Source: Eledone cirrhosa (taxonomy: Eukaryota). Taken from it: a stretch of 64,000 bases of DNA. Where the stretch lies: positions 85,684,001 through 85,748,000 of the forward strand of contig OZ024745.1 in assembly GCA_964016885.1 (NCBI GenBank). Reading direction: 5' to 3'. The notes beneath the pieces were generated by a model. It saw only the letters and a program-made list of their open reading frames with translations, had not been told where the DNA came from and did no database searches. This document shows, in pieces, positions 1 to 64,000 of this stretch. The position numbers were made by a program, and so were the translations under genes. Each line of letters opens with the position of its first letter. Positions within the stretch are counted from its first letter, which is position 1.

Positions 1-1073
1 TACCTAAATGCCATAGCACAGCAACTCACCATAATAAACTTAACACTAGAACTAGAAATACCTTAGCATGTAGCCAGATTCGCCAGAATTTTAGCAGTAA
101 CAGCACCTATACAGGGAACTTTAATGGTGGCAGCGGCCTGCTCCCCACTCCAAGTAGCAAACTAAAAATCAACTCTAGAATAGGAATGAGAAATGGGATG
201 ACAAATAACAAATCCCAGGTAATAATAACCCTAGGAAGGCCCCTACCAACTCCACTAGAACCCCTAGAAGGAATAGACCTAGAAATATCACCTGGCTCAA
301 CCCACCATTCTCATCTAATCTAGCCACTAATATCCCCAAACGCTTCTTCTCTATCCTATCCAAACACTTCCCCCAACAATAGATATTACAAACTCTTTAA
401 TAAAAATAACATTAAAATCTCATTCTCCACAACACCTAACCTAGATAGCCACATCGCGTTCAGTAACCATCATAAGCAAAGACAGTATAACTCCCACACC
501 GCGGTACCACCACCCCTATCAAATACACCACGCCACTACACCAATAATTACTCTAGTAGCACACCTCCCCCATCTAATCCTTCTAGTACGGACCAACCGC
601 TTAGGTTAAACAACCCTACTCTCACTAACCACAGAAGCAACTGCAACAGCCGTTACCCTAATGCATGCCCATTAAATGGCCACTGCCTGACACCCAACAT
701 AGTCTATAGGTGCACGGTTGAGACTGCTTCGAATACCAACTCTTATATCGGGTCTACCTCTAACCCTTTTAAGGTACGCTATAACGCGCACTCTTTTTCC
801 TTCCGAGACCCTAGCAACAGATGTTCCACATCGCTAGCTAGGCTCATTAAAAACCTTAAATTAAACAACGTTCAACATTCACTAAAATGGGATATCGTAG
901 CTAGGGCCCAACCGTTCAATGGACGAAGAAAATCGTGTGATCTCTGTGTTACGGAAGCATATTACATGACTCTATCACGACCTCTACCGATTAACGATAG
1001 AACGGAGGTAACCATTAGATGTCAACATCGAAGGGCTAATTCCTTCGCCAATAGAGTTTTTGACCCAACTTAG
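1..1073 (+). pseudogene. Penelope-like element (Naiad-type), 3' part: RT thumb/linker and GIY-YIG endonuclease, disrupted
   Basis: Manual translation gives ITWLNPPFS..KHFP, NCNSRYPNACPLNGHC, IVYRC..SYIGST and SCDLC; stop TAG at 1071-1073; stop/frameshift near 380; runs off the window start. Confidence 0.85.
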
Positions 1074-1431
1074 TCATCTAGCCCCATTTCTACTTGCAGC
1101 TAATAAGTTAAATTGCTATGAACAACTCGATAATTATAAGTTACCTCCCCTACATTGTCTCTCAATTAAAAAATTCAAAAACTAGCACTCAACTATAAAT
1201 ACTCACAATCTCTAATCTCTCGAGATGCTACTTCCCCTGGAACCACCCTCTAATTAGTAAGGTAAATATGCCCTTTGGCATCCATCTTGTTATCCATAGG
1301 CAGATCTCACACAATGCAGCCTCGACAGATGAATACTGCTTGATTATGGCTGACAGCTGATGCAACCAAGACACCATAGTAAAAACCAATATATGGAACA
1401 TTATATTATGGAACATTATTTTAATTTATAT

Positions 1432-1563
1432 TCCTTTGAGTTCCGATGAGCCACTCTGTTTTTTTAAATATGTTAATTATTTTCAACTGAACCAGATCAA
1501 TTATGATATATAGTCATCTGATCCAGAAATATTATATGGAGTAGCGAAACAATTGTAAACGGA
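1432..1563 (+). ncRNA. Type I hammerhead-like motif (C4 variant, long stem II) in the 3' region of the PLE
   Basis: gtt-CCGATGA(1443)-gccactct...ggagtagc-GAAA(1546)-caattg-TA-aac; palindromic stem III, short stem I. Confidence 0.55.
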
Positions 1564-1875
1564 CATTATTATTATTAATATTAATATTATTATTATTCTC
1601 TACATTCCTTACATCAAACTAAAATATGTTGACAATCTTTTAATAATGTCTTCCTTGTGAAGTTTGTGGTCTTGTTTTGCTTAACTAATGAATATTTTCA
1701 GCTCTGCGCACCTAACTTCTGCATGAACCCAGCCACCTAGCTGCTTTCTACTGCATATTGCACATTGAGCACATGCCTTTACGCTTTACCTTCTAACTAA
1801 CTCACCACTCTCTCCTCTCATATCTCCTCTACTATCTCCATCTCTCTCTTTAAGATTGGTTACTCTTGAAATGTG

Positions 1876-1906
<31 letters not shown>

Positions 1907-1980
1907 TATATATTATATATATATATATTATATATTATATGATATATGTATATATATATTAAATATATATATTAAACATA

Positions 1981-2075
<95 letters not shown>

Positions 2076-2235
2076 ATATATATTATATATATATATTTAT
2101 ATTATATATATATATATTATATATATATATATTATATATATATATATTAAATATATATATATATTAAATATATATATATTATATATATATATATATTATA
2201 TATATATATATATTATATATATATATATTATATAT

Positions 2236-2820
2236 TTAATACATTAACAGAGAAAGCTTTAAGCAATACTCCGACCGGCTTCCGTCTCACTCAACAAACA
2301 TTAGGATATACCTTAATTAATCCCAATTATACGTTTGGGGTGCTAACTATACGTATTTTGCTGATAGCCAGTTTAATTATTTTATATGAGACATAATTAA
2401 AATACATCTCTCTTTCCAAACGATCGTTTCATTATAAGTTTTCTACAAATTAGGAAAATAAAGTCTAGGTTATGTAGAAGCTTACACATAGTCCGTAGGA
2501 ATATATGTAGGTGGGCACTTATGAATCATCAATGGATGCCCGACAAATATCGATATAAAAAAAATACCTTACCGATATTAATGTTCAGCGATGGTACCCC
2601 TCCCTGCTAGAATGACCGCCAAATTTGAAATTCCAGCAGTCTCACAATGATAAATCTCACACTGCCATCAAGCGGAAAGAGGAGGTCATCGCAAAACATA
2701 AAATAATAAAATAATATGCACCCGCGTCAATTAATTCTTTCATTAATTTTAACCATGCGTGAAGAACTCAATTGGATAAAAAAACAAAAATATATACATG
2801 TATTATTTATACACGCATAT
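2236..2820 (-). mobile_element. Non-coding HHR-bearing repeat (family D), partial copy
   Basis: Homologous to 48318-48925 with the same left end (taatacattaacagag); flanked by (TA)n. Confidence 0.75.
2414..2536 (-). ncRNA. Hammerhead motif, family D, C3U-mutated copy
   Basis: Minus strand: tcca-TTGATGA-ttcataagt...acttataat-GAAA-cgatcg-TT-tgga. Confidence 0.55.
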
Positions 2821-3174
2821 TATATATATATATATATTATATATATATTATATATTTATATATTATATATATATATGTATATATATTATATATATATTAT
2901 ATATATATATATATATATACATATATATTATATATATATATTATATATATATATATTATATATAAATATATATATATATTATATATATATATAATATATA
3001 TATTATATACATATAAAATATTTATATATATATTATATAAATATATTATATATATATTATATATATATATATATTATATATATATTATATATATATTATA
3101 TATATATTATATAATATATATATATATATATTATATCTCTATATATATATATTATATATATATATATTATATAT

Positions 3175-3484
3175 GCAAAAGTTCTGTTTAAAATGGTTGG
3201 GATACAACAAGTAAATATTTTTATAACAACTGATATAAAGCACTTGACAAGTATTTGGAGTAGATATACGATATTAATAAATGGAAACTATATTTATAAA
3301 ACCATATTTATTTCATTATACATATTTCAGGGATACAAAATTAAATTATGGTATGCCTTAAAACTGTTATATATTGTATTTTGACTGATGAAGGCATGCC
3401 ATAATTTAATTTGGTATCCCGGAAATATGTATAATGAAATAAATATTGTTTTATAAATATAGTTTCCAGTTATTAATATCGTAT
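3175..3484. mobile_element. Fold-back fragment of PLE pseudo-LTR family A
   Basis: Homologous to 21535-21850; about 3265-3360 is inverted relative to about 3390-3484. Confidence 0.8.
3377..3441 (+). ncRNA. Minimal type I hammerhead, family A
   Basis: tattttga-CTGATGA(3385)-aggcatgcca..tggtatcccg-GAAA-tatgta-TA-atgaaata. Confidence 0.7.
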
Positions 3485-3555
3485 ATATTATATATATATT
3501 ATATATATATTATATAGATATTATATAATATATATATATATATATATTATATATG

Positions 3556-3599
<44 letters not shown>

Positions 3600-4519
3600 A
3601 TATATATACTATATATATATTATATATATATTATATAATATATATATTATATATATATATTATATAATATATATATATTATTTATATATATATTATGTAT
3701 ATAATATATATATTATATATATATTATATAATATATATATATTATATATATATATTATATAATATATATATATGTATATTATATATATATATTAAATATA
3801 TATATTATATATATATTATATATATATATATTATATATATATATATTATATTATATATATATATTATATATATATTATATATATATATATTATATATATA
3901 TATTATATATATTATATATATATTATATATATATATTATATATATATATATAGGCTTATATATATATATATAGGCTTGGCACTTGATGGTATAAGACGTG
4001 AATTGTCGCCTCTCTGGATTTGAAATTTTAATATTTTAAATCGACAGTAATCGGATTTATGTATGGTTTTAATTCTTCAGAGGACAAGGAAAACATACAA
4101 AAAAGATAAGTTTTTGTGCTTTGACGCAATTATTTTGAAGTATATTTTACATATATTACCGTTTTGAACATGTTTATTTTCACTGTATGATTCATTCATA
4201 GGAGACAACACACACACGTGCTTTCTATTTTTGTTTGTCTACCATACAGAGCATTTTGGTTTAACTTAAGCAGATCTTGTATTAATTTTGATTTTTCTGA
4301 GTAACATAATTTAATTTGATATAATCTTGTTTGATTTTGTATAATCTTATCTGTATTTGACCCGATTTCGTTGTTTCTTGTATGATATGCTGATATTACA
4401 ATAACTTCGTATATTTGTAAACAGACATTTACATCGTGTTTCTATATCTCTATGTTTCCGGTTTCTTCCATTCATTAATTTAAATTTAAATTTAAAAATT
4501 TATTTTTATATTTATGAAC

Positions 4520-4660
4520 TGCTGTTGCTCACGCTCTCACGCTGTCTCTATCTCTCTCCTTCCTTCCTCTCTCTCTCTCTCTCTCTCCCTCCCTCTCTAT
4601 CTCTCTTCCCCTCTCTCTCGATCAACGAGCTCTCTTTCTCCCTCTCTCTAGATCAACGAG

Positions 4661-4696
<36 letters not shown>

Positions 4697-7600
4697 CCTC
4701 TCTCTCCCTCTGACCCCCCCCCACTCTTCCCGCTATCTCTCTCGCTCCCCTCTTCTGTCTCCCCCTTTTCTTTTCTTTTCTTCTGTTTCTCTTTCTTTTT
4801 CTCTCGCTGGAGTTATATCTCTATCTCCCTCCCTCACTCTGTCCCTCTCTAACCTCTACCCTATACCTCCCACTGTCTCTCTTTCTCCCCTCCACAGCGA
4901 AATGGACTGCATGCAGGAAAAATGTGAAATCAGGAGTCAGCGAAACTGGTCGAAGATTGAACTAGCGGTTTTGATCAAGGGGTGGACTATGGCTGATGGG
5001 TCTCCACCAAGCAAAATCCACCAAGCAAAAAGATGGCGGAGAACCTGAAGAGCCATGGGTTTCTGAGGACCCTGGTACAGATAGAGAGAAAGAGAAAAGA
5101 AATTGAGAAGGCGTATGTCCTCATAGCGCCTCATATGGCGATGCTAAGCTGTGTCCTCAGGGAGGAGAAAACCGAAGGGAGGGATGAGGAGAAGGAGAGG
5201 GAAAAGGAGGAGGAAAGGGAGGGGGGAAAAGAAAGGGAGGAGAGCACAAGCACGGACCTGAAAGAAAATGATATACCCTCCGCTACAGGCAGGGAGGGCA
5301 GGCCGGGCAACCAACAAGCTAAGGGCAAAGGTGAAAAGCAAAATCACCTTCCGAAGGAGAACCAAGCGCAGATGGACCAGTGGACAACTGTTCAAAGAAA
5401 GAACAGAAAGCACCGAGACACTGGGAGCAAAAAACCCCAAGTAATGTGCAAGTTTTTCAAGAACGGGACATGCTGGCATGGAGAGACAGGGATGGGATGC
5501 AGATTCGCCCACCCTAGGTCTCAAACGAACTATGCCCATCATACTCGCGCAACATGCCCCAGCCTAAGCCGAAATAAGCCGCTCCAGAAGTATGATGATG
5601 TCGCGCGTGCTACACCAACAAGGAGAAGGCACGCACATGCCGACGAGATACAGATGGCAGCAGCAGATCAGAAAAATTTTTTAGTGATGGCAGAGAAGAT
5701 TGTGGGACAGATGACCTGGCTGCATCGTCTCCAGAGCCAGGGTCATCCACACCAGCACTCGAGACCACCGCAGTTAAGGGACCCAGAGTGGCCGCCGCTG
5801 ACACCAGACCAGGAGTCATACCGACAGCCATTACTGGCACCCCAAAAGTCACACCAGTGCTGCTGCTGAATGTCAGGGGCCTGGTGAAACTCAGCAACAT
5901 GAGTAAAATTTCCTACCTGGGAGACTTAACCATAAGCAATCAAGCACTATGCATGGCACTAACCGAAACGCACCTGCCAAGCAGTATAGCAGATGCAGAA
6001 ATACATATACCGAAATATACTGTATTTCGTTCGGACAGGAAGGAGAGAACTCATGGTGGGGTTGCTCTGTATATCCGTGAAGATGTCACACCAATTGTAC
6101 TGTTGACACATTCAAACTCAGTCTGTGACACACTGATAATACATATGAAGCAACTACAGACGGTAATATGTGTCACATATCGGCCGCCCGATGCCCCCAG
6201 TCATGAGGGTAAATTTGAGGATAGCCTAAGTAGGATAGAAGAGGTCCTTGACAAACTGGACCAGGGTCTCAACATCCTACTGCTGGGAGACTTCAACCTA
6301 CCAAAGGTCAAATGGCCTGAGGGCCACCTCCTCCCTGGAATGACGTCAATAGAACAGTGACAGACGGAATCCCTGCTGGCCCTCACACACAGGCTGTTCA
6401 TGGAGCAAGCAATACTCCTCCCAACAAGAGGCGAAAATGTCCTGGACCTCTGTTTTACAAACAACGAAGTGCCATCCACAATGTAAAGGTGACACCAACA
6501 ATTCTCTCGGATCATAACTCAGTAGAGCTAATGATATGTGGTCCAAGAGAACCAACAGAGACAAAACCACCAAGAAGCTCCGGGACGCTATCCAACCTTA
6601 ACTTCTACAAGGCTAACTGGAAAAAGATTAAGAGTGAAATCCGGAAGCAAACATGGAGTGAAAATACCGCCACACAAGACACTAACACACAATTTCAACA
6701 CTTCATGACAACGATACACACCATATGCAAAAAGTGTGTCCCGGAGAAAGAGGCAAACAGACACAAAAATCTTATTCCCAGAGATAGGAAAATCCTTATG
6801 AGACGTAGAACTAAACTCTCAAACCAGTTGAATAGTCAACAAAACCAAAACAAGAAGGAATCCTATTTGAAACGTGCACTACTTGACACCGAGATTGCAC
6901 TCAAGCTTTCACATGAGAATGAGAGGGCAAGGAAAGAGAACAGGGCCATAGAAAACATTAAAACAAACCCTAAGGCCTTCTTTAAATTTGCAAAAGAAAC
7001 TGCCTCAGTACACTGCAAGATTGGACCACTCTTCCACATGGACGGTTCATTAACCGAAAATCCCCAAGAGATATGTGAAATACTGAACGAACAGTACAAA
7101 AGTGTCTTCACATGTCCACTGAGGCACATGCAAATAACGAAGCCAGAGGAGTTCTTTGATGCCACAACACTACATCAAGAAATGGCAACCATCAACCACA
7201 TAGACATAACGGAGGAGGATGTGGTGTACGCCATTGAAAAATTAGAACAGACTCGGCTGCTGGACCTGATGGATTCCCAGCAGTTCTCCTAAAAATATGT
7301 AAGCGGGCCTTAGCAACTCCACTGAAGATGCTCTTCAGAAGCTCCTTGGCTAGCGGTGTACTACCCAGGGAGCTGAAAGAAGGCACAATATGCCCTATCC
7401 ATAAAGGAGGTAGTAGAGCGGAGGCCAAGAACTATAGGCCAGTCTCCCTGACGTCGCATATCAGTAAGGTCATGGAGCGAGTCGTCAGAAAGAAACTAAT
7501 CACTTTCCTCGAAGAAAATGACCGCCTGACTAGCACGCAACATGGCTTCCGCCCAGGAAGAAGCTGCCTTACACAGCTGCTACATCACTACGACTGGGTA

Positions 7601-8656
7601 CTGAGACAACTGCTAGACAGCTCACATGTAGACGTGATATATCTTGACTTTGCGAAGGCCTTTGACAAGGTCGACCACGGAATGGTATGTCACAAACTAC
7701 ACGGACTCGGCATAACTGGAAAAGTGGGTGAGTGGCTGCATGGCTTCCTAAGGGACAGAAGCCAGGCAGTCGCAGCAAATGGGGCCCTCTCGAGGGAAAC
7801 ACAGATAACAAGTGGGGTGCCTCAGGGGACAGTCCTGGGACCACTACTGTTTTTGGTGGCTCTCTCGGACATGCCCTCTGTGGTGCATGCAACAACATCC
7901 CTCACTAGCTATGCTGATGACACTAAGGTAGCACAGGCAATCAAAAACCCGGCTGACGCTGCCCTCTTACAGCAGGATCTGGATGCCATATACAGATGGG
8001 CGGAAGAAAACAACATGCAGTTTAATGCTGGCAAATTCCAAGCCCTACAATACAAACCTGCAAACACAAACACAAATATAGCGGAACACAGCTACACAGG
8101 ACCAGGAGGGACCGATATCCCCGTGTCAAAATCGATACGAGACCTGGGCATAGACATGAGCGATGATGCATCTTTTTCTTCACACATCATGAAGGTGGCG
8201 ACAGCATGTAGACGACTCGCTGGCTGGATCTTGAGGACTTTCCTTACAAGAGATCGAGACACCATGTTGACACTGTGGAGGACTTTTGTCCTAAGCCGCC
8301 TGGACTACTGCTCCCAGCTGTGGTCACCCCATAGTGTCAAACTAACCACAGAGCTTGAGGCAATCCAGCGAAGCTACACCAAGAGGATTGCCAAGATGAG
8401 GGAGACAAGCTACTGGGAGAGGCTGAAGGAACTGAACTTCTACTCCTTGGAGCGAAGACGGGAGAGATACGCAGTGATCTACATGTGGAAAATCCTGGAG
8501 GGACTAGCACCAAACTTTGGCATTGGGAGCTGGACCAACCGTCGAACAGGACGTCACTGTGTGGTGCCAAAGGTCCCGTCTTCCACATCTAGAATAAGGA
8601 GCAGGTATTGCAATAGCCTGGGATTCAAGGGCCCTCAACTCTTCAACAGGCTGCTT
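4520..8656 (+). mobile_element. CR1/L2-group LINE, near full length, 3' end truncated
   Basis: CT-rich leader, ORF1, then APE-RT ORF2; ends abruptly at an inverted pseudo-LTR fragment at 8657. The 5' boundary is approximate. Confidence 0.85.
5033..5869 (+). CDS. LINE ORF1 protein with a CCCH-type zinc finger (may begin at ATG about 4902 via a frameshift)
   Basis: VMCKFFKNGTCWHGETGMGCRFAHP motif, charged segment, position upstream of and overlapping ORF2. Confidence 0.65.
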   Translation: MAENLKSHGFLRTLVQIERKRKEIEKAYVLIAPHMAMLSCVLREEKTEGRDEEKEREKEEEREGGKEREESTSTDLKENDIPSATGREGRPGNQQAKGKGEKQNHLPKENQAQMDQWTTVQRKNRKHRDTGSKKPQVMCKFFKNGTCWHGETGMGCRFAHPRSQTNYAHHTRATCPSLSRNKPLQKYDDVARATPTRRRHAHADEIQMAAADQKNFLVMAEKIVGQMTWLHRLQSQGHPHQHSRPPQLRDPEWPPLTPDQESYRQPLLAPQKSHQCCC

Positions 8657-8671
8657 CAATCCTCAGAATGA
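5788..8671 (+). pseudogene. LINE ORF2 (AP endonuclease plus reverse transcriptase), disrupted
   Basis: LNVRGL, LTETHL, GDFN and SDHN (APE); NYRPVSLTS, QHGFRPGRS, YLDFAKAFD, GVPQG and YADD (RT); in-frame TGA at 6358 and frameshifts near 6470 and 7245. Confidence 0.93.
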
Positions 8672-8726
8672 AAATGGACTTTTCCGATGGAATTACTTCA
8701 TTCACACATATATAGTATATATATAT

Positions 8727-8812
<86 letters not shown>

Positions 8813-8816
8813 GTAT

Positions 8817-8849
<33 letters not shown>

Positions 8850-8902
8850 ATATATATATACTATATATGTGTGAATGAAGTAATTCCATCGGAAAAGTCC
8901 AT

Positions 8903-8962
8903 TTTCATTCTGAGGATTGAAAGCAAAACCTTTTGCTTTTAAGAAACCACTGGTAAATGGAA
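8903..8962 (+). ncRNA. Minimal type I hammerhead, family B
   Basis: tttcatt-CTGAGGA-ttgaaagcaaaa..ttttgcttttaa-GAAA-ccactgg-TA-aatggaa. Confidence 0.8.
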
Positions 8963-9279
8963 TAATTGCCTTATGTTGTTTATTACATAATAATAATATA
9001 TACTATATATATATTATATATATATTATATAATATATATATTATATATATATATTATATAATATATATATATTATTTATATATATATTATGTATATAATA
9101 TATATATATATATTATATATATATTATATAATATATATATATATATATTATAGATATATATTATATATATATTATATATATATATATATTATATATATAT
9201 TATATATATATATATCATATATATATTATATATTATATATATATATATATATTATATATATTATATATATTATATATAC

Positions 9280-9356
<77 letters not shown>

Positions 9357-9376
9357 TATAATATATATATATAATA

Positions 9377-9505
9377 TATCGTCGAACCGGCTTGAGCTCA
9401 GCCGTCGGGGTCCTACTCGTTCCTATTACCCACTCTACTACCCTAAGTATTGAGTACTTTGGTGCGTTATGGTCCACCTGGTTCCTTACCATATTTCGTC
9501 CGTTA
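9377..9505. repeat. About 130-bp unclassified repeat, second copy at 11418-11545
   Basis: Near-identical sequence tcgtcgaaccggcttga...tttcgtccgtt at both sites. Confidence 0.85.
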
Positions 9506-9754
9506 TATATATATATATAAATATATACATATATATTATATTTATATATTATATATATGTGTATTATATATATATATATTATATATATATATTATATATA
9601 TATTATACATATTATATTTATATTTATATAATATATATATCTGATATATATATTATATATATATATTACATATATATATTATATATATATATATTATAAT
9701 ATATATATATATTATATATATATATTACATATATATATATATATATTATATATA

Positions 9755-9910
9755 TCGGACGCCATGCTTTCCAGCATAGTTACGTCCCTTTACGATCTGA
9801 GTTCAAATCCCGCCGAGGTTGACTTTGCCTTTCATCCCTACGGGGTCGATAAAATAAAGTACCAGTAATGCACTGGATAATTGCTGGCCTTGTGCCTAAA
9901 GTAGAAACAT
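9755..9910 (+). mobile_element. tRNA-derived SINE, 5'-truncated (octopus-type)
   Basis: B-box gagttcaaatccc followed by gactttgcctttcatcc..ggggtcgataaaata; same family as 14306. Confidence 0.8.
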
Positions 9911-10081
9911 TTATATATATATTATATATATATTATAAATATATATTATATAGATATTATATAATATATATATATATTATATATATATATATTATATATA
10001 TATATATATATATATTATATCTCTATATATATATATTATATATATATATATATTATATATATATTATATAGATATTATATA

Positions 10082-10112
<31 letters not shown>

Positions 10113-10515
10113 GTATTATATATATATTATATATATATTATATATATACTATATATATATTATATATATAATATATAATATATATATTATATATATATAT
10201 TATATAATATATATATATTATTTATATATATATTATGTATATAATATATATATTATATATATATTATATAATATATATATATATTATATATATACTATAT
10301 AATATTTATATATGTATATTATATATATATATTATATATATATTATATATATATATATTATATATATATTATATATATATCATATATATATATTATATAT
10401 TATATATATATATATTATATATGTATATTATATATATTATTTATATATATTATATATATATATTATATATATTATATATATTATATATACATTATATATA
10501 TATATTATATATATA

Positions 10516-10582
<67 letters not shown>

Positions 10583-10587
<5 letters not shown>

Positions 10588-11346
10588 CGTAAAATAAGAA
10601 AATTTTAAAAAAATTAAAAAAATTAACTTTCTAAAATTTTTTTAAGTTAACTTACTAAATTTTTTTTTAATTTTCTTATTTTACGTCTTTTATATTATTG
10701 TTCTGCATCCTCCTGTATTGAACCACCTAGGTACCATGACATAACTTATGTATTTGCTAGCATTAGCGTACATCAGTACGTATATGTTAGTAGATATACT
10801 AAATTCTCTATATTTATCTCCAAATTATTTATTTGTTGAGCAAACCTGCCCAAACCACTACTAATTTATTGGTGTGGTAGTAGGCTTCTGTCATCTTACT
10901 ATCCCACTCCTTCCGACTAGCCTCAGCGTCACGTGATTGATTCTTTAGAATCTGCCATTTGACCAGAGACAGCGAGCTTTTCAGTGCATGGAATCCAGTC
11001 CCCGCTAGCTGTTCCATCTACCGAATTATTATTATTTTTATATGAGTCCCCAGTGTCCGTGCATTGCCTGGAGACGTAGCTGAGAATAGACTCCCTGATG
11101 ACGCAATGAATTCTCGACGGTTATATTACGTAACTGTCTATATCCCATTGCAGAAACTAATTAGTTGGAGTGAAAATTTTAGTATGTAAGTTAATTTTTT
11201 TAATTTTTTAAAATTTTCTTATTTTACGTCTTTTATATTATTATTCTGCATCCTCCTGCATTGAACCACCTAGGTACTGTGACATAACTTATATATTTGC
11301 TAGCATTAGCGTACATCTTTACGCATATGTTAGTAGATATACTAAA

Positions 11347-11351
<5 letters not shown>
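10583..11351 (+). mobile_element. Retrozyme-like non-coding element (about 543-bp unit, terminal direct repeat, inverted 5' stub)
   Basis: About 140-bp direct repeat at 10670-10810 and 11213-11351; 10583-10640 is an inverted copy of the repeat start; contains an HHR. Confidence 0.75.
11090..11171 (+). ncRNA. Type I hammerhead, family E
   Basis: actcc-CTGATGA(11095)-cgcaatg...cattgca-GAAA-ctaattag-TT-ggagt; perfectly palindromic stem III. Confidence 0.8.
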
Positions 11352-11400
<49 letters not shown>

Positions 11401-11543
11401 ATATATATATATATAATATATCGTCGAACCGGCTTGATCTCAGCCGTCGGGGTCCTACTCGTTCCTATTACCGACTCTACTACCCTAAGTATTGAGTACT
11501 TTGGTGCGTTATGGTCACCTGGTTCCTTACCACATTTCGTCCG

Positions 11544-11607
<64 letters not shown>

Positions 11608-11811
11608 TATATATTATATATATGTATATTATATATATATATATTATATATATATTAAAAAGTATTATATTTATATATATATAATATATATATCTTATAT
11701 ATATATTATATATATATATTACATATATATATTATATATATATATATTATATATATATATTATATATATATATATTATATATATATATTATTTATATATA
11801 TATTTATTTAT

Positions 11812-11847
<36 letters not shown>

Positions 11848-12047
11848 ATATTATATATATATATATATTATATATATATTATATATATATATATATTATA
11901 TATATATATATTATATATAAATATATATTTTATATATATATATATATATATTTTATATATATATATTATATATATATATTAAATATATATATTATATATA
12001 TATATATTATATATATATATATTATATTTATATATATATATTATAAA

Positions 12048-12101
<54 letters not shown>

Positions 12102-12892
12102 TATATATTATATATATATATATTATATATATATATATATTATTTATATATATATTATATATTATATATATATATATAGATTATATTTATTAAAATATTT
12201 TAGTCTTCAATTTTATTATTACTACTATATATATATTATATATATATATATATTATATATATATATATTATATATACATATATATATTATATATATATTA
12301 TATATATATATATTATATATGTATATATTATATATATATATTATATATATATTATATATATATTATATATATATTATATATATATATTATATATATATAT
12401 ATATATATTATATATTATATATATATTATATATATATATATTATATATGTATATTATATATATATATATTATATATATATATATATTATATATATATTAT
12501 ATATATATTATATATATATTATGTATATATATATATTATATATTATACATATATATATTATATATATTATATATATATATATTATATATTTATATTATAT
12601 ATAAATGTATATTATATATATATTATATATGTATTATATATATATATTATGTATATATATTATATATATAATATATATATATTCTATATATTATAAATAT
12701 ATTATATATATATATATATTATATATATATATATCATATATATATATTACATATATATATTATATATATATATATATTATATATATTATATATATATATA
12801 TATATTATATATATCATATATATATATTATATATATTATTCATATATATTATATATTATATATATATTATATATATATATATTATATATATA

Positions 12893-13340
12893 TGGAAAGT
12901 TATATTTAAATTGTTGGGTTAACAATGAGTAAATATTTATAACTGATATAAAAGCACTCAAACACTCAATAGAAAGAAAGAAAGAGAAACGAAGAAAAAG
13001 AAGAAATGCATGTGACTAAATAGAGAGATATAGAAAGATAGATATATCTTTCTATATCTCTCTATTTAGTCACATGCATTTCTTCTTTTTCTTCATTTCT
13101 CTTTCTTTCTTTCTTTTTCTCTTTCTTTTTACAACTGTCCACAATATTTTTTACTGCCAAATCAACCTCCCAAATGCAAGGTGATTGAAAGGTATGTCGT
13201 ATCTATTCATTTATAAGACTGTTTATATTGTATTTTGTCTGAAGAAGGCATAACATCTTGGTAATATGATATCCCTGAAATATATATAACGAAATAAATA
13301 TGGTTTTATAAATATAGTTTCCATTTATTTAATATCATAT
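12893..13340. mobile_element. Rearranged family A pseudo-LTR fragment with an internal hairpin of about 70-bp arms
   Basis: Family A homology at both ends; 12970-13040 is inverted against 13046-13115. Confidence 0.7.
13231..13296 (+). ncRNA. Minimal hammerhead, family A
   Basis: tattttgt-CTGAAGA-agg..cct-GAAA-tatata-TA-acgaaata. Confidence 0.75.
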
Positions 13341-13401
13341 ATTATATATATATATTTATAATATATATGTATATTATATATATTTATATATTATATATAT
13401 A

Positions 13402-13848
13402 CGATATATTAACAAATGGAAACTATATTTATAAAACCATATTTATTTCATTATACATATTTCAAACACACCAAGTTAAATTATGGTGTGCTTTCATCAG
13501 ATAAAATATAATATAGATCAGTTTTATAAATAAATATTGACATACCCTTAAAGAATACGACCATATCTTTTGGAAGCACCCGGAGCTTCCAACAGAAATG
13601 GTCGCATTCGTTAAGGGTATGTCAATATTTATTCATAAAACTCACCTATATTATATTTTATCTGATGAAAGCACACCATAATTTAACTTGGTGTCCTTTA
13701 AATATGTATAATGAAATAAATATGGTTTTATAAATATAGTTTCCATTTGTTAATATATCGCACTTTTACTCCAATAATTTGTTGATTGCTTTATATCAAT
13801 TATAAAAATATTTGCTTGTTGTATCCCAACAATTTAAATAGAACTTCT
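13402..13848. mobile_element. Family A fold-back element with HHR motifs at 13444-13508 (-) and 13654-13718 (+, GAAA mutated to TAAA)
   Basis: About 180-bp inverted arms centred on ttggaagcacccggagcttccaa, plus a right-hand tail. Confidence 0.85.
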
Positions 13849-13860
13849 ATATATATTATA

Positions 13861-14284
<424 letters not shown>

Positions 14285-14305
14285 TTTATATATATATATA
14301 TTATA

Positions 14306-14490
14306 GGGTGGTGGATTGGCAGTATCAGTAGCGAGTCGGACGCCATGCTTTCCAGCATAGTTACGTCCCTTTACGGTCTGAGTTCAAATCCCGCCGAGGT
14401 TAACTTTGCCTTTCATCCTTAAGGGGTCGATAAAATAAAGTACCAGTAATGTACTGGGTATTTGCAGGCCTTGTGCCAAAAGTAGAAACA
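14306..14490 (+). mobile_element. tRNA-derived SINE, full length
   Basis: A-box-like tggcagtatcagtagc and B-box gagttcaaatccc; 3' end gtgccaaaagtagaaac; four copies in the window. Confidence 0.85.
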
Positions 14491-14659
14491 ATTCTATATA
14501 TATATATTTATATATATTATATATATATATATATATTATATATATATATTATATATATATTATATATATATATATATTATATATATATATATTATATATA
14601 TATATATATTATATATATATATATTATATATATATATATTATATATATTATAAATATAA

Positions 14660-14753
14660 TCGTTTCTACTTTAGGCACAGGGCCAGCTTTTACCCAGTGC
14701 ATTACTGGTACTTTATTTTATCGACCCCGTAAGGATGAAAGGCAAAGTCAACC
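14660..14753 (-). mobile_element. SINE 3' fragment of the same family
   Basis: Reverse complement of the 3' half of 14306-14490. Confidence 0.8.
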
Positions 14754-14774
14754 TCTATATATAATTTATTATAA

Positions 14775-14812
<38 letters not shown>

Positions 14813-14840
14813 TTACGTAATAAACAACATAAGGCAATTA

Positions 14841-14900
14841 TTTCATTTACCGTGGTTTCTTAAAAGCTAACAAATGTTGCTTTCAATCATCAGAATGAAT
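14841..14900 (-). ncRNA. Minimal hammerhead, family B
   Basis: Minus strand: attcatt-CTGATGA-ttgaaagc..gcttttaa-GAAA-ccacgg-TA-aatgaaa. Confidence 0.8.
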
Positions 14901-15086
14901 AATCCTGGTGTATTTATTGACATTGGATTTTAAAAAACAAAAATATAATATATATGAAAGTGAGGCTCGAAAAGGAAGAAGGAAAGGAAAAAATAAACAC
15001 ACATGCACACACACACGCACTCAATTACATACACACACATATATACATACAAATATATATATACACACACATATACACACACACAC

Positions 15087-15117
<31 letters not shown>

Positions 15118-15319
15118 TACATACATATACACATACATACATACACTACACACAAATACACAAACACGCACACACATACACACATGCAAATATATATATA
15201 TATATACACACAATCATACATATATACACACGTACATACACACACATACATACAAACATATATACATGCATACATACGCATGCACCAATATAGATATATG
15301 TACACACACCTATAAATTT

Positions 15320-15557
15320 AGGATTTCCTTTCGCAAATAAGGTGTGGGAATTCAAGGATAATAACATCCCGTACTCTATCGATTGGTCTATTTTAGACCA
15401 TTCGAAGTACCAAAAGGGCACACAGAATTGTTCTTTGTGTACCACTAAAAAATTTAGGATTTTACAAAACTTGAAAGCCACTTCAACTTGCCTGAACTCC
15501 AAGACCGAGATCTTCAGATGTTGTCCTCACCTGAAATCACATCTGATCTGTAACTGA
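15320..15557 (+). pseudogene. PLE GIY-YIG endonuclease C-terminal fragment
   Basis: WEFKD..YSIDWSIL..CSLC..CLNSKTEIFRCCPH, similar to the end of ORF 33430-33804. Confidence 0.85.
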
Positions 15558-15831
15558 ATTGACATTCCTAACTCAACCACCTTGAACTTCTTCTCTGCTC
15601 TATACGCCTTACATCCAGTGCGGTTTTTTTACCTTCTGAATTCACTTTCTGTACTCTTATATTCTTTTTCTCCCTTATCTCCTCTTATATTTAAACCTTT
15701 TCCTATGTAATTTATTTTCCTTATTTGCCCCCCCCCCCTACTTTCTACCTTACCCTTCACATACCCACCTTTTTTATTTTTAGATATTTATTTGTGTGTA
15801 TGTGTGTGTGTGTGTGTGCGTGCGCGCGCGC

Positions 15832-15910
<79 letters not shown>

Positions 15911-16025
15911 GCGCATATGTATATATATATATGTGTATGGATATGTATGTGTGTATGTATGTTTATATATCTGTATGTATATGTATGTGTGTATATAATT
16001 GTATTTCATATGCTTCTGTTGTATT

Positions 16026-16073
<48 letters not shown>

Positions 16074-16265
16074 GTGTGTGTGTGTGCGTGTGTTTATTTG
16101 TGTGTGTGTATTTTTTATATATTTGTTTTTGTGTGTATATATATAATAGCCTCAGAAACGGCTTGAACTCTGCCGTGGGATCATACTTTTTCCTATATGT
16201 GTATATATATACGTATATGTATGTATGTGTATGTATATGTGTGTGTATTTGTATGGTTGTGTGTG

Positions 16266-16300
<35 letters not shown>

Positions 16301-16427
16301 AAAGTTATATTTAAATTGTTGTGTTACAACTAGTAAATATTTATAACTGATATAAAAGCACTCGACAAATATTTGGAGTATATTTACAATATTAAATAAA
16401 TGGAAACTATATTTATAAAACCATATT

Positions 16428-16493
16428 TATTTCATTATATATATTTCAGGGATAACATATTAACAATATGCTATGCCTTCCTCAGACAAAATA
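16428..16493 (-). ncRNA. Minimal hammerhead, family A (nested fragment)
   Basis: Minus strand: tattttgt-CTGAGGA-aggc..cct-GAAA-tatata-TA-atgaaata. Confidence 0.75.
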
Positions 16494-17252
16494 CAATATA
16501 AACAGTTTTATAGATAAATAGATTCGACATACCGTAACAACATCTACTTGCATTTGAGAAGGTGATTTGAAATATATATATATATATATATATATTTCGT
16601 TTCTGAATTTGTTTAGCAAGATTCTTTATCTGAAATCGTGTGTTGAAACAGATATTGTTATACTTTGGGAGAGTCATGTTACCAATAAGAAACACACGCA
16701 CCAGTTGCTTTCACTTCAATTTATTATTATAATAAATTTATAATAAATTTATAAATTTATAAATTTCTGATTGGTTGGTTGGTTCCACAACCAGATAGTT
16801 GTTTATATATTGTCATAGTTCTTTCGTCACACACTCTGTGACCTCTTCAGTGACTGGGAATTCCTTTCTTTGTTTCTGTGCCTCTCCTTTGTTCTGTCCT
16901 ACGCCATTTTGTTTCTCTCTGTGTGTATGTATATGTGTATGTGTATGTATGTGTATATATATATGTATGTGTGTGTGTGTATGTATTTATTTTTACGTAT
17001 GTATGTGTATGTGCAATTGTGTGTATTGCTTTCCACGTGTGTTTGTTCATTTATTTGTTGCCTGTATCGCTGTCAACTTTATAATAATTTTTATATTCAT
17101 TTTATTATAATATTTTTTCTTATAATTATTTGTGTGTATTCGTATATAGGTGTGTGTACATATATCTATATATGTGCATGCGTATGTAAACATGTATATA
17201 TGTGTTTATGTATGTGTGCGTATGTACGTGTGTATATATGTATGATTGTATG

Positions 17253-17294
<42 letters not shown>

Positions 17295-17598
17295 TATGCA
17301 TATGTGTGTGCGTGTTTGTGTATTTGTGTGTATGTGTATGTCTGGATATGTTGATATATATGTGTGTATGTATGTGTATATGTATGTGTATGTATATATA
17401 TACACATATATATGTGTGAGTGTATAATGTGTGTGTGTATATATATGTGTATGTATATATGTGTGTGTATGTAATTCTGTGTCTGTGTGTGTGCATGTGT
17501 GTTTATTTTTCCTTTCCTTCTTCCTTTTCCAGCCTCACTTTCATATAGATTATATTTTTGTTTTTTAAAATCCAATGTCAATAAATACACCAGGATTT

Positions 17599-17659
17599 TT
17601 TCATTCTGATGATTGAAAGCAAAATTTGTTTGCTTTTAAGAAACCACTGGTAAATGAAA
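17599..17659 (+). ncRNA. Minimal hammerhead, family B
   Basis: tttcatt-CTGATGA(17606)-11 bp stem II-GAAA-ccactgg-TA-aatgaaa; all core positions canonical. Confidence 0.88.
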
Positions 17660-17845
17660 TAATTGCCTTATGTTGTTTATTACATCACTATTATGCTCTG
17701 TAACCTACATAGAGCACTCTTTTTTCCTGGACCTTTCCGACGGAATTACTTCAATTATATATATATTATATATATATATATTATATATATATATATTATA
17801 TATACATATATTATGTATTTATATATTATATATACATATTATATA

Positions 17846-17906
<61 letters not shown>

Positions 17907-17934
17907 ATATTATATATATATTATATATATATAT

Positions 17935-17968
<34 letters not shown>

Positions 17969-18071
17969 ATATTATATATAGTAATAATAATAAATTTGAA
18001 GACTAAAATTCAAAGAGGGCTCGATAAGGATAAATATATATCAAATATATAAGAACCGTAGAGCAAATATT

Positions 18072-18198
18072 TATTGAAATAACAGATTAAATATTAAGCA
18101 AAGAATCGCTGCTTTCACCCTTAACGGGATATTTTGAAGATCCCGTTAAGGGTGAAAGCAGCGATTCTTTGCTTAATCTTTAATCTGTTATTTTAATA
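18072..18198. repeat. Fold-back hairpin, about 59-bp arms with a 9-nt spacer
   Basis: 18072-18130 is the reverse complement of 18140-18198 with few mismatches. Confidence 0.9.
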
Positions 18199-18202
18199 TA
18201 TA

Positions 18203-19274
18203 CTAGACCACCCCATGACCCGTTGGGTCATGTTCACATTAAAATATCTTTTTTAAATCGTGTTCACTTAAAAATAATTTTTCAATAATAAAATATACAC
18301 AGACATGTATATAATGTGAAATGAAACTGGAAGGCCTATATATATAATTGAGTGTATGTATATATATATGTGTGTGTGTGTAAACATATACATATATATG
18401 TATGTGTGTGTATATATATATATATGTGGATGTCTGTGATCTACATGCACTGGTCATAAACACACACATATATATATATATATCCACACACACTCACACA
18501 CATATATATTTATATATATATATATATATAGAGATAGATATATACACACAACAGCACCACCAGATAGAGATAGATATATACACACAACAGCACCACCAGC
18601 TCTCTTCCATTTTCATTCTCTGTCTCCTCTCCCTCTTTCTGTCTCTCTTTCAATCTACTCTCTCACAACCACTATCTCTTTCTCTCTATCTTTTTCTCTC
18701 TTTGTTTACTTTGTTCATGAAGGCACCAGGAAAAACCCCATATGTCGGGAACCCGCGGTCCGATTTACGTGAAATTTGTTTTTGTTCCATTTGTATTCCC
18801 ATTTCAGGGTCAACTTCCTTTCAAAGTATTTCCCCATTATGCGCAATTTTGGCTGTATTACATTACAGATAAGCAAGCAAGCAATCAATCACAGACATTT
18901 AGTATTATCAAAAATGTATACACCATTCTAATATATATATTGCCTGTACAGGTAATCAAAGTGTGTATATATTTTTCGGGGACACCATATATATATATAC
19001 CGGGGTCCCTAAAAATGTATACACTATTCTAATATATATATTGCCTGTACAGGTAATCAAAGTGTGTATACATTTTTCCGGGACACCATATATATATACC
19101 GGGGTCCCTAAGAATGTATACACCATCCTAACAAATAATGCATGTATAGGCAATCAAAGTGGGTATACATTTTTGGGGGGACAACCTGTATATACACAAA
19201 TATGAACATATATATATATAGAAAGTGTGTGCAAGCAAGCAAGCAAGTAAGCAATCAAGATCAGAGTTTTAGAA

Positions 19275-19280
<6 letters not shown>
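18203..19280 (-). mobile_element. Probable non-autonomous Helitron; 5' end uncertain
   Basis: Minus-strand 3' end: catgaccc-aac-gggtcatg hairpin, 7 nt, then CTAG|T. Confidence 0.45.
18911..19190. mobile_element. Tandem array of about 100-bp Tc1/mariner-like MITE units (about 2.8 copies)
   Basis: Each unit is bounded by ccggggtccc..aaaatgtatacac and gtgtatacatttt..gggacac/gggacaacctg inverted ends; units are separated by TA runs. Confidence 0.55.
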
Positions 19281-19342
<62 letters not shown>

Positions 19343-19346
<4 letters not shown>

Positions 19347-20028
19347 GGAAAAAATAAAACGATATTTCATTTCCCACTCTTAGTACGGCTGTTACTTAAA
19401 TATAAGTATGTACACGTACATACATATATGCATACCGACGTACAGTAGTATGCATATATATACATATATACATATATACATACATTCACACATATATATA
19501 TGCACGTATGGATTCACCGAACATTTATTATAATGCTCGGTGTGTTTGTAAACAAACATCCCGTATTAAGCCGTAGTGTCCCAGCAACCACCGTTGCTCG
19601 TTTGTTCAACACTGACAAAGGAACGCTGTACTAGTTTCAAGCTTGTTAGCTATCGTCAGCAACGTATACCTTCCTGCCAGATTGTTGAACGTATATACTT
19701 ACCTTATGCATATTAACGGGTGAGTAGCCCAATTTGCACATCGAGTGGGTTAATCGGCCGGGTGCACCGAAAACGATAAACGGAAAAAATGAAACGATAT
19801 TTCATTTCCCACTCTTAGTACGGCTGTTACTTAAATATAAGTATTATTATAATAAATGTTCGGTGAATCCATACGTGCATATATATATGTGTGAATGTAT
19901 GTATATATGTATATATATACATACTACTGTACGTCGGTATGCATATATGTATGTACGTGTACATACTTATATTTAAGTAACAGCCGTACTAAGAGTGGGA
20001 AATGAAATATCGTTTCATTTTTTCCGTT
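19343..20028 (-). mobile_element. Retrozyme-like non-coding element (435-bp unit) with an inverted 5' copy
   Basis: Direct repeat at 19343-19409 and 19778-19844; 19846-20028 is inverted against 19343-19534; internal HHR. Confidence 0.75.
19623..19665 (-). ncRNA. Minimal hammerhead, family F (43 nt)
   Basis: Minus strand: acgttg-CTGACGA-tagc taacaa gctt-GAAA-ctag-TA-cagcgt. Confidence 0.82.
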
Positions 20029-20036
20029 TATGTATA

Positions 20037-20196
<160 letters not shown>

Positions 20197-20200
20197 CATA

Positions 20201-20282
<82 letters not shown>

Positions 20283-20289
<7 letters not shown>

Positions 20290-20971
20290 CACAGACATGT
20301 ATATAATGTGAAATGAAACTGGAAGGCCTATATATATACTTGAGTGTATGTATATATATATGTGTGTGTGTGTGTAAACATATACATATATATGTATGTG
20401 TGTGTATATATATATATATGTGGATGTCTGTGATCTACATGCACTGGTCATAAACACACACATATATATATATATATATTCACACACACTCACACACATA
20501 TATATTTATATATATATATATAGATATAGATATATACACACAACAGCACCACCAGCTCTCTTCCATTTTCATTCTCTGTCTCCTCTCCCTCTTCTGTCTC
20601 TCTTTCAATCTACTCTCTCACAACCACTATATATATATATATATATATATATAGTGCTTGTGAGAGAGTAGATTGAAAGAGAGACAGAAAGAGGGAGAGG
20701 AGACAGGGAATGAAAATGGTGGTGCTGTTGTGTGTATATATCTATATATATATATATATAAATATATATGTGTGTGAGTGTGTGTGAATATATATATATA
20801 TATGTGTGTGTTTATGACCGGTGCATGTAGATCACAGACATCCACATATATATATATACACACACATACATATAAATGTATATGTTTACACACACACACA
20901 CATATATATATATACATACACTCAAGTATATATATATAGGCCTTCCAGTTTCATTTCACATTATATACATG

Positions 20972-20980
<9 letters not shown>
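20283..20980. repeat. Direct (20283-20630) and inverted (20655-20980) copies of segment 18288-18672
   Basis: Shared unique anchors gaaatgaaactggaaggcct, gatctacatgcac and acagcaccacca. Confidence 0.85.
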
Positions 20981-21012
<32 letters not shown>

Positions 21013-21023
21013 TATTATATATA

Positions 21024-21298
<275 letters not shown>

Positions 21299-21441
21299 CT
21301 TCTACCTGGAGTTGCGACCGATAGATAGTATTAGCAATTGGAAAGACCAACGGAAACATTGTACCCTCGGTCCGATTTGACGAAAGTCGATCGTTCCTTT
21401 ATATATATATATATATATTATATATATATATAATATATATA

Positions 21442-21482
<41 letters not shown>

Positions 21483-21665
21483 TATATATATATATATATA
21501 TATATTTTATATATATATATATATTATATATATATGCAAAAGTTCTATTTAAATTGTTGGGATACAACAAGCAAATATTTTTATAACTGATATAAAGCAC
21601 TCGACAAGTATTTGGAGTAAATATACGATATTAACAAATGGAAACTATATTTATAAAACCATATC

Positions 21666-21730
21666 TATTTTATTATACATATTTCAAGGATACCATGTTA
21701 AATTATGGTATGCTTTCATCAGACAAAATA
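21666..21730 (-). ncRNA. Minimal hammerhead, family A
   Basis: Minus strand: tattttgt-CTGATGA-aagcataccat..atggtatcctt-GAAA-tatgta-TA-ataaaata. Confidence 0.82.
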
Positions 21731-23230
21731 CAATATATACCAGTTTTATAAATAAATATTGACGTACCCTTTCAAAATGCAACCGTTACTTCTGGAAAAC
21801 ATCAGGGATAGTGGATTTGTTTATTTTAGTAAGTCGTTGTGTTAAGGAGAAGGAAAAAGATGGAGAGAGAGAAAACCGACAGAGAGAAAAGTGGAGAAAT
21901 AAAGGGAGAGATAGAGAAAGAAAAAGAAGAAAGAAAAAAGAAAAAAAGAAAACAGAGGAAAACAAGAGAGAGATATCAAAACACCAGACAGAGAGAAAAA
22001 ATCAAGAGAGAGAAATGTAGAGATAGAGAGAGGGGGAGAGGACGAAAACCTTAAGTCATGTCATATTAAGCTAAGTTAACAATTAAGATGAAATGAATAA
22101 ATAAAATTAGAAATATTAATATTTATGAATGGAATATACATATATAATATGAGAAATTAATCATTATTTAACTATGATTAGATATTTAGTTTAAAAATTG
22201 AGATCAATAAATTAAAAATTGGAATTTAAACATTACGAAATATATATATTGCTAGAGAAATTACCTATCATATAACACATACATACACGCAAAAATACAC
22301 ATAAATATATATATACACACACTCAGAAAATACACATTATATCTACTCCCGTATATAATATATACATACAAAGCATAAATGATTTTTTTATTAATGTTAT
22401 ACATCCCTAAAATGTTTAATATATATATATAAATATATAGGATTAGCTTTCATGCATTTATGGCTGTTAAATTATGCCTATCTGCAATCAAAATTGTATG
22501 GGTACACATATACATGTACACACACAATTCTTACATATACATATATGAACATGTGTGTGCATCCTCACCCAATTGGTAGATACGCGTCACTCATGCATAT
22601 ATACAGACAGACATATATTCATAAAAATGCATATAACACATGTATATGTATGTTAATACACACATATACATACATACTTGTATAGAGATAAGTATACATC
22701 AATATATTACATAGTATAATTGAGTACATAAAATACAAAAGGATTATATTTTGGAAATATAATTATATCAATATAACTTAAAAACAAAAGAATTCTACAA
22801 TATTAAAATATTAAAATATTTTAAAATATTATAGAATATTTTAAGTTAAAATAATATGTTTAATAGATTTAGCATAGAAATTTATCTTACGTATATTTTA
22901 CTCAAGATATTGAAAGGATAAACATTCGAAAATTATGAGAAGCTATCAGAATAAAAACAAACCTAATAAAAAATAAATAAAATATAAAAAAATAAATAAT
23001 ATAAAAAATTAAAATATGAAAAATATAAAAAATATAAGAAATAGGAAATATTTTCTCCTTTCAAGAGCTCTCAATATATTTCTCTAGAATAGTTTATTAT
23101 ATTTATATTTATATTTAGGAAGAACATTTATTTATACTTGAGTACTTAACCAAAGAAAATGAAAAAGGTGAAGGAATCTAATGATTTATCACCAGGTTTC
23201 ATATATAACCAAATTACATAATTAATTATA

Positions 23231-23930
23231 CTACATTTTAAATTTATATTTATATTTAAACGTTGATTTCAATCTATGTCTGCAGCAACTGAATAAATTA
23301 TTCCTTAAACTTAGGAATTTTTGGTCTTTAATATAAAGAATATTTTCCTCTATACAAAGATCGCAATTTTCTGAAGAGCAATTAAAAGGAGTAGCTTTTG
23401 AAATAATATTCCAAATCAGCGAATATTCAACATTATCTCGTTTTAGGTCCCATAATAGGCTAGACAGCGAAGTTGAAGATTTTATGTTTGGATCTGTAAA
23501 ATAATTTTTATGATTATTGAAGCGGGATTTAAAATCTGTGAAGGTAGAACCGACATAATTAAATGAATTTAAATTAGTTTTTACATTACAATTATAAACT
23601 ACATTTTTAGCTAAGCAGTTGTTATTTAACGGACAGTTGGATTTATTTCTACAGTTACAATTATTCGATTGAATATTGCTTGGGTTATTATTGGTATTTT
23701 GGTTAGGTTTTAAATTTCTATTATTAATTCTATTAATATTTTGCGCTAAATTTTTGGTAGAAGAGTAAGTTAATTTTATAGTATGTCTATTAAAAATTGA
23801 GTAATATCTATGTGTTCTAGGGGAAGCATTTGTCAAGAGCTTTAAAGAATAGTTTAGCAATAGGGGTTTTGATATTTAGTGAGAAAGGAGGAGCGAACCA
23901 TAGTATATTCCTAGTTCTATTTCTTTTTCC
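23231..23930 (-). pseudogene. PLE linker plus GIY-YIG endonuclease fragment
   Basis: RNILWFAPPFS, NCNCRNKSNCPLNNNCL, VVYNC..NYVGST, NCDLC and CCRH. Confidence 0.9.
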
Positions 23931-24051
23931 TACTCCTTAACACAACGACTTACTAAAATAAACAAATCCACTATCCCTGATGTCTTCCAAATGTACCGGT
24001 TGCATTTTGAAAGGGTACGTCAATATTTATTTATAAAACTGGTATATATTG

Positions 24052-24116
24052 TATTTTGTCTGATGAAAGCATACCATAATTTAACATGGTATCCTTGAAA
24101 TATGTATAATAAAATA
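24052..24116 (+). ncRNA. Minimal hammerhead, family A (inverted arm)
   Basis: Same motif as 21666-21730, with CTGATGA at 24060. Confidence 0.82.
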
Positions 24117-24155
24117 GATATGGTTTTATAATATAGTTTCCATTTGTTAATATCG

Positions 24156-24216
<61 letters not shown>

Positions 24217-24248
24217 ATTATATATTATATATATATTATATATATATA

Positions 24249-24296
<48 letters not shown>

Positions 24297-24302
24297 TATA
24301 TA

Positions 24303-24347
<45 letters not shown>

Positions 24348-24554
24348 ATTATATATATATTATATATATATATTATATATATATATTATATATATATATA
24401 TATTATATATATATATTATATATATATATACATTATATATATATATTATATATATATTATATATATTATATATATATATATTATATATATATATATTATA
24501 TATATATATTATATATATATATTATATATATATATATTATATATATATATTTAC

Positions 24555-24586
<32 letters not shown>

Positions 24587-24646
24587 ATTATATATATATA
24601 TTATATATATATATATTATATATATATTATATATATATATATATTA

Positions 24647-24687
<41 letters not shown>

Positions 24688-25156
24688 TATATATATATTA
24701 TATATATATTATATATATATTATATATATATTATATATATATATATATATTATATATATATATTATATATTATGTATGTATATATATTATATTATGTATT
24801 TATATATATTATACATATATATTATATATATATATATTATATATATATATATTATATATATATATTATATATATATATATTATATATATATATATATATA
24901 ATGTATATATATATATATTATATATATATTATATATATATATAATATATATATTATATTATATATATATATTATATATATACATATATTATATATATATA
25001 TTATATATATATATATCATATATATATATATATATTATATATATATATATTAAATATATATATTATATATATAATATATATATATAATATATATATATAT
25101 GATATATATATATAATATATATATATAATATATATATATATAATATATATATATAT

Positions 25157-26268
25157 TACATGTTGTAGTCGAAGGAGTCAAATCCTGCCCAGCCAAAGTC
25201 AGTAGTGGGGTCCCACAAGGAACTGTGTTGGGCCCACTTCTCTTCATCATCTATATTAATGAAATCACTGACATCATCAAATACAGCAACATTAGAATTT
25301 TCACTGATGATTCCAAGCTCCAAAAGGTCATCAATGGCGTAGATGACCGGATAAGCCTTCAGTCAGACCTAATGGCTGTTACCCAATGGGCGGAAAAGAA
25401 CAACATGTTACTGAACGAAGACAAATTCGAACTGATCCACTTCGGAAAAGAGGATGCTCTGAAACTCCCGTACTCCCTTCCCTCCGGTGAAACTCTCGTG
25501 GTATCTAACAACATTAGAGACTTGGGAGTAACCGTGGACAGCAACATAAGCTGAGCCACGCATATAAGCAGCAAAGTTGACATGGCCCGCAGAATGTGTT
25601 CCTGGATCCTCAGAACCTTCCAGTCGAGAGATTCCCACACCATTATCCTTCTCTTCTCCACGTTTGCCCGACCACACGTTGAATACTGTTGTCCACTGTG
25701 GTCTCCCCACACGAAACAAAGTATCATAAAACCTGAAGCTCCCCAAAGGGTAATCACGAAAAAGATAGATGGCATGTCAAACCTTGACTACTGGGGTCGA
25801 CTAGAAAAGCTGAAAATTTACTCACTCCAACGTCACCGTGAGCGTTATATTATCTGCATGATGTGGAAGATGCTTCATCAGCACTGCCGAAATGATGTTG
25901 GCATCACCTTCAAAATACACCCAAGGCTTGGAACCCGTGCTATCCATCCCAAACAAAAATCTAAATCGCAACTGCTAACAACAATACCGCACAATTATTT
26001 CACCTCAATTGGTTCTCCTCTCTTCAACATCACACCAGGACACGTCAAAACAGACCACAGAAAATTCAAGGAGTTTTTAGACAAATTCCTCTAAGTAATC
26101 CCGGACAAACCACCCACACCCTGATATGTCTCCGCAAACAGTAATTCTCTTCTCGAATGGGCCATGGTGCCCAAATCCTGAATTGAAAGACTTCGCCAGG
26201 TGGTGCTATTAAGTTAGACATGGCCTGGGCCAATACTAGCCAAAACATTTCAAAGTTATTCAAAGTTA
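25157..26268 (+). mobile_element. 5'-truncated CR1/L2-group LINE (RT C-terminal part, disrupted)
   Basis: SGVPQGTVLGPLLF, FTDD, IRDLGV and YCCPLWSPH; internal stop at 25552; 3' tail tcaaagtta x2. Confidence 0.9.
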
Positions 26269-26317
26269 TATATATTATATATATATATTATATATATATA
26301 TATATATATACATATAG

Positions 26318-26370
<53 letters not shown>

Positions 26371-26415
26371 ATATTATATATATATATATTATATATATAT
26401 TGTATATATATATTG

Positions 26416-26446
<31 letters not shown>

Positions 26447-26526
26447 ATATATATTATATATTATATATTATATATATAGAGAGATTATATATATATATAT
26501 TATATATATATTATATATATATATAT

Positions 26527-26558
<32 letters not shown>

Positions 26559-26566
26559 ATTATATA

Positions 26567-26606
<40 letters not shown>

Positions 26607-26611
26607 TTTTT

Positions 26612-29600
26612 ATGACCATGCTGTAAAATGGAGGGGTAGAGAGGGCCCTTGAGTCTAGTAAGACATCCTCTCTAGTGCTGGTGGCACAAATAATAGCACC
26701 CAGTCCATGCTGTAAAGTGGCGCTGGTGTTAGGAAGGGCTTCCAACCAGTGTATCAATGCCAAAACGCTTATCAGCACAGCAACAAATAGGAACAACAAC
26801 AAAATATGAAGACGTCGCATCTCAGAGTTGCAACACTTAATGTTGGCACTCTCACAGGTAGATCTGCTGAAATAGCGGAGATGCTGGAGAGAAGGCACGT
26901 GGATGTGTGCTGCGTGCAAGAGGTGAGATGGAGAGGTGCCTCTGCGAGACTAGTCGTAGGCAAACGTCTTAGCTATAAGCTATTCTGGGTAGGTAAGGAT
27001 GATGCTGAGAAATGGATCAATAAGACAATAGAGGTAGTTCGAGTTAGTAATCGAATAATTAAGCTTAGATTAGTTGTAGGTAGGAGACTACTGACAATCA
27101 TCTCGGCCTATGCTCCCCAAGCAGGCCTAGGCAAAGATGAGAAAGACTGCTTTTATGAGCAACTTTTGCAAAGAACCGCAATGACAGAGGACGGAGACAT
27201 CGTTATGCTAGCAGGAGACTTCAATGGTCATGTTGGACAGCTCCAGGATGGTTACACTGGGATACATGATGGGCACGGTTACGGTTCAAGAAATGAAGAA
27301 GGAGTGAGACTTCTTGAATTTTGTGATGCAGGTACATTGACTATATGCAACACAAACTTCCAGAAACCTGCCAATCACCTAATAACCTACAAATCTGGTG
27401 AGCACATAAGCCAGATTGACTTCCTACTAGATAGGCAGCGGGACAGGCAGATAGTGTCTAATACCAAGGCATACCCTGGGGAAGAATGTACCCCACAGCA
27501 TAGGTTAGTTGTTAGCGATATCTCAGTAAGCAAGAGATGGAATGAGACATATAGGAAGGTGTGGAGAAGAAAGGCCTGGAAGCTAAAAGACCTTTCACTA
27601 AAATACAAATTTAGGAAAGCCCTTCAAGATGTATATGACGAAAACGAAAACGATTTAGAGACGTATGACATAGATAGTAACTGGAATTTCTTACGTGACA
27701 ACTTGCTGCAGGCTACTGATGAAACTTGTGGCTGGAGCAGAGCTCCAACCAGACAGGTAGTGACCTGGTGGTGGAACAGCACAGTAGATAAGGCTATTAG
27801 AGACAAAAGACTATCATGGAAGGCTTGCTTGGAAAAAGGGTGGGAGTAGGGAAGAATATACAGCCACTAAGAGAGAAGCTAGACCTCAGGTGTACTTAGC
27901 ACGCAGGGAGGCAGAGAGTAGGAGGTTTGCCAATGTTCTGCGACCGGAAGATCAGAGGCGTGCGGTGTTCCACATTGCAAGGCAATGTGTCAATGCAAAT
28001 CAGGATGTTGTTGGAGATAAATGTGTCCGGGATAATGCCGGTGTACTTAGTGTCACGAATGATAAAAAAAGGAGGCCCGAAATGTCATTATGAGAGACTG
28101 ATGAATGTGGAGAACAAATGGGAGAGAGAGAAATTACCCTTGGTAGATCCGACAGAGGGACCAGCTATTGAGATTGACGAATATAGGGTCCAAGAGGCAA
28201 TTAGGGAAATGAAAAATGGTAAGGCTGCCGGACTATCGGGAATAGTTGCAGAGATGCTGAAGGCATCAGGGGACGTAGGCACTAAACTGGTTGCACGCAT
28301 CATCAATCAGGCTATATTTGGTGGTGTCATACCCAAAGACTGGTGCAGCAGTATTCTCATAAATTGCTACAAAGGTAAAGGGGATTCTTTGGAGAGGAGC
28401 AATTATAGGGGTATAAAACTGATAGATCAGGTTATGAAAGTGGCAGAAAGGATTTTAGCATAACTAATTAGAGAAAGGGTCAAACTAGATGAGATGCAGT
28501 TTGGTTTTGTGCCTGGGAAGAGTACAACAGATGCCCTCTTCTTGGTGAGACAATTGGAAGAGAAGTTCTTAGAGAAAAATAAGCCACTATACTTAGCCTT
28601 TGTTGACCTAGAGAAGGCCTTTGATAGGGTACCCCGATCTGTCATCTGGTGGTCCCTAAGGAAGCTAGGTGTTGAGGAATGGCTTGTGAGGACAGTGCAA
28701 ACTTTGTACAGAGGTACTCTCAGTAAAGTTAGGGTAGGAGTGGAGTTTAGTGAGGAATTCCAGATACAAGTAGGAGTACATCAGGGTTCGGTCCTCAGCC
28801 CGCTCTTGTTCATTATAGTTCTCCAAGCCATAACAGAGGAGTTTAAGACTGGCTGTCCATGGGAACTTCTCTATGCTGACGATCTGGTTCTTATAGCAGA
28901 ATCAGTAGAGGAGCTAGCGAATAAATTCTGGCTATGGAAACAGCAGTTGGATCTAAGAGGACTGAGAGTGAATCTAGCTAAGACAAAAGTGTTGATGAGT
29001 AGAAAAGAGGACAACACCCTGATTCCGTCAGGGAAATGGCCATGTTCGATATGCAGAAAAGGAACAGGCATAAATTCTATAAAATGCACACAATGCAGAT
29101 CTTGGGTACACAAGAGATGTAGCGGGGTAGCAGGCAAACTAACAGGTAGGGAGAAATATGTATGCAGTAGATGTACAGAGAAATTAGACAGTAGAAGTCG
29201 CATTGATAGACACATTTTTCAAATGCAGGAGGGCGCTATAGAAGTGATGGATAGCTTCCGGTACCTAGGAGATCAGATTAGCATGGGAGGAGGGTATTCC
29301 GAGGCCATAGTATCTAGAATAAGGACGGGTTGGAAGAAGTTTAGGGAGCTGCTTCCTCTGTTGACGAAGAAGGGTTTCTCCCTGCGTACGAAAGGCCGCT
29401 TGTATGATGCCTGTGTGAGGAGCGCGATGCTGCATGGTAGTGAGACATGGGCAGCAACTGCAGAGGATATGCGACGGCTGGAGAGAAATGAGGCAAGCAT
29501 GCTCCGTTGGATGTGCAGTGTAAATGTGCGTGAACGACTCAGCATAAATGTGTTGAGAGAGAAACTGTGTCTGAGAGGGATAGAATGTAGTGTACGAGAG

Positions 29601-29875
29601 ATGAGACTGAGGTGGTATGGACATGTGATGCGCATGGAGGATGACCGATGGGTGAATAAGTGCCAGGAATTGCCATTTGAAGGAAGACATGGTAGGTAGA
29701 GGTAGACCACGAAAAACATGGGCGGAGGTAGTGAGAACAGACCTCAGATCATTGAAGCTCACGGTGGAGATGACGAGGGACCGTGACGAGTGGAGAGATG
29801 CTGTGCTGAATAAGACCCGTCCCACCCTTGCAAGCAGGGAAAAGCGGATGTAAAATGATGATGATGATGATGATT
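26612..29875 (+). mobile_element. RTE-clade LINE, near full length
   Basis: Short 5' UTR, a single APE-RT reading frame and a (GAT)n 3' tail at 29856-29874. Confidence 0.9.
26806..29853 (+). pseudogene. RTE ORF (APE plus RT plus Cys-rich finger), disrupted
   Basis: TLNVGTL, VQEVRWRG, SAYAPQ, GDFNGHVG, NYRGIKL, QFGFVPGKST, FVDLEKAFDRV, GVHQGS and YADD; breaks near 27840, 28070, 28461 and 29697. Confidence 0.93.
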
Positions 29876-29884
29876 ATATATATA

Positions 29885-30330
29885 CGATATATTAACAAAT
29901 GGAAACTATATTTATAAAACCATATTTATTTCATTATACATATTTCAAGGACACCAAGTTAAATTATGGTGTGCTTTCATTAGATAAAATATAATATAGA
30001 TCAGTTTTATAAATAAATATTGACATACCCTTAAAGAATGCGACCATTTCTGTTGGAAGCTCCCGGAGCTTCCAACAGAAATGGTCGCATTCTTTAAGGG
30101 TATGTCAATATTTATTTATAAAACTGATCTATATTATATTTTATCTAATGAAAGCACACCATAATTTAACTTGGTGTCCTTGAAATATGTATAATGAAAT
30201 AAATATGGTTTTATAAATATAGTTTCCATTTGTTAATATATCGTATTTTTACTCCAATAATTTGTTGAGTGCTTTATATCAGTTATAAAAATATTTGCTT
30301 GTTGTATCCCAACAGTTTAAATTGAACTTG
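29885..30330. mobile_element. Family A fold-back element; both HHR motifs (29927-29991 on -, 30137-30201 on +) carry G5A (CTAATGA)
   Basis: About 180-bp near-perfect arms centred on ggaagctcccggagcttcc. Confidence 0.88.
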
Positions 30331-30479
30331 TACATATATTATATATATATTATATATATTTTATATATATATATTATATATATATATACTATATATATAT
30401 ATTATATATATATATTATATATTATATATATATATAAATTATATATTATATATATAATGTATAATAAACAATACAATAT

Positions 30480-30557
30480 AATTACCTCATTACCAGAGGT
30501 TTCCCGAATAAGACGGATACGAAAAATGTCCTCATTCGTTCGTCGGACAAGGCAATT
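30480..30557 (-). ncRNA. Hammerhead motif, family G (C4 variant), inverted arm
   Basis: Reverse complement of 35149-35226; also has CCGACGA. Confidence 0.65.
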
Positions 30558-31717
30558 TAAAACATAGTGAAATATTTGGAAAGTCTCCTCAAGAAATGCG
30601 AAAAATATATAAATAAAAGTAATTCAAGAGATATTAAAATAATATATAAAAAAGAATATATAAAAAATATATTAAAAGATATAAGGAAATGTAGTTAGGG
30701 TATGTGTATATGTATGTATATACACTCACAAATGTACATATGTGTGTATGTACAAATGCATGTGTATGGTGAAAATATGTGCGTAATTACATATATGAGG
30801 GCATGTATATTTGTGTATATGTGACCACAAATACGTATATAATATGAGTTGAAAAAGAAAATAATAATATAGTTGACACGCATCCAGATACAGGTATTAA
30901 ATACACATACGAGTATGAAAGCACGCGTATAAACACACACACACACGCGGTTACTTATATGCGGAAGATAAAGAGGGAAGTGAGTGTAATAGTTAAAAGA
31001 AGTGTCATTCTCGATATATGTATAAAAATGAAACAATATATGAGAATGAAAAAAATGTTTATATCAAAGAGAAAGTAATCAATTAACACTAGAGAAAAGA
31101 AAACAAACATAGGTACGCACGTACATACACATATATCTATAAAAAAATATTTATACACACAAATACGTACAGACAAAAGCGCATGCATGCGTACATATAT
31201 ACACACGAGGCACGTATATATATATATCGCCCCATATATATCTAATCACACGTACGTACGCAACTATATATATATATACACATACACATACGCACCCATA
31301 CATACATATACATATATACACATATACATACACATTCATATACATTCACCCGCATACACACACACGTAAAAATAAGAATGTAAAAAACATAGATATAAAA
31401 AAACATAGATATAAAAACACACATACACACACATATATATACGCACGCACACATACGGAGGCGTTCGTATACATATACAGAACGTATACACAAATAAGCA
31501 CACTCAGACACATAGATACAGATTATAAATCAGCCATATGAATAAATGAGTACAAATATAAAATCGGCTTTTTCAATTTTCAACGGAAACTTCAATACTT
31601 ATACAGCTCCCAAGGGAATGATCGCAGCATATTCTACATGTTTATGAGATTGGCATCTTCCAGCCCTTTTAAAGCCGAACACTCTTCAGTCAATAGGATT
31701 TTAAACCAATTCTGAAC

Positions 31718-33804
31718 ATGGATAAATATACTTTGGATTACTCTATCAAGAATATCCCAACACCTTCTAACACTTCTTACACGAAAATGCTGATAGACAA
31801 AGTAGAGAAAGTTGTTAAAAGAATTAGATGGAAAGCCTTGATTCTCGATAGACACTTTAACACGGACTCTACGGAACATTTTTATATAAAAACTCATAAA
31901 TACGCGCAAAGAGTAAAAGATATGACCGCTTTTGAACTAGACTTAGTTAATGTAATCAACAATATCAATTTTCGTAAGTACTCTAACCCTTTTCAATCTA
32001 AACTATCTAATGATATTTCAATATTCAAATCTTCTAAAAATAAGTTCATTTTCTCCGACAATACTAAAAACTTATACGAAGTTAATAATAATTTACATGA
32101 CCAACTCTTAATAGATAAAATTACCTCTAAATACCAAATAGCTAATATAAACACGTATAATAAGGAAGCTAAAGAATTAGCTAGTTCTTTAAAAATAGAT
32201 AATAGGACAGAAAAACTTGCTAAACGTAATGCATATATCACCCTTAAAGATCAAAAACCTGACTTTATTAATCGTCCTAGTTGTAGATTAATCAACCCTG
32301 CTAAGACTGATATCGGTCTTGCCAGCAAAAATGTTTTAAATAATATAAACACACAGATTAGAAGTAAGTCTGAATTACTCCAATGGATAACTAGCTCTTC
32401 CGTAGTACATTAGTTTAATAATATTAAAGATAAAAATAGTTCTAGATTCACCCAATTTGACATTGTAGATTTATACCCGTCTATCACTCAGACTCTTTTA
32501 GCGAAAGCCTTAAATTTCGCTAGAAAATTTACCAATATTTCTGATATTGAAGAGACTGTCATCTTGCATGCTAGAAACACTCTACTCTTTACTGATAATG
32601 ACATTTGGGTAAAAATATCTAACCCAGAGAGCCCATTCGATGTCTCAATGGGCTCTTTTGACAGTGCTGATGTTTGTGATTTAGTCGGCTTATTCCTCGT
32701 ACACACAAGAAAAATTCCCTAACCATATTTTTGGGCTTTATCGCGACGATGGTCTAATACTTTCCCATACCACCATAGGCCATAACTTAGATAGATTAAG
32801 GAAAGACTTAATAAAAACCTTCGCTAGATTTAATCTTAAAATTACTATTGACACTAACCTTTCCAATGTTAATTTTCTAGATATAAACCTAGATTTGCCT
32901 ACTGCTTCTTATAAACCATACCATAAACCTAATGAAAATTTAAAATATATAAATAAAGGCTCTTGCCATCCTCCTATAGTTTTTAAAAACCTTATCCCTA
33001 ATATTATCCGTAGGATCTCCACCCTCTCTTCCTCAGAAGCTATTTTCAATAAGGCATCCCCCTACTATTACAAAGCGCTTCAAAATAGCGGATTTAGCGA
33101 ACCGATTAAGTACATACCCAACAATACTAACTCTTTTAAACATAATAATAGGAAAAGAAAAATAATCTGGTTTACCCCCCTACTCTCTAGCAGTTAAAAC
33201 TAATGTAGGCAAAACATTCCTAGAGCTCTTAGATAAACATTTCCCTAGAACACATAGATACTATAAGATCTTCAATAGAAACTGTGTCAAAATTAGCTAC
33301 TCCTGCGGTCCTCCTATTAAATCTTATATCAACAATAAGAAATCACCCAGAGAACATCAAAATTGCTCCTGTAGAGTCAAAAGTGAATGCCCATTACAAG
33401 GTAAATGCAACACCAAAGCCATTGTATATGTGGCTAAAGTGACAACCATCAGCAACAACCAACCAGCCACCAGCGAACGATATGTGGGTATGACACAATA
33501 CAAATTCAAAACGCGTTATTACTCACATGTCGCATCTTTCCGACATACAGAAAAAAGATTCACAACAGCTCTGGCTAGCAGAATATGGGATTTGAAAGAC
33601 CAAGGAATCCAATATAAATTGGATTGGTCAATTTTGAACCAATCTAAAGAATATGCAAGAGGAACAATAAGATGCACACTCTGCATAAGTGAAAAATATT
33701 TGATTTTACAAAACCTTAAATCACCAAAAACCTGCCTAAATACAAAAACAGAAATTTTCACCAGTTGCCCACACATGAAATCACACTTGCTTTCCAGCTC
33801 ATAA
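31718..33804 (+). pseudogene. PLE reverse transcriptase plus GIY-YIG endonuclease, disrupted
   Basis: YSIKNIPTPS, RLINPAK, FDIVDFYPSI, MGSFDSADVCDLVG, GLYRDDGL, IIWFTP, NCSCRVKSECPLQGKC, YVGMT and CTLC; several stops and frameshifts. Confidence 0.93.
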
Positions 33805-35148
33805 ACTTAACTCACTTTCAGATACTTATCCTCCATAAACTCTTATTCTTCACTTTCCTTAAATTATTCTCTTTACAGACTTCTCTTTCTGATTTACTTT
33901 CATTTTTAACTTTATTTTTAATTTTATTTTTATTTTTATTTTTATTTTTATTTTTATTTTTATTTTTATTTTTATTTTTATTTTTACTTCACATCCACCA
34001 GTAACCCCCCCCCCTACTTTTCGATTCACTTACCTAATACCTTCACATTCCATATTTTACTTCCCCATTTTCTTTCACTACCTGATTTTACAGTCACTTG
34101 CGTTTTCCACTCCAGATATATTCTGTTGTTTCGCAGCCGATTTCATATTTGTACTCATTTATTCATATGGCTGATTTATAATCTGTATCCATTTGTCTGA
34201 GTGTGCTTATGTGTGTATACGTTCTGCATATGTATACGAACGCCTCCGTATGTGTGCGTGCGTACGTATATATATGTGTGTGTATGTGTGTTTTTATATC
34301 TCTTTTTTTTATATGTATGTTTTTTACATTCTTATTTTTACGTGAGTGTGTATGCGGGTGAATGTATGTGAATGTGTTTGTATAGGTGTATATATGTATA
34401 TGTATGTATGGGTGTGTATGTGTATGTGTATATATCTATAGTCGCGTACGTACGTGTGATTAGATATACATGGGGCGATATATATATATACGTGCCTCGT
34501 GTGTATGTATGTACGCATGCATGCGCTTTTGTCTGTACGTATTGTGTGTATAAATATTTTTTTTATAGATATATGTGTATGTACGTGCGTACCTATGTTT
34601 GTTTTCTTTTCTCTAGTGTTAATTGATTACTTTCTCTTTGATTAAACATTTTTTTTCATTCTCATATATTGTTTCATTTTTATACATATATCGAGAATGA
34701 CACTTCTTTTTACTATTACACTCCCTTCCCTCTTTATCTTCCGCATATAAGTGACCGCGTGTGTGTGTGTGTTTATACGCGTGCTTTCATACTCGTATGT
34801 GTATTTAATACCTGTATCTGGATGCGTGTCAACTATATTATCATTTTCTTTTTCAACTCATATTATATACGTATTTGTGGTCACATATACACAAATATAC
34901 ATGCCCTCATATATGTACTTACGCACACATTTTCACCATACACATGCATTTGTACATACACACATATGTACATTTGTGAGTGTATATACATACATATACA
35001 CATACCCTAACTATTTTTCCTTATATTTTTTTAATATATTTTTTATATATTCTTTTTTATATATTTTTTTAATATCTCTTGCATTACTTTTATTTATATA
35101 TTTTTAGCATTTCTTGAGGAGACTTTCCAAATATTTCACTATGTTTTA

Positions 35149-35226
35149 AATTGCCTCGTCCGACGAACGAATGAGGACGTTTTTCGTATTCGTCTTATTC
35201 GGGAAACCTCTGGTAATGAGGTAATT
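35149..35226 (+). ncRNA. Hammerhead motif, family G (C4 variant)
   Basis: aattgcctcgt-CCGACGA-acgaatgaggacg..cgtcttattcgg-GAAA-cctctgg-TA-atgaggtaatt; 11-bp stem I. Confidence 0.7.
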
Positions 35227-35358
35227 ATATTGTATTGTTTGTTATACATTAAATTTTGCTCTGGAAACTTCAATACTTATTATATATATATATATCTATA
35301 CATTAAATTTTGCTCTGGAAACTTCAATACTTATTATATATATATATCTATATATATA

Positions 35359-35403
<45 letters not shown>

Positions 35404-35573
35404 TATATATAATATATATATTATATATATATATATATAATGTATATATATATATTATATATATTTATATATTATATATTATATATATATATATATTATA
35501 TATATATATATATTATATATATATATATATTATATATTATATATATATATTATATATATATATATTATATATA

Positions 35574-35614
<41 letters not shown>

Positions 35615-35645
35615 TATATATATATATATATATTATATATATATA

Positions 35646-35683
<38 letters not shown>

Positions 35684-35878
35684 TTATATATTATATATTA
35701 TATATATATATTATATATATTAATATATTATATATATATATATAAGATTGTTTATCGTTATTTCGTGGGCCGAGATTCTGTTTTCTCGATTATTTACTTA
35801 TATATATATTATATATATATATAGTATATATATTATATATATATATATATTATATATATATATTATATATATATATAT

Positions 35879-36005
<127 letters not shown>

Positions 36006-36041
36006 TATATATTATATATATATATATATTATATATATATA

Positions 36042-36073
<32 letters not shown>

Positions 36074-36156
36074 CGTTATTCCGGGTTGAATTGGAGGTAA
36101 CCACAGTAAGTAAGGTACTCAATACATAGCAGAGTATAACAGTTTTAATATAGATG

Positions 36157-36207
36157 AGATTCTACAGGACTAGAACTGTTTCATTCATTAGGAATCATCA
36201 GGAATCT
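36157..36207 (-). ncRNA. Hammerhead, family H
   Basis: Minus strand: agattc-CTGATGA-ttcctaatgaat-GAAA-cagttctagtcctg-TA-gaatct. Confidence 0.75.
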
Positions 36208-36933
36208 GGGTATCAAAAAATAAATATCGTATTTATAGGTCTCTACAAGTGGTAGGAGAGGGTGGGGAGTGGGATGGGTGCAGGTCATTGGTTGATAGAG
36301 AAGGGAATTCATTAAAAGCTAATTCTACATAGCTATAGTTAATTTATATTTATTTATGTTTTTAGAGTAACAAAGGCAGACAGAATTCTATAAACAGGTT
36401 CCGGATGGCATACCATTCCTTGTCAATAAGTTTCTCTTAAGCTAGCAGATGTCTATAAAATCAGTGGGGGGTCATTCATGCTCGATAGAATTAAAGAAAA
36501 GGGAGATTCTTTAAAAGCTAAAGTCATTAAGGTTCTGCCAAGTGACAAAGGGAATTCTGCAGACAGATTCAAAATACTGAGTGCATATCTTACTATTATC
36601 TTCGAACTTCTCTTAAACTAATCAACAATATGCCAAATCAACAGACACATTCACAAAAAAAACAAAAAAACCCAAAAAAAACAAAAAAACAGAAAAACAA
36701 AAAAAACCACACCTAAAAAACAAAAAAACACACATACTCACTCACACACTTACGCGCAACCATAAACACACACATAAACACATATACACACATAAAGACA
36801 CACACACATATATAAAAAAAAATATATAAATATATACAAATATATATTCATGTACACACACATACATACACACATACATACATACATACATATATAAAAT
36901 ACATATACACATATACATACGCACACATATACA

Positions 36934-36994
<61 letters not shown>

Positions 36995-37016
36995 TATATA
37001 TACACATATATATATG

Positions 37017-37048
<32 letters not shown>

Positions 37049-37110
37049 TATATATACACATATATATATGTATTTGTATGTGTGTGTATAGAGATATATA
37101 TATATATATA

Positions 37111-37181
<71 letters not shown>

Positions 37182-37198
37182 ATGTATGTGTGTATATG

Positions 37199-37251
<53 letters not shown>

Positions 37252-37376
37252 ATGTATGTGTGTGTGTATAGATATTTATACATATGTATACTCGTGTTTG
37301 TATGTATGCGTGTGAGTGTATTTATTTGTGTATATATGTGTGTATGTGTGTATGTATGTGTATGTGTGTGTGTATC

Positions 37377-37409
<33 letters not shown>

Positions 37410-37410
37410 G

Positions 37411-37441
<31 letters not shown>

Positions 37442-37456
37442 GTATATATATGTATG

Positions 37457-37487
<31 letters not shown>

Positions 37488-37538
37488 GTATGTATGTGTG
37501 TGTGTGTGTATGTGTGTATATATATATGTGTATATATA

Positions 37539-37571
<33 letters not shown>

Positions 37572-38329
37572 GATTATATATATATATATATATATATTGT
37601 ATATGTGTGCGTATGTATATGTGTATATGTATTTTATATATGTATGTATGTATGTATGTGTGTATGTATGTGTGTGTACATGAATATATATTTGAATATA
37701 TTTATATATTTTTTTTATATATGTGTGTGTGTTTTTATGTGTGTATATGTGTTTATGTGTGTGTTTATGGTTGCGCGTAAGTGTGTGAGTGAGTATGTGT
37801 GTTTTTTTGTTTTTTAGGTGTGTTTTTTTTTTTGTTTTTCTGTTTTTTTGTTTTTTTGGGTTTTTTTTGTTTTTTTGTGAATGTGTCTGTTGATTTGGCA
37901 TATTGTTGATTAGTTTAAGAGAAGTTCGAAGATAATAGTAAGATATGCACTCAGTATTTTGAATCTGTCTGCAGAATTCCCTAGACCTTTGTCACTTGGC
38001 AGAACCTTAATGACTTTAGCTTTTAAAGAATCTCCCTTTTCTTTAATTCTATCGAGCATGAATGACCCCCCACTGATTTTATAGACATCTGCTAGCTTAA
38101 GAGAAACTTATTGACAAGGAATGGTATGCCATCCGGGACCTGTTTATAGAATTCTGTCTGCCTTTGTTACTCTAAAAACATAAATAAATATAAATTAACT
38201 ATAGCTATGTAGAATTAGCTTTTAATGAATTCCCTTCTCTATCAACCAATGACCTGCACCCATCCCACTCCCCACCCTCTCCTACCACTTGTAGAGACCT
38301 ATAAATACCATATTTATTTTTTGATACCC

Positions 38330-38380
38330 AGATTCCTGATGATTCCTAATGAATGAAACAGTTCTAGTCCTGTAGAATCT
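38330..38380 (+). ncRNA. Hammerhead, family H (other arm)
   Basis: Identical motif, with CTGATGA at 38336. Confidence 0.75.
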
Positions 38381-38392
38381 CATCTATATTAA

Positions 38393-38438
<46 letters not shown>

Positions 38439-38620
38439 ACAGAGGTATCCACTGTCAGTTGTGGGGTCTATTCTGTATGAAGAACTCAATGTAATCCATA
38501 TGTTGAAAATGTTGTAGGTTAAGATAAATCTCAGAAAATAATAAAACATTAAAAGGAAATCAGAGTCATGATATAAGTTAAAACAATGAAATAAAAAATC
38601 AAGTCATTAGAAATATACTT

Positions 38621-38758
38621 CACTGCTTTACGATCGTTTCTAGATGGTGTTAATACATTGTATCTATACTCAGTTATTGATCTATGTAAGTTTATAAACT
38701 ATCAGATAGAGAGAATATTTACTTACATGCATATCACCAGCTGTTTTCAAAAGCAATA
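38621..38758 (-). ncRNA. Hammerhead motif, family I (U3-A8 variant, long stem II)
   Basis: Reverse complement of 39906-40043. Confidence 0.65.
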
Positions 38759-39905
38759 ATAATTTTACTCAGAATTAGTATCATGTCCATATTTGGAGGT
38801 AGTTGAAGAACTAACGAATCAAATTGTTTTTTTCATATGGTGTTAAGATGAAAAGTAATACACTTTAGTTGAGGTCATAACCCTTTGAAAGGAATGGTTG
38901 AAAGGTGTTAGTAGAAATTACCTAAAAATCTATTAGGAAGGAAGGGTATTGTCAAACTGATAGTTGAATGTATCTTGTATAGTGAATTTAAAAGGAATGT
39001 CAAAATAAATGGTGATTAGTGTTGTATTGAGTTTTAAGGTGAATATAAATTAATGTTATGGCTAGGAAAGATAGTATATTAAAATATGAAAATTATAAGA
39101 TAATGTGATATAGTAATACGATAATATACAACTTAACCAACAGAATATAGTACGGTGTGGTAAATTGCACTCAGTATAATATAACATATTATACGCTCTA
39201 ACATATTACTAAGTATGTTTATGCATAAACAATGAAACTCAGATAAGTACATGTTGGCATAGTTAAAACACATAAATTTCATAGTCTACAAAGTGCAAAT
39301 ATTCACACCACATATAGAGAGAGGTACAGTTATATTGATATCTAACCAAAATATACATACTATAATATACATACTATAAACCTAATTAAATACTATAAAC
39401 CTAATTAAATATTCTAAATAGCAACTCACTATAATTTCATATAGAATAACATTTATTAGTACCTTTTTCCCCTGATTATATGCTTTCATACTTAATTTTG
39501 CCTTTTAATGTTTTAGCTTCCTTATATTTATGCGTTAATGACTAAAGGCAACAAGATACACAGCCACACGTAATTGCATGAGTGAAAATAAACATCTATG
39601 TATGATATGGAAATATATTTATGTGTGTATATATTTGTGTATATATATATTTATTTATTTTGACATTCCTTTTAAATTCACTATACAAGATACATTCAAC
39701 TATCAGTTTGACAATACCCTTCCTTCCTAATAGATTGTTATGGCATTTCTACTAACACCTTTCAACCATTCCTTTCAAAGGGTCATGACCTCAACTAAAG
39801 TGTATTACTTTTCTTCTTAACACCATATGAAAAAAAACAATTTGATTCGTTAGTTCTTCAACTACCTCCAAATATGGACATGATACTAATTCTGAGTAAA
39901 ATTAT

Positions 39906-40043
39906 TATTGCTTTTGAAAACAGCTGGTGATATGCATGTAAGTAAATATTCTCTCTATCTGATAGTTTGTAAACTTACATATATCAATAACTGAGCATAG
40001 ATACAATGTATTAACACCATCTAGAAACGATCGTAAAGCAGTG
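39906..40043 (+). ncRNA. Hammerhead motif, family I (U3-A8 variant, long stem II)
   Basis: tattgctt-TTGAAAA(39914)-cagctggtg...caccatcta-GAAA(40024)-cgatcg-TA-aagcagtg. Confidence 0.65.
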
Positions 40044-40103
40044 AAGTATATCTCTAATGTTTTAACATATATATATATATATATATTACATATATATATA
40101 TAT

Positions 40104-40135
<32 letters not shown>

Positions 40136-40256
40136 ATATATTAATATATATTATATATTATATATTATATATATTATATATATATATATATTATATTATA
40201 TATATATATATATTATAGATATATATATTTTATATTTTATATATATATTATAAATA

Positions 40257-40326
<70 letters not shown>

Positions 40327-40371
40327 ATATTATAATATAAGATCAAAAGTTGGTTAAAAGAGTTCCAAGTA

Positions 40372-40439
40372 TTTTATTATGCGCATTTCAAAAAAAAAAT
40401 AACATCATGGGATGATATTTGCATTCTCATCAGATAAAA
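40372..40439 (-). ncRNA. Minimal hammerhead, family J
   Basis: Minus strand: ttttat-CTGATGA-gaa..ttt-GAAA-tgcgca-TA-ataaaa. Confidence 0.75.
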
Positions 40440-41399
40440 AATGGAGACATGATATGAAGCTTAAAAAACACTTGCGACCAGTGAAGTGTTAAATCAACAT
40501 ATGAAAAATAAAGTAAATGGATATATGAGATTGGGAAAAAAGAAGGGGGGGGGAGTAAGGAAGAGGAAGAAAGAAAATAAAGGATGACGGGGGAGAAGTA
40601 TCAGAAGGAAGGATGAGAGAGAAGGAAAATGAGTGATAGAGAGAGAGAAATAGCCTTTACAACTGAGACAACATTGTCTCACAGAGAGAAATTAAAAAAC
40701 CGTTGAAAGATAATGGATAATTTCAAAGGAATTTGAAATTAAAAGTTAATGAAGTTTATGAATGGTCATGTTTATGAATAAAGAAAGAGGAATTTATTTA
40801 TTTAAAGTTTATATATTGAAAGGTTTAATACTATGTGCGAAAAAAGAATTTATTAATATGTATTATTAAAATTAAGGATATTAAGGATATAATATGAAAT
40901 AAGGAGAGATTGAATGAATTATGAACTTAGAGGAATTAGTTAGGGTTTAAGTTTGATTTTATGTATTGTAATATGTAAAAGTAAATAATAGGTCTAATGC
41001 GAGTACGGAAGGAGAGAAGAAAGAAGAAAATTTAAGCAAGAAAAAATATCTAACGTCAAAAAGTATATATGTTTACAAAATTTTCTAATGGTAATATTAT
41101 GATATATTAAAAAAGATATAGTTTCTATGGCCAATAATAAAGGAAAATGGAAAAATGGAAAATGCCATAGTGAGTAATAATATGAATTAAGAAGTAATTG
41201 AGAAGTAAAAGTTACAGATTAAAGATTAGAAATTAAAAAAGAAAAAAGGAAGAAAGGAAAAAGAATAAAAAGAAGAAAGATAGGGGACCTCTAACAACAT
41301 AGAATGAGTAAATTGTATAATATAATATACTGATATAAGGTAGAAAGATGGGTATATTTATAAAAATTATAAAAGCCTTTGAGAAAAGAAGATTTTAAA

Positions 41400-42740
41400 C
41401 TAATTAGGTATTGAGATATTAGCTGTATACTTTATGGAAGTTCTATGGGATTTATGCAAACAGAGCGAAAATAAATCCGTACGTCTATTTATTATAGAAT
41501 TAAAATTAGATATAATGGTGAATTTCTCGACTAGGCAGAGATTACATCTTCTGGATAGGGAAGAATTCCGGTAAGGAAAGGCGGTGCAAACCTTTCTCCA
41601 AGAGATGTTATGGTTAATATTTGTGTCTTTTAAGGACCATATGAGTTCCGAGAGTGCCGAGTTAGTTCTTTTAAGTTTGTATTTAAAAGACGATTTGTGA
41701 TTATAAAATCTTGCTTTAAAGGAAGTGGAAGTGGAACCGAAATAGGTAAAAGAATTAGTACCAGTTATAACCTTACATTCATACACTAAGTTTTTTTTAT
41801 CAAGACATTGGTTATTAAGAGGACATTTAGTTCTAACAGGGCAATTACAATTACGATTAGAGAAATTAACATAGTTATTAACAAATGACATAGTATTATT
41901 TATATAAGGAATTGGATTGGAGAATTTATTTATGATAGGAACTATAGTTTCGTGATTTAGATTGGTGTTATGAACATTCATCGAGGTTACGTTTAACGTC
42001 GTATTTAAATTTACTGAATCTAGCCTAGAGTTAACATTGACGTCGGGATTACTATTGCTATTATTATGACGCTCAGTGTTAGATGGATATAATTTATTAT
42101 TTAATATTTTATTATTGTGTTTAGAGATAATGTTAGAGATGTTGGAAGTGGTGGAATAAGAGAATTTGATTGTATGTTTTTTAAAGATCTTACTATAGAT
42201 ATGCGAGGGAGGGAAGCATTTATCTAATGCCCTAAAGTATAGTTTAGGAATATTATTAGTAATAGATAGAGAAAAAGGAGCATTATACCAAATCATATTT
42301 TTGTATCTAGGTCTTTTATTTAAGTTATTGGAATGTTCATAATTAACTATTTTACTATAAGTCCTTCGATGATTGGTTTCTTTGCTGTATTTAATTTTAT
42401 CAGGATAACTGGCTTTGGAAAGCGCATTATTATAGTAATTGGCATTAGCGTCAAAGATAACTTTATTAGAGGATAGAGTTGAGATTCTTTTTTCAATATT
42501 ACTGACTATAGCATTTTTAACGTTAGTGCGGTGGTTAGATTTAAAATTAACATAATTTAGATTCTCATTGTCTTTATGGTGAGGGTAATATAGGCCAGTG
42601 TCAAGATTAAGGGATATATCCAGGAGGTTAGCTAGTTTGACGTTGTTATCAAATTCAATTTTAAGGCTATGGTGCTTAAGTATATCAAGTATATTGTTCT
42701 TAATAATATTAAGGTCAACTAAAGTTACAGTTTAAGACAG
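41400..42740 (-). pseudogene. PLE RT C-terminus plus GIY-YIG endonuclease (open frame, 5'-truncated)
   Basis: LLDISLNL..YYPHHKDN, MIWYNAPFS, NCNCPVRTKCPLNNQCL, LVYEC..YFGST and CNLC. Confidence 0.9.
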
Positions 42741-42878
42741 TAAAAATATATATATATTATATATATTATATATATATATATTATATATATTATATATATA
42801 TATATTATATATATTATATATATATATTATATATATATATTTATATATATATATGTGTAAATATTATATATATATATA

Positions 42879-42952
<74 letters not shown>

Positions 42953-43243
42953 TATATATATATATATATTATATATAAATATTATATATATATATATTAT
43001 ATATATATATTATTTATATATTATATATAAATATATATATTATATATATATATATTATTTATATATTATATATCTATTATATATATATATAACATATATA
43101 TCATATATATTATATATATATTATATATATATTATATATATATTATATATATATATATTATATTTATATATATTATATATATATTATATATATATATATT
43201 ATATATATATTGTATATATTATATATATTATATATATATATAT

Positions 43244-43277
<34 letters not shown>

Positions 43278-43682
43278 ATATAAATATATATATCGTTAAC
43301 TACTTTTCCCATCTTGACGTTATAGTCGCATATATGTTATAGAATGCCGTTAGCTTCTTGCTAAAACAATCTCTATACCTCTCATTTATATGTATACTCG
43401 GATTCTTTTCCTAGAGTGCTTAAACTATCTGTGACTAATCCCGGTTTTTTTCATAAAAACTGTGATAATTATTGCTATTTTGCTAAACTCCTTTGTAGAG
43501 TTTTTTTTCAGAATGTATTTGACTGCTATTTCTTGTAAATAAACATTCACTTCCATCCTGACGTCACTAGCCCCGTTTTTTCCTCATGTGCTTTTCCATA
43601 AATACACATGAAGGCGAACTAGCCAGTTTTAGAATTCCCTTTTTCGGATTATATTACTGTGAGAGCCCTGGTTTTCTGTTGA

Positions 43683-43764
43683 GCTCTGCTGATGAATGAA
43701 ATTCCAACCGTGACCATCTCCACTGAAAGTTTTCATGAAATAGTCTTTTAAGACTATACAGAGC
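43683..43764 (+). ncRNA. Full type I hammerhead, family K, copy 1
   Basis: gctctg-CTGATGA-atgaaa..tttcat-GAAA-tagtct ttta agacta-TA-cagagc. Confidence 0.9.
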
Positions 43765-44313
43765 ATTTGATGTTATTTCAAATTGAAGGATAAGTGTTTC
43801 AAACTTTATTTTATCATGAGTTAAAGGTCTATAGATTTTTCCCTGGATTTTACTAAATTCTGTGGATGAATTTATATCCTGATTCTCTTTTGAGATGAGT
43901 TTGAGTTATTTTTCCTAAATCTTTCGTTAACTACTTTTCCCATCTTGACGTTATAGTCGCATATATGTTATAGAATGCCGTTAGCTTCTTGCTAAAACAA
44001 TCTCTATACCTCTCATTTATATTTATACTCGGATTCTTTTCCTAGAGTGCTTATACTATCTGTGACTAATCCCGGTTTTTTTCATAAAAACTGTGATAAT
44101 TATTGCTATTTTGCTGAACTCCTTTGTAGATTTTTTTTTCAGAATGTATTTGACTGCTATTTCTTGTAAATAAACATTCACTTCCATCCTGACGTCACTA
44201 GCCCCGTTTTTTCCTCATGTGCTTTTTCATAAATACACATGAAGGCGAACTAGCCAGTTTTAGAATTCCCTTTTTCGGATTATATTACTGTGAGAGCCCT
44301 GGTTTTCTGTTGA

Positions 44314-44395
44314 GCTCTGCTGATGAATGAAATTCCAACCGTGACCATCTCCACTGAAAGTTTTCATGAAATAGTCTTTTAAGACTATACAGAGC
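44314..44395 (+). ncRNA. Full type I hammerhead, family K, copy 2
   Basis: Identical motif 631 bp downstream. Confidence 0.9.
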
Positions 44396-44657
44396 ATTTG
44401 ATGTTATTCCAAATTGAAGGATAAGTGTTTCAAACTTTATTTTATCATGAGTTAAAGGTCTATAGATTTTTCCCTGGATTTTACTAAATTCTGTGGATGA
44501 ATTTATATCCTGATTCTCTTTTGAGATGAGTTTGAGTTATTTTTTCTAAATCTTTCGTTAACTACTTTTCCCATCTTGACGTTATAGTCGCATATATGTT
44601 ATAGAATGCCGTTAACTTCTTGCTAAAACAATCTCTATACCTCTCATTTATATAAAT

Positions 44658-44775
<118 letters not shown>

Positions 44776-44837
44776 ACTATTATATATATATTATATATAA
44801 ATATTATATATATATATAATATATATATATATATATC

Positions 44838-44868
<31 letters not shown>

Positions 44869-45200
44869 ATATATATTATATATATATATATATTATATAT
44901 GTATATATTATATATATATATATATATTATATCATAAAACATGTCTATAGAATCACAAGATAAAATATATACTATTTTCTCTCCCAATTAGCATAATTAA
45001 CTATATAAAAAATCGAATAGACCAGGCTATAAGAATGAGGCTTCTATGCAGAAATCTCCGACAAATAACCAAAACTAGCCCTTCGCGTCGGCCGTAGAGG
45101 AATATTTATCGAATATTTCGACAGCGTAATCGCCCAGATACAGTCAACTAAACAGAATTAGGTGTAAAATAAACTAGGAGAAAATAGAATACATTTAAAT

Positions 45201-45296
45201 ACCTCTACCATGGTTTCATCCGTATTTTGAGTCTTCCAATAATTATGTAATTATGTAATAATTATATAAACTCGAGCGCAGGATTCATCAGGAAGT
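45201..45296 (-). ncRNA. Minimal hammerhead, family L, within a non-coding island at about 44930-45490
   Basis: Minus strand: acttc-CTGATGA-atcc...ggat-GAAA-ccatgg-TA-gaggt. Confidence 0.8.
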
Positions 45297-45571
45297 TCGC
45301 TCTTGTCGAGACACTAAATTTTCCGAAGTGATCGCGCCAAGAATTCATTTAAAATGGCTAAAATCGAGACGTAGGCGCGGTCAGGTTGGAAGGGGTGTGG
45401 TAGTTGCTTACGACTGGTGGCATTTTTGCTAGAAAGCACAGCACAATACCGCCAAATTTGTATCTCAAAGTGACCAGTTGCAAAACACGTATATATATAC
45501 ATGTATAAATATACATGTATATATATATATATATGTAAACTTTTATATATATATTATATATATATATATTA

Positions 45572-45619
<48 letters not shown>

Positions 45620-45705
45620 ATATATTATATATATATTATATATATATTATATATTATATATATATATATATTATATATATATTATATATATATATATATA
45701 TATAT

Positions 45706-45736
<31 letters not shown>

Positions 45737-45758
45737 GTATATATATATATATATTATA

Positions 45759-45830
<72 letters not shown>

Positions 45831-45836
45831 ATATAC

Positions 45837-45911
<75 letters not shown>

Positions 45912-46129
45912 ATTATATATATATTATAGATATATATATTATATATATATTATATATATTATATTATATATATATTATATATATATATTATATATATTAA
46001 ATATTATATATATATATATTATATATATATTATATATATATATTATATATATATTATATATAAATTATTATATATATATATTATATATATATATATTATA
46101 TATATATATATTATATATATATGTTATTA

Positions 46130-46191
<62 letters not shown>

Positions 46192-46212
46192 ATATATATT
46201 ATATATACATAA

Positions 46213-46324
46213 TGAGTACAAATCCCGCTGAAGTTGATTTGCCTTTCATCCTTACGGCGTCGATAAAAATAATGTACCAGTAATGCACTGGGTATTTGCT
46301 GGTATTGTGCCTAAAGTAGAAACA
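46213..46324 (+). mobile_element. SINE fragment (family of 14306)
   Basis: gagtacaaatcccgc..ttgcctttcatcc..gtcgataaaa..gtgcctaaagtagaaac. Confidence 0.8.
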
Positions 46325-47073
46325 ATTGTATATATATATTATATATATATATATATTATATATTTATATTATATATATATTATATATATATATTAAATAT
46401 ATATTATATATATATTATATATATATATTATATATATATATATATTATATATATATTATATATATATTATATATATATATATTATATATATATTATATAT
46501 ATATATTATATATATATATATTATATATATATATTATATATATATATATTATATATATATATATATTATATATATATATATATTATATATATATTATATA
46601 TATATATTATATATATATATAAGTATATTATATATATATATTATATATATATATTGTATATATATATTATATATATATATAAGTATATTATATATATATA
46701 TTATATATATATATTGTATATATATATTATATATATATATTATATATATATTATATATATATATTATATATATATATTATATATATATATATTTTATATA
46801 TATATATTATATATATATATTATATATTATTATATATATATATTATTTATAAAATATATTATGTATATATATATTATAAATATATATATATTATATTAGT
46901 TATATATATTATGATATATATATATATTATACATATTATGATATATATATATATAATATATATATATATTATATATATATTATATATATATACATAATAT
47001 ATATATATATTATCTATATATTATATATTACTATATCTATACATATATATATATATATATATATTATATATGC

Positions 47074-47203
<130 letters not shown>

Positions 47204-47206
47204 ACT

Positions 47207-48115
47207 ATATCCCAAATTAAGATAAATCAAACTGAATTTAATCTAAATCAAACTTATGGGTGTCATGCCACAAGGCATGCGCCATATCACCCGTAAAATA
47301 AGCTCAACGATTCTAATGAATAGTTCCGAGCATTTTATAATAACTAAAAATTGATTAACATATAAATAAACATATGAAACAATCACAGGGGATAATCTTT
47401 GCAAGTGTGCAAGCACACATAGCTAGGTAGGTAACTAAATAAAGTTAACTAGAACTTCAAAAAACCTTATAATATGAATAATCTTCCCTGTATATATTCC
47501 ATTAAAGAAATATATTTCACCAATTAATCGAATGGTTAACCACGGATGCCGAAACTTAGATTTTCAACAAGGAAGAAGTTCAGCTGTCTGTGTTTACGCA
47601 TTAAGTTCAAATAAGTGACAGGCCAGTAACACGTGTTGTATCTACTAACAATACACACATTATACCAGCTTCGTCTCAGTGGCGTGAATAGGGTTATCGA
47701 CAACTAGAAACAGCAGTCAAGTCCTTTAAACAGAGTTAGCTCTACAATTAAGGAGCCGTATTTATATATCTATATCCAAAATTAAGATAAATCAAAATGA
47801 ATTTAATCTAAATCAAACATATGGGTGTCATGCCACAAGGCATGCACCATATCACCCGTAAAATAAGCTCCAAGATTCTAATGAATAGGTCCGAGCATTT
47901 TATAATAACTAGAAATTGATTAACATGTAAATAAACATATGAAACAATCACAGGAGATAATTTTTACAAGGGTGCAAGCACAATATGATTGATATTCCCT
48001 GTATATATTCCATTAAAGAAATATATTTCACCAATTAATCGAATGGTAAGCCACGGATGCAGAAGCTTGATTGTTTCATATGTTTATTTATATGTTAATC
48101 AATTTCTAGTTATTA
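47207..48115. mobile_element. Terminally redundant non-coding element (about 565-bp period) with an inverted stub; no canonical HHR seen
   Basis: 47207-47420 is repeated at 47772-47982; 47483-47553 at 47993-48063; 48068-48115 is inverted. Confidence 0.7.
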
Positions 48116-48276
48116 TATATATTATATATATATATTATATATATTATATATATATTATATATATATTATATATATATATTATAAATATATTATATATAAA
48201 TATATAATATAAATATATTATATATATATATATATATTATATATATATATATTATATATATATTATATACATATAT

Positions 48277-48317
<41 letters not shown>

Positions 48318-49404
48318 TTAATACAATAACAGAGATAGCTTTAAGCTAAACTCCGACGGTAACCATCTCACTCAACAAACATTAGGTTATACGTTAGTAT
48401 AAACCCAATTTAAGTGTTTGGGGTGCTAACTATATGTATTTTGTGGAAAGCCAGTTGTATTATTTTATATGAGATATAATTAAAGTTAAAATATATCTCT
48501 CTTTCCAAACAATTGTTTCATTATAAGTTTTCTACAAGTTTGGAGAAAGTTTCCAGTTTATGTAGAAGCCTAACATATTTTCATGTAAGAAAATATTTAG
48601 GTGGGCACTTATAAATCGTCAGTGGAAGCCCATTAAACTTTGATATGAGAAAAAATTCCTTACCGCAGTTAATTTTCGTGTCCGCTAAGTTGTCTCTTCA
48701 CGCATCGAATGACCGCCAAATTTGAAATTCCAGCAGTCTTTTGACTGAGGAAGTATCATAGCGTCACGAAGAGGTAAAGGGAGACAACCACGAGTCACGA
48801 GAAAAGTAAAATAATATACACGTGGGTTAATTAGTTTTTTCAAAAACATTATCAATCCTGCGTGTTAAGAACTCAAATAATTTTTAAAAAATAAATGTAT
48901 GCGTGTATTAATTACACACGCATATAGATATTTTCTTAGGCTAAAAACAGAGAAATGATACCTAAAAACCAATCACATCTCATAACTGCAATAAATACGG
49001 AAAGTTACGCTTTAAAAGGCATTTGGGAATGTAAATCTCAGGCCAAATTAAGAGTAAAATATTTGATACACGCGAGTTAATTAGTTATTTCAAAACCAAT
49101 ATTAATTTCGCGTGTTAAGAACTCAATTAATTAAAAAAAATAAATGTATGCATGTAATTATTTACACACGCATATAGATATTTTCTCAGGCTAAAAACAG
49201 AGAAGTGATTCCCAATAAAACAAACAATATCTCATAACAGCAATAAATACGGAAAGTCATGTTTATAAGGTACCTGGAAATATAAATCTCTGGCCAAATC
49301 AAGAGTAAAATATTTAATACAATAACAGAGATAGCTTTAAGCTAAACTCCGACTGGTAACCATCTCACTCAACAAACATTAGGTTATACGTTAGTATAAA
49401 CCCA
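48318..49404 (-). mobile_element. Family D non-coding element, about 997-bp unit with a terminal direct repeat
   Basis: 48318-48405 is repeated at 49315-49403; internal duplication of about 250 bp within 48815-49315. Confidence 0.78.
48503..48627 (-). ncRNA. Hammerhead, family D, with a branched stem II insert
   Basis: Minus strand: ttcca-CTGACGA-tttataagt...acttataat-GAAA-caattg-TT-tggaa. Confidence 0.72.
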
Positions 49405-49742
49405 TATAGATATATGTACACACACCTACATACGCACACACAAATAATTATAATAAACAATATAATAACACAAATACCGTCACATAAGAATAAATATGAA
49501 TATAAAAATTATTATAAAGTTGACAGCGATACAGGCAACAAATAAATGAACAAACACATGTGGTAAGCAATACACACAATTGCACATACACATACATACG
49601 TAAAAATAAATACATACACACACATATACATATACACATACACATATACATACACACACACACATATATACATATACACACATATGTATGGGTGTAAAAC
49701 TCATTCTTAGATGTATTCATATGAACCTTGTTTAACTCTTAA

Positions 49743-49775
<33 letters not shown>

Positions 49776-50100
49776 TATATACATACACACACATATATAT
49801 AATTGTTTTTGTATGTATATATATAATAACCTCAGAAACGGCTTGAGTTCTGCCGTGGGGTCATACTTTTTCCTATATGTGTATATATATACGTATATGT
49901 ATGTATGTGTATGTATATGTGTGTGTATTTGTATGGTTGTGTGTGTGTGTTTGTGTATATATATATATGTGTATATGTATGTGTGTATGTATATGCATAA
50001 TTATATACAGTGATTTAATGCTTATTTTCATTGATCATTTGCTCCAGGAACTTGTTGAGTGCTCTAAATCAGCTATAAACATTTATACCCTTTTATAATT
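49405..50100. repeat. Fragments of the family B PLE 3' UTR in both orientations
   Basis: 49405-49740 is the reverse complement of sequence at 51745-52200 and 16980-17170; 49800-49950 matches 16120-16265. Confidence 0.75.
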
Positions 50101-50394
50101 ATTTATTTATTTATTATTTGTCGTATTCCCAACTTTTTATTTTTATATATATATAATATTTATGTATTTTCTTATATATATATGTGTGTGTGTGTGTATG
50201 TATGTATATGTATGTGTATATATATGTGTGTGTATGTATATATATATATATATATATTAGAAAGTGAGGTTTTTTTTACAAAATGAAAAATAACCGAGGT
50301 GTCCTACACGAGTGGAAGTATAAAGAAAAAGAGATGAAATCGAAAATGCAACTGAAGTCTTATTTTTTTTAAAAATATATATATTTATTTGGTT

Positions 50395-50432
50395 CCTTTA
50401 CCGGTTTCGCAGTTCTTCTGCTTTTCAAAAGG
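50395..50432 (-). ncRNA. 38-nt minimal hammerhead, family M (U3-A8 variant)
   Basis: Reverse complement of 51595-51632. Confidence 0.78.
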
Positions 50433-51594
50433 TGAGTTGAGATGGAGGGTCTGTGGTTTTTCTCACATCTGGTTGGTCTCTAAATGTTACTTGTTTTATA
50501 TGGAAAAAGTGGCTCGAAAGCCAGGTTTTTCGAGAAGTAATTTGATTGGTTTGTCAATAATTATAATCTACTAATAGAACCACTTTCCTACACACATATA
50601 TACACACACACACAACATATATATTCTCTCCATCTTAACATACTCGCACACACACACATAACACCCATATACACACACACACAACTCCCTCCCCCATCTC
50701 TACTAATAGAATCATCTTCCTACTAAAGGAATCACTTTCCTACACACACACATACACACACACACAATATATATATGTATATATTCTCTTCATCTTAACA
50801 TGCTAACCATACTCCCACACACATAACACCCATACACACACATAACAACCCCCACACCTACAACTCCCTCCCCATTTCTACTAATAGAACCACTTTCCTA
50901 CACACATATATATATACACACACACAAAATATATATTCTCTCCATCTTAACATACTCGCACACACACACATAACACCCATATACACACACACACAACTCC
51001 CTCCCACATCTCTACTAATAGAATCATCTTCCAATACACACATACACACACACACACACACACATATATACACACACACAAGCACACAAATAAACACATA
51101 TCTTCAGTCTCAATAGAAAATCTGAACTCTGACACCTGAACTCTGACAGCTGGCCATATTCACTGAACCAGAACATTTCTCCCAATCCCTTTTCCCTTGA
51201 CCACTATCTCTCCATTGTCATAACATTCACTATAAAGACTACAGAATAGTTTTCCAAATAAGGGCGCAAAAATGTAATGAAAACTTGTTCACATGACAGC
51301 CAAATTTCATTTATAACCAACCAAAAAAAAGCCTTCGTGAGCCTCCTTTTTTCAAGTAAAAAGACATTCAAACACTCATATATGAAAAAACAACCTGTGA
51401 CAACCCCCCCCCTCTCTCTTATTTGAAGAACTATTGTAACGCGAACTGGCGCGAAATTTATTATAATTATTGACAAACCAATCAAATTACTTCTCGAAAA
51501 ACCTGGCTTTCGAGCCACTTTTTCCATATAAAACAAGTAACATTTAGAGACCAACCAGATGTGAGAAAAACCACAGACCCTCCATCTCAACTCA

Positions 51595-51632
51595 CCTTTT
51601 GAAAAGCAGAAGAACTGCGAAACCGGTAAAGG
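51595..51632 (+). ncRNA. 38-nt minimal hammerhead, family M (U3-A8 variant)
   Basis: cctt-TTGAAAA-gcag aagaa ctgc-GAAA-ccgg-TA-aagg. Confidence 0.78.
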
Positions 51633-51863
51633 AACCAAATAAATATATATATTTCAAAAAAAAATAAGACTTCAGTTGCATTTTCGATTTCATCTCTTTT
51701 TCTATATATATATATATATATGTATATTTATATATATATATATTTATGTGTTAAACAAGGTTCATATGAATACATCTAAGAATGAGTTTTACACACATAC
51801 ATATGTGTGTATATGAATTTGTATGTATGTGTTTGTCTATATGTATGTATATATATATGTGTG

Positions 51864-51912
<49 letters not shown>

Positions 51913-52287
51913 GTGTGTGTGTGTGTATGTATATGGTTATGTGTATGTATGTGTATATGTATATGTATATATATGTGTATGTGTGTGTGTGTATTTATTT
52001 TTACGTGTGTATGTGTTCGTGCAATTGGATGTATTGCTTACCACGTGTGTTTGTTCATTTATGTGTTGCCTGTATCGCTGTCAACTATATAATAATTTTG
52101 ATATTCATTTTTATTCTTATGTGACGGTATTTTTATTATTATATTTTTTCTTATAATTATTTGTGTGTGCGCTTATGTAGGTGTGTGTACATATATCTAT
52201 ATTTGTGCATGCGTATGTATGCGTGTATATATGTGTGTATGTATGTGTGTGTATGTACGTATGTATATATGTATGATTGTGTGTATG

Positions 52288-52338
<51 letters not shown>

Positions 52339-52623
52339 CGTATTTAAGAAAGCCACAACAATGCAAAGGGAAATCTCGAGGTAGGAAGTGAAATATAGAT
52401 AGGAAAAACAGGTGAAAGTGAAAGTTGAGAGAGACAAAGATGAAAACAAAACAAAGGTAGAAGGGTTACCGTAGTAGAGATTTTAATCCCAATATTTCGG
52501 GCTCACGCCCATCAACGGGGGAAAAGTTCCAAAAGGGGGGAAAACAGGCCAAGCGGAGAAAGTGGTGATGTCGTTAAGACAGGAATGCCGTTATGGGGAG
52601 AAAAATATTTAAAATTTAAACGA

Positions 52624-55007
52624 CACCACCACCACCAACTGCGACTCCATATACAAACGCTTTCTGAGCACGTAGATCGTATAGCTCCAATCCTCACCCC
52701 TGACCACCAGGTCCAGGAATTACACAAAGCTATAGATCAGTGTTACCACACCAGAGTCAAATTTGATAAACAGCGCCTTGTACGGAAATACGAATGGACT
52801 GTAAACAAATACTACATTGACAACATCCGCTCCCACAGACGGACCGACTACAACCACACCAGGGGCAACAGCTGTACAACACCCTCCGCTACACCCCCCA
52901 ACATCGATCTACCTACCAACGATGCTTCACACCTCGTTACCGACTTAACCGGTACCCTCACCAACGACGAACTCGAACTTCTGCGCCTCGGACCCAAGTT
53001 CATCATTACACAGCGTCTCGATGATAGACTGAAACTCGACATCGAAACCAACTTCTGTCGGACAGCTTATCAACTGAAATGGCTAACCGCCATCCAAAAC
53101 AACACCGAGATCGATTACAACCCCACAACCCACCCCACACTCCCCACGTATCACCTCGACAACCCACTCCACCCCCACCCACCAACCACGAACTTGACAC
53201 TAAACTACTCAGGTTGAAACATTCTATCTCTAACATCCTTTCCCAACACACACACACACACAATAAACGCAACCTCACCAATGCACAATTTAATACTCTC
53301 ACCAACCTAAGATCCAGGAACCTTGTGTACCTTCCCTCTGACAAGGGAAAAGAATTCTGTGTCATCTCGAGAGAGACCTACAACAACTTAGCTCTCCAAC
53401 ATCTTAATGACCACAGCCTCTACTCGAAAGTCACAGGGACCTCCTCGACTCTAATCGAGGAAGGCATTAACACCATATGGACTAACATCTGTGTCCAACG
53501 AAAACTGCCAAAGAAGGTAAAAAAAAACAACATAATGACTCGAAACAGCAAATTACCCACCTTCTACCACCTGGTCAAAACACATAAACAAGGACCCGAT
53601 TTGAAAATCAGGCCCATTGTCTCTAGCGTGGAGGGCCCACTCTATAAAATATCGTGGCTGCTCTCCACACTACTGAAACCTATTCTACACACACTACCAG
53701 CCCACGTCTGCAGCTCAATGGAAGTCTTGGAGCGACTACACCATCTGGCGCCCAACACCAGAAAGGACAACGGTTATGCCTTCAGTCTTGATGTGGTCTC
53801 CCTTTATACCTCCGTACCAGCATCCCCAGCTGTCGACCTGTTGACCGAACGAGTCCGAGCATCTAACCTACACTGCTTCGGACTCACACACACGGACATC
53901 CACCAACTCCTCTCCTTCGTTGTGGATAATGCACTCTTCAATTTCCTCGGCCACACGTACAAACAAATCTCTGGGCTACCTATGGGCTCTAGTCTGTCCG
54001 GCATACTTGCGATCTCGTACATGGACCACCTGGAACGCAAGGCACTCAATACCTGCCAACCCAACGCCGTCGCCTTCTACTCCAGATACGTTGATGATAT
54101 CCTGATACTCACTTCTTCCCGGGAGATGGCGAATGAAATTCACCAAATCTTCAACGATACTGACCAACACATCGATTTCACCATCGAACACCCGGGAGAA
54201 GACGGGTCACTCGCCCTCCTCGACTTCCGTATCAACATCTCTGAACAAGGAGACATAAACACCACTTTCTACCGCAAAGCAGCGTGCAAGGACCTATTTG
54301 TGCATTATAACTCAGCCCTCCCCAACAACGCCAAGAGAGGCTATGTCCTAAATCAACTGACACGGATCACTAACAGATGCAGCGACCCGATGGGTGGTCT
54401 CACCCATACCACGCAATTCCGTAATCTACTCAGATCTAATGGTTATCCCAAGCGACTGATTAACGGAATTAGAGACCCCAGACCCAGTAGACCGACACCC
54501 ACTAGAAAACTTAATATTAGCAGGTGCTTCTTTAAAATCCCCCACCTGAGTGAATATACCACGAACGCCATCCGCAGGGCCATACGTACGGAGGGACTTG
54601 ACATACATTTGGCCCACACAGGACCTTCGCTGCGAAGATGCCTCTCCAACAAACCCTACGAGGCAGATAGGACTTGTTCCCTCAGCAACTGCCCGATACG
54701 GGGGGCAGATTGCCTACGCACCTATGTCGTATATAAGATTCAATGCGATAAATGTAACAAGTTTTACATAGGTAGCACCATCCGACCCCTACATGTTCGT
54801 ATCAAGGAACATATCAACACCAACGCATCTTCCTTCCGTAAACATATCCTCAAATGCGGAAACCCACAGGGTAGACCCTTGGTCACAGTCCTAGCGACTG
54901 AACGCAGCATCGGATCCTTAAGGATAAAGGAAGCACTTGTTATTAAGAACCTCAGACCCCCACTTAACAACCGGGCTGAGAGAAATGAGCTGACATGGCT
55001 AATTTAA
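52624..55007 (+). CDS. PLE RT plus GIY-YIG polyprotein; 5'-truncated with one frameshift near 53150 (642-codon open frame at 53079-55007)
   Basis: LLRLGPKF, PSDKG, FYHLVKTHK, IRPIVS, SLDVVSLYTSV, GLPMGSSLS, RYVDD, and VVYKIQCDKCNKFYIGST..RIKEH. Confidence 0.93.
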
Positions 55008-55615
55008 CCATAATGACCATTCACAGCCTACGGCCTGCTATATTCACACACACGCACGTATATGCATACCCATACGCATGCACACACACTTCTATATTTT
55101 ACACGCACACATGTTTTTACAACCTACCACCTTTCACACCCTTTGATTTCCAGCTTCTACAGCCCACTATCTTTCACACACATACGCACTCACACATATA
55201 CATACACAGTTACACACACACATGTATACCCATACGCTTACACACACACACTTCTATATTTATACACGCACACATATTTTACAACCTACCACCTTTCACA
55301 CCCTTTGATTTCCAACTTCTACAGCCCACTATCTTTCACACACACACACACTCACACATATACACACTCACACTTATACACACACAGTCACACACACATA
55401 TATATTTACAGACACATAGCTTAAGGCTTTCACACGCTAACGCACCCTCTTGATTTAACCCATTTGGTCAGTAGCTTTTGCCACAGCTTATCACGCGCAC
55501 GCGCATTCTCTCCCTCGTTTAAATTTTAAATATTTTTCTCCCCATAACGGCATTCCTGTCTTAACGACATCACCACTTTCTCCGCTTGGCCTGTTTTCCC
55601 CCCTTTTGGAACTTT

Positions 55616-55651
55616 TCCCCCGTTGATGGGCGTGAGCCCGAAATATTGGGA
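55616..55651 (+). ncRNA. Divergent hammerhead-like motif in the Poseidon-type pseudo-LTR (inverted copy at 52487-52522)
   Basis: tccc-CCGTTGA-T-gggc gtga gccc-GAAA-ta-TT-ggga; the hairpin covaries with the paralog at 63080-63116. Confidence 0.4.
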
Positions 55652-55843
55652 TTAAAATCTCTACTACGGTAACCCTTCTACCTTTGTTTTGTTTTCATCT
55701 TTGTCTCTCTCAACTTTCACTTTCACCTGTTTTTCCTATCTATATTTCACTTCCTACCTCGAGATTTCCCTTTGCATTGTTGTGGCTTTCTTAAATACGT
55801 ATTTTACACATTTCACAATGCTTCAAGCAAACTTTAACACCCT

Positions 55844-55887
<44 letters not shown>

Positions 55888-56307
55888 TGTGTGTGTGTGT
55901 GCGTGTTTGTGTATTTGTGTGTATGTGTTTGTATGGATATGTTGAAATATATGTGTGTATGTATGTATGTGTATATGTATGTGTATGTATATATATACAT
56001 ATATATGTGTGTATGTGTGTGTATATATGTGTATGTATATATGTGTATGTATATATGTGTGTGTATGTAATTGTGTGTGTGTGTGTGCATATGTGTTTAT
56101 TTTTCCTTTCCTTTTTCCTTTTCCGGCCTCACTTTCATATATATTTTTGTTTTAAAATCCAATTCTGATGATTGAAAGCAAAATTTGTTTGCTTTTAAGA
56201 AACCACTGGTAAATGAAATAATTGCCTTATGTTGTTTATTACATAACTAATATATATATTATATATATATTTATATATATATTATATATATATATAATAT
56301 ATATATA

Positions 56308-56410
<103 letters not shown>

Positions 56411-56447
56411 TATATTATATATATATTATATATATATATATAATATA

Positions 56448-56509
<62 letters not shown>

Positions 56510-57095
56510 TATATTATATATATATTATATATATATATATTTTCCTCTGTGTCACTTTTGAGCTGACTTTTGCGATGCTCCCATAGAGCTTTCGGTATGT
56601 TTATCTATAAAAATTTACTAGGAAAATTTTTTTTATATTTGAGAGTTTAAGCAGTCAAATGAAGGAATCTAATGATTTATCGATAGGTTCAATATATTAA
56701 TAGAATTATATATTACATTTTAAATTTATATTTAAACGTTGAGTTGAATCTATGTCTGCAGCAAGTGAATAGATTGCTTCTTATATTTAGGGAATTTTTG
56801 CCTTTTAATATAAAGAATATTTCCTCTATACAAATATCACAATTTTCTGAAGAGGAATTAAAAGGAGTAGCTTTTGAAATAATATTCCAAAGTAACGAAT
56901 ATTTAACGTTCTTTAATTTGAGGTCCCATAATAAGCTTGAGAGAGAAGTTGAAGATTTTTTGTTTAATTGCGTAAAAGAGCTTTTATGGTTATTAAAACG
57001 AGATTTAATATCTGTGGAAGTAGATCCTACATAATTAAATGAATATAAATTATTCTGCTCCTTTATTGTCGAGCGCTTTATATTATATCCGAAAA

Positions 57096-59285
57096 ATGGA
57101 ATTCTTTAAGATCTCTTCTTCTATAAAAGACATACCTTTACCTAGGAATAAAGACTTTATTAAACAATTAATAGAAAAATCAGACTCTTTTATAAGAAGA
57201 ATTAGGTGGCGTGCTTTCCACTTTGATAAATCTGATGTAAATGAGAATGTTTCCAGTCTTGAGAAAATCTTCAAATCTAACCCCCCCCCCCATCAAACTA
57301 CTAATGGATTTTGAAAGTGAAACCATATCTATTATCCAAAGCATCAAATTCAAAAACAACTGCAAAGGCCAGGATTACCTAAGAAATCTCAAAAGTAATA
57401 TTGAAAACTTGGAGAAAACGGAAAAAATTCTAGTCATGTCAGACAAAACCAATAATCTTTACGGAATACAAAAGGACATCTATAACCATCTTATATTAAA
57501 GGAATTAAGGAATAAATACAAAATAACAACTTATGACGACCTTGAAAAATTGAATACAGATGCCTCTTATATAATGCATGAATTAGGTATTGAAAATCGG
57601 ACAGAACCCTTCATGCCAAGGAAACCTAAAATTAATATGAAGGACAATAAAAGGAACTTTGAGACTGAATTACCAGTCAGATTAATTGCACCATCTAAAT
57701 CGGACCTTGGCATACTTAGTAAGAATATTTTAGACAGAATAATACCACAAATTAAAGAATTATCTTATTTAAAATTATGGAAAGGAACTAATGAAGTTAT
57801 CGAATGGTTTAAGGAAATTAAATATAACTATAATAATAAGTTTATTCAATTGGATATTACTAATTATTTCTCATCCATCACTCCTAATCTACTTAACGAA
57901 GCACTAACATATGCATTTAAACATACAGACTTAACTAGTAATGAAATGCACATTATCCTAACGACACGGAAAACATTAATAGAATTTAACAACCAACTCT
58001 GGACTAGAGCAGATAGAAACAATAATTTCGTTATCACTATGGTATCATCCGATTCCGCTCAGGTAACGGATCTTGTGGGCCTCTTTATAAATAATTCTCT
58101 CCATTGAAAAATACCTGAGATGACTGGAGGTTTATATCGTGACGACATGTTTTTACTTATCGAGAATAATAACTGTGAATTAAATAGGAAAAGAAAAGAA
58201 ATTATACCATTTTTTAATTACCTTAATCTAAAAGTAGAAATAGAGAATAACCATAAAATAGTTAATTTTCGAGATGTAACATTAAACCTTAACACATGTC
58301 TTCATTATCCTTTTCACAAACTAAATTAGAACTTAAACTACGTTAATTTTAACTCTAATCACCCCAGATCCGTTAAAAATACTATAGTGAATTCTGTACA
58401 GCAACGCATTTCTAGAATTTCAGCTAATAAGAATATATTTGATGATAAAGCACATTATTACAACGAAGCGTTAGGTAGAGATGGATATAGAAATACAATT
58501 AAATACATTGATAATAATAATATCACAACTAACCATAATCCTAACAATTTTAACAACTATAATAGAAAACCTTACAATAATTCGGAAAACAAAAAAAGAA
58601 ATAGAACTAGGAATATATTATGGTTCGCTCCTCCTTTCTCATTAAATATTAAAACTCCTATTGCTAAACTATTTTTTTTAAACTCTTGACAAATGCTTCC
58701 CTAGACCACATAGATATTACTCAATTTTTAATAGACATATTATAAAATTAACTTATTCATCCACAAAAAATTTAGCGCAGAATATTAATAGAATTAATAA
58801 TAGAAATTTAAAACCTAACCAAAATACCACTAATAACCCCAGCAATATCCAATTTGATAAATGTAACTGTAGAAATAAATCTAATTGTCCGTTAAATAAC
58901 AATTGCTTAGCTAAAAATATAGTATATAATTGTAATGTAATAACTAATTTAAATTCATTTAATTATGTAGGATCTACTTCCACAGATATTAAATCTCGTT
59001 TTAATAACCATAAAAGCTCTTTTACGCATTTAAACAAAAAATCTTCAACTTCTCTATTTAGCTTATTATGGGACCTCAAATTAAAGAACGTTAAATATTC
59101 GTTACTTTGGAATATTATTTCAAAAGCTACTCCTTTTAATTCCTCTTCAGAAAATTGTGATCTTTGTATAGAGGAAATATTATTTATATTAAAAAGCAAA
59201 AAATTCCATAAATGTAAGAAGCAATCTATTCAGTTACTGCAGACATAGATTGAACTCAACGTTTAAATATAAATTTAAAATGTAA
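57096..59285 (+). pseudogene. PLE RT plus GIY-YIG, disrupted
   Basis: SSIKDIPLP, SDKT, RLIAPSK, LDITNYFSSI, GLYRDD, RNILWFAPPFS, CNCRNKSNCPL and YVGST; multiple frameshifts and stops. Confidence 0.92.
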
Positions 59286-59696
59286 TATATAATTCTATTA
59301 ATATATTGAACCTATCGATAAATCATTAGATTCCTTCATTTGACTGCTTAAACTCTCAAATACAAACATTTTTTTCCTAGTAAATTTTTATAGATAAACA
59401 TACCGAAAGCTCTTCAAAGGAGAAAATATTTTCTTTGAAAGGTTTCTCCTATTTTTGAAAGTTTCTCTTTTGAAAGTTTCTCTTTCTTTTTCTTTGAAAA
59501 TTTCCCATATAGTTATAAAATTTAAGTTAAACATACTGAGTTAAATATTGTATTAAAATATTTAAATTTTATACTGAATTTATTTTAGACATTCTTATTT
59601 TAAAATTATATTTTAAGATATTCTGTAATTTTTTAAAATTATATTTTTTATAATTATATTTTTAAAAATTATATTGCTTTAAAGTTATATTGCTTA

Positions 59697-60489
59697 CTAG
59701 CATTAAAGCCCGGCGTTGCTCGGGGTCATTAAGTTACCAAAGTTAGGTTGCACCACCCATTTTATGGCAGTAATTTTTTGTCTGCCAGGCACTGGGTGAA
59801 TGAATTGCAGACCTGGAAGCATGAGCTGCGCCAGCAGTTACAATTGTAGTTTCGCCTATGGATATTATCTCTGTGCAAAAAAGTGTTGAAATTTATTGTT
59901 TCACAGTACTTGCGCAACACGCGCGTAGACGATGCCAGCCGAACAACAGAGCTGCGATGGAGTTGTTCTGCATGGTTGTCTGTGTGTTTTCTAAATTTAA
60001 GACAGTAGGGAGGGTTGTGATATGAGGGAGAGTTAGCTGTTGTTTCTAGCAGGTTTAGTGACCTCATAGAGGATATGTGCTTTCTAAATTTAAGACAGTA
60101 GGGAGGGGTGTGATATGGGGGAGAGTTAGCTGCTGTTTCTAGCAGGTTTAGTAACCTCATAGAGGATATGTGTTTTCTAAATTTAAGACAGTGGTGTGAA
60201 CGGATAGTATCACCATCAAGCTTTGAAAGAGAAAGTAGCAGATTGTATAAAGTTGTATAGATTTTGAATGGTAGTGGAAAGAGTTTAGCAGTTTAAATGA
60301 CAGAGAAAACTCGTAAAATATTGAGTTTTATCTATTTTTTGCGTAATTGTGGGTAAAATTGAAAACATTATCTGTGCCAAGACGCAATCGAAGCTATTTC
60401 GAATACCGAATTGTAAATTTCAATTGAAGAAATACTATATCGTAGATTTCTATAAGAAAGGAGCATGACCACACACTGAGCTTTATAGA
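59697..60489 (-). mobile_element. Non-autonomous Helitron
   Basis: Minus strand reads A|TC...cccg agcaacgc cggg hairpin...CTAG|T; no TSD; internal 93-bp tandem repeat at 59987-60191. Confidence 0.7.
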
Positions 60490-60590
60490 TTATGATAATT
60501 GTAAGAATATATTTCCAAATTGTAATATAATTCATTTTTATCATTATTTTTTATGTATTATGTATTTTTTTTATATATTATGTACCGTAC

Positions 60591-60701
<111 letters not shown>

Positions 60702-61137
60702 TATGATGCATATCTACCTGTATGTGTATCTATGTATATGTGTATATATGTGCGAGTTGTGTGTGTATATATATATATATATATACATACAATTCAAATG
60801 CACTAGATTATAGGGGTTTTCTTATGGTTCGTGATAAACAAACTTATATAATAACAGTCACAACTACATAACAGGTGGATTTACTAAATATAAAATTTAT
60901 AATATAAGGTTTGTATTTTAACATAAGGTTTCTATAATCTTAAATTTCCGTTGTTATCTTGACATTTATAACATTTAATATAAGTAAATAATTTAATTTC
61001 CTTCACGCTGTTTTGCTATTATATAGAAATGTTTTTCTCCGGGTTTTTTCTCTGGTTTCTCAGAAAAATATATAAGTTTAAGAAAATTCCTATATCTTAT
61101 ATATAGAAAGTCGTTTATCTATGTGTATGGTATGTGT

Positions 61138-61189
<52 letters not shown>

Positions 61190-61392
61190 TGCCTTATGAC
61201 AGCTAGTTTTACACGCCGTAACATTAGATACATTATATACCCCCCACCTAAATAATGTCAGGGTCTCCTTAAATAATTTATTGATAGCATTGTTGTAATT
61301 GTTGTTATCGTTCTAATTGAATGCCATTACTACTTCATATAGTAGCATGTATTTTATTTTATTTTCTTGCCTGTGTATTTTCTTCATTCTCG

Positions 61393-61506
61393 CATGCTCC
61401 GAAGATCTGACTGGTTATAATTCTCTATTGGCGATCGAGTAACGCAAAATTAAGCGGATAGCGATCTCTAGACATACCAGTTCAGTGAAACAAATGTAAG
61501 CTATGT
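61393..61506 (+). ncRNA. Hammerhead motif, family N (C4 variant, long stem II) in a nested non-coding island at 61185-61710
   Basis: catgct-CCGAAGA-tctgactggt...accagttcagt-GAAA-caaatg-TA-agctatg. Confidence 0.6.
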
Positions 61507-61726
61507 GATTAAAAACTGTTTTGTATAGAAAACCATGTAAACCTTCTTTCCTGATTTATTATTACTCCAAGTGTTTACAACATAGGAATTACGGCATACC
61601 CGCAGCATCACTATGAAAACGCTTTGTTGAGTCAAACCAAGCCAAGCGTTAATATCATCCACTACCTGGAATACCATAACTGGACTTCACCTAAGTGGAC
61701 TGCATTTAACTATTATTTGTTAATCC

Positions 61727-61802
<76 letters not shown>

Positions 61803-62559
61803 GTATGTGTATGTATGTGTGCGTACGTATATATATGAATTTATTCTTTTACTAATATATAGGTTTTAATAATATATAGATCTCAACTTTTAATGTATAG
61901 ATCTCAATAATTTCATGGATAATTTAATTGATAAACTAAACATTTAATCATATTTAAACTGGTTAAAATTCATTTTGCATTCACGAGTATTTTCCATTCA
62001 CGCTTATTCACTTATTTACTTTACTCATCCAAAAATATTTATTTTTTCACTTCATCTTAAAAGGTATGCTAATATAACAACCTATCACTTAGGGCTTTCT
62101 CTTTCGCTCTCTCTTTTCTCTTTTCTTTTTTCTTCTCTTTCTCTCTTTCTCTTTTTCTCGTTTTCTTATTTTCCTCTTAAAGCTGCTTTTTTTCTTTTTA
62201 TCTTTTTTTTTTTATTTTCTCTTGTTTCTGTTTTCTTTTTTCTTTCTTCTCTTTTCTTTTTTCTTTTTTCTCTTTATCTTTTTTCTTTTTTCTTTTTTCT
62301 TTTTTCTTTTTTCCTTTTTTCTTTTTTCTTTTTTCTTTTTTTCTTTTTTCTTTTTTCTTTTTTCTTTTTTCTTTTTTCTTTTTCCCTCTATCCATACCCA
62401 ATGGCTTATTTTAAATCTACTGTGATTAAAAAATATCCGACACTAATTTGCATAATAGTATAAACAAATTTATAACCCCACTATCCGGGAGCTTCCAACA
62501 GAAATGGTCGCATTCTTTATGGCTATGTCAATATTTATTTACAAAACTGATCTATATTA

Positions 62560-62624
62560 TATTTTATCTGATGAAAGCACACCATAATTTAACTTGGTGT
62601 CCTTGAAATATGTATAATGAAATA
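62560..62624 (+). ncRNA. Minimal hammerhead, family A
   Basis: tattttat-CTGATGA(62568)-aagcacacca..tggtgtcctt-GAAA-tatgta-TA-atgaaata. Confidence 0.82.
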
Positions 62625-62759
62625 AATATGGTTTTATAAATATAGTATCCATTTGTTAATATATCGTATTTTTACTCCAATAATTTGTTGAGTGCTTTAT
62701 ATCAGTTATAAAAATATTTGCTTGTTGTATCCCAACAATTTAAATAGAACTTCTACATT

Positions 62760-62821
<62 letters not shown>

Positions 62822-62826
<5 letters not shown>

Positions 62827-64000
62827 TATTGAAGTTTGCTTGAAGCATTGTGGAATAATAAGATAAATTTCTTTAAGTCGTTTGGAAGCCTCGACAATGC
62901 AGATGGGTAAATCTCCGTGTAACAAGATCCGGTGGTGGAGAGAGAGATGTAAGTGGGTGTACGTTGAGATGCGTGGCGTGTATAAGACTCCAGTGTGTAG
63001 AGGAATGACGGAAAGAGCGTGAAGGATAAAAATAAAAATAACAACACGAGAAAGAGTTACTCTGGGAGAGATTTAATTGTCCCTATATATTTCGGATTCA
63101 CATCCATCAACTGGTGTTTTTTCCGGGGGGTGGGGGAGGTTGTCTGTCGGAAAGGTGCGAAACGTGTCCTCGGCTGTTCGTTGTTTTGAATATCTGAGGT
63201 ATTCAGCAGAGCGCGCGTGGGCGTGAAATTGGGTCTGTCAGACAGAGGTCAGCGGCCGAAGTAGCTCTTTCAATTGTGGGAGTGGGGTGGCGCTAGCTGT
63301 CAGTCCATAGTATTCTCTGCCTGTTTGGTGAATGTTACTGTGTGTGTGTGTATGTGCGTGTGTTGTTGTCTCGCTTGAGTGTGCGTGTGTGTGCGTGTGT
63401 TGTTGCCTTGTTCTTCTGTATTGGCAGTGTAGTATGTTCGTATGATGGAATGCTACTCTGTGTGTGTGTGTGCGTGTGTTGCTGTCTCGCTTGTGTGTGT
63501 GTGTGTGCATGTGTTGCTGCATCGTTTGTTAACTTAAACCAACCACCTCATTTCGCTTCTCTCAGATCGGTTGTTTAATTGTGGCCCTAGGCGTTTCCTA
63601 GTGCTTCCTTGATACGTAATGTGCCGACGTTTATTTCTGGCGCTAGAATTGTGACAATGGGCCTTCCGTCTTTGTTTCCGCATGTGTTTCCGGAAAGACG
63701 AGACCCTGGTGTTAGTGTGCTTCTTGATCCGGATGTGCAACGGTCGGATTGTGCTACCAATATAGTATTGGTTGCACTTGTTACATTCTATATTATACAC
63801 GACGTATGTGCGTAGGCAACAGTTCGCATGGCGCATCGGGCAGCCTCTGAGGGAGCACGCGTCAGTTGATTTCCCGGGTTTCCTGGAGAGGCATCTTCGC
63901 AGGGAGGGGCCCGAGTGGGCCAGGTGGATGTCGAGGCCCTCCCTCCGTATAGCCTTGCGGATAGCGTTGGTGGTATTCTCGCCCAGGTGTGGCATTTTAA
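62822..64000 (-). mobile_element. 3' end of a second Poseidon-type PLE (GIY-YIG at 63534-64000, frameshifted) with its 3' UTR
   Basis: PHLGENTTNAIRKAIRREGLDIHLAH..VVYNIECNKCNQYYIGST, closely similar to the C-terminus of 53079-55007. Confidence 0.92.

What the first reader, a model, noticed from the sequence alone, without database searches (positions are those of the whole stretch)
43293..44651. 631-bp head-to-tail concatemer with one full hammerhead per unit: candidate large retrozyme or circular RNA
Seen: 2.15 near-identical tandem units with no ORF, each holding a canonical HHR with 6-bp stems I, II and III. The array starts and ends mid-unit (circular permutation) inside (TA)n. Known: non-LTR retrozymes are tandem HHR monomers that yield circRNAs, usually a few hundred nt. 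Inference: cleavage after 43758 and 44389 would release a 631-nt monomer able to circularise, and the permuted concatemer suggests rolling reverse transcription of a circle by a PLE RT.
Basis: partly seen in the sequence, partly recalled or inferred. Interest (0 to 1): 0.75.

Follow-up and report, generated by a model that had tools for sequence, protein, structure and literature searches.

The report
One-ended retrozyme riding Hydra Penelope elements
This is one copy of a 631-base non-coding repeat with a hammerhead-ribozyme fold that sits at well over a thousand TA-microsatellite sites in this animal genome with one fixed end just before a small hairpin shared with Hydra-type Penelope jumping genes, so it likely borrows their enzyme to be copied, probably round a self-cut RNA circle that has not yet been detected.

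Summary
Observation confirmed: 2.15 head-to-tail 631-bp units (624/631 identical), no ORF, one type I hammerhead fold per unit, inside (TA)n. It is not a local duplication. Exact-motif counts give 794 young insertion ends and 1,849 ribozyme loops genome-wide, with subfamilies down to about 75% identity. The permutation is not random: 114 of 126 insertions not chosen for their 3' end stop at one site about 260 nt after the cleavage site and run into (TA)n, while 5' ends vary, which fits target-primed reverse transcription. A hairpin (TACTC...GAGTGCT) lies 5-10 nt beyond that site and also follows the first end site of coding Hydra-type Penelope elements. Copying runs through the cleavage site (16 of 16; 179 junctions without an indel), and units within an array share variants. 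This favours a circular monomer template, but uncut multimers are not excluded, and long arrays also grow at DNA level. No RNA data, no cleavage test, no specific partner found. It is a new member of the known animal non-LTR retrozymes. This scan already reported the same class and the hairpin in other families of this genome. Distinctive here: one hairpin, one end, almost no inverted arm (1 of 154).

The parts
43293..44651 (+). Whole insertion, 2.15 tandem units of a 631-bp non-coding retroelement
43293..43758 (+). 5'-truncated first unit (unit positions about 166-631); the variable end of the family
43395..43421 (+). First copy of the TACTC...GAGTGCTT hairpin, inferred start signal for reverse transcription
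43683..43764 (+). Type I hammerhead fold 1: stem I 43683-43688/43759-43764, core 43689-43695, stem II 43696-43701/43731-43736, GAAA 43737-43740, stem III 43740-43745/43752-43757; predicted cut after 43758
43759..44389 (+). Complete monomer between the two predicted cuts (631 nt, 33% GC); predicted circRNA precursor
44014..44025 (+). TA-like patch at unit positions about 256-267 where insertions end; inferred annealing site for the nicked (TA)n primer
44026..44052 (+). Second copy of the hairpin signal, the single copy within the monomer
44314..44395 (+). Type I hammerhead fold 2; predicted cut after 44389
44390..44651 (+). Terminal partial unit (positions 1 to about 262), ending at the family-wide fixed 3' end; it lacks the hairpin
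42746..43292 (.). (TA)n target tract, 5' side
44652..44932 (.). (TA)n target tract, 3' side

Best explanation
The array is one insertion of a dispersed non-coding repeat family with a hammerhead fold, a fixed 3' end in (TA)n and variable 5' ends; its transcript is predicted to self-cleave into a 631-nt monomer that probably circularises, and a Hydra-type Penelope reverse transcriptase likely nicks (TA)n, starts just before a shared hairpin and copies round the circle until it falls off. Shown: family, ends, target, hairpin position, seamless junctions. Inferred: self-cleavage, ligation, the circle, the identity of the enzyme and the role of the hairpin. Some long arrays were then lengthened by DNA-level duplication.
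For: Fixed 3' end with (TA)n in 39 of 40 best full-unit loci and 114 of 126 distinct insertions from four samples not chosen for that end. Genome-wide exact counts: 794 terminal and 264 internal junctions. Of the first 30 terminal-junction loci on C1, 14 stop before the cleavage site, 16 run through it and none stops at it. 179 of 179 cleavage-site junctions have no indel, 169 are exact, and the core is intact in 160 of 165 units. The hairpin sits 5-10 nt beyond the fixed end in young and old subfamilies. It also follows the first end site in 13 of 27 hammerhead-tail rows from 20 coding PLE loci; 13 of the other 14 rows run into (TA)n before it; 23 of 20,000 shuffled units hold the motif anywhere. 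Two of those PLE proteins carry Hydra marks. The terminal partial unit lacks the hairpin, so priming would be internal, and a linear template would lose one unit per generation. Within-array distance 0.42% vs 0.94% between arrays. In 56 arrays shorter than 1.97 units, 12 of 63 private variants are in both passes, and no terminal-specific lineages appear. Length decay is roughly geometric: 7 of 30 exceed one unit; 34, 7 and 2 of 47 arrays have 1, 2 and 3 internal junctions.
Against: No test of cleavage, ligation or expression. The stem II closing pair is non-standard in 18 of 20 aligned copies (A-U in this window), which may slow cleavage (G-C as the usual pair is recalled). In the one PLE studied in vitro, hammerhead cleavage was not needed and uncut RNA was the main substrate (PMC11167929); 8 of 9 Xenopus retrozyme dimers did not cleave (preprint). 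This window's own units share no private variant. 51 of 63 private variants in short arrays are single, and the shared ones could be unsampled subfamily alleles or gene conversion. L039, L050, L054, L152 and L155 show partial sharing that points to DNA-level expansion. Outside the hairpin there is no similarity to any PLE tested. The single inverted arm (L038) reads most simply as twin priming on a linear multimer. No parent-daughter pair was found.
Confidence: 0.6

Rival explanations
1. Same enzyme and internal start, but the template is an uncut linear multimer transcribed from a few long master arrays that are kept long and uniform by DNA-level duplication and conversion; the hammerhead is slow or idle.
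For: PAc uses unprocessed RNA in vitro. Long arrays of 5-12 units exist and show higher-order patterns. The closing pair of stem II is mismatched in most copies. L038 fits twin priming on one long RNA.
Against: Each generation would lose a unit, yet multi-unit arrays occur in young and old subfamilies. Private variants are shared in arrays too short for whole-unit duplication. There are no position-specific lineages. The core is kept while N7 and loop III vary.
Confidence: 0.24
2. Cleaved linear monomers are the template, and the RT jumps from the 5' end of one to the 3' end of the same or another molecule, as R2 RT can (recalled).
For: Template jumps are visible at some 5' ends (L045, L050, L124, L109). 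Three of 154 insertions have a piece that begins at the cleavage site.
Against: No indel at 179 junctions. No pile-up of 5' ends at the cut (0 of 30), and the three cases are also explained by TA microhomology. Arrays are rarely mosaic (91 vs 26).
Confidence: 0.08
3. SINE-like: a LINE or PLE RT primes in a read-through (UA)n tail, so the fixed end is simply inherited.
For: Nearly every insertion ends in (TA)n, and LINE RT frames are present in the window.
Against: It does not explain a conserved hairpin beyond the end that matches Hydra PLE end sites, and it predicts terminal-specific lineages that are not seen.
Confidence: 0.06
4. Local tandem duplication, assembly artefact, satellite, or orphan pLTR of a coding PLE.
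For: Some long arrays did expand as DNA, and PLE fragments are often nearby.
Against: Dispersed over many contigs with one shared end. All PLE coding matches in 178 loci are separated from the element by a TA run. Units differ from each other.
Confidence: 0.02

Closest known systems
Metazoan non-LTR retrozymes (Cervera and de la Pena 2020, PMC7229834: abstract, passages, sections 14 and 17 read; Li, Clavereau and Pollet 2026, bioRxiv 10.64898/2026.07.22.740005: parts 1-3 of 5 read, supplements not seen)
   Same: Non-coding tandem units, one type I hammerhead each, low GC, dimers to multimers, co-occurrence with PLEs, proposed circRNA template copied by a PLE or LINE RT.
   Different: Larger than the 170-400 nt RNAs shown by northern blot, though within the 51-972 bp range of the preprint. 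The text read does not describe a fixed internal 3' end, a (TA)n target or a shared start hairpin. The link to PLEs here is a short signal, not pLTR homology. Expression and circles are shown there, not here.
Hydra-clade Penelope-like elements (Craig et al. 2021, PMC8557442: passages and section 11 read; supplementary alignments not seen)
   Same: (TA)n target, type I hammerhead upstream of a fixed end, 5' truncation, partial tandems; local members share the hairpin.
   Different: No ORF; one end site instead of two; an inverted arm in 1 of 154; hammerhead with full stem III and long conserved loop II rather than a short palindromic stem III; end about 260 nt after the cut rather than 40-140 nt.
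Poseidon PLE of Anolis carolinensis, PAc (Frangieh et al. 2024, PMC11167929: parts 1-2 of 4 read)
   Same: Target-primed reverse transcription starts inside the RNA, downstream of the hammerhead, at AT-rich DNA; genomic ends mark the start sites.
   Different: PAc is autonomous, has two start sites, primes without homology to the target and did not need cleavage. Here there is one site, it is TA-like and so could pair with the target, and the element is non-coding.

Membership tests
Metazoan non-LTR retrozyme | Tandem units each with a complete type I hammerhead | tested here: met
   (160 of 165 cores intact)
Metazoan non-LTR retrozyme | No protein coding | tested here: met
Metazoan non-LTR retrozyme | Low GC, dispersed multi-copy, dimers to multimers | tested here: met
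   33% GC
Metazoan non-LTR retrozyme | No LTR, PBS or PPT | tested here: inconclusive
   Anatomy is tandem with a fixed 3' end and no LTR pair; PBS and PPT were not searched
Metazoan non-LTR retrozyme | Monomer size | tested here: met
   631 bp is inside 51-972 bp but above the 170-400 nt of PMC7229834
Metazoan non-LTR retrozyme | Self-cleavage of the transcript | not testable with these tools
   Fold only; closing pair of stem II is A-U here and mismatched in 18 of 20 aligned copies
Metazoan non-LTR retrozyme | Expression as linear and circular monomer RNA | not testable with these tools
   No RNA holder listed
pLTR of a coding PLE | Unit continuous with an RT-endonuclease ORF | tested here: not met
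   178 loci, every PLE match separated by a TA run; no homology to 39 other PLE loci
Hydra-clade PLE (candidate helpers P0001, P0002) | RW(K)-like and DKT motifs, CxCX5C linker, CxxC and CxH, hammerhead, (TA)n target | tested here: met
   Read by eye: RWR/RWI, DKT/NKT, CxCX5C, CxxC, CxH. No tree was built, and Pfam gave no RT hit
C/D box snoRNA | Conserved boxes and an rRNA guide | tested here: not met
   Rfam E=6.1, 18 bits against a cut-off of 49; the box-C-like letters vary at hammerhead N7

The most novel reading that the evidence does not exclude
A minimal RNA circle that parasitises Hydra-type Penelope RT through one transplanted hairpin: one hairpin gives one start site and one-armed insertions, whereas two-hairpin elements in the same genome give two ends. 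The family is then a natural deletion test that defines the PLE start signal and records rolling reverse transcription in the genome.
Probability: 0.4. Interest if true: 0.65.

Novelty: new member of a known kind. Interest (0 to 1): 0.42.

Why it matters
How animal retrozymes are copied back into DNA is proposed in the papers read but not shown. This family supplies a defined substrate: a 631-nt RNA, a start site mapped to a few bases, a 27-nt candidate signal, a (TA)n target and candidate enzymes with open frames in the same genome. That makes the circle-and-PLE model testable in a tube. The class, and the hairpin, were already seen by this scan in sister families, so the gain here is one more independent family and the one-signal, one-arm contrast.

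Tried and rejected
Rfam: no hammerhead family matched; the weak snoRNA hits are treated as chance. RNA runs: no RNA holder listed. Four unlabelled runs were laid as contigs; the low-depth near-identical pieces in organisms B and C were not used as evidence. A 19-bp match to window 57087-57105 (E=0.033) lies at a PLE inversion junction and was not supported further. An apparent likeness between the last 70 nt of the unit and the distal end of the local Hydra family was not found by a 26-sequence profile and was dropped. Partner search: two protein searches, 39 other PLE loci and three variant patterns gave only more retrozyme subfamilies, so no specific helper is named. A-to-G editing scars: 4 of 15 shared vs 13 of 131 single variants; suggestive at most, no test was run, not claimed. 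Two-armed structure and a second hairpin: 1 of 154, and no second motif match of that form at an end site. Parent-daughter pairs: none in 84 arrays. Target-site duplications: 48-66 bp candidates in 3 of 154 loci, not readable at this locus. The core-integrity count had an indexing error and was redone. The alignment held one mis-addressed row and was redone. L034 was dropped as a near-duplicate of L033; 14 duplicate and 2 run-off loci were dropped. Look-ups of earlier findings by sequence and nearby place gave nothing.

Full report
Observation. The region is a 631-bp tandem: two full periods are 624/631 identical and a third partial follows to about 44651. Both flanks are degenerate (TA)n. Each unit folds into a type I hammerhead with CUGAUGA and GAAA cores, 6-bp stems I and II, a stem III of 6 bp or more and an AUA cleavage triplet ending at 43758 and 44389. 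The strict scan finds only these two in the window, and 0 of 5000 shuffles pass. There is no ORF above 83 codons, also when the unit is read as a circle. The monomer folds better than shuffles (z about -4.1 as a circle on 60 shuffles; -2.9 linear on 20). Rfam has no matching hammerhead model.

A family, not a locus. A search of the own 3.0-Gb genome gave 2067 candidates, of which 40 were scored, at 98-100% identity on many contigs. Exact patterns, each with 0 control matches, give 794 terminal junctions and 264 internal junctions for the young subfamily, 567 cleavage sites of older subfamilies and 1849 loop II motifs. Older copies are about 73-95% identical and keep the unit length and anatomy. 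In 20 aligned hammerheads stems I and III are almost invariant, N7 and loop III vary, and stem II has two pairs with changes on both sides (3 cells; 1 of 500 shuffles, a control that ignores relatedness). The stem II closing pair is non-standard in 18 of 20.

Ends. 39 of the first 40 arrays end at unit position 259-269 and pass into (TA)n. Over 154 distinct insertions, 142 meet that test. Leaving out the 28 chosen for it gives 114 of 126; the 12 misses include an N gap, several copies that appear cut by later insertions, two that end at the site but failed the regular expression, and two that end elsewhere in TA. 5' ends are scattered, 114 of 154 abut TA-rich sequence, a few show template jumps and one has an inverted arm. 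A fixed 3' end with 5' truncation is the established footprint of target-primed reverse transcription.

The signal and the helper. Coding PLEs of two local families (open frames of 615-816 codons in 19 of 20 fetched loci) have a hammerhead and end in (TA)n about 40-50 or 125-140 nt after the cut. P0001 and P0002 show the Hydra marks listed by Craig et al. (RW, DKT or NKT, CxCX5C, CxxC, CxH), read by eye. Just past their first end site lies TACTC-loop-GAGTGCT. The same hairpin lies 5-10 nt past the fixed end of the 631-bp unit in young and old subfamilies; 23 of 20,000 shuffled units contain it anywhere. One version in the coding family occurs 5771 times. Nothing else in the unit resembles the PLEs tested, and no copy is joined to a PLE frame without a TA run between (178 loci). 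The helper is thus inferred at clade level only.

The template. Because the hairpin lies beyond the fixed end, the last partial unit lacks it; if it is required, priming is internal, as shown for PAc (PMC11167929). A cleaved linear monomer would then give inserts of at most about 260 nt ending at the cut. Instead 16 of the 16 sampled insertions that reach the cut run through it, and 179 junctions have no indel. The template is continuous there: a circle or an uncut multimer. For the circle: a linear route loses a unit each generation; lengths decay roughly geometrically (7 of 30 exceed one unit; 264/794 internal junctions per end; 34:7:2 of 47 arrays); within-array distance is 0.42% against 0.94%; alleles found in three or more arrays are in all covering units in 91 of 117 cases; 12 of 63 private variants in arrays too short for whole-unit duplication are in both passes; only 1 terminal-only variant recurs among 52 events, at a CpG. 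Against it: PAc needs no cleavage, 8 of 9 Xenopus dimers did not cleave, conversion or unsampled alleles could explain sharing, L039, L050, L054, L152 and L155 show DNA-level expansion, L038 fits a linear multimer, and this window's units share no private variant. I put the full model at 0.6, the retroelement reading near 0.95 and Hydra involvement near 0.8.

Comparison and novelty. It meets the sequence-level definition of a metazoan non-LTR retrozyme (PMC7229834; bioRxiv 10.64898/2026.07.22.740005); cleavage and circles are untested, and no RNA run was listed. The size is not exceptional. Five literature searches and the four papers read in part did not show a retrozyme with a mapped fixed end or a hairpin shared with Hydra PLEs; supplements of the preprint and of Craig et al. 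were not seen and could hold this. This scan has reported similar families, mostly two-armed, elsewhere in this genome (earlier notes call the host a cephalopod, not checked here), but no look-alike of this sequence. Verdict: real, a new member of a known kind, with useful mechanistic anatomy; interest 0.42.

Noticed in passing
window 40330-42731 (-): 5'-truncated Hydra-type PLE next to the array on the opposite strand, with a long 3' UTR and its own hammerhead (core at 40433, palindromic short stem III) ending in (CA)/(TA)n; unrelated in sequence to the 631-bp unit.
   Followed up: partly
window 21535-24160: Two-armed Hydra-type PLE: the minus arm ends at the distal site, the inverted plus arm (hammerhead at 24060) at the proximal site.
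   Followed up: partly
window 8910, 13239, 13500, 14893, 16485, 17606, 19659, 62568: Further hammerhead-like motifs of at least three other families, most followed closely by (TA)n.
   Followed up: no
window 53028-55007 (+): 659-codon open PLE frame with RT and GIY-YIG Pfam matches, followed by CA-rich repeats.
   Followed up: no
window 5599-8671 and 26791-29699 (+): Broken LINE-like elements with RT matches; the second has a PHD-finger match.
   Followed up: no
window 43702-43730 (loop II): The 29-nt loop II is more conserved across subfamilies than its flanks (1849 exact matches of a 20-letter part); possibly a tertiary contact or protein site, unexplained.
   Followed up: partly
L038 (G000:C3:229397306-229398947): Only inverted copy seen; the inverted arm ends at unit position 566 and the forward arm starts at 567, a twin-priming pattern spanning about 2.6 units.
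   Followed up: partly
L039, L050, L152, L155: Long arrays with alternating or patchy variants, pointing to higher-order duplication after insertion or possibly dimer templates.
   Followed up: partly
L157; L208; G000:C1:132536591-132537291, C1:169484829-169485557: Length variants of the unit: about 599, 642, 681 and 711 bp.
   Followed up: no
L226:5328-6782 (minus-strand count): An unrelated tandem of about 482-488 bp with four hammerhead motifs downstream of a PLE; likely another retrozyme family.
   Followed up: no
L068, L127, L153: Target-site duplications of 48-66 bp readable where the TA tract is interrupted.
   Followed up: no
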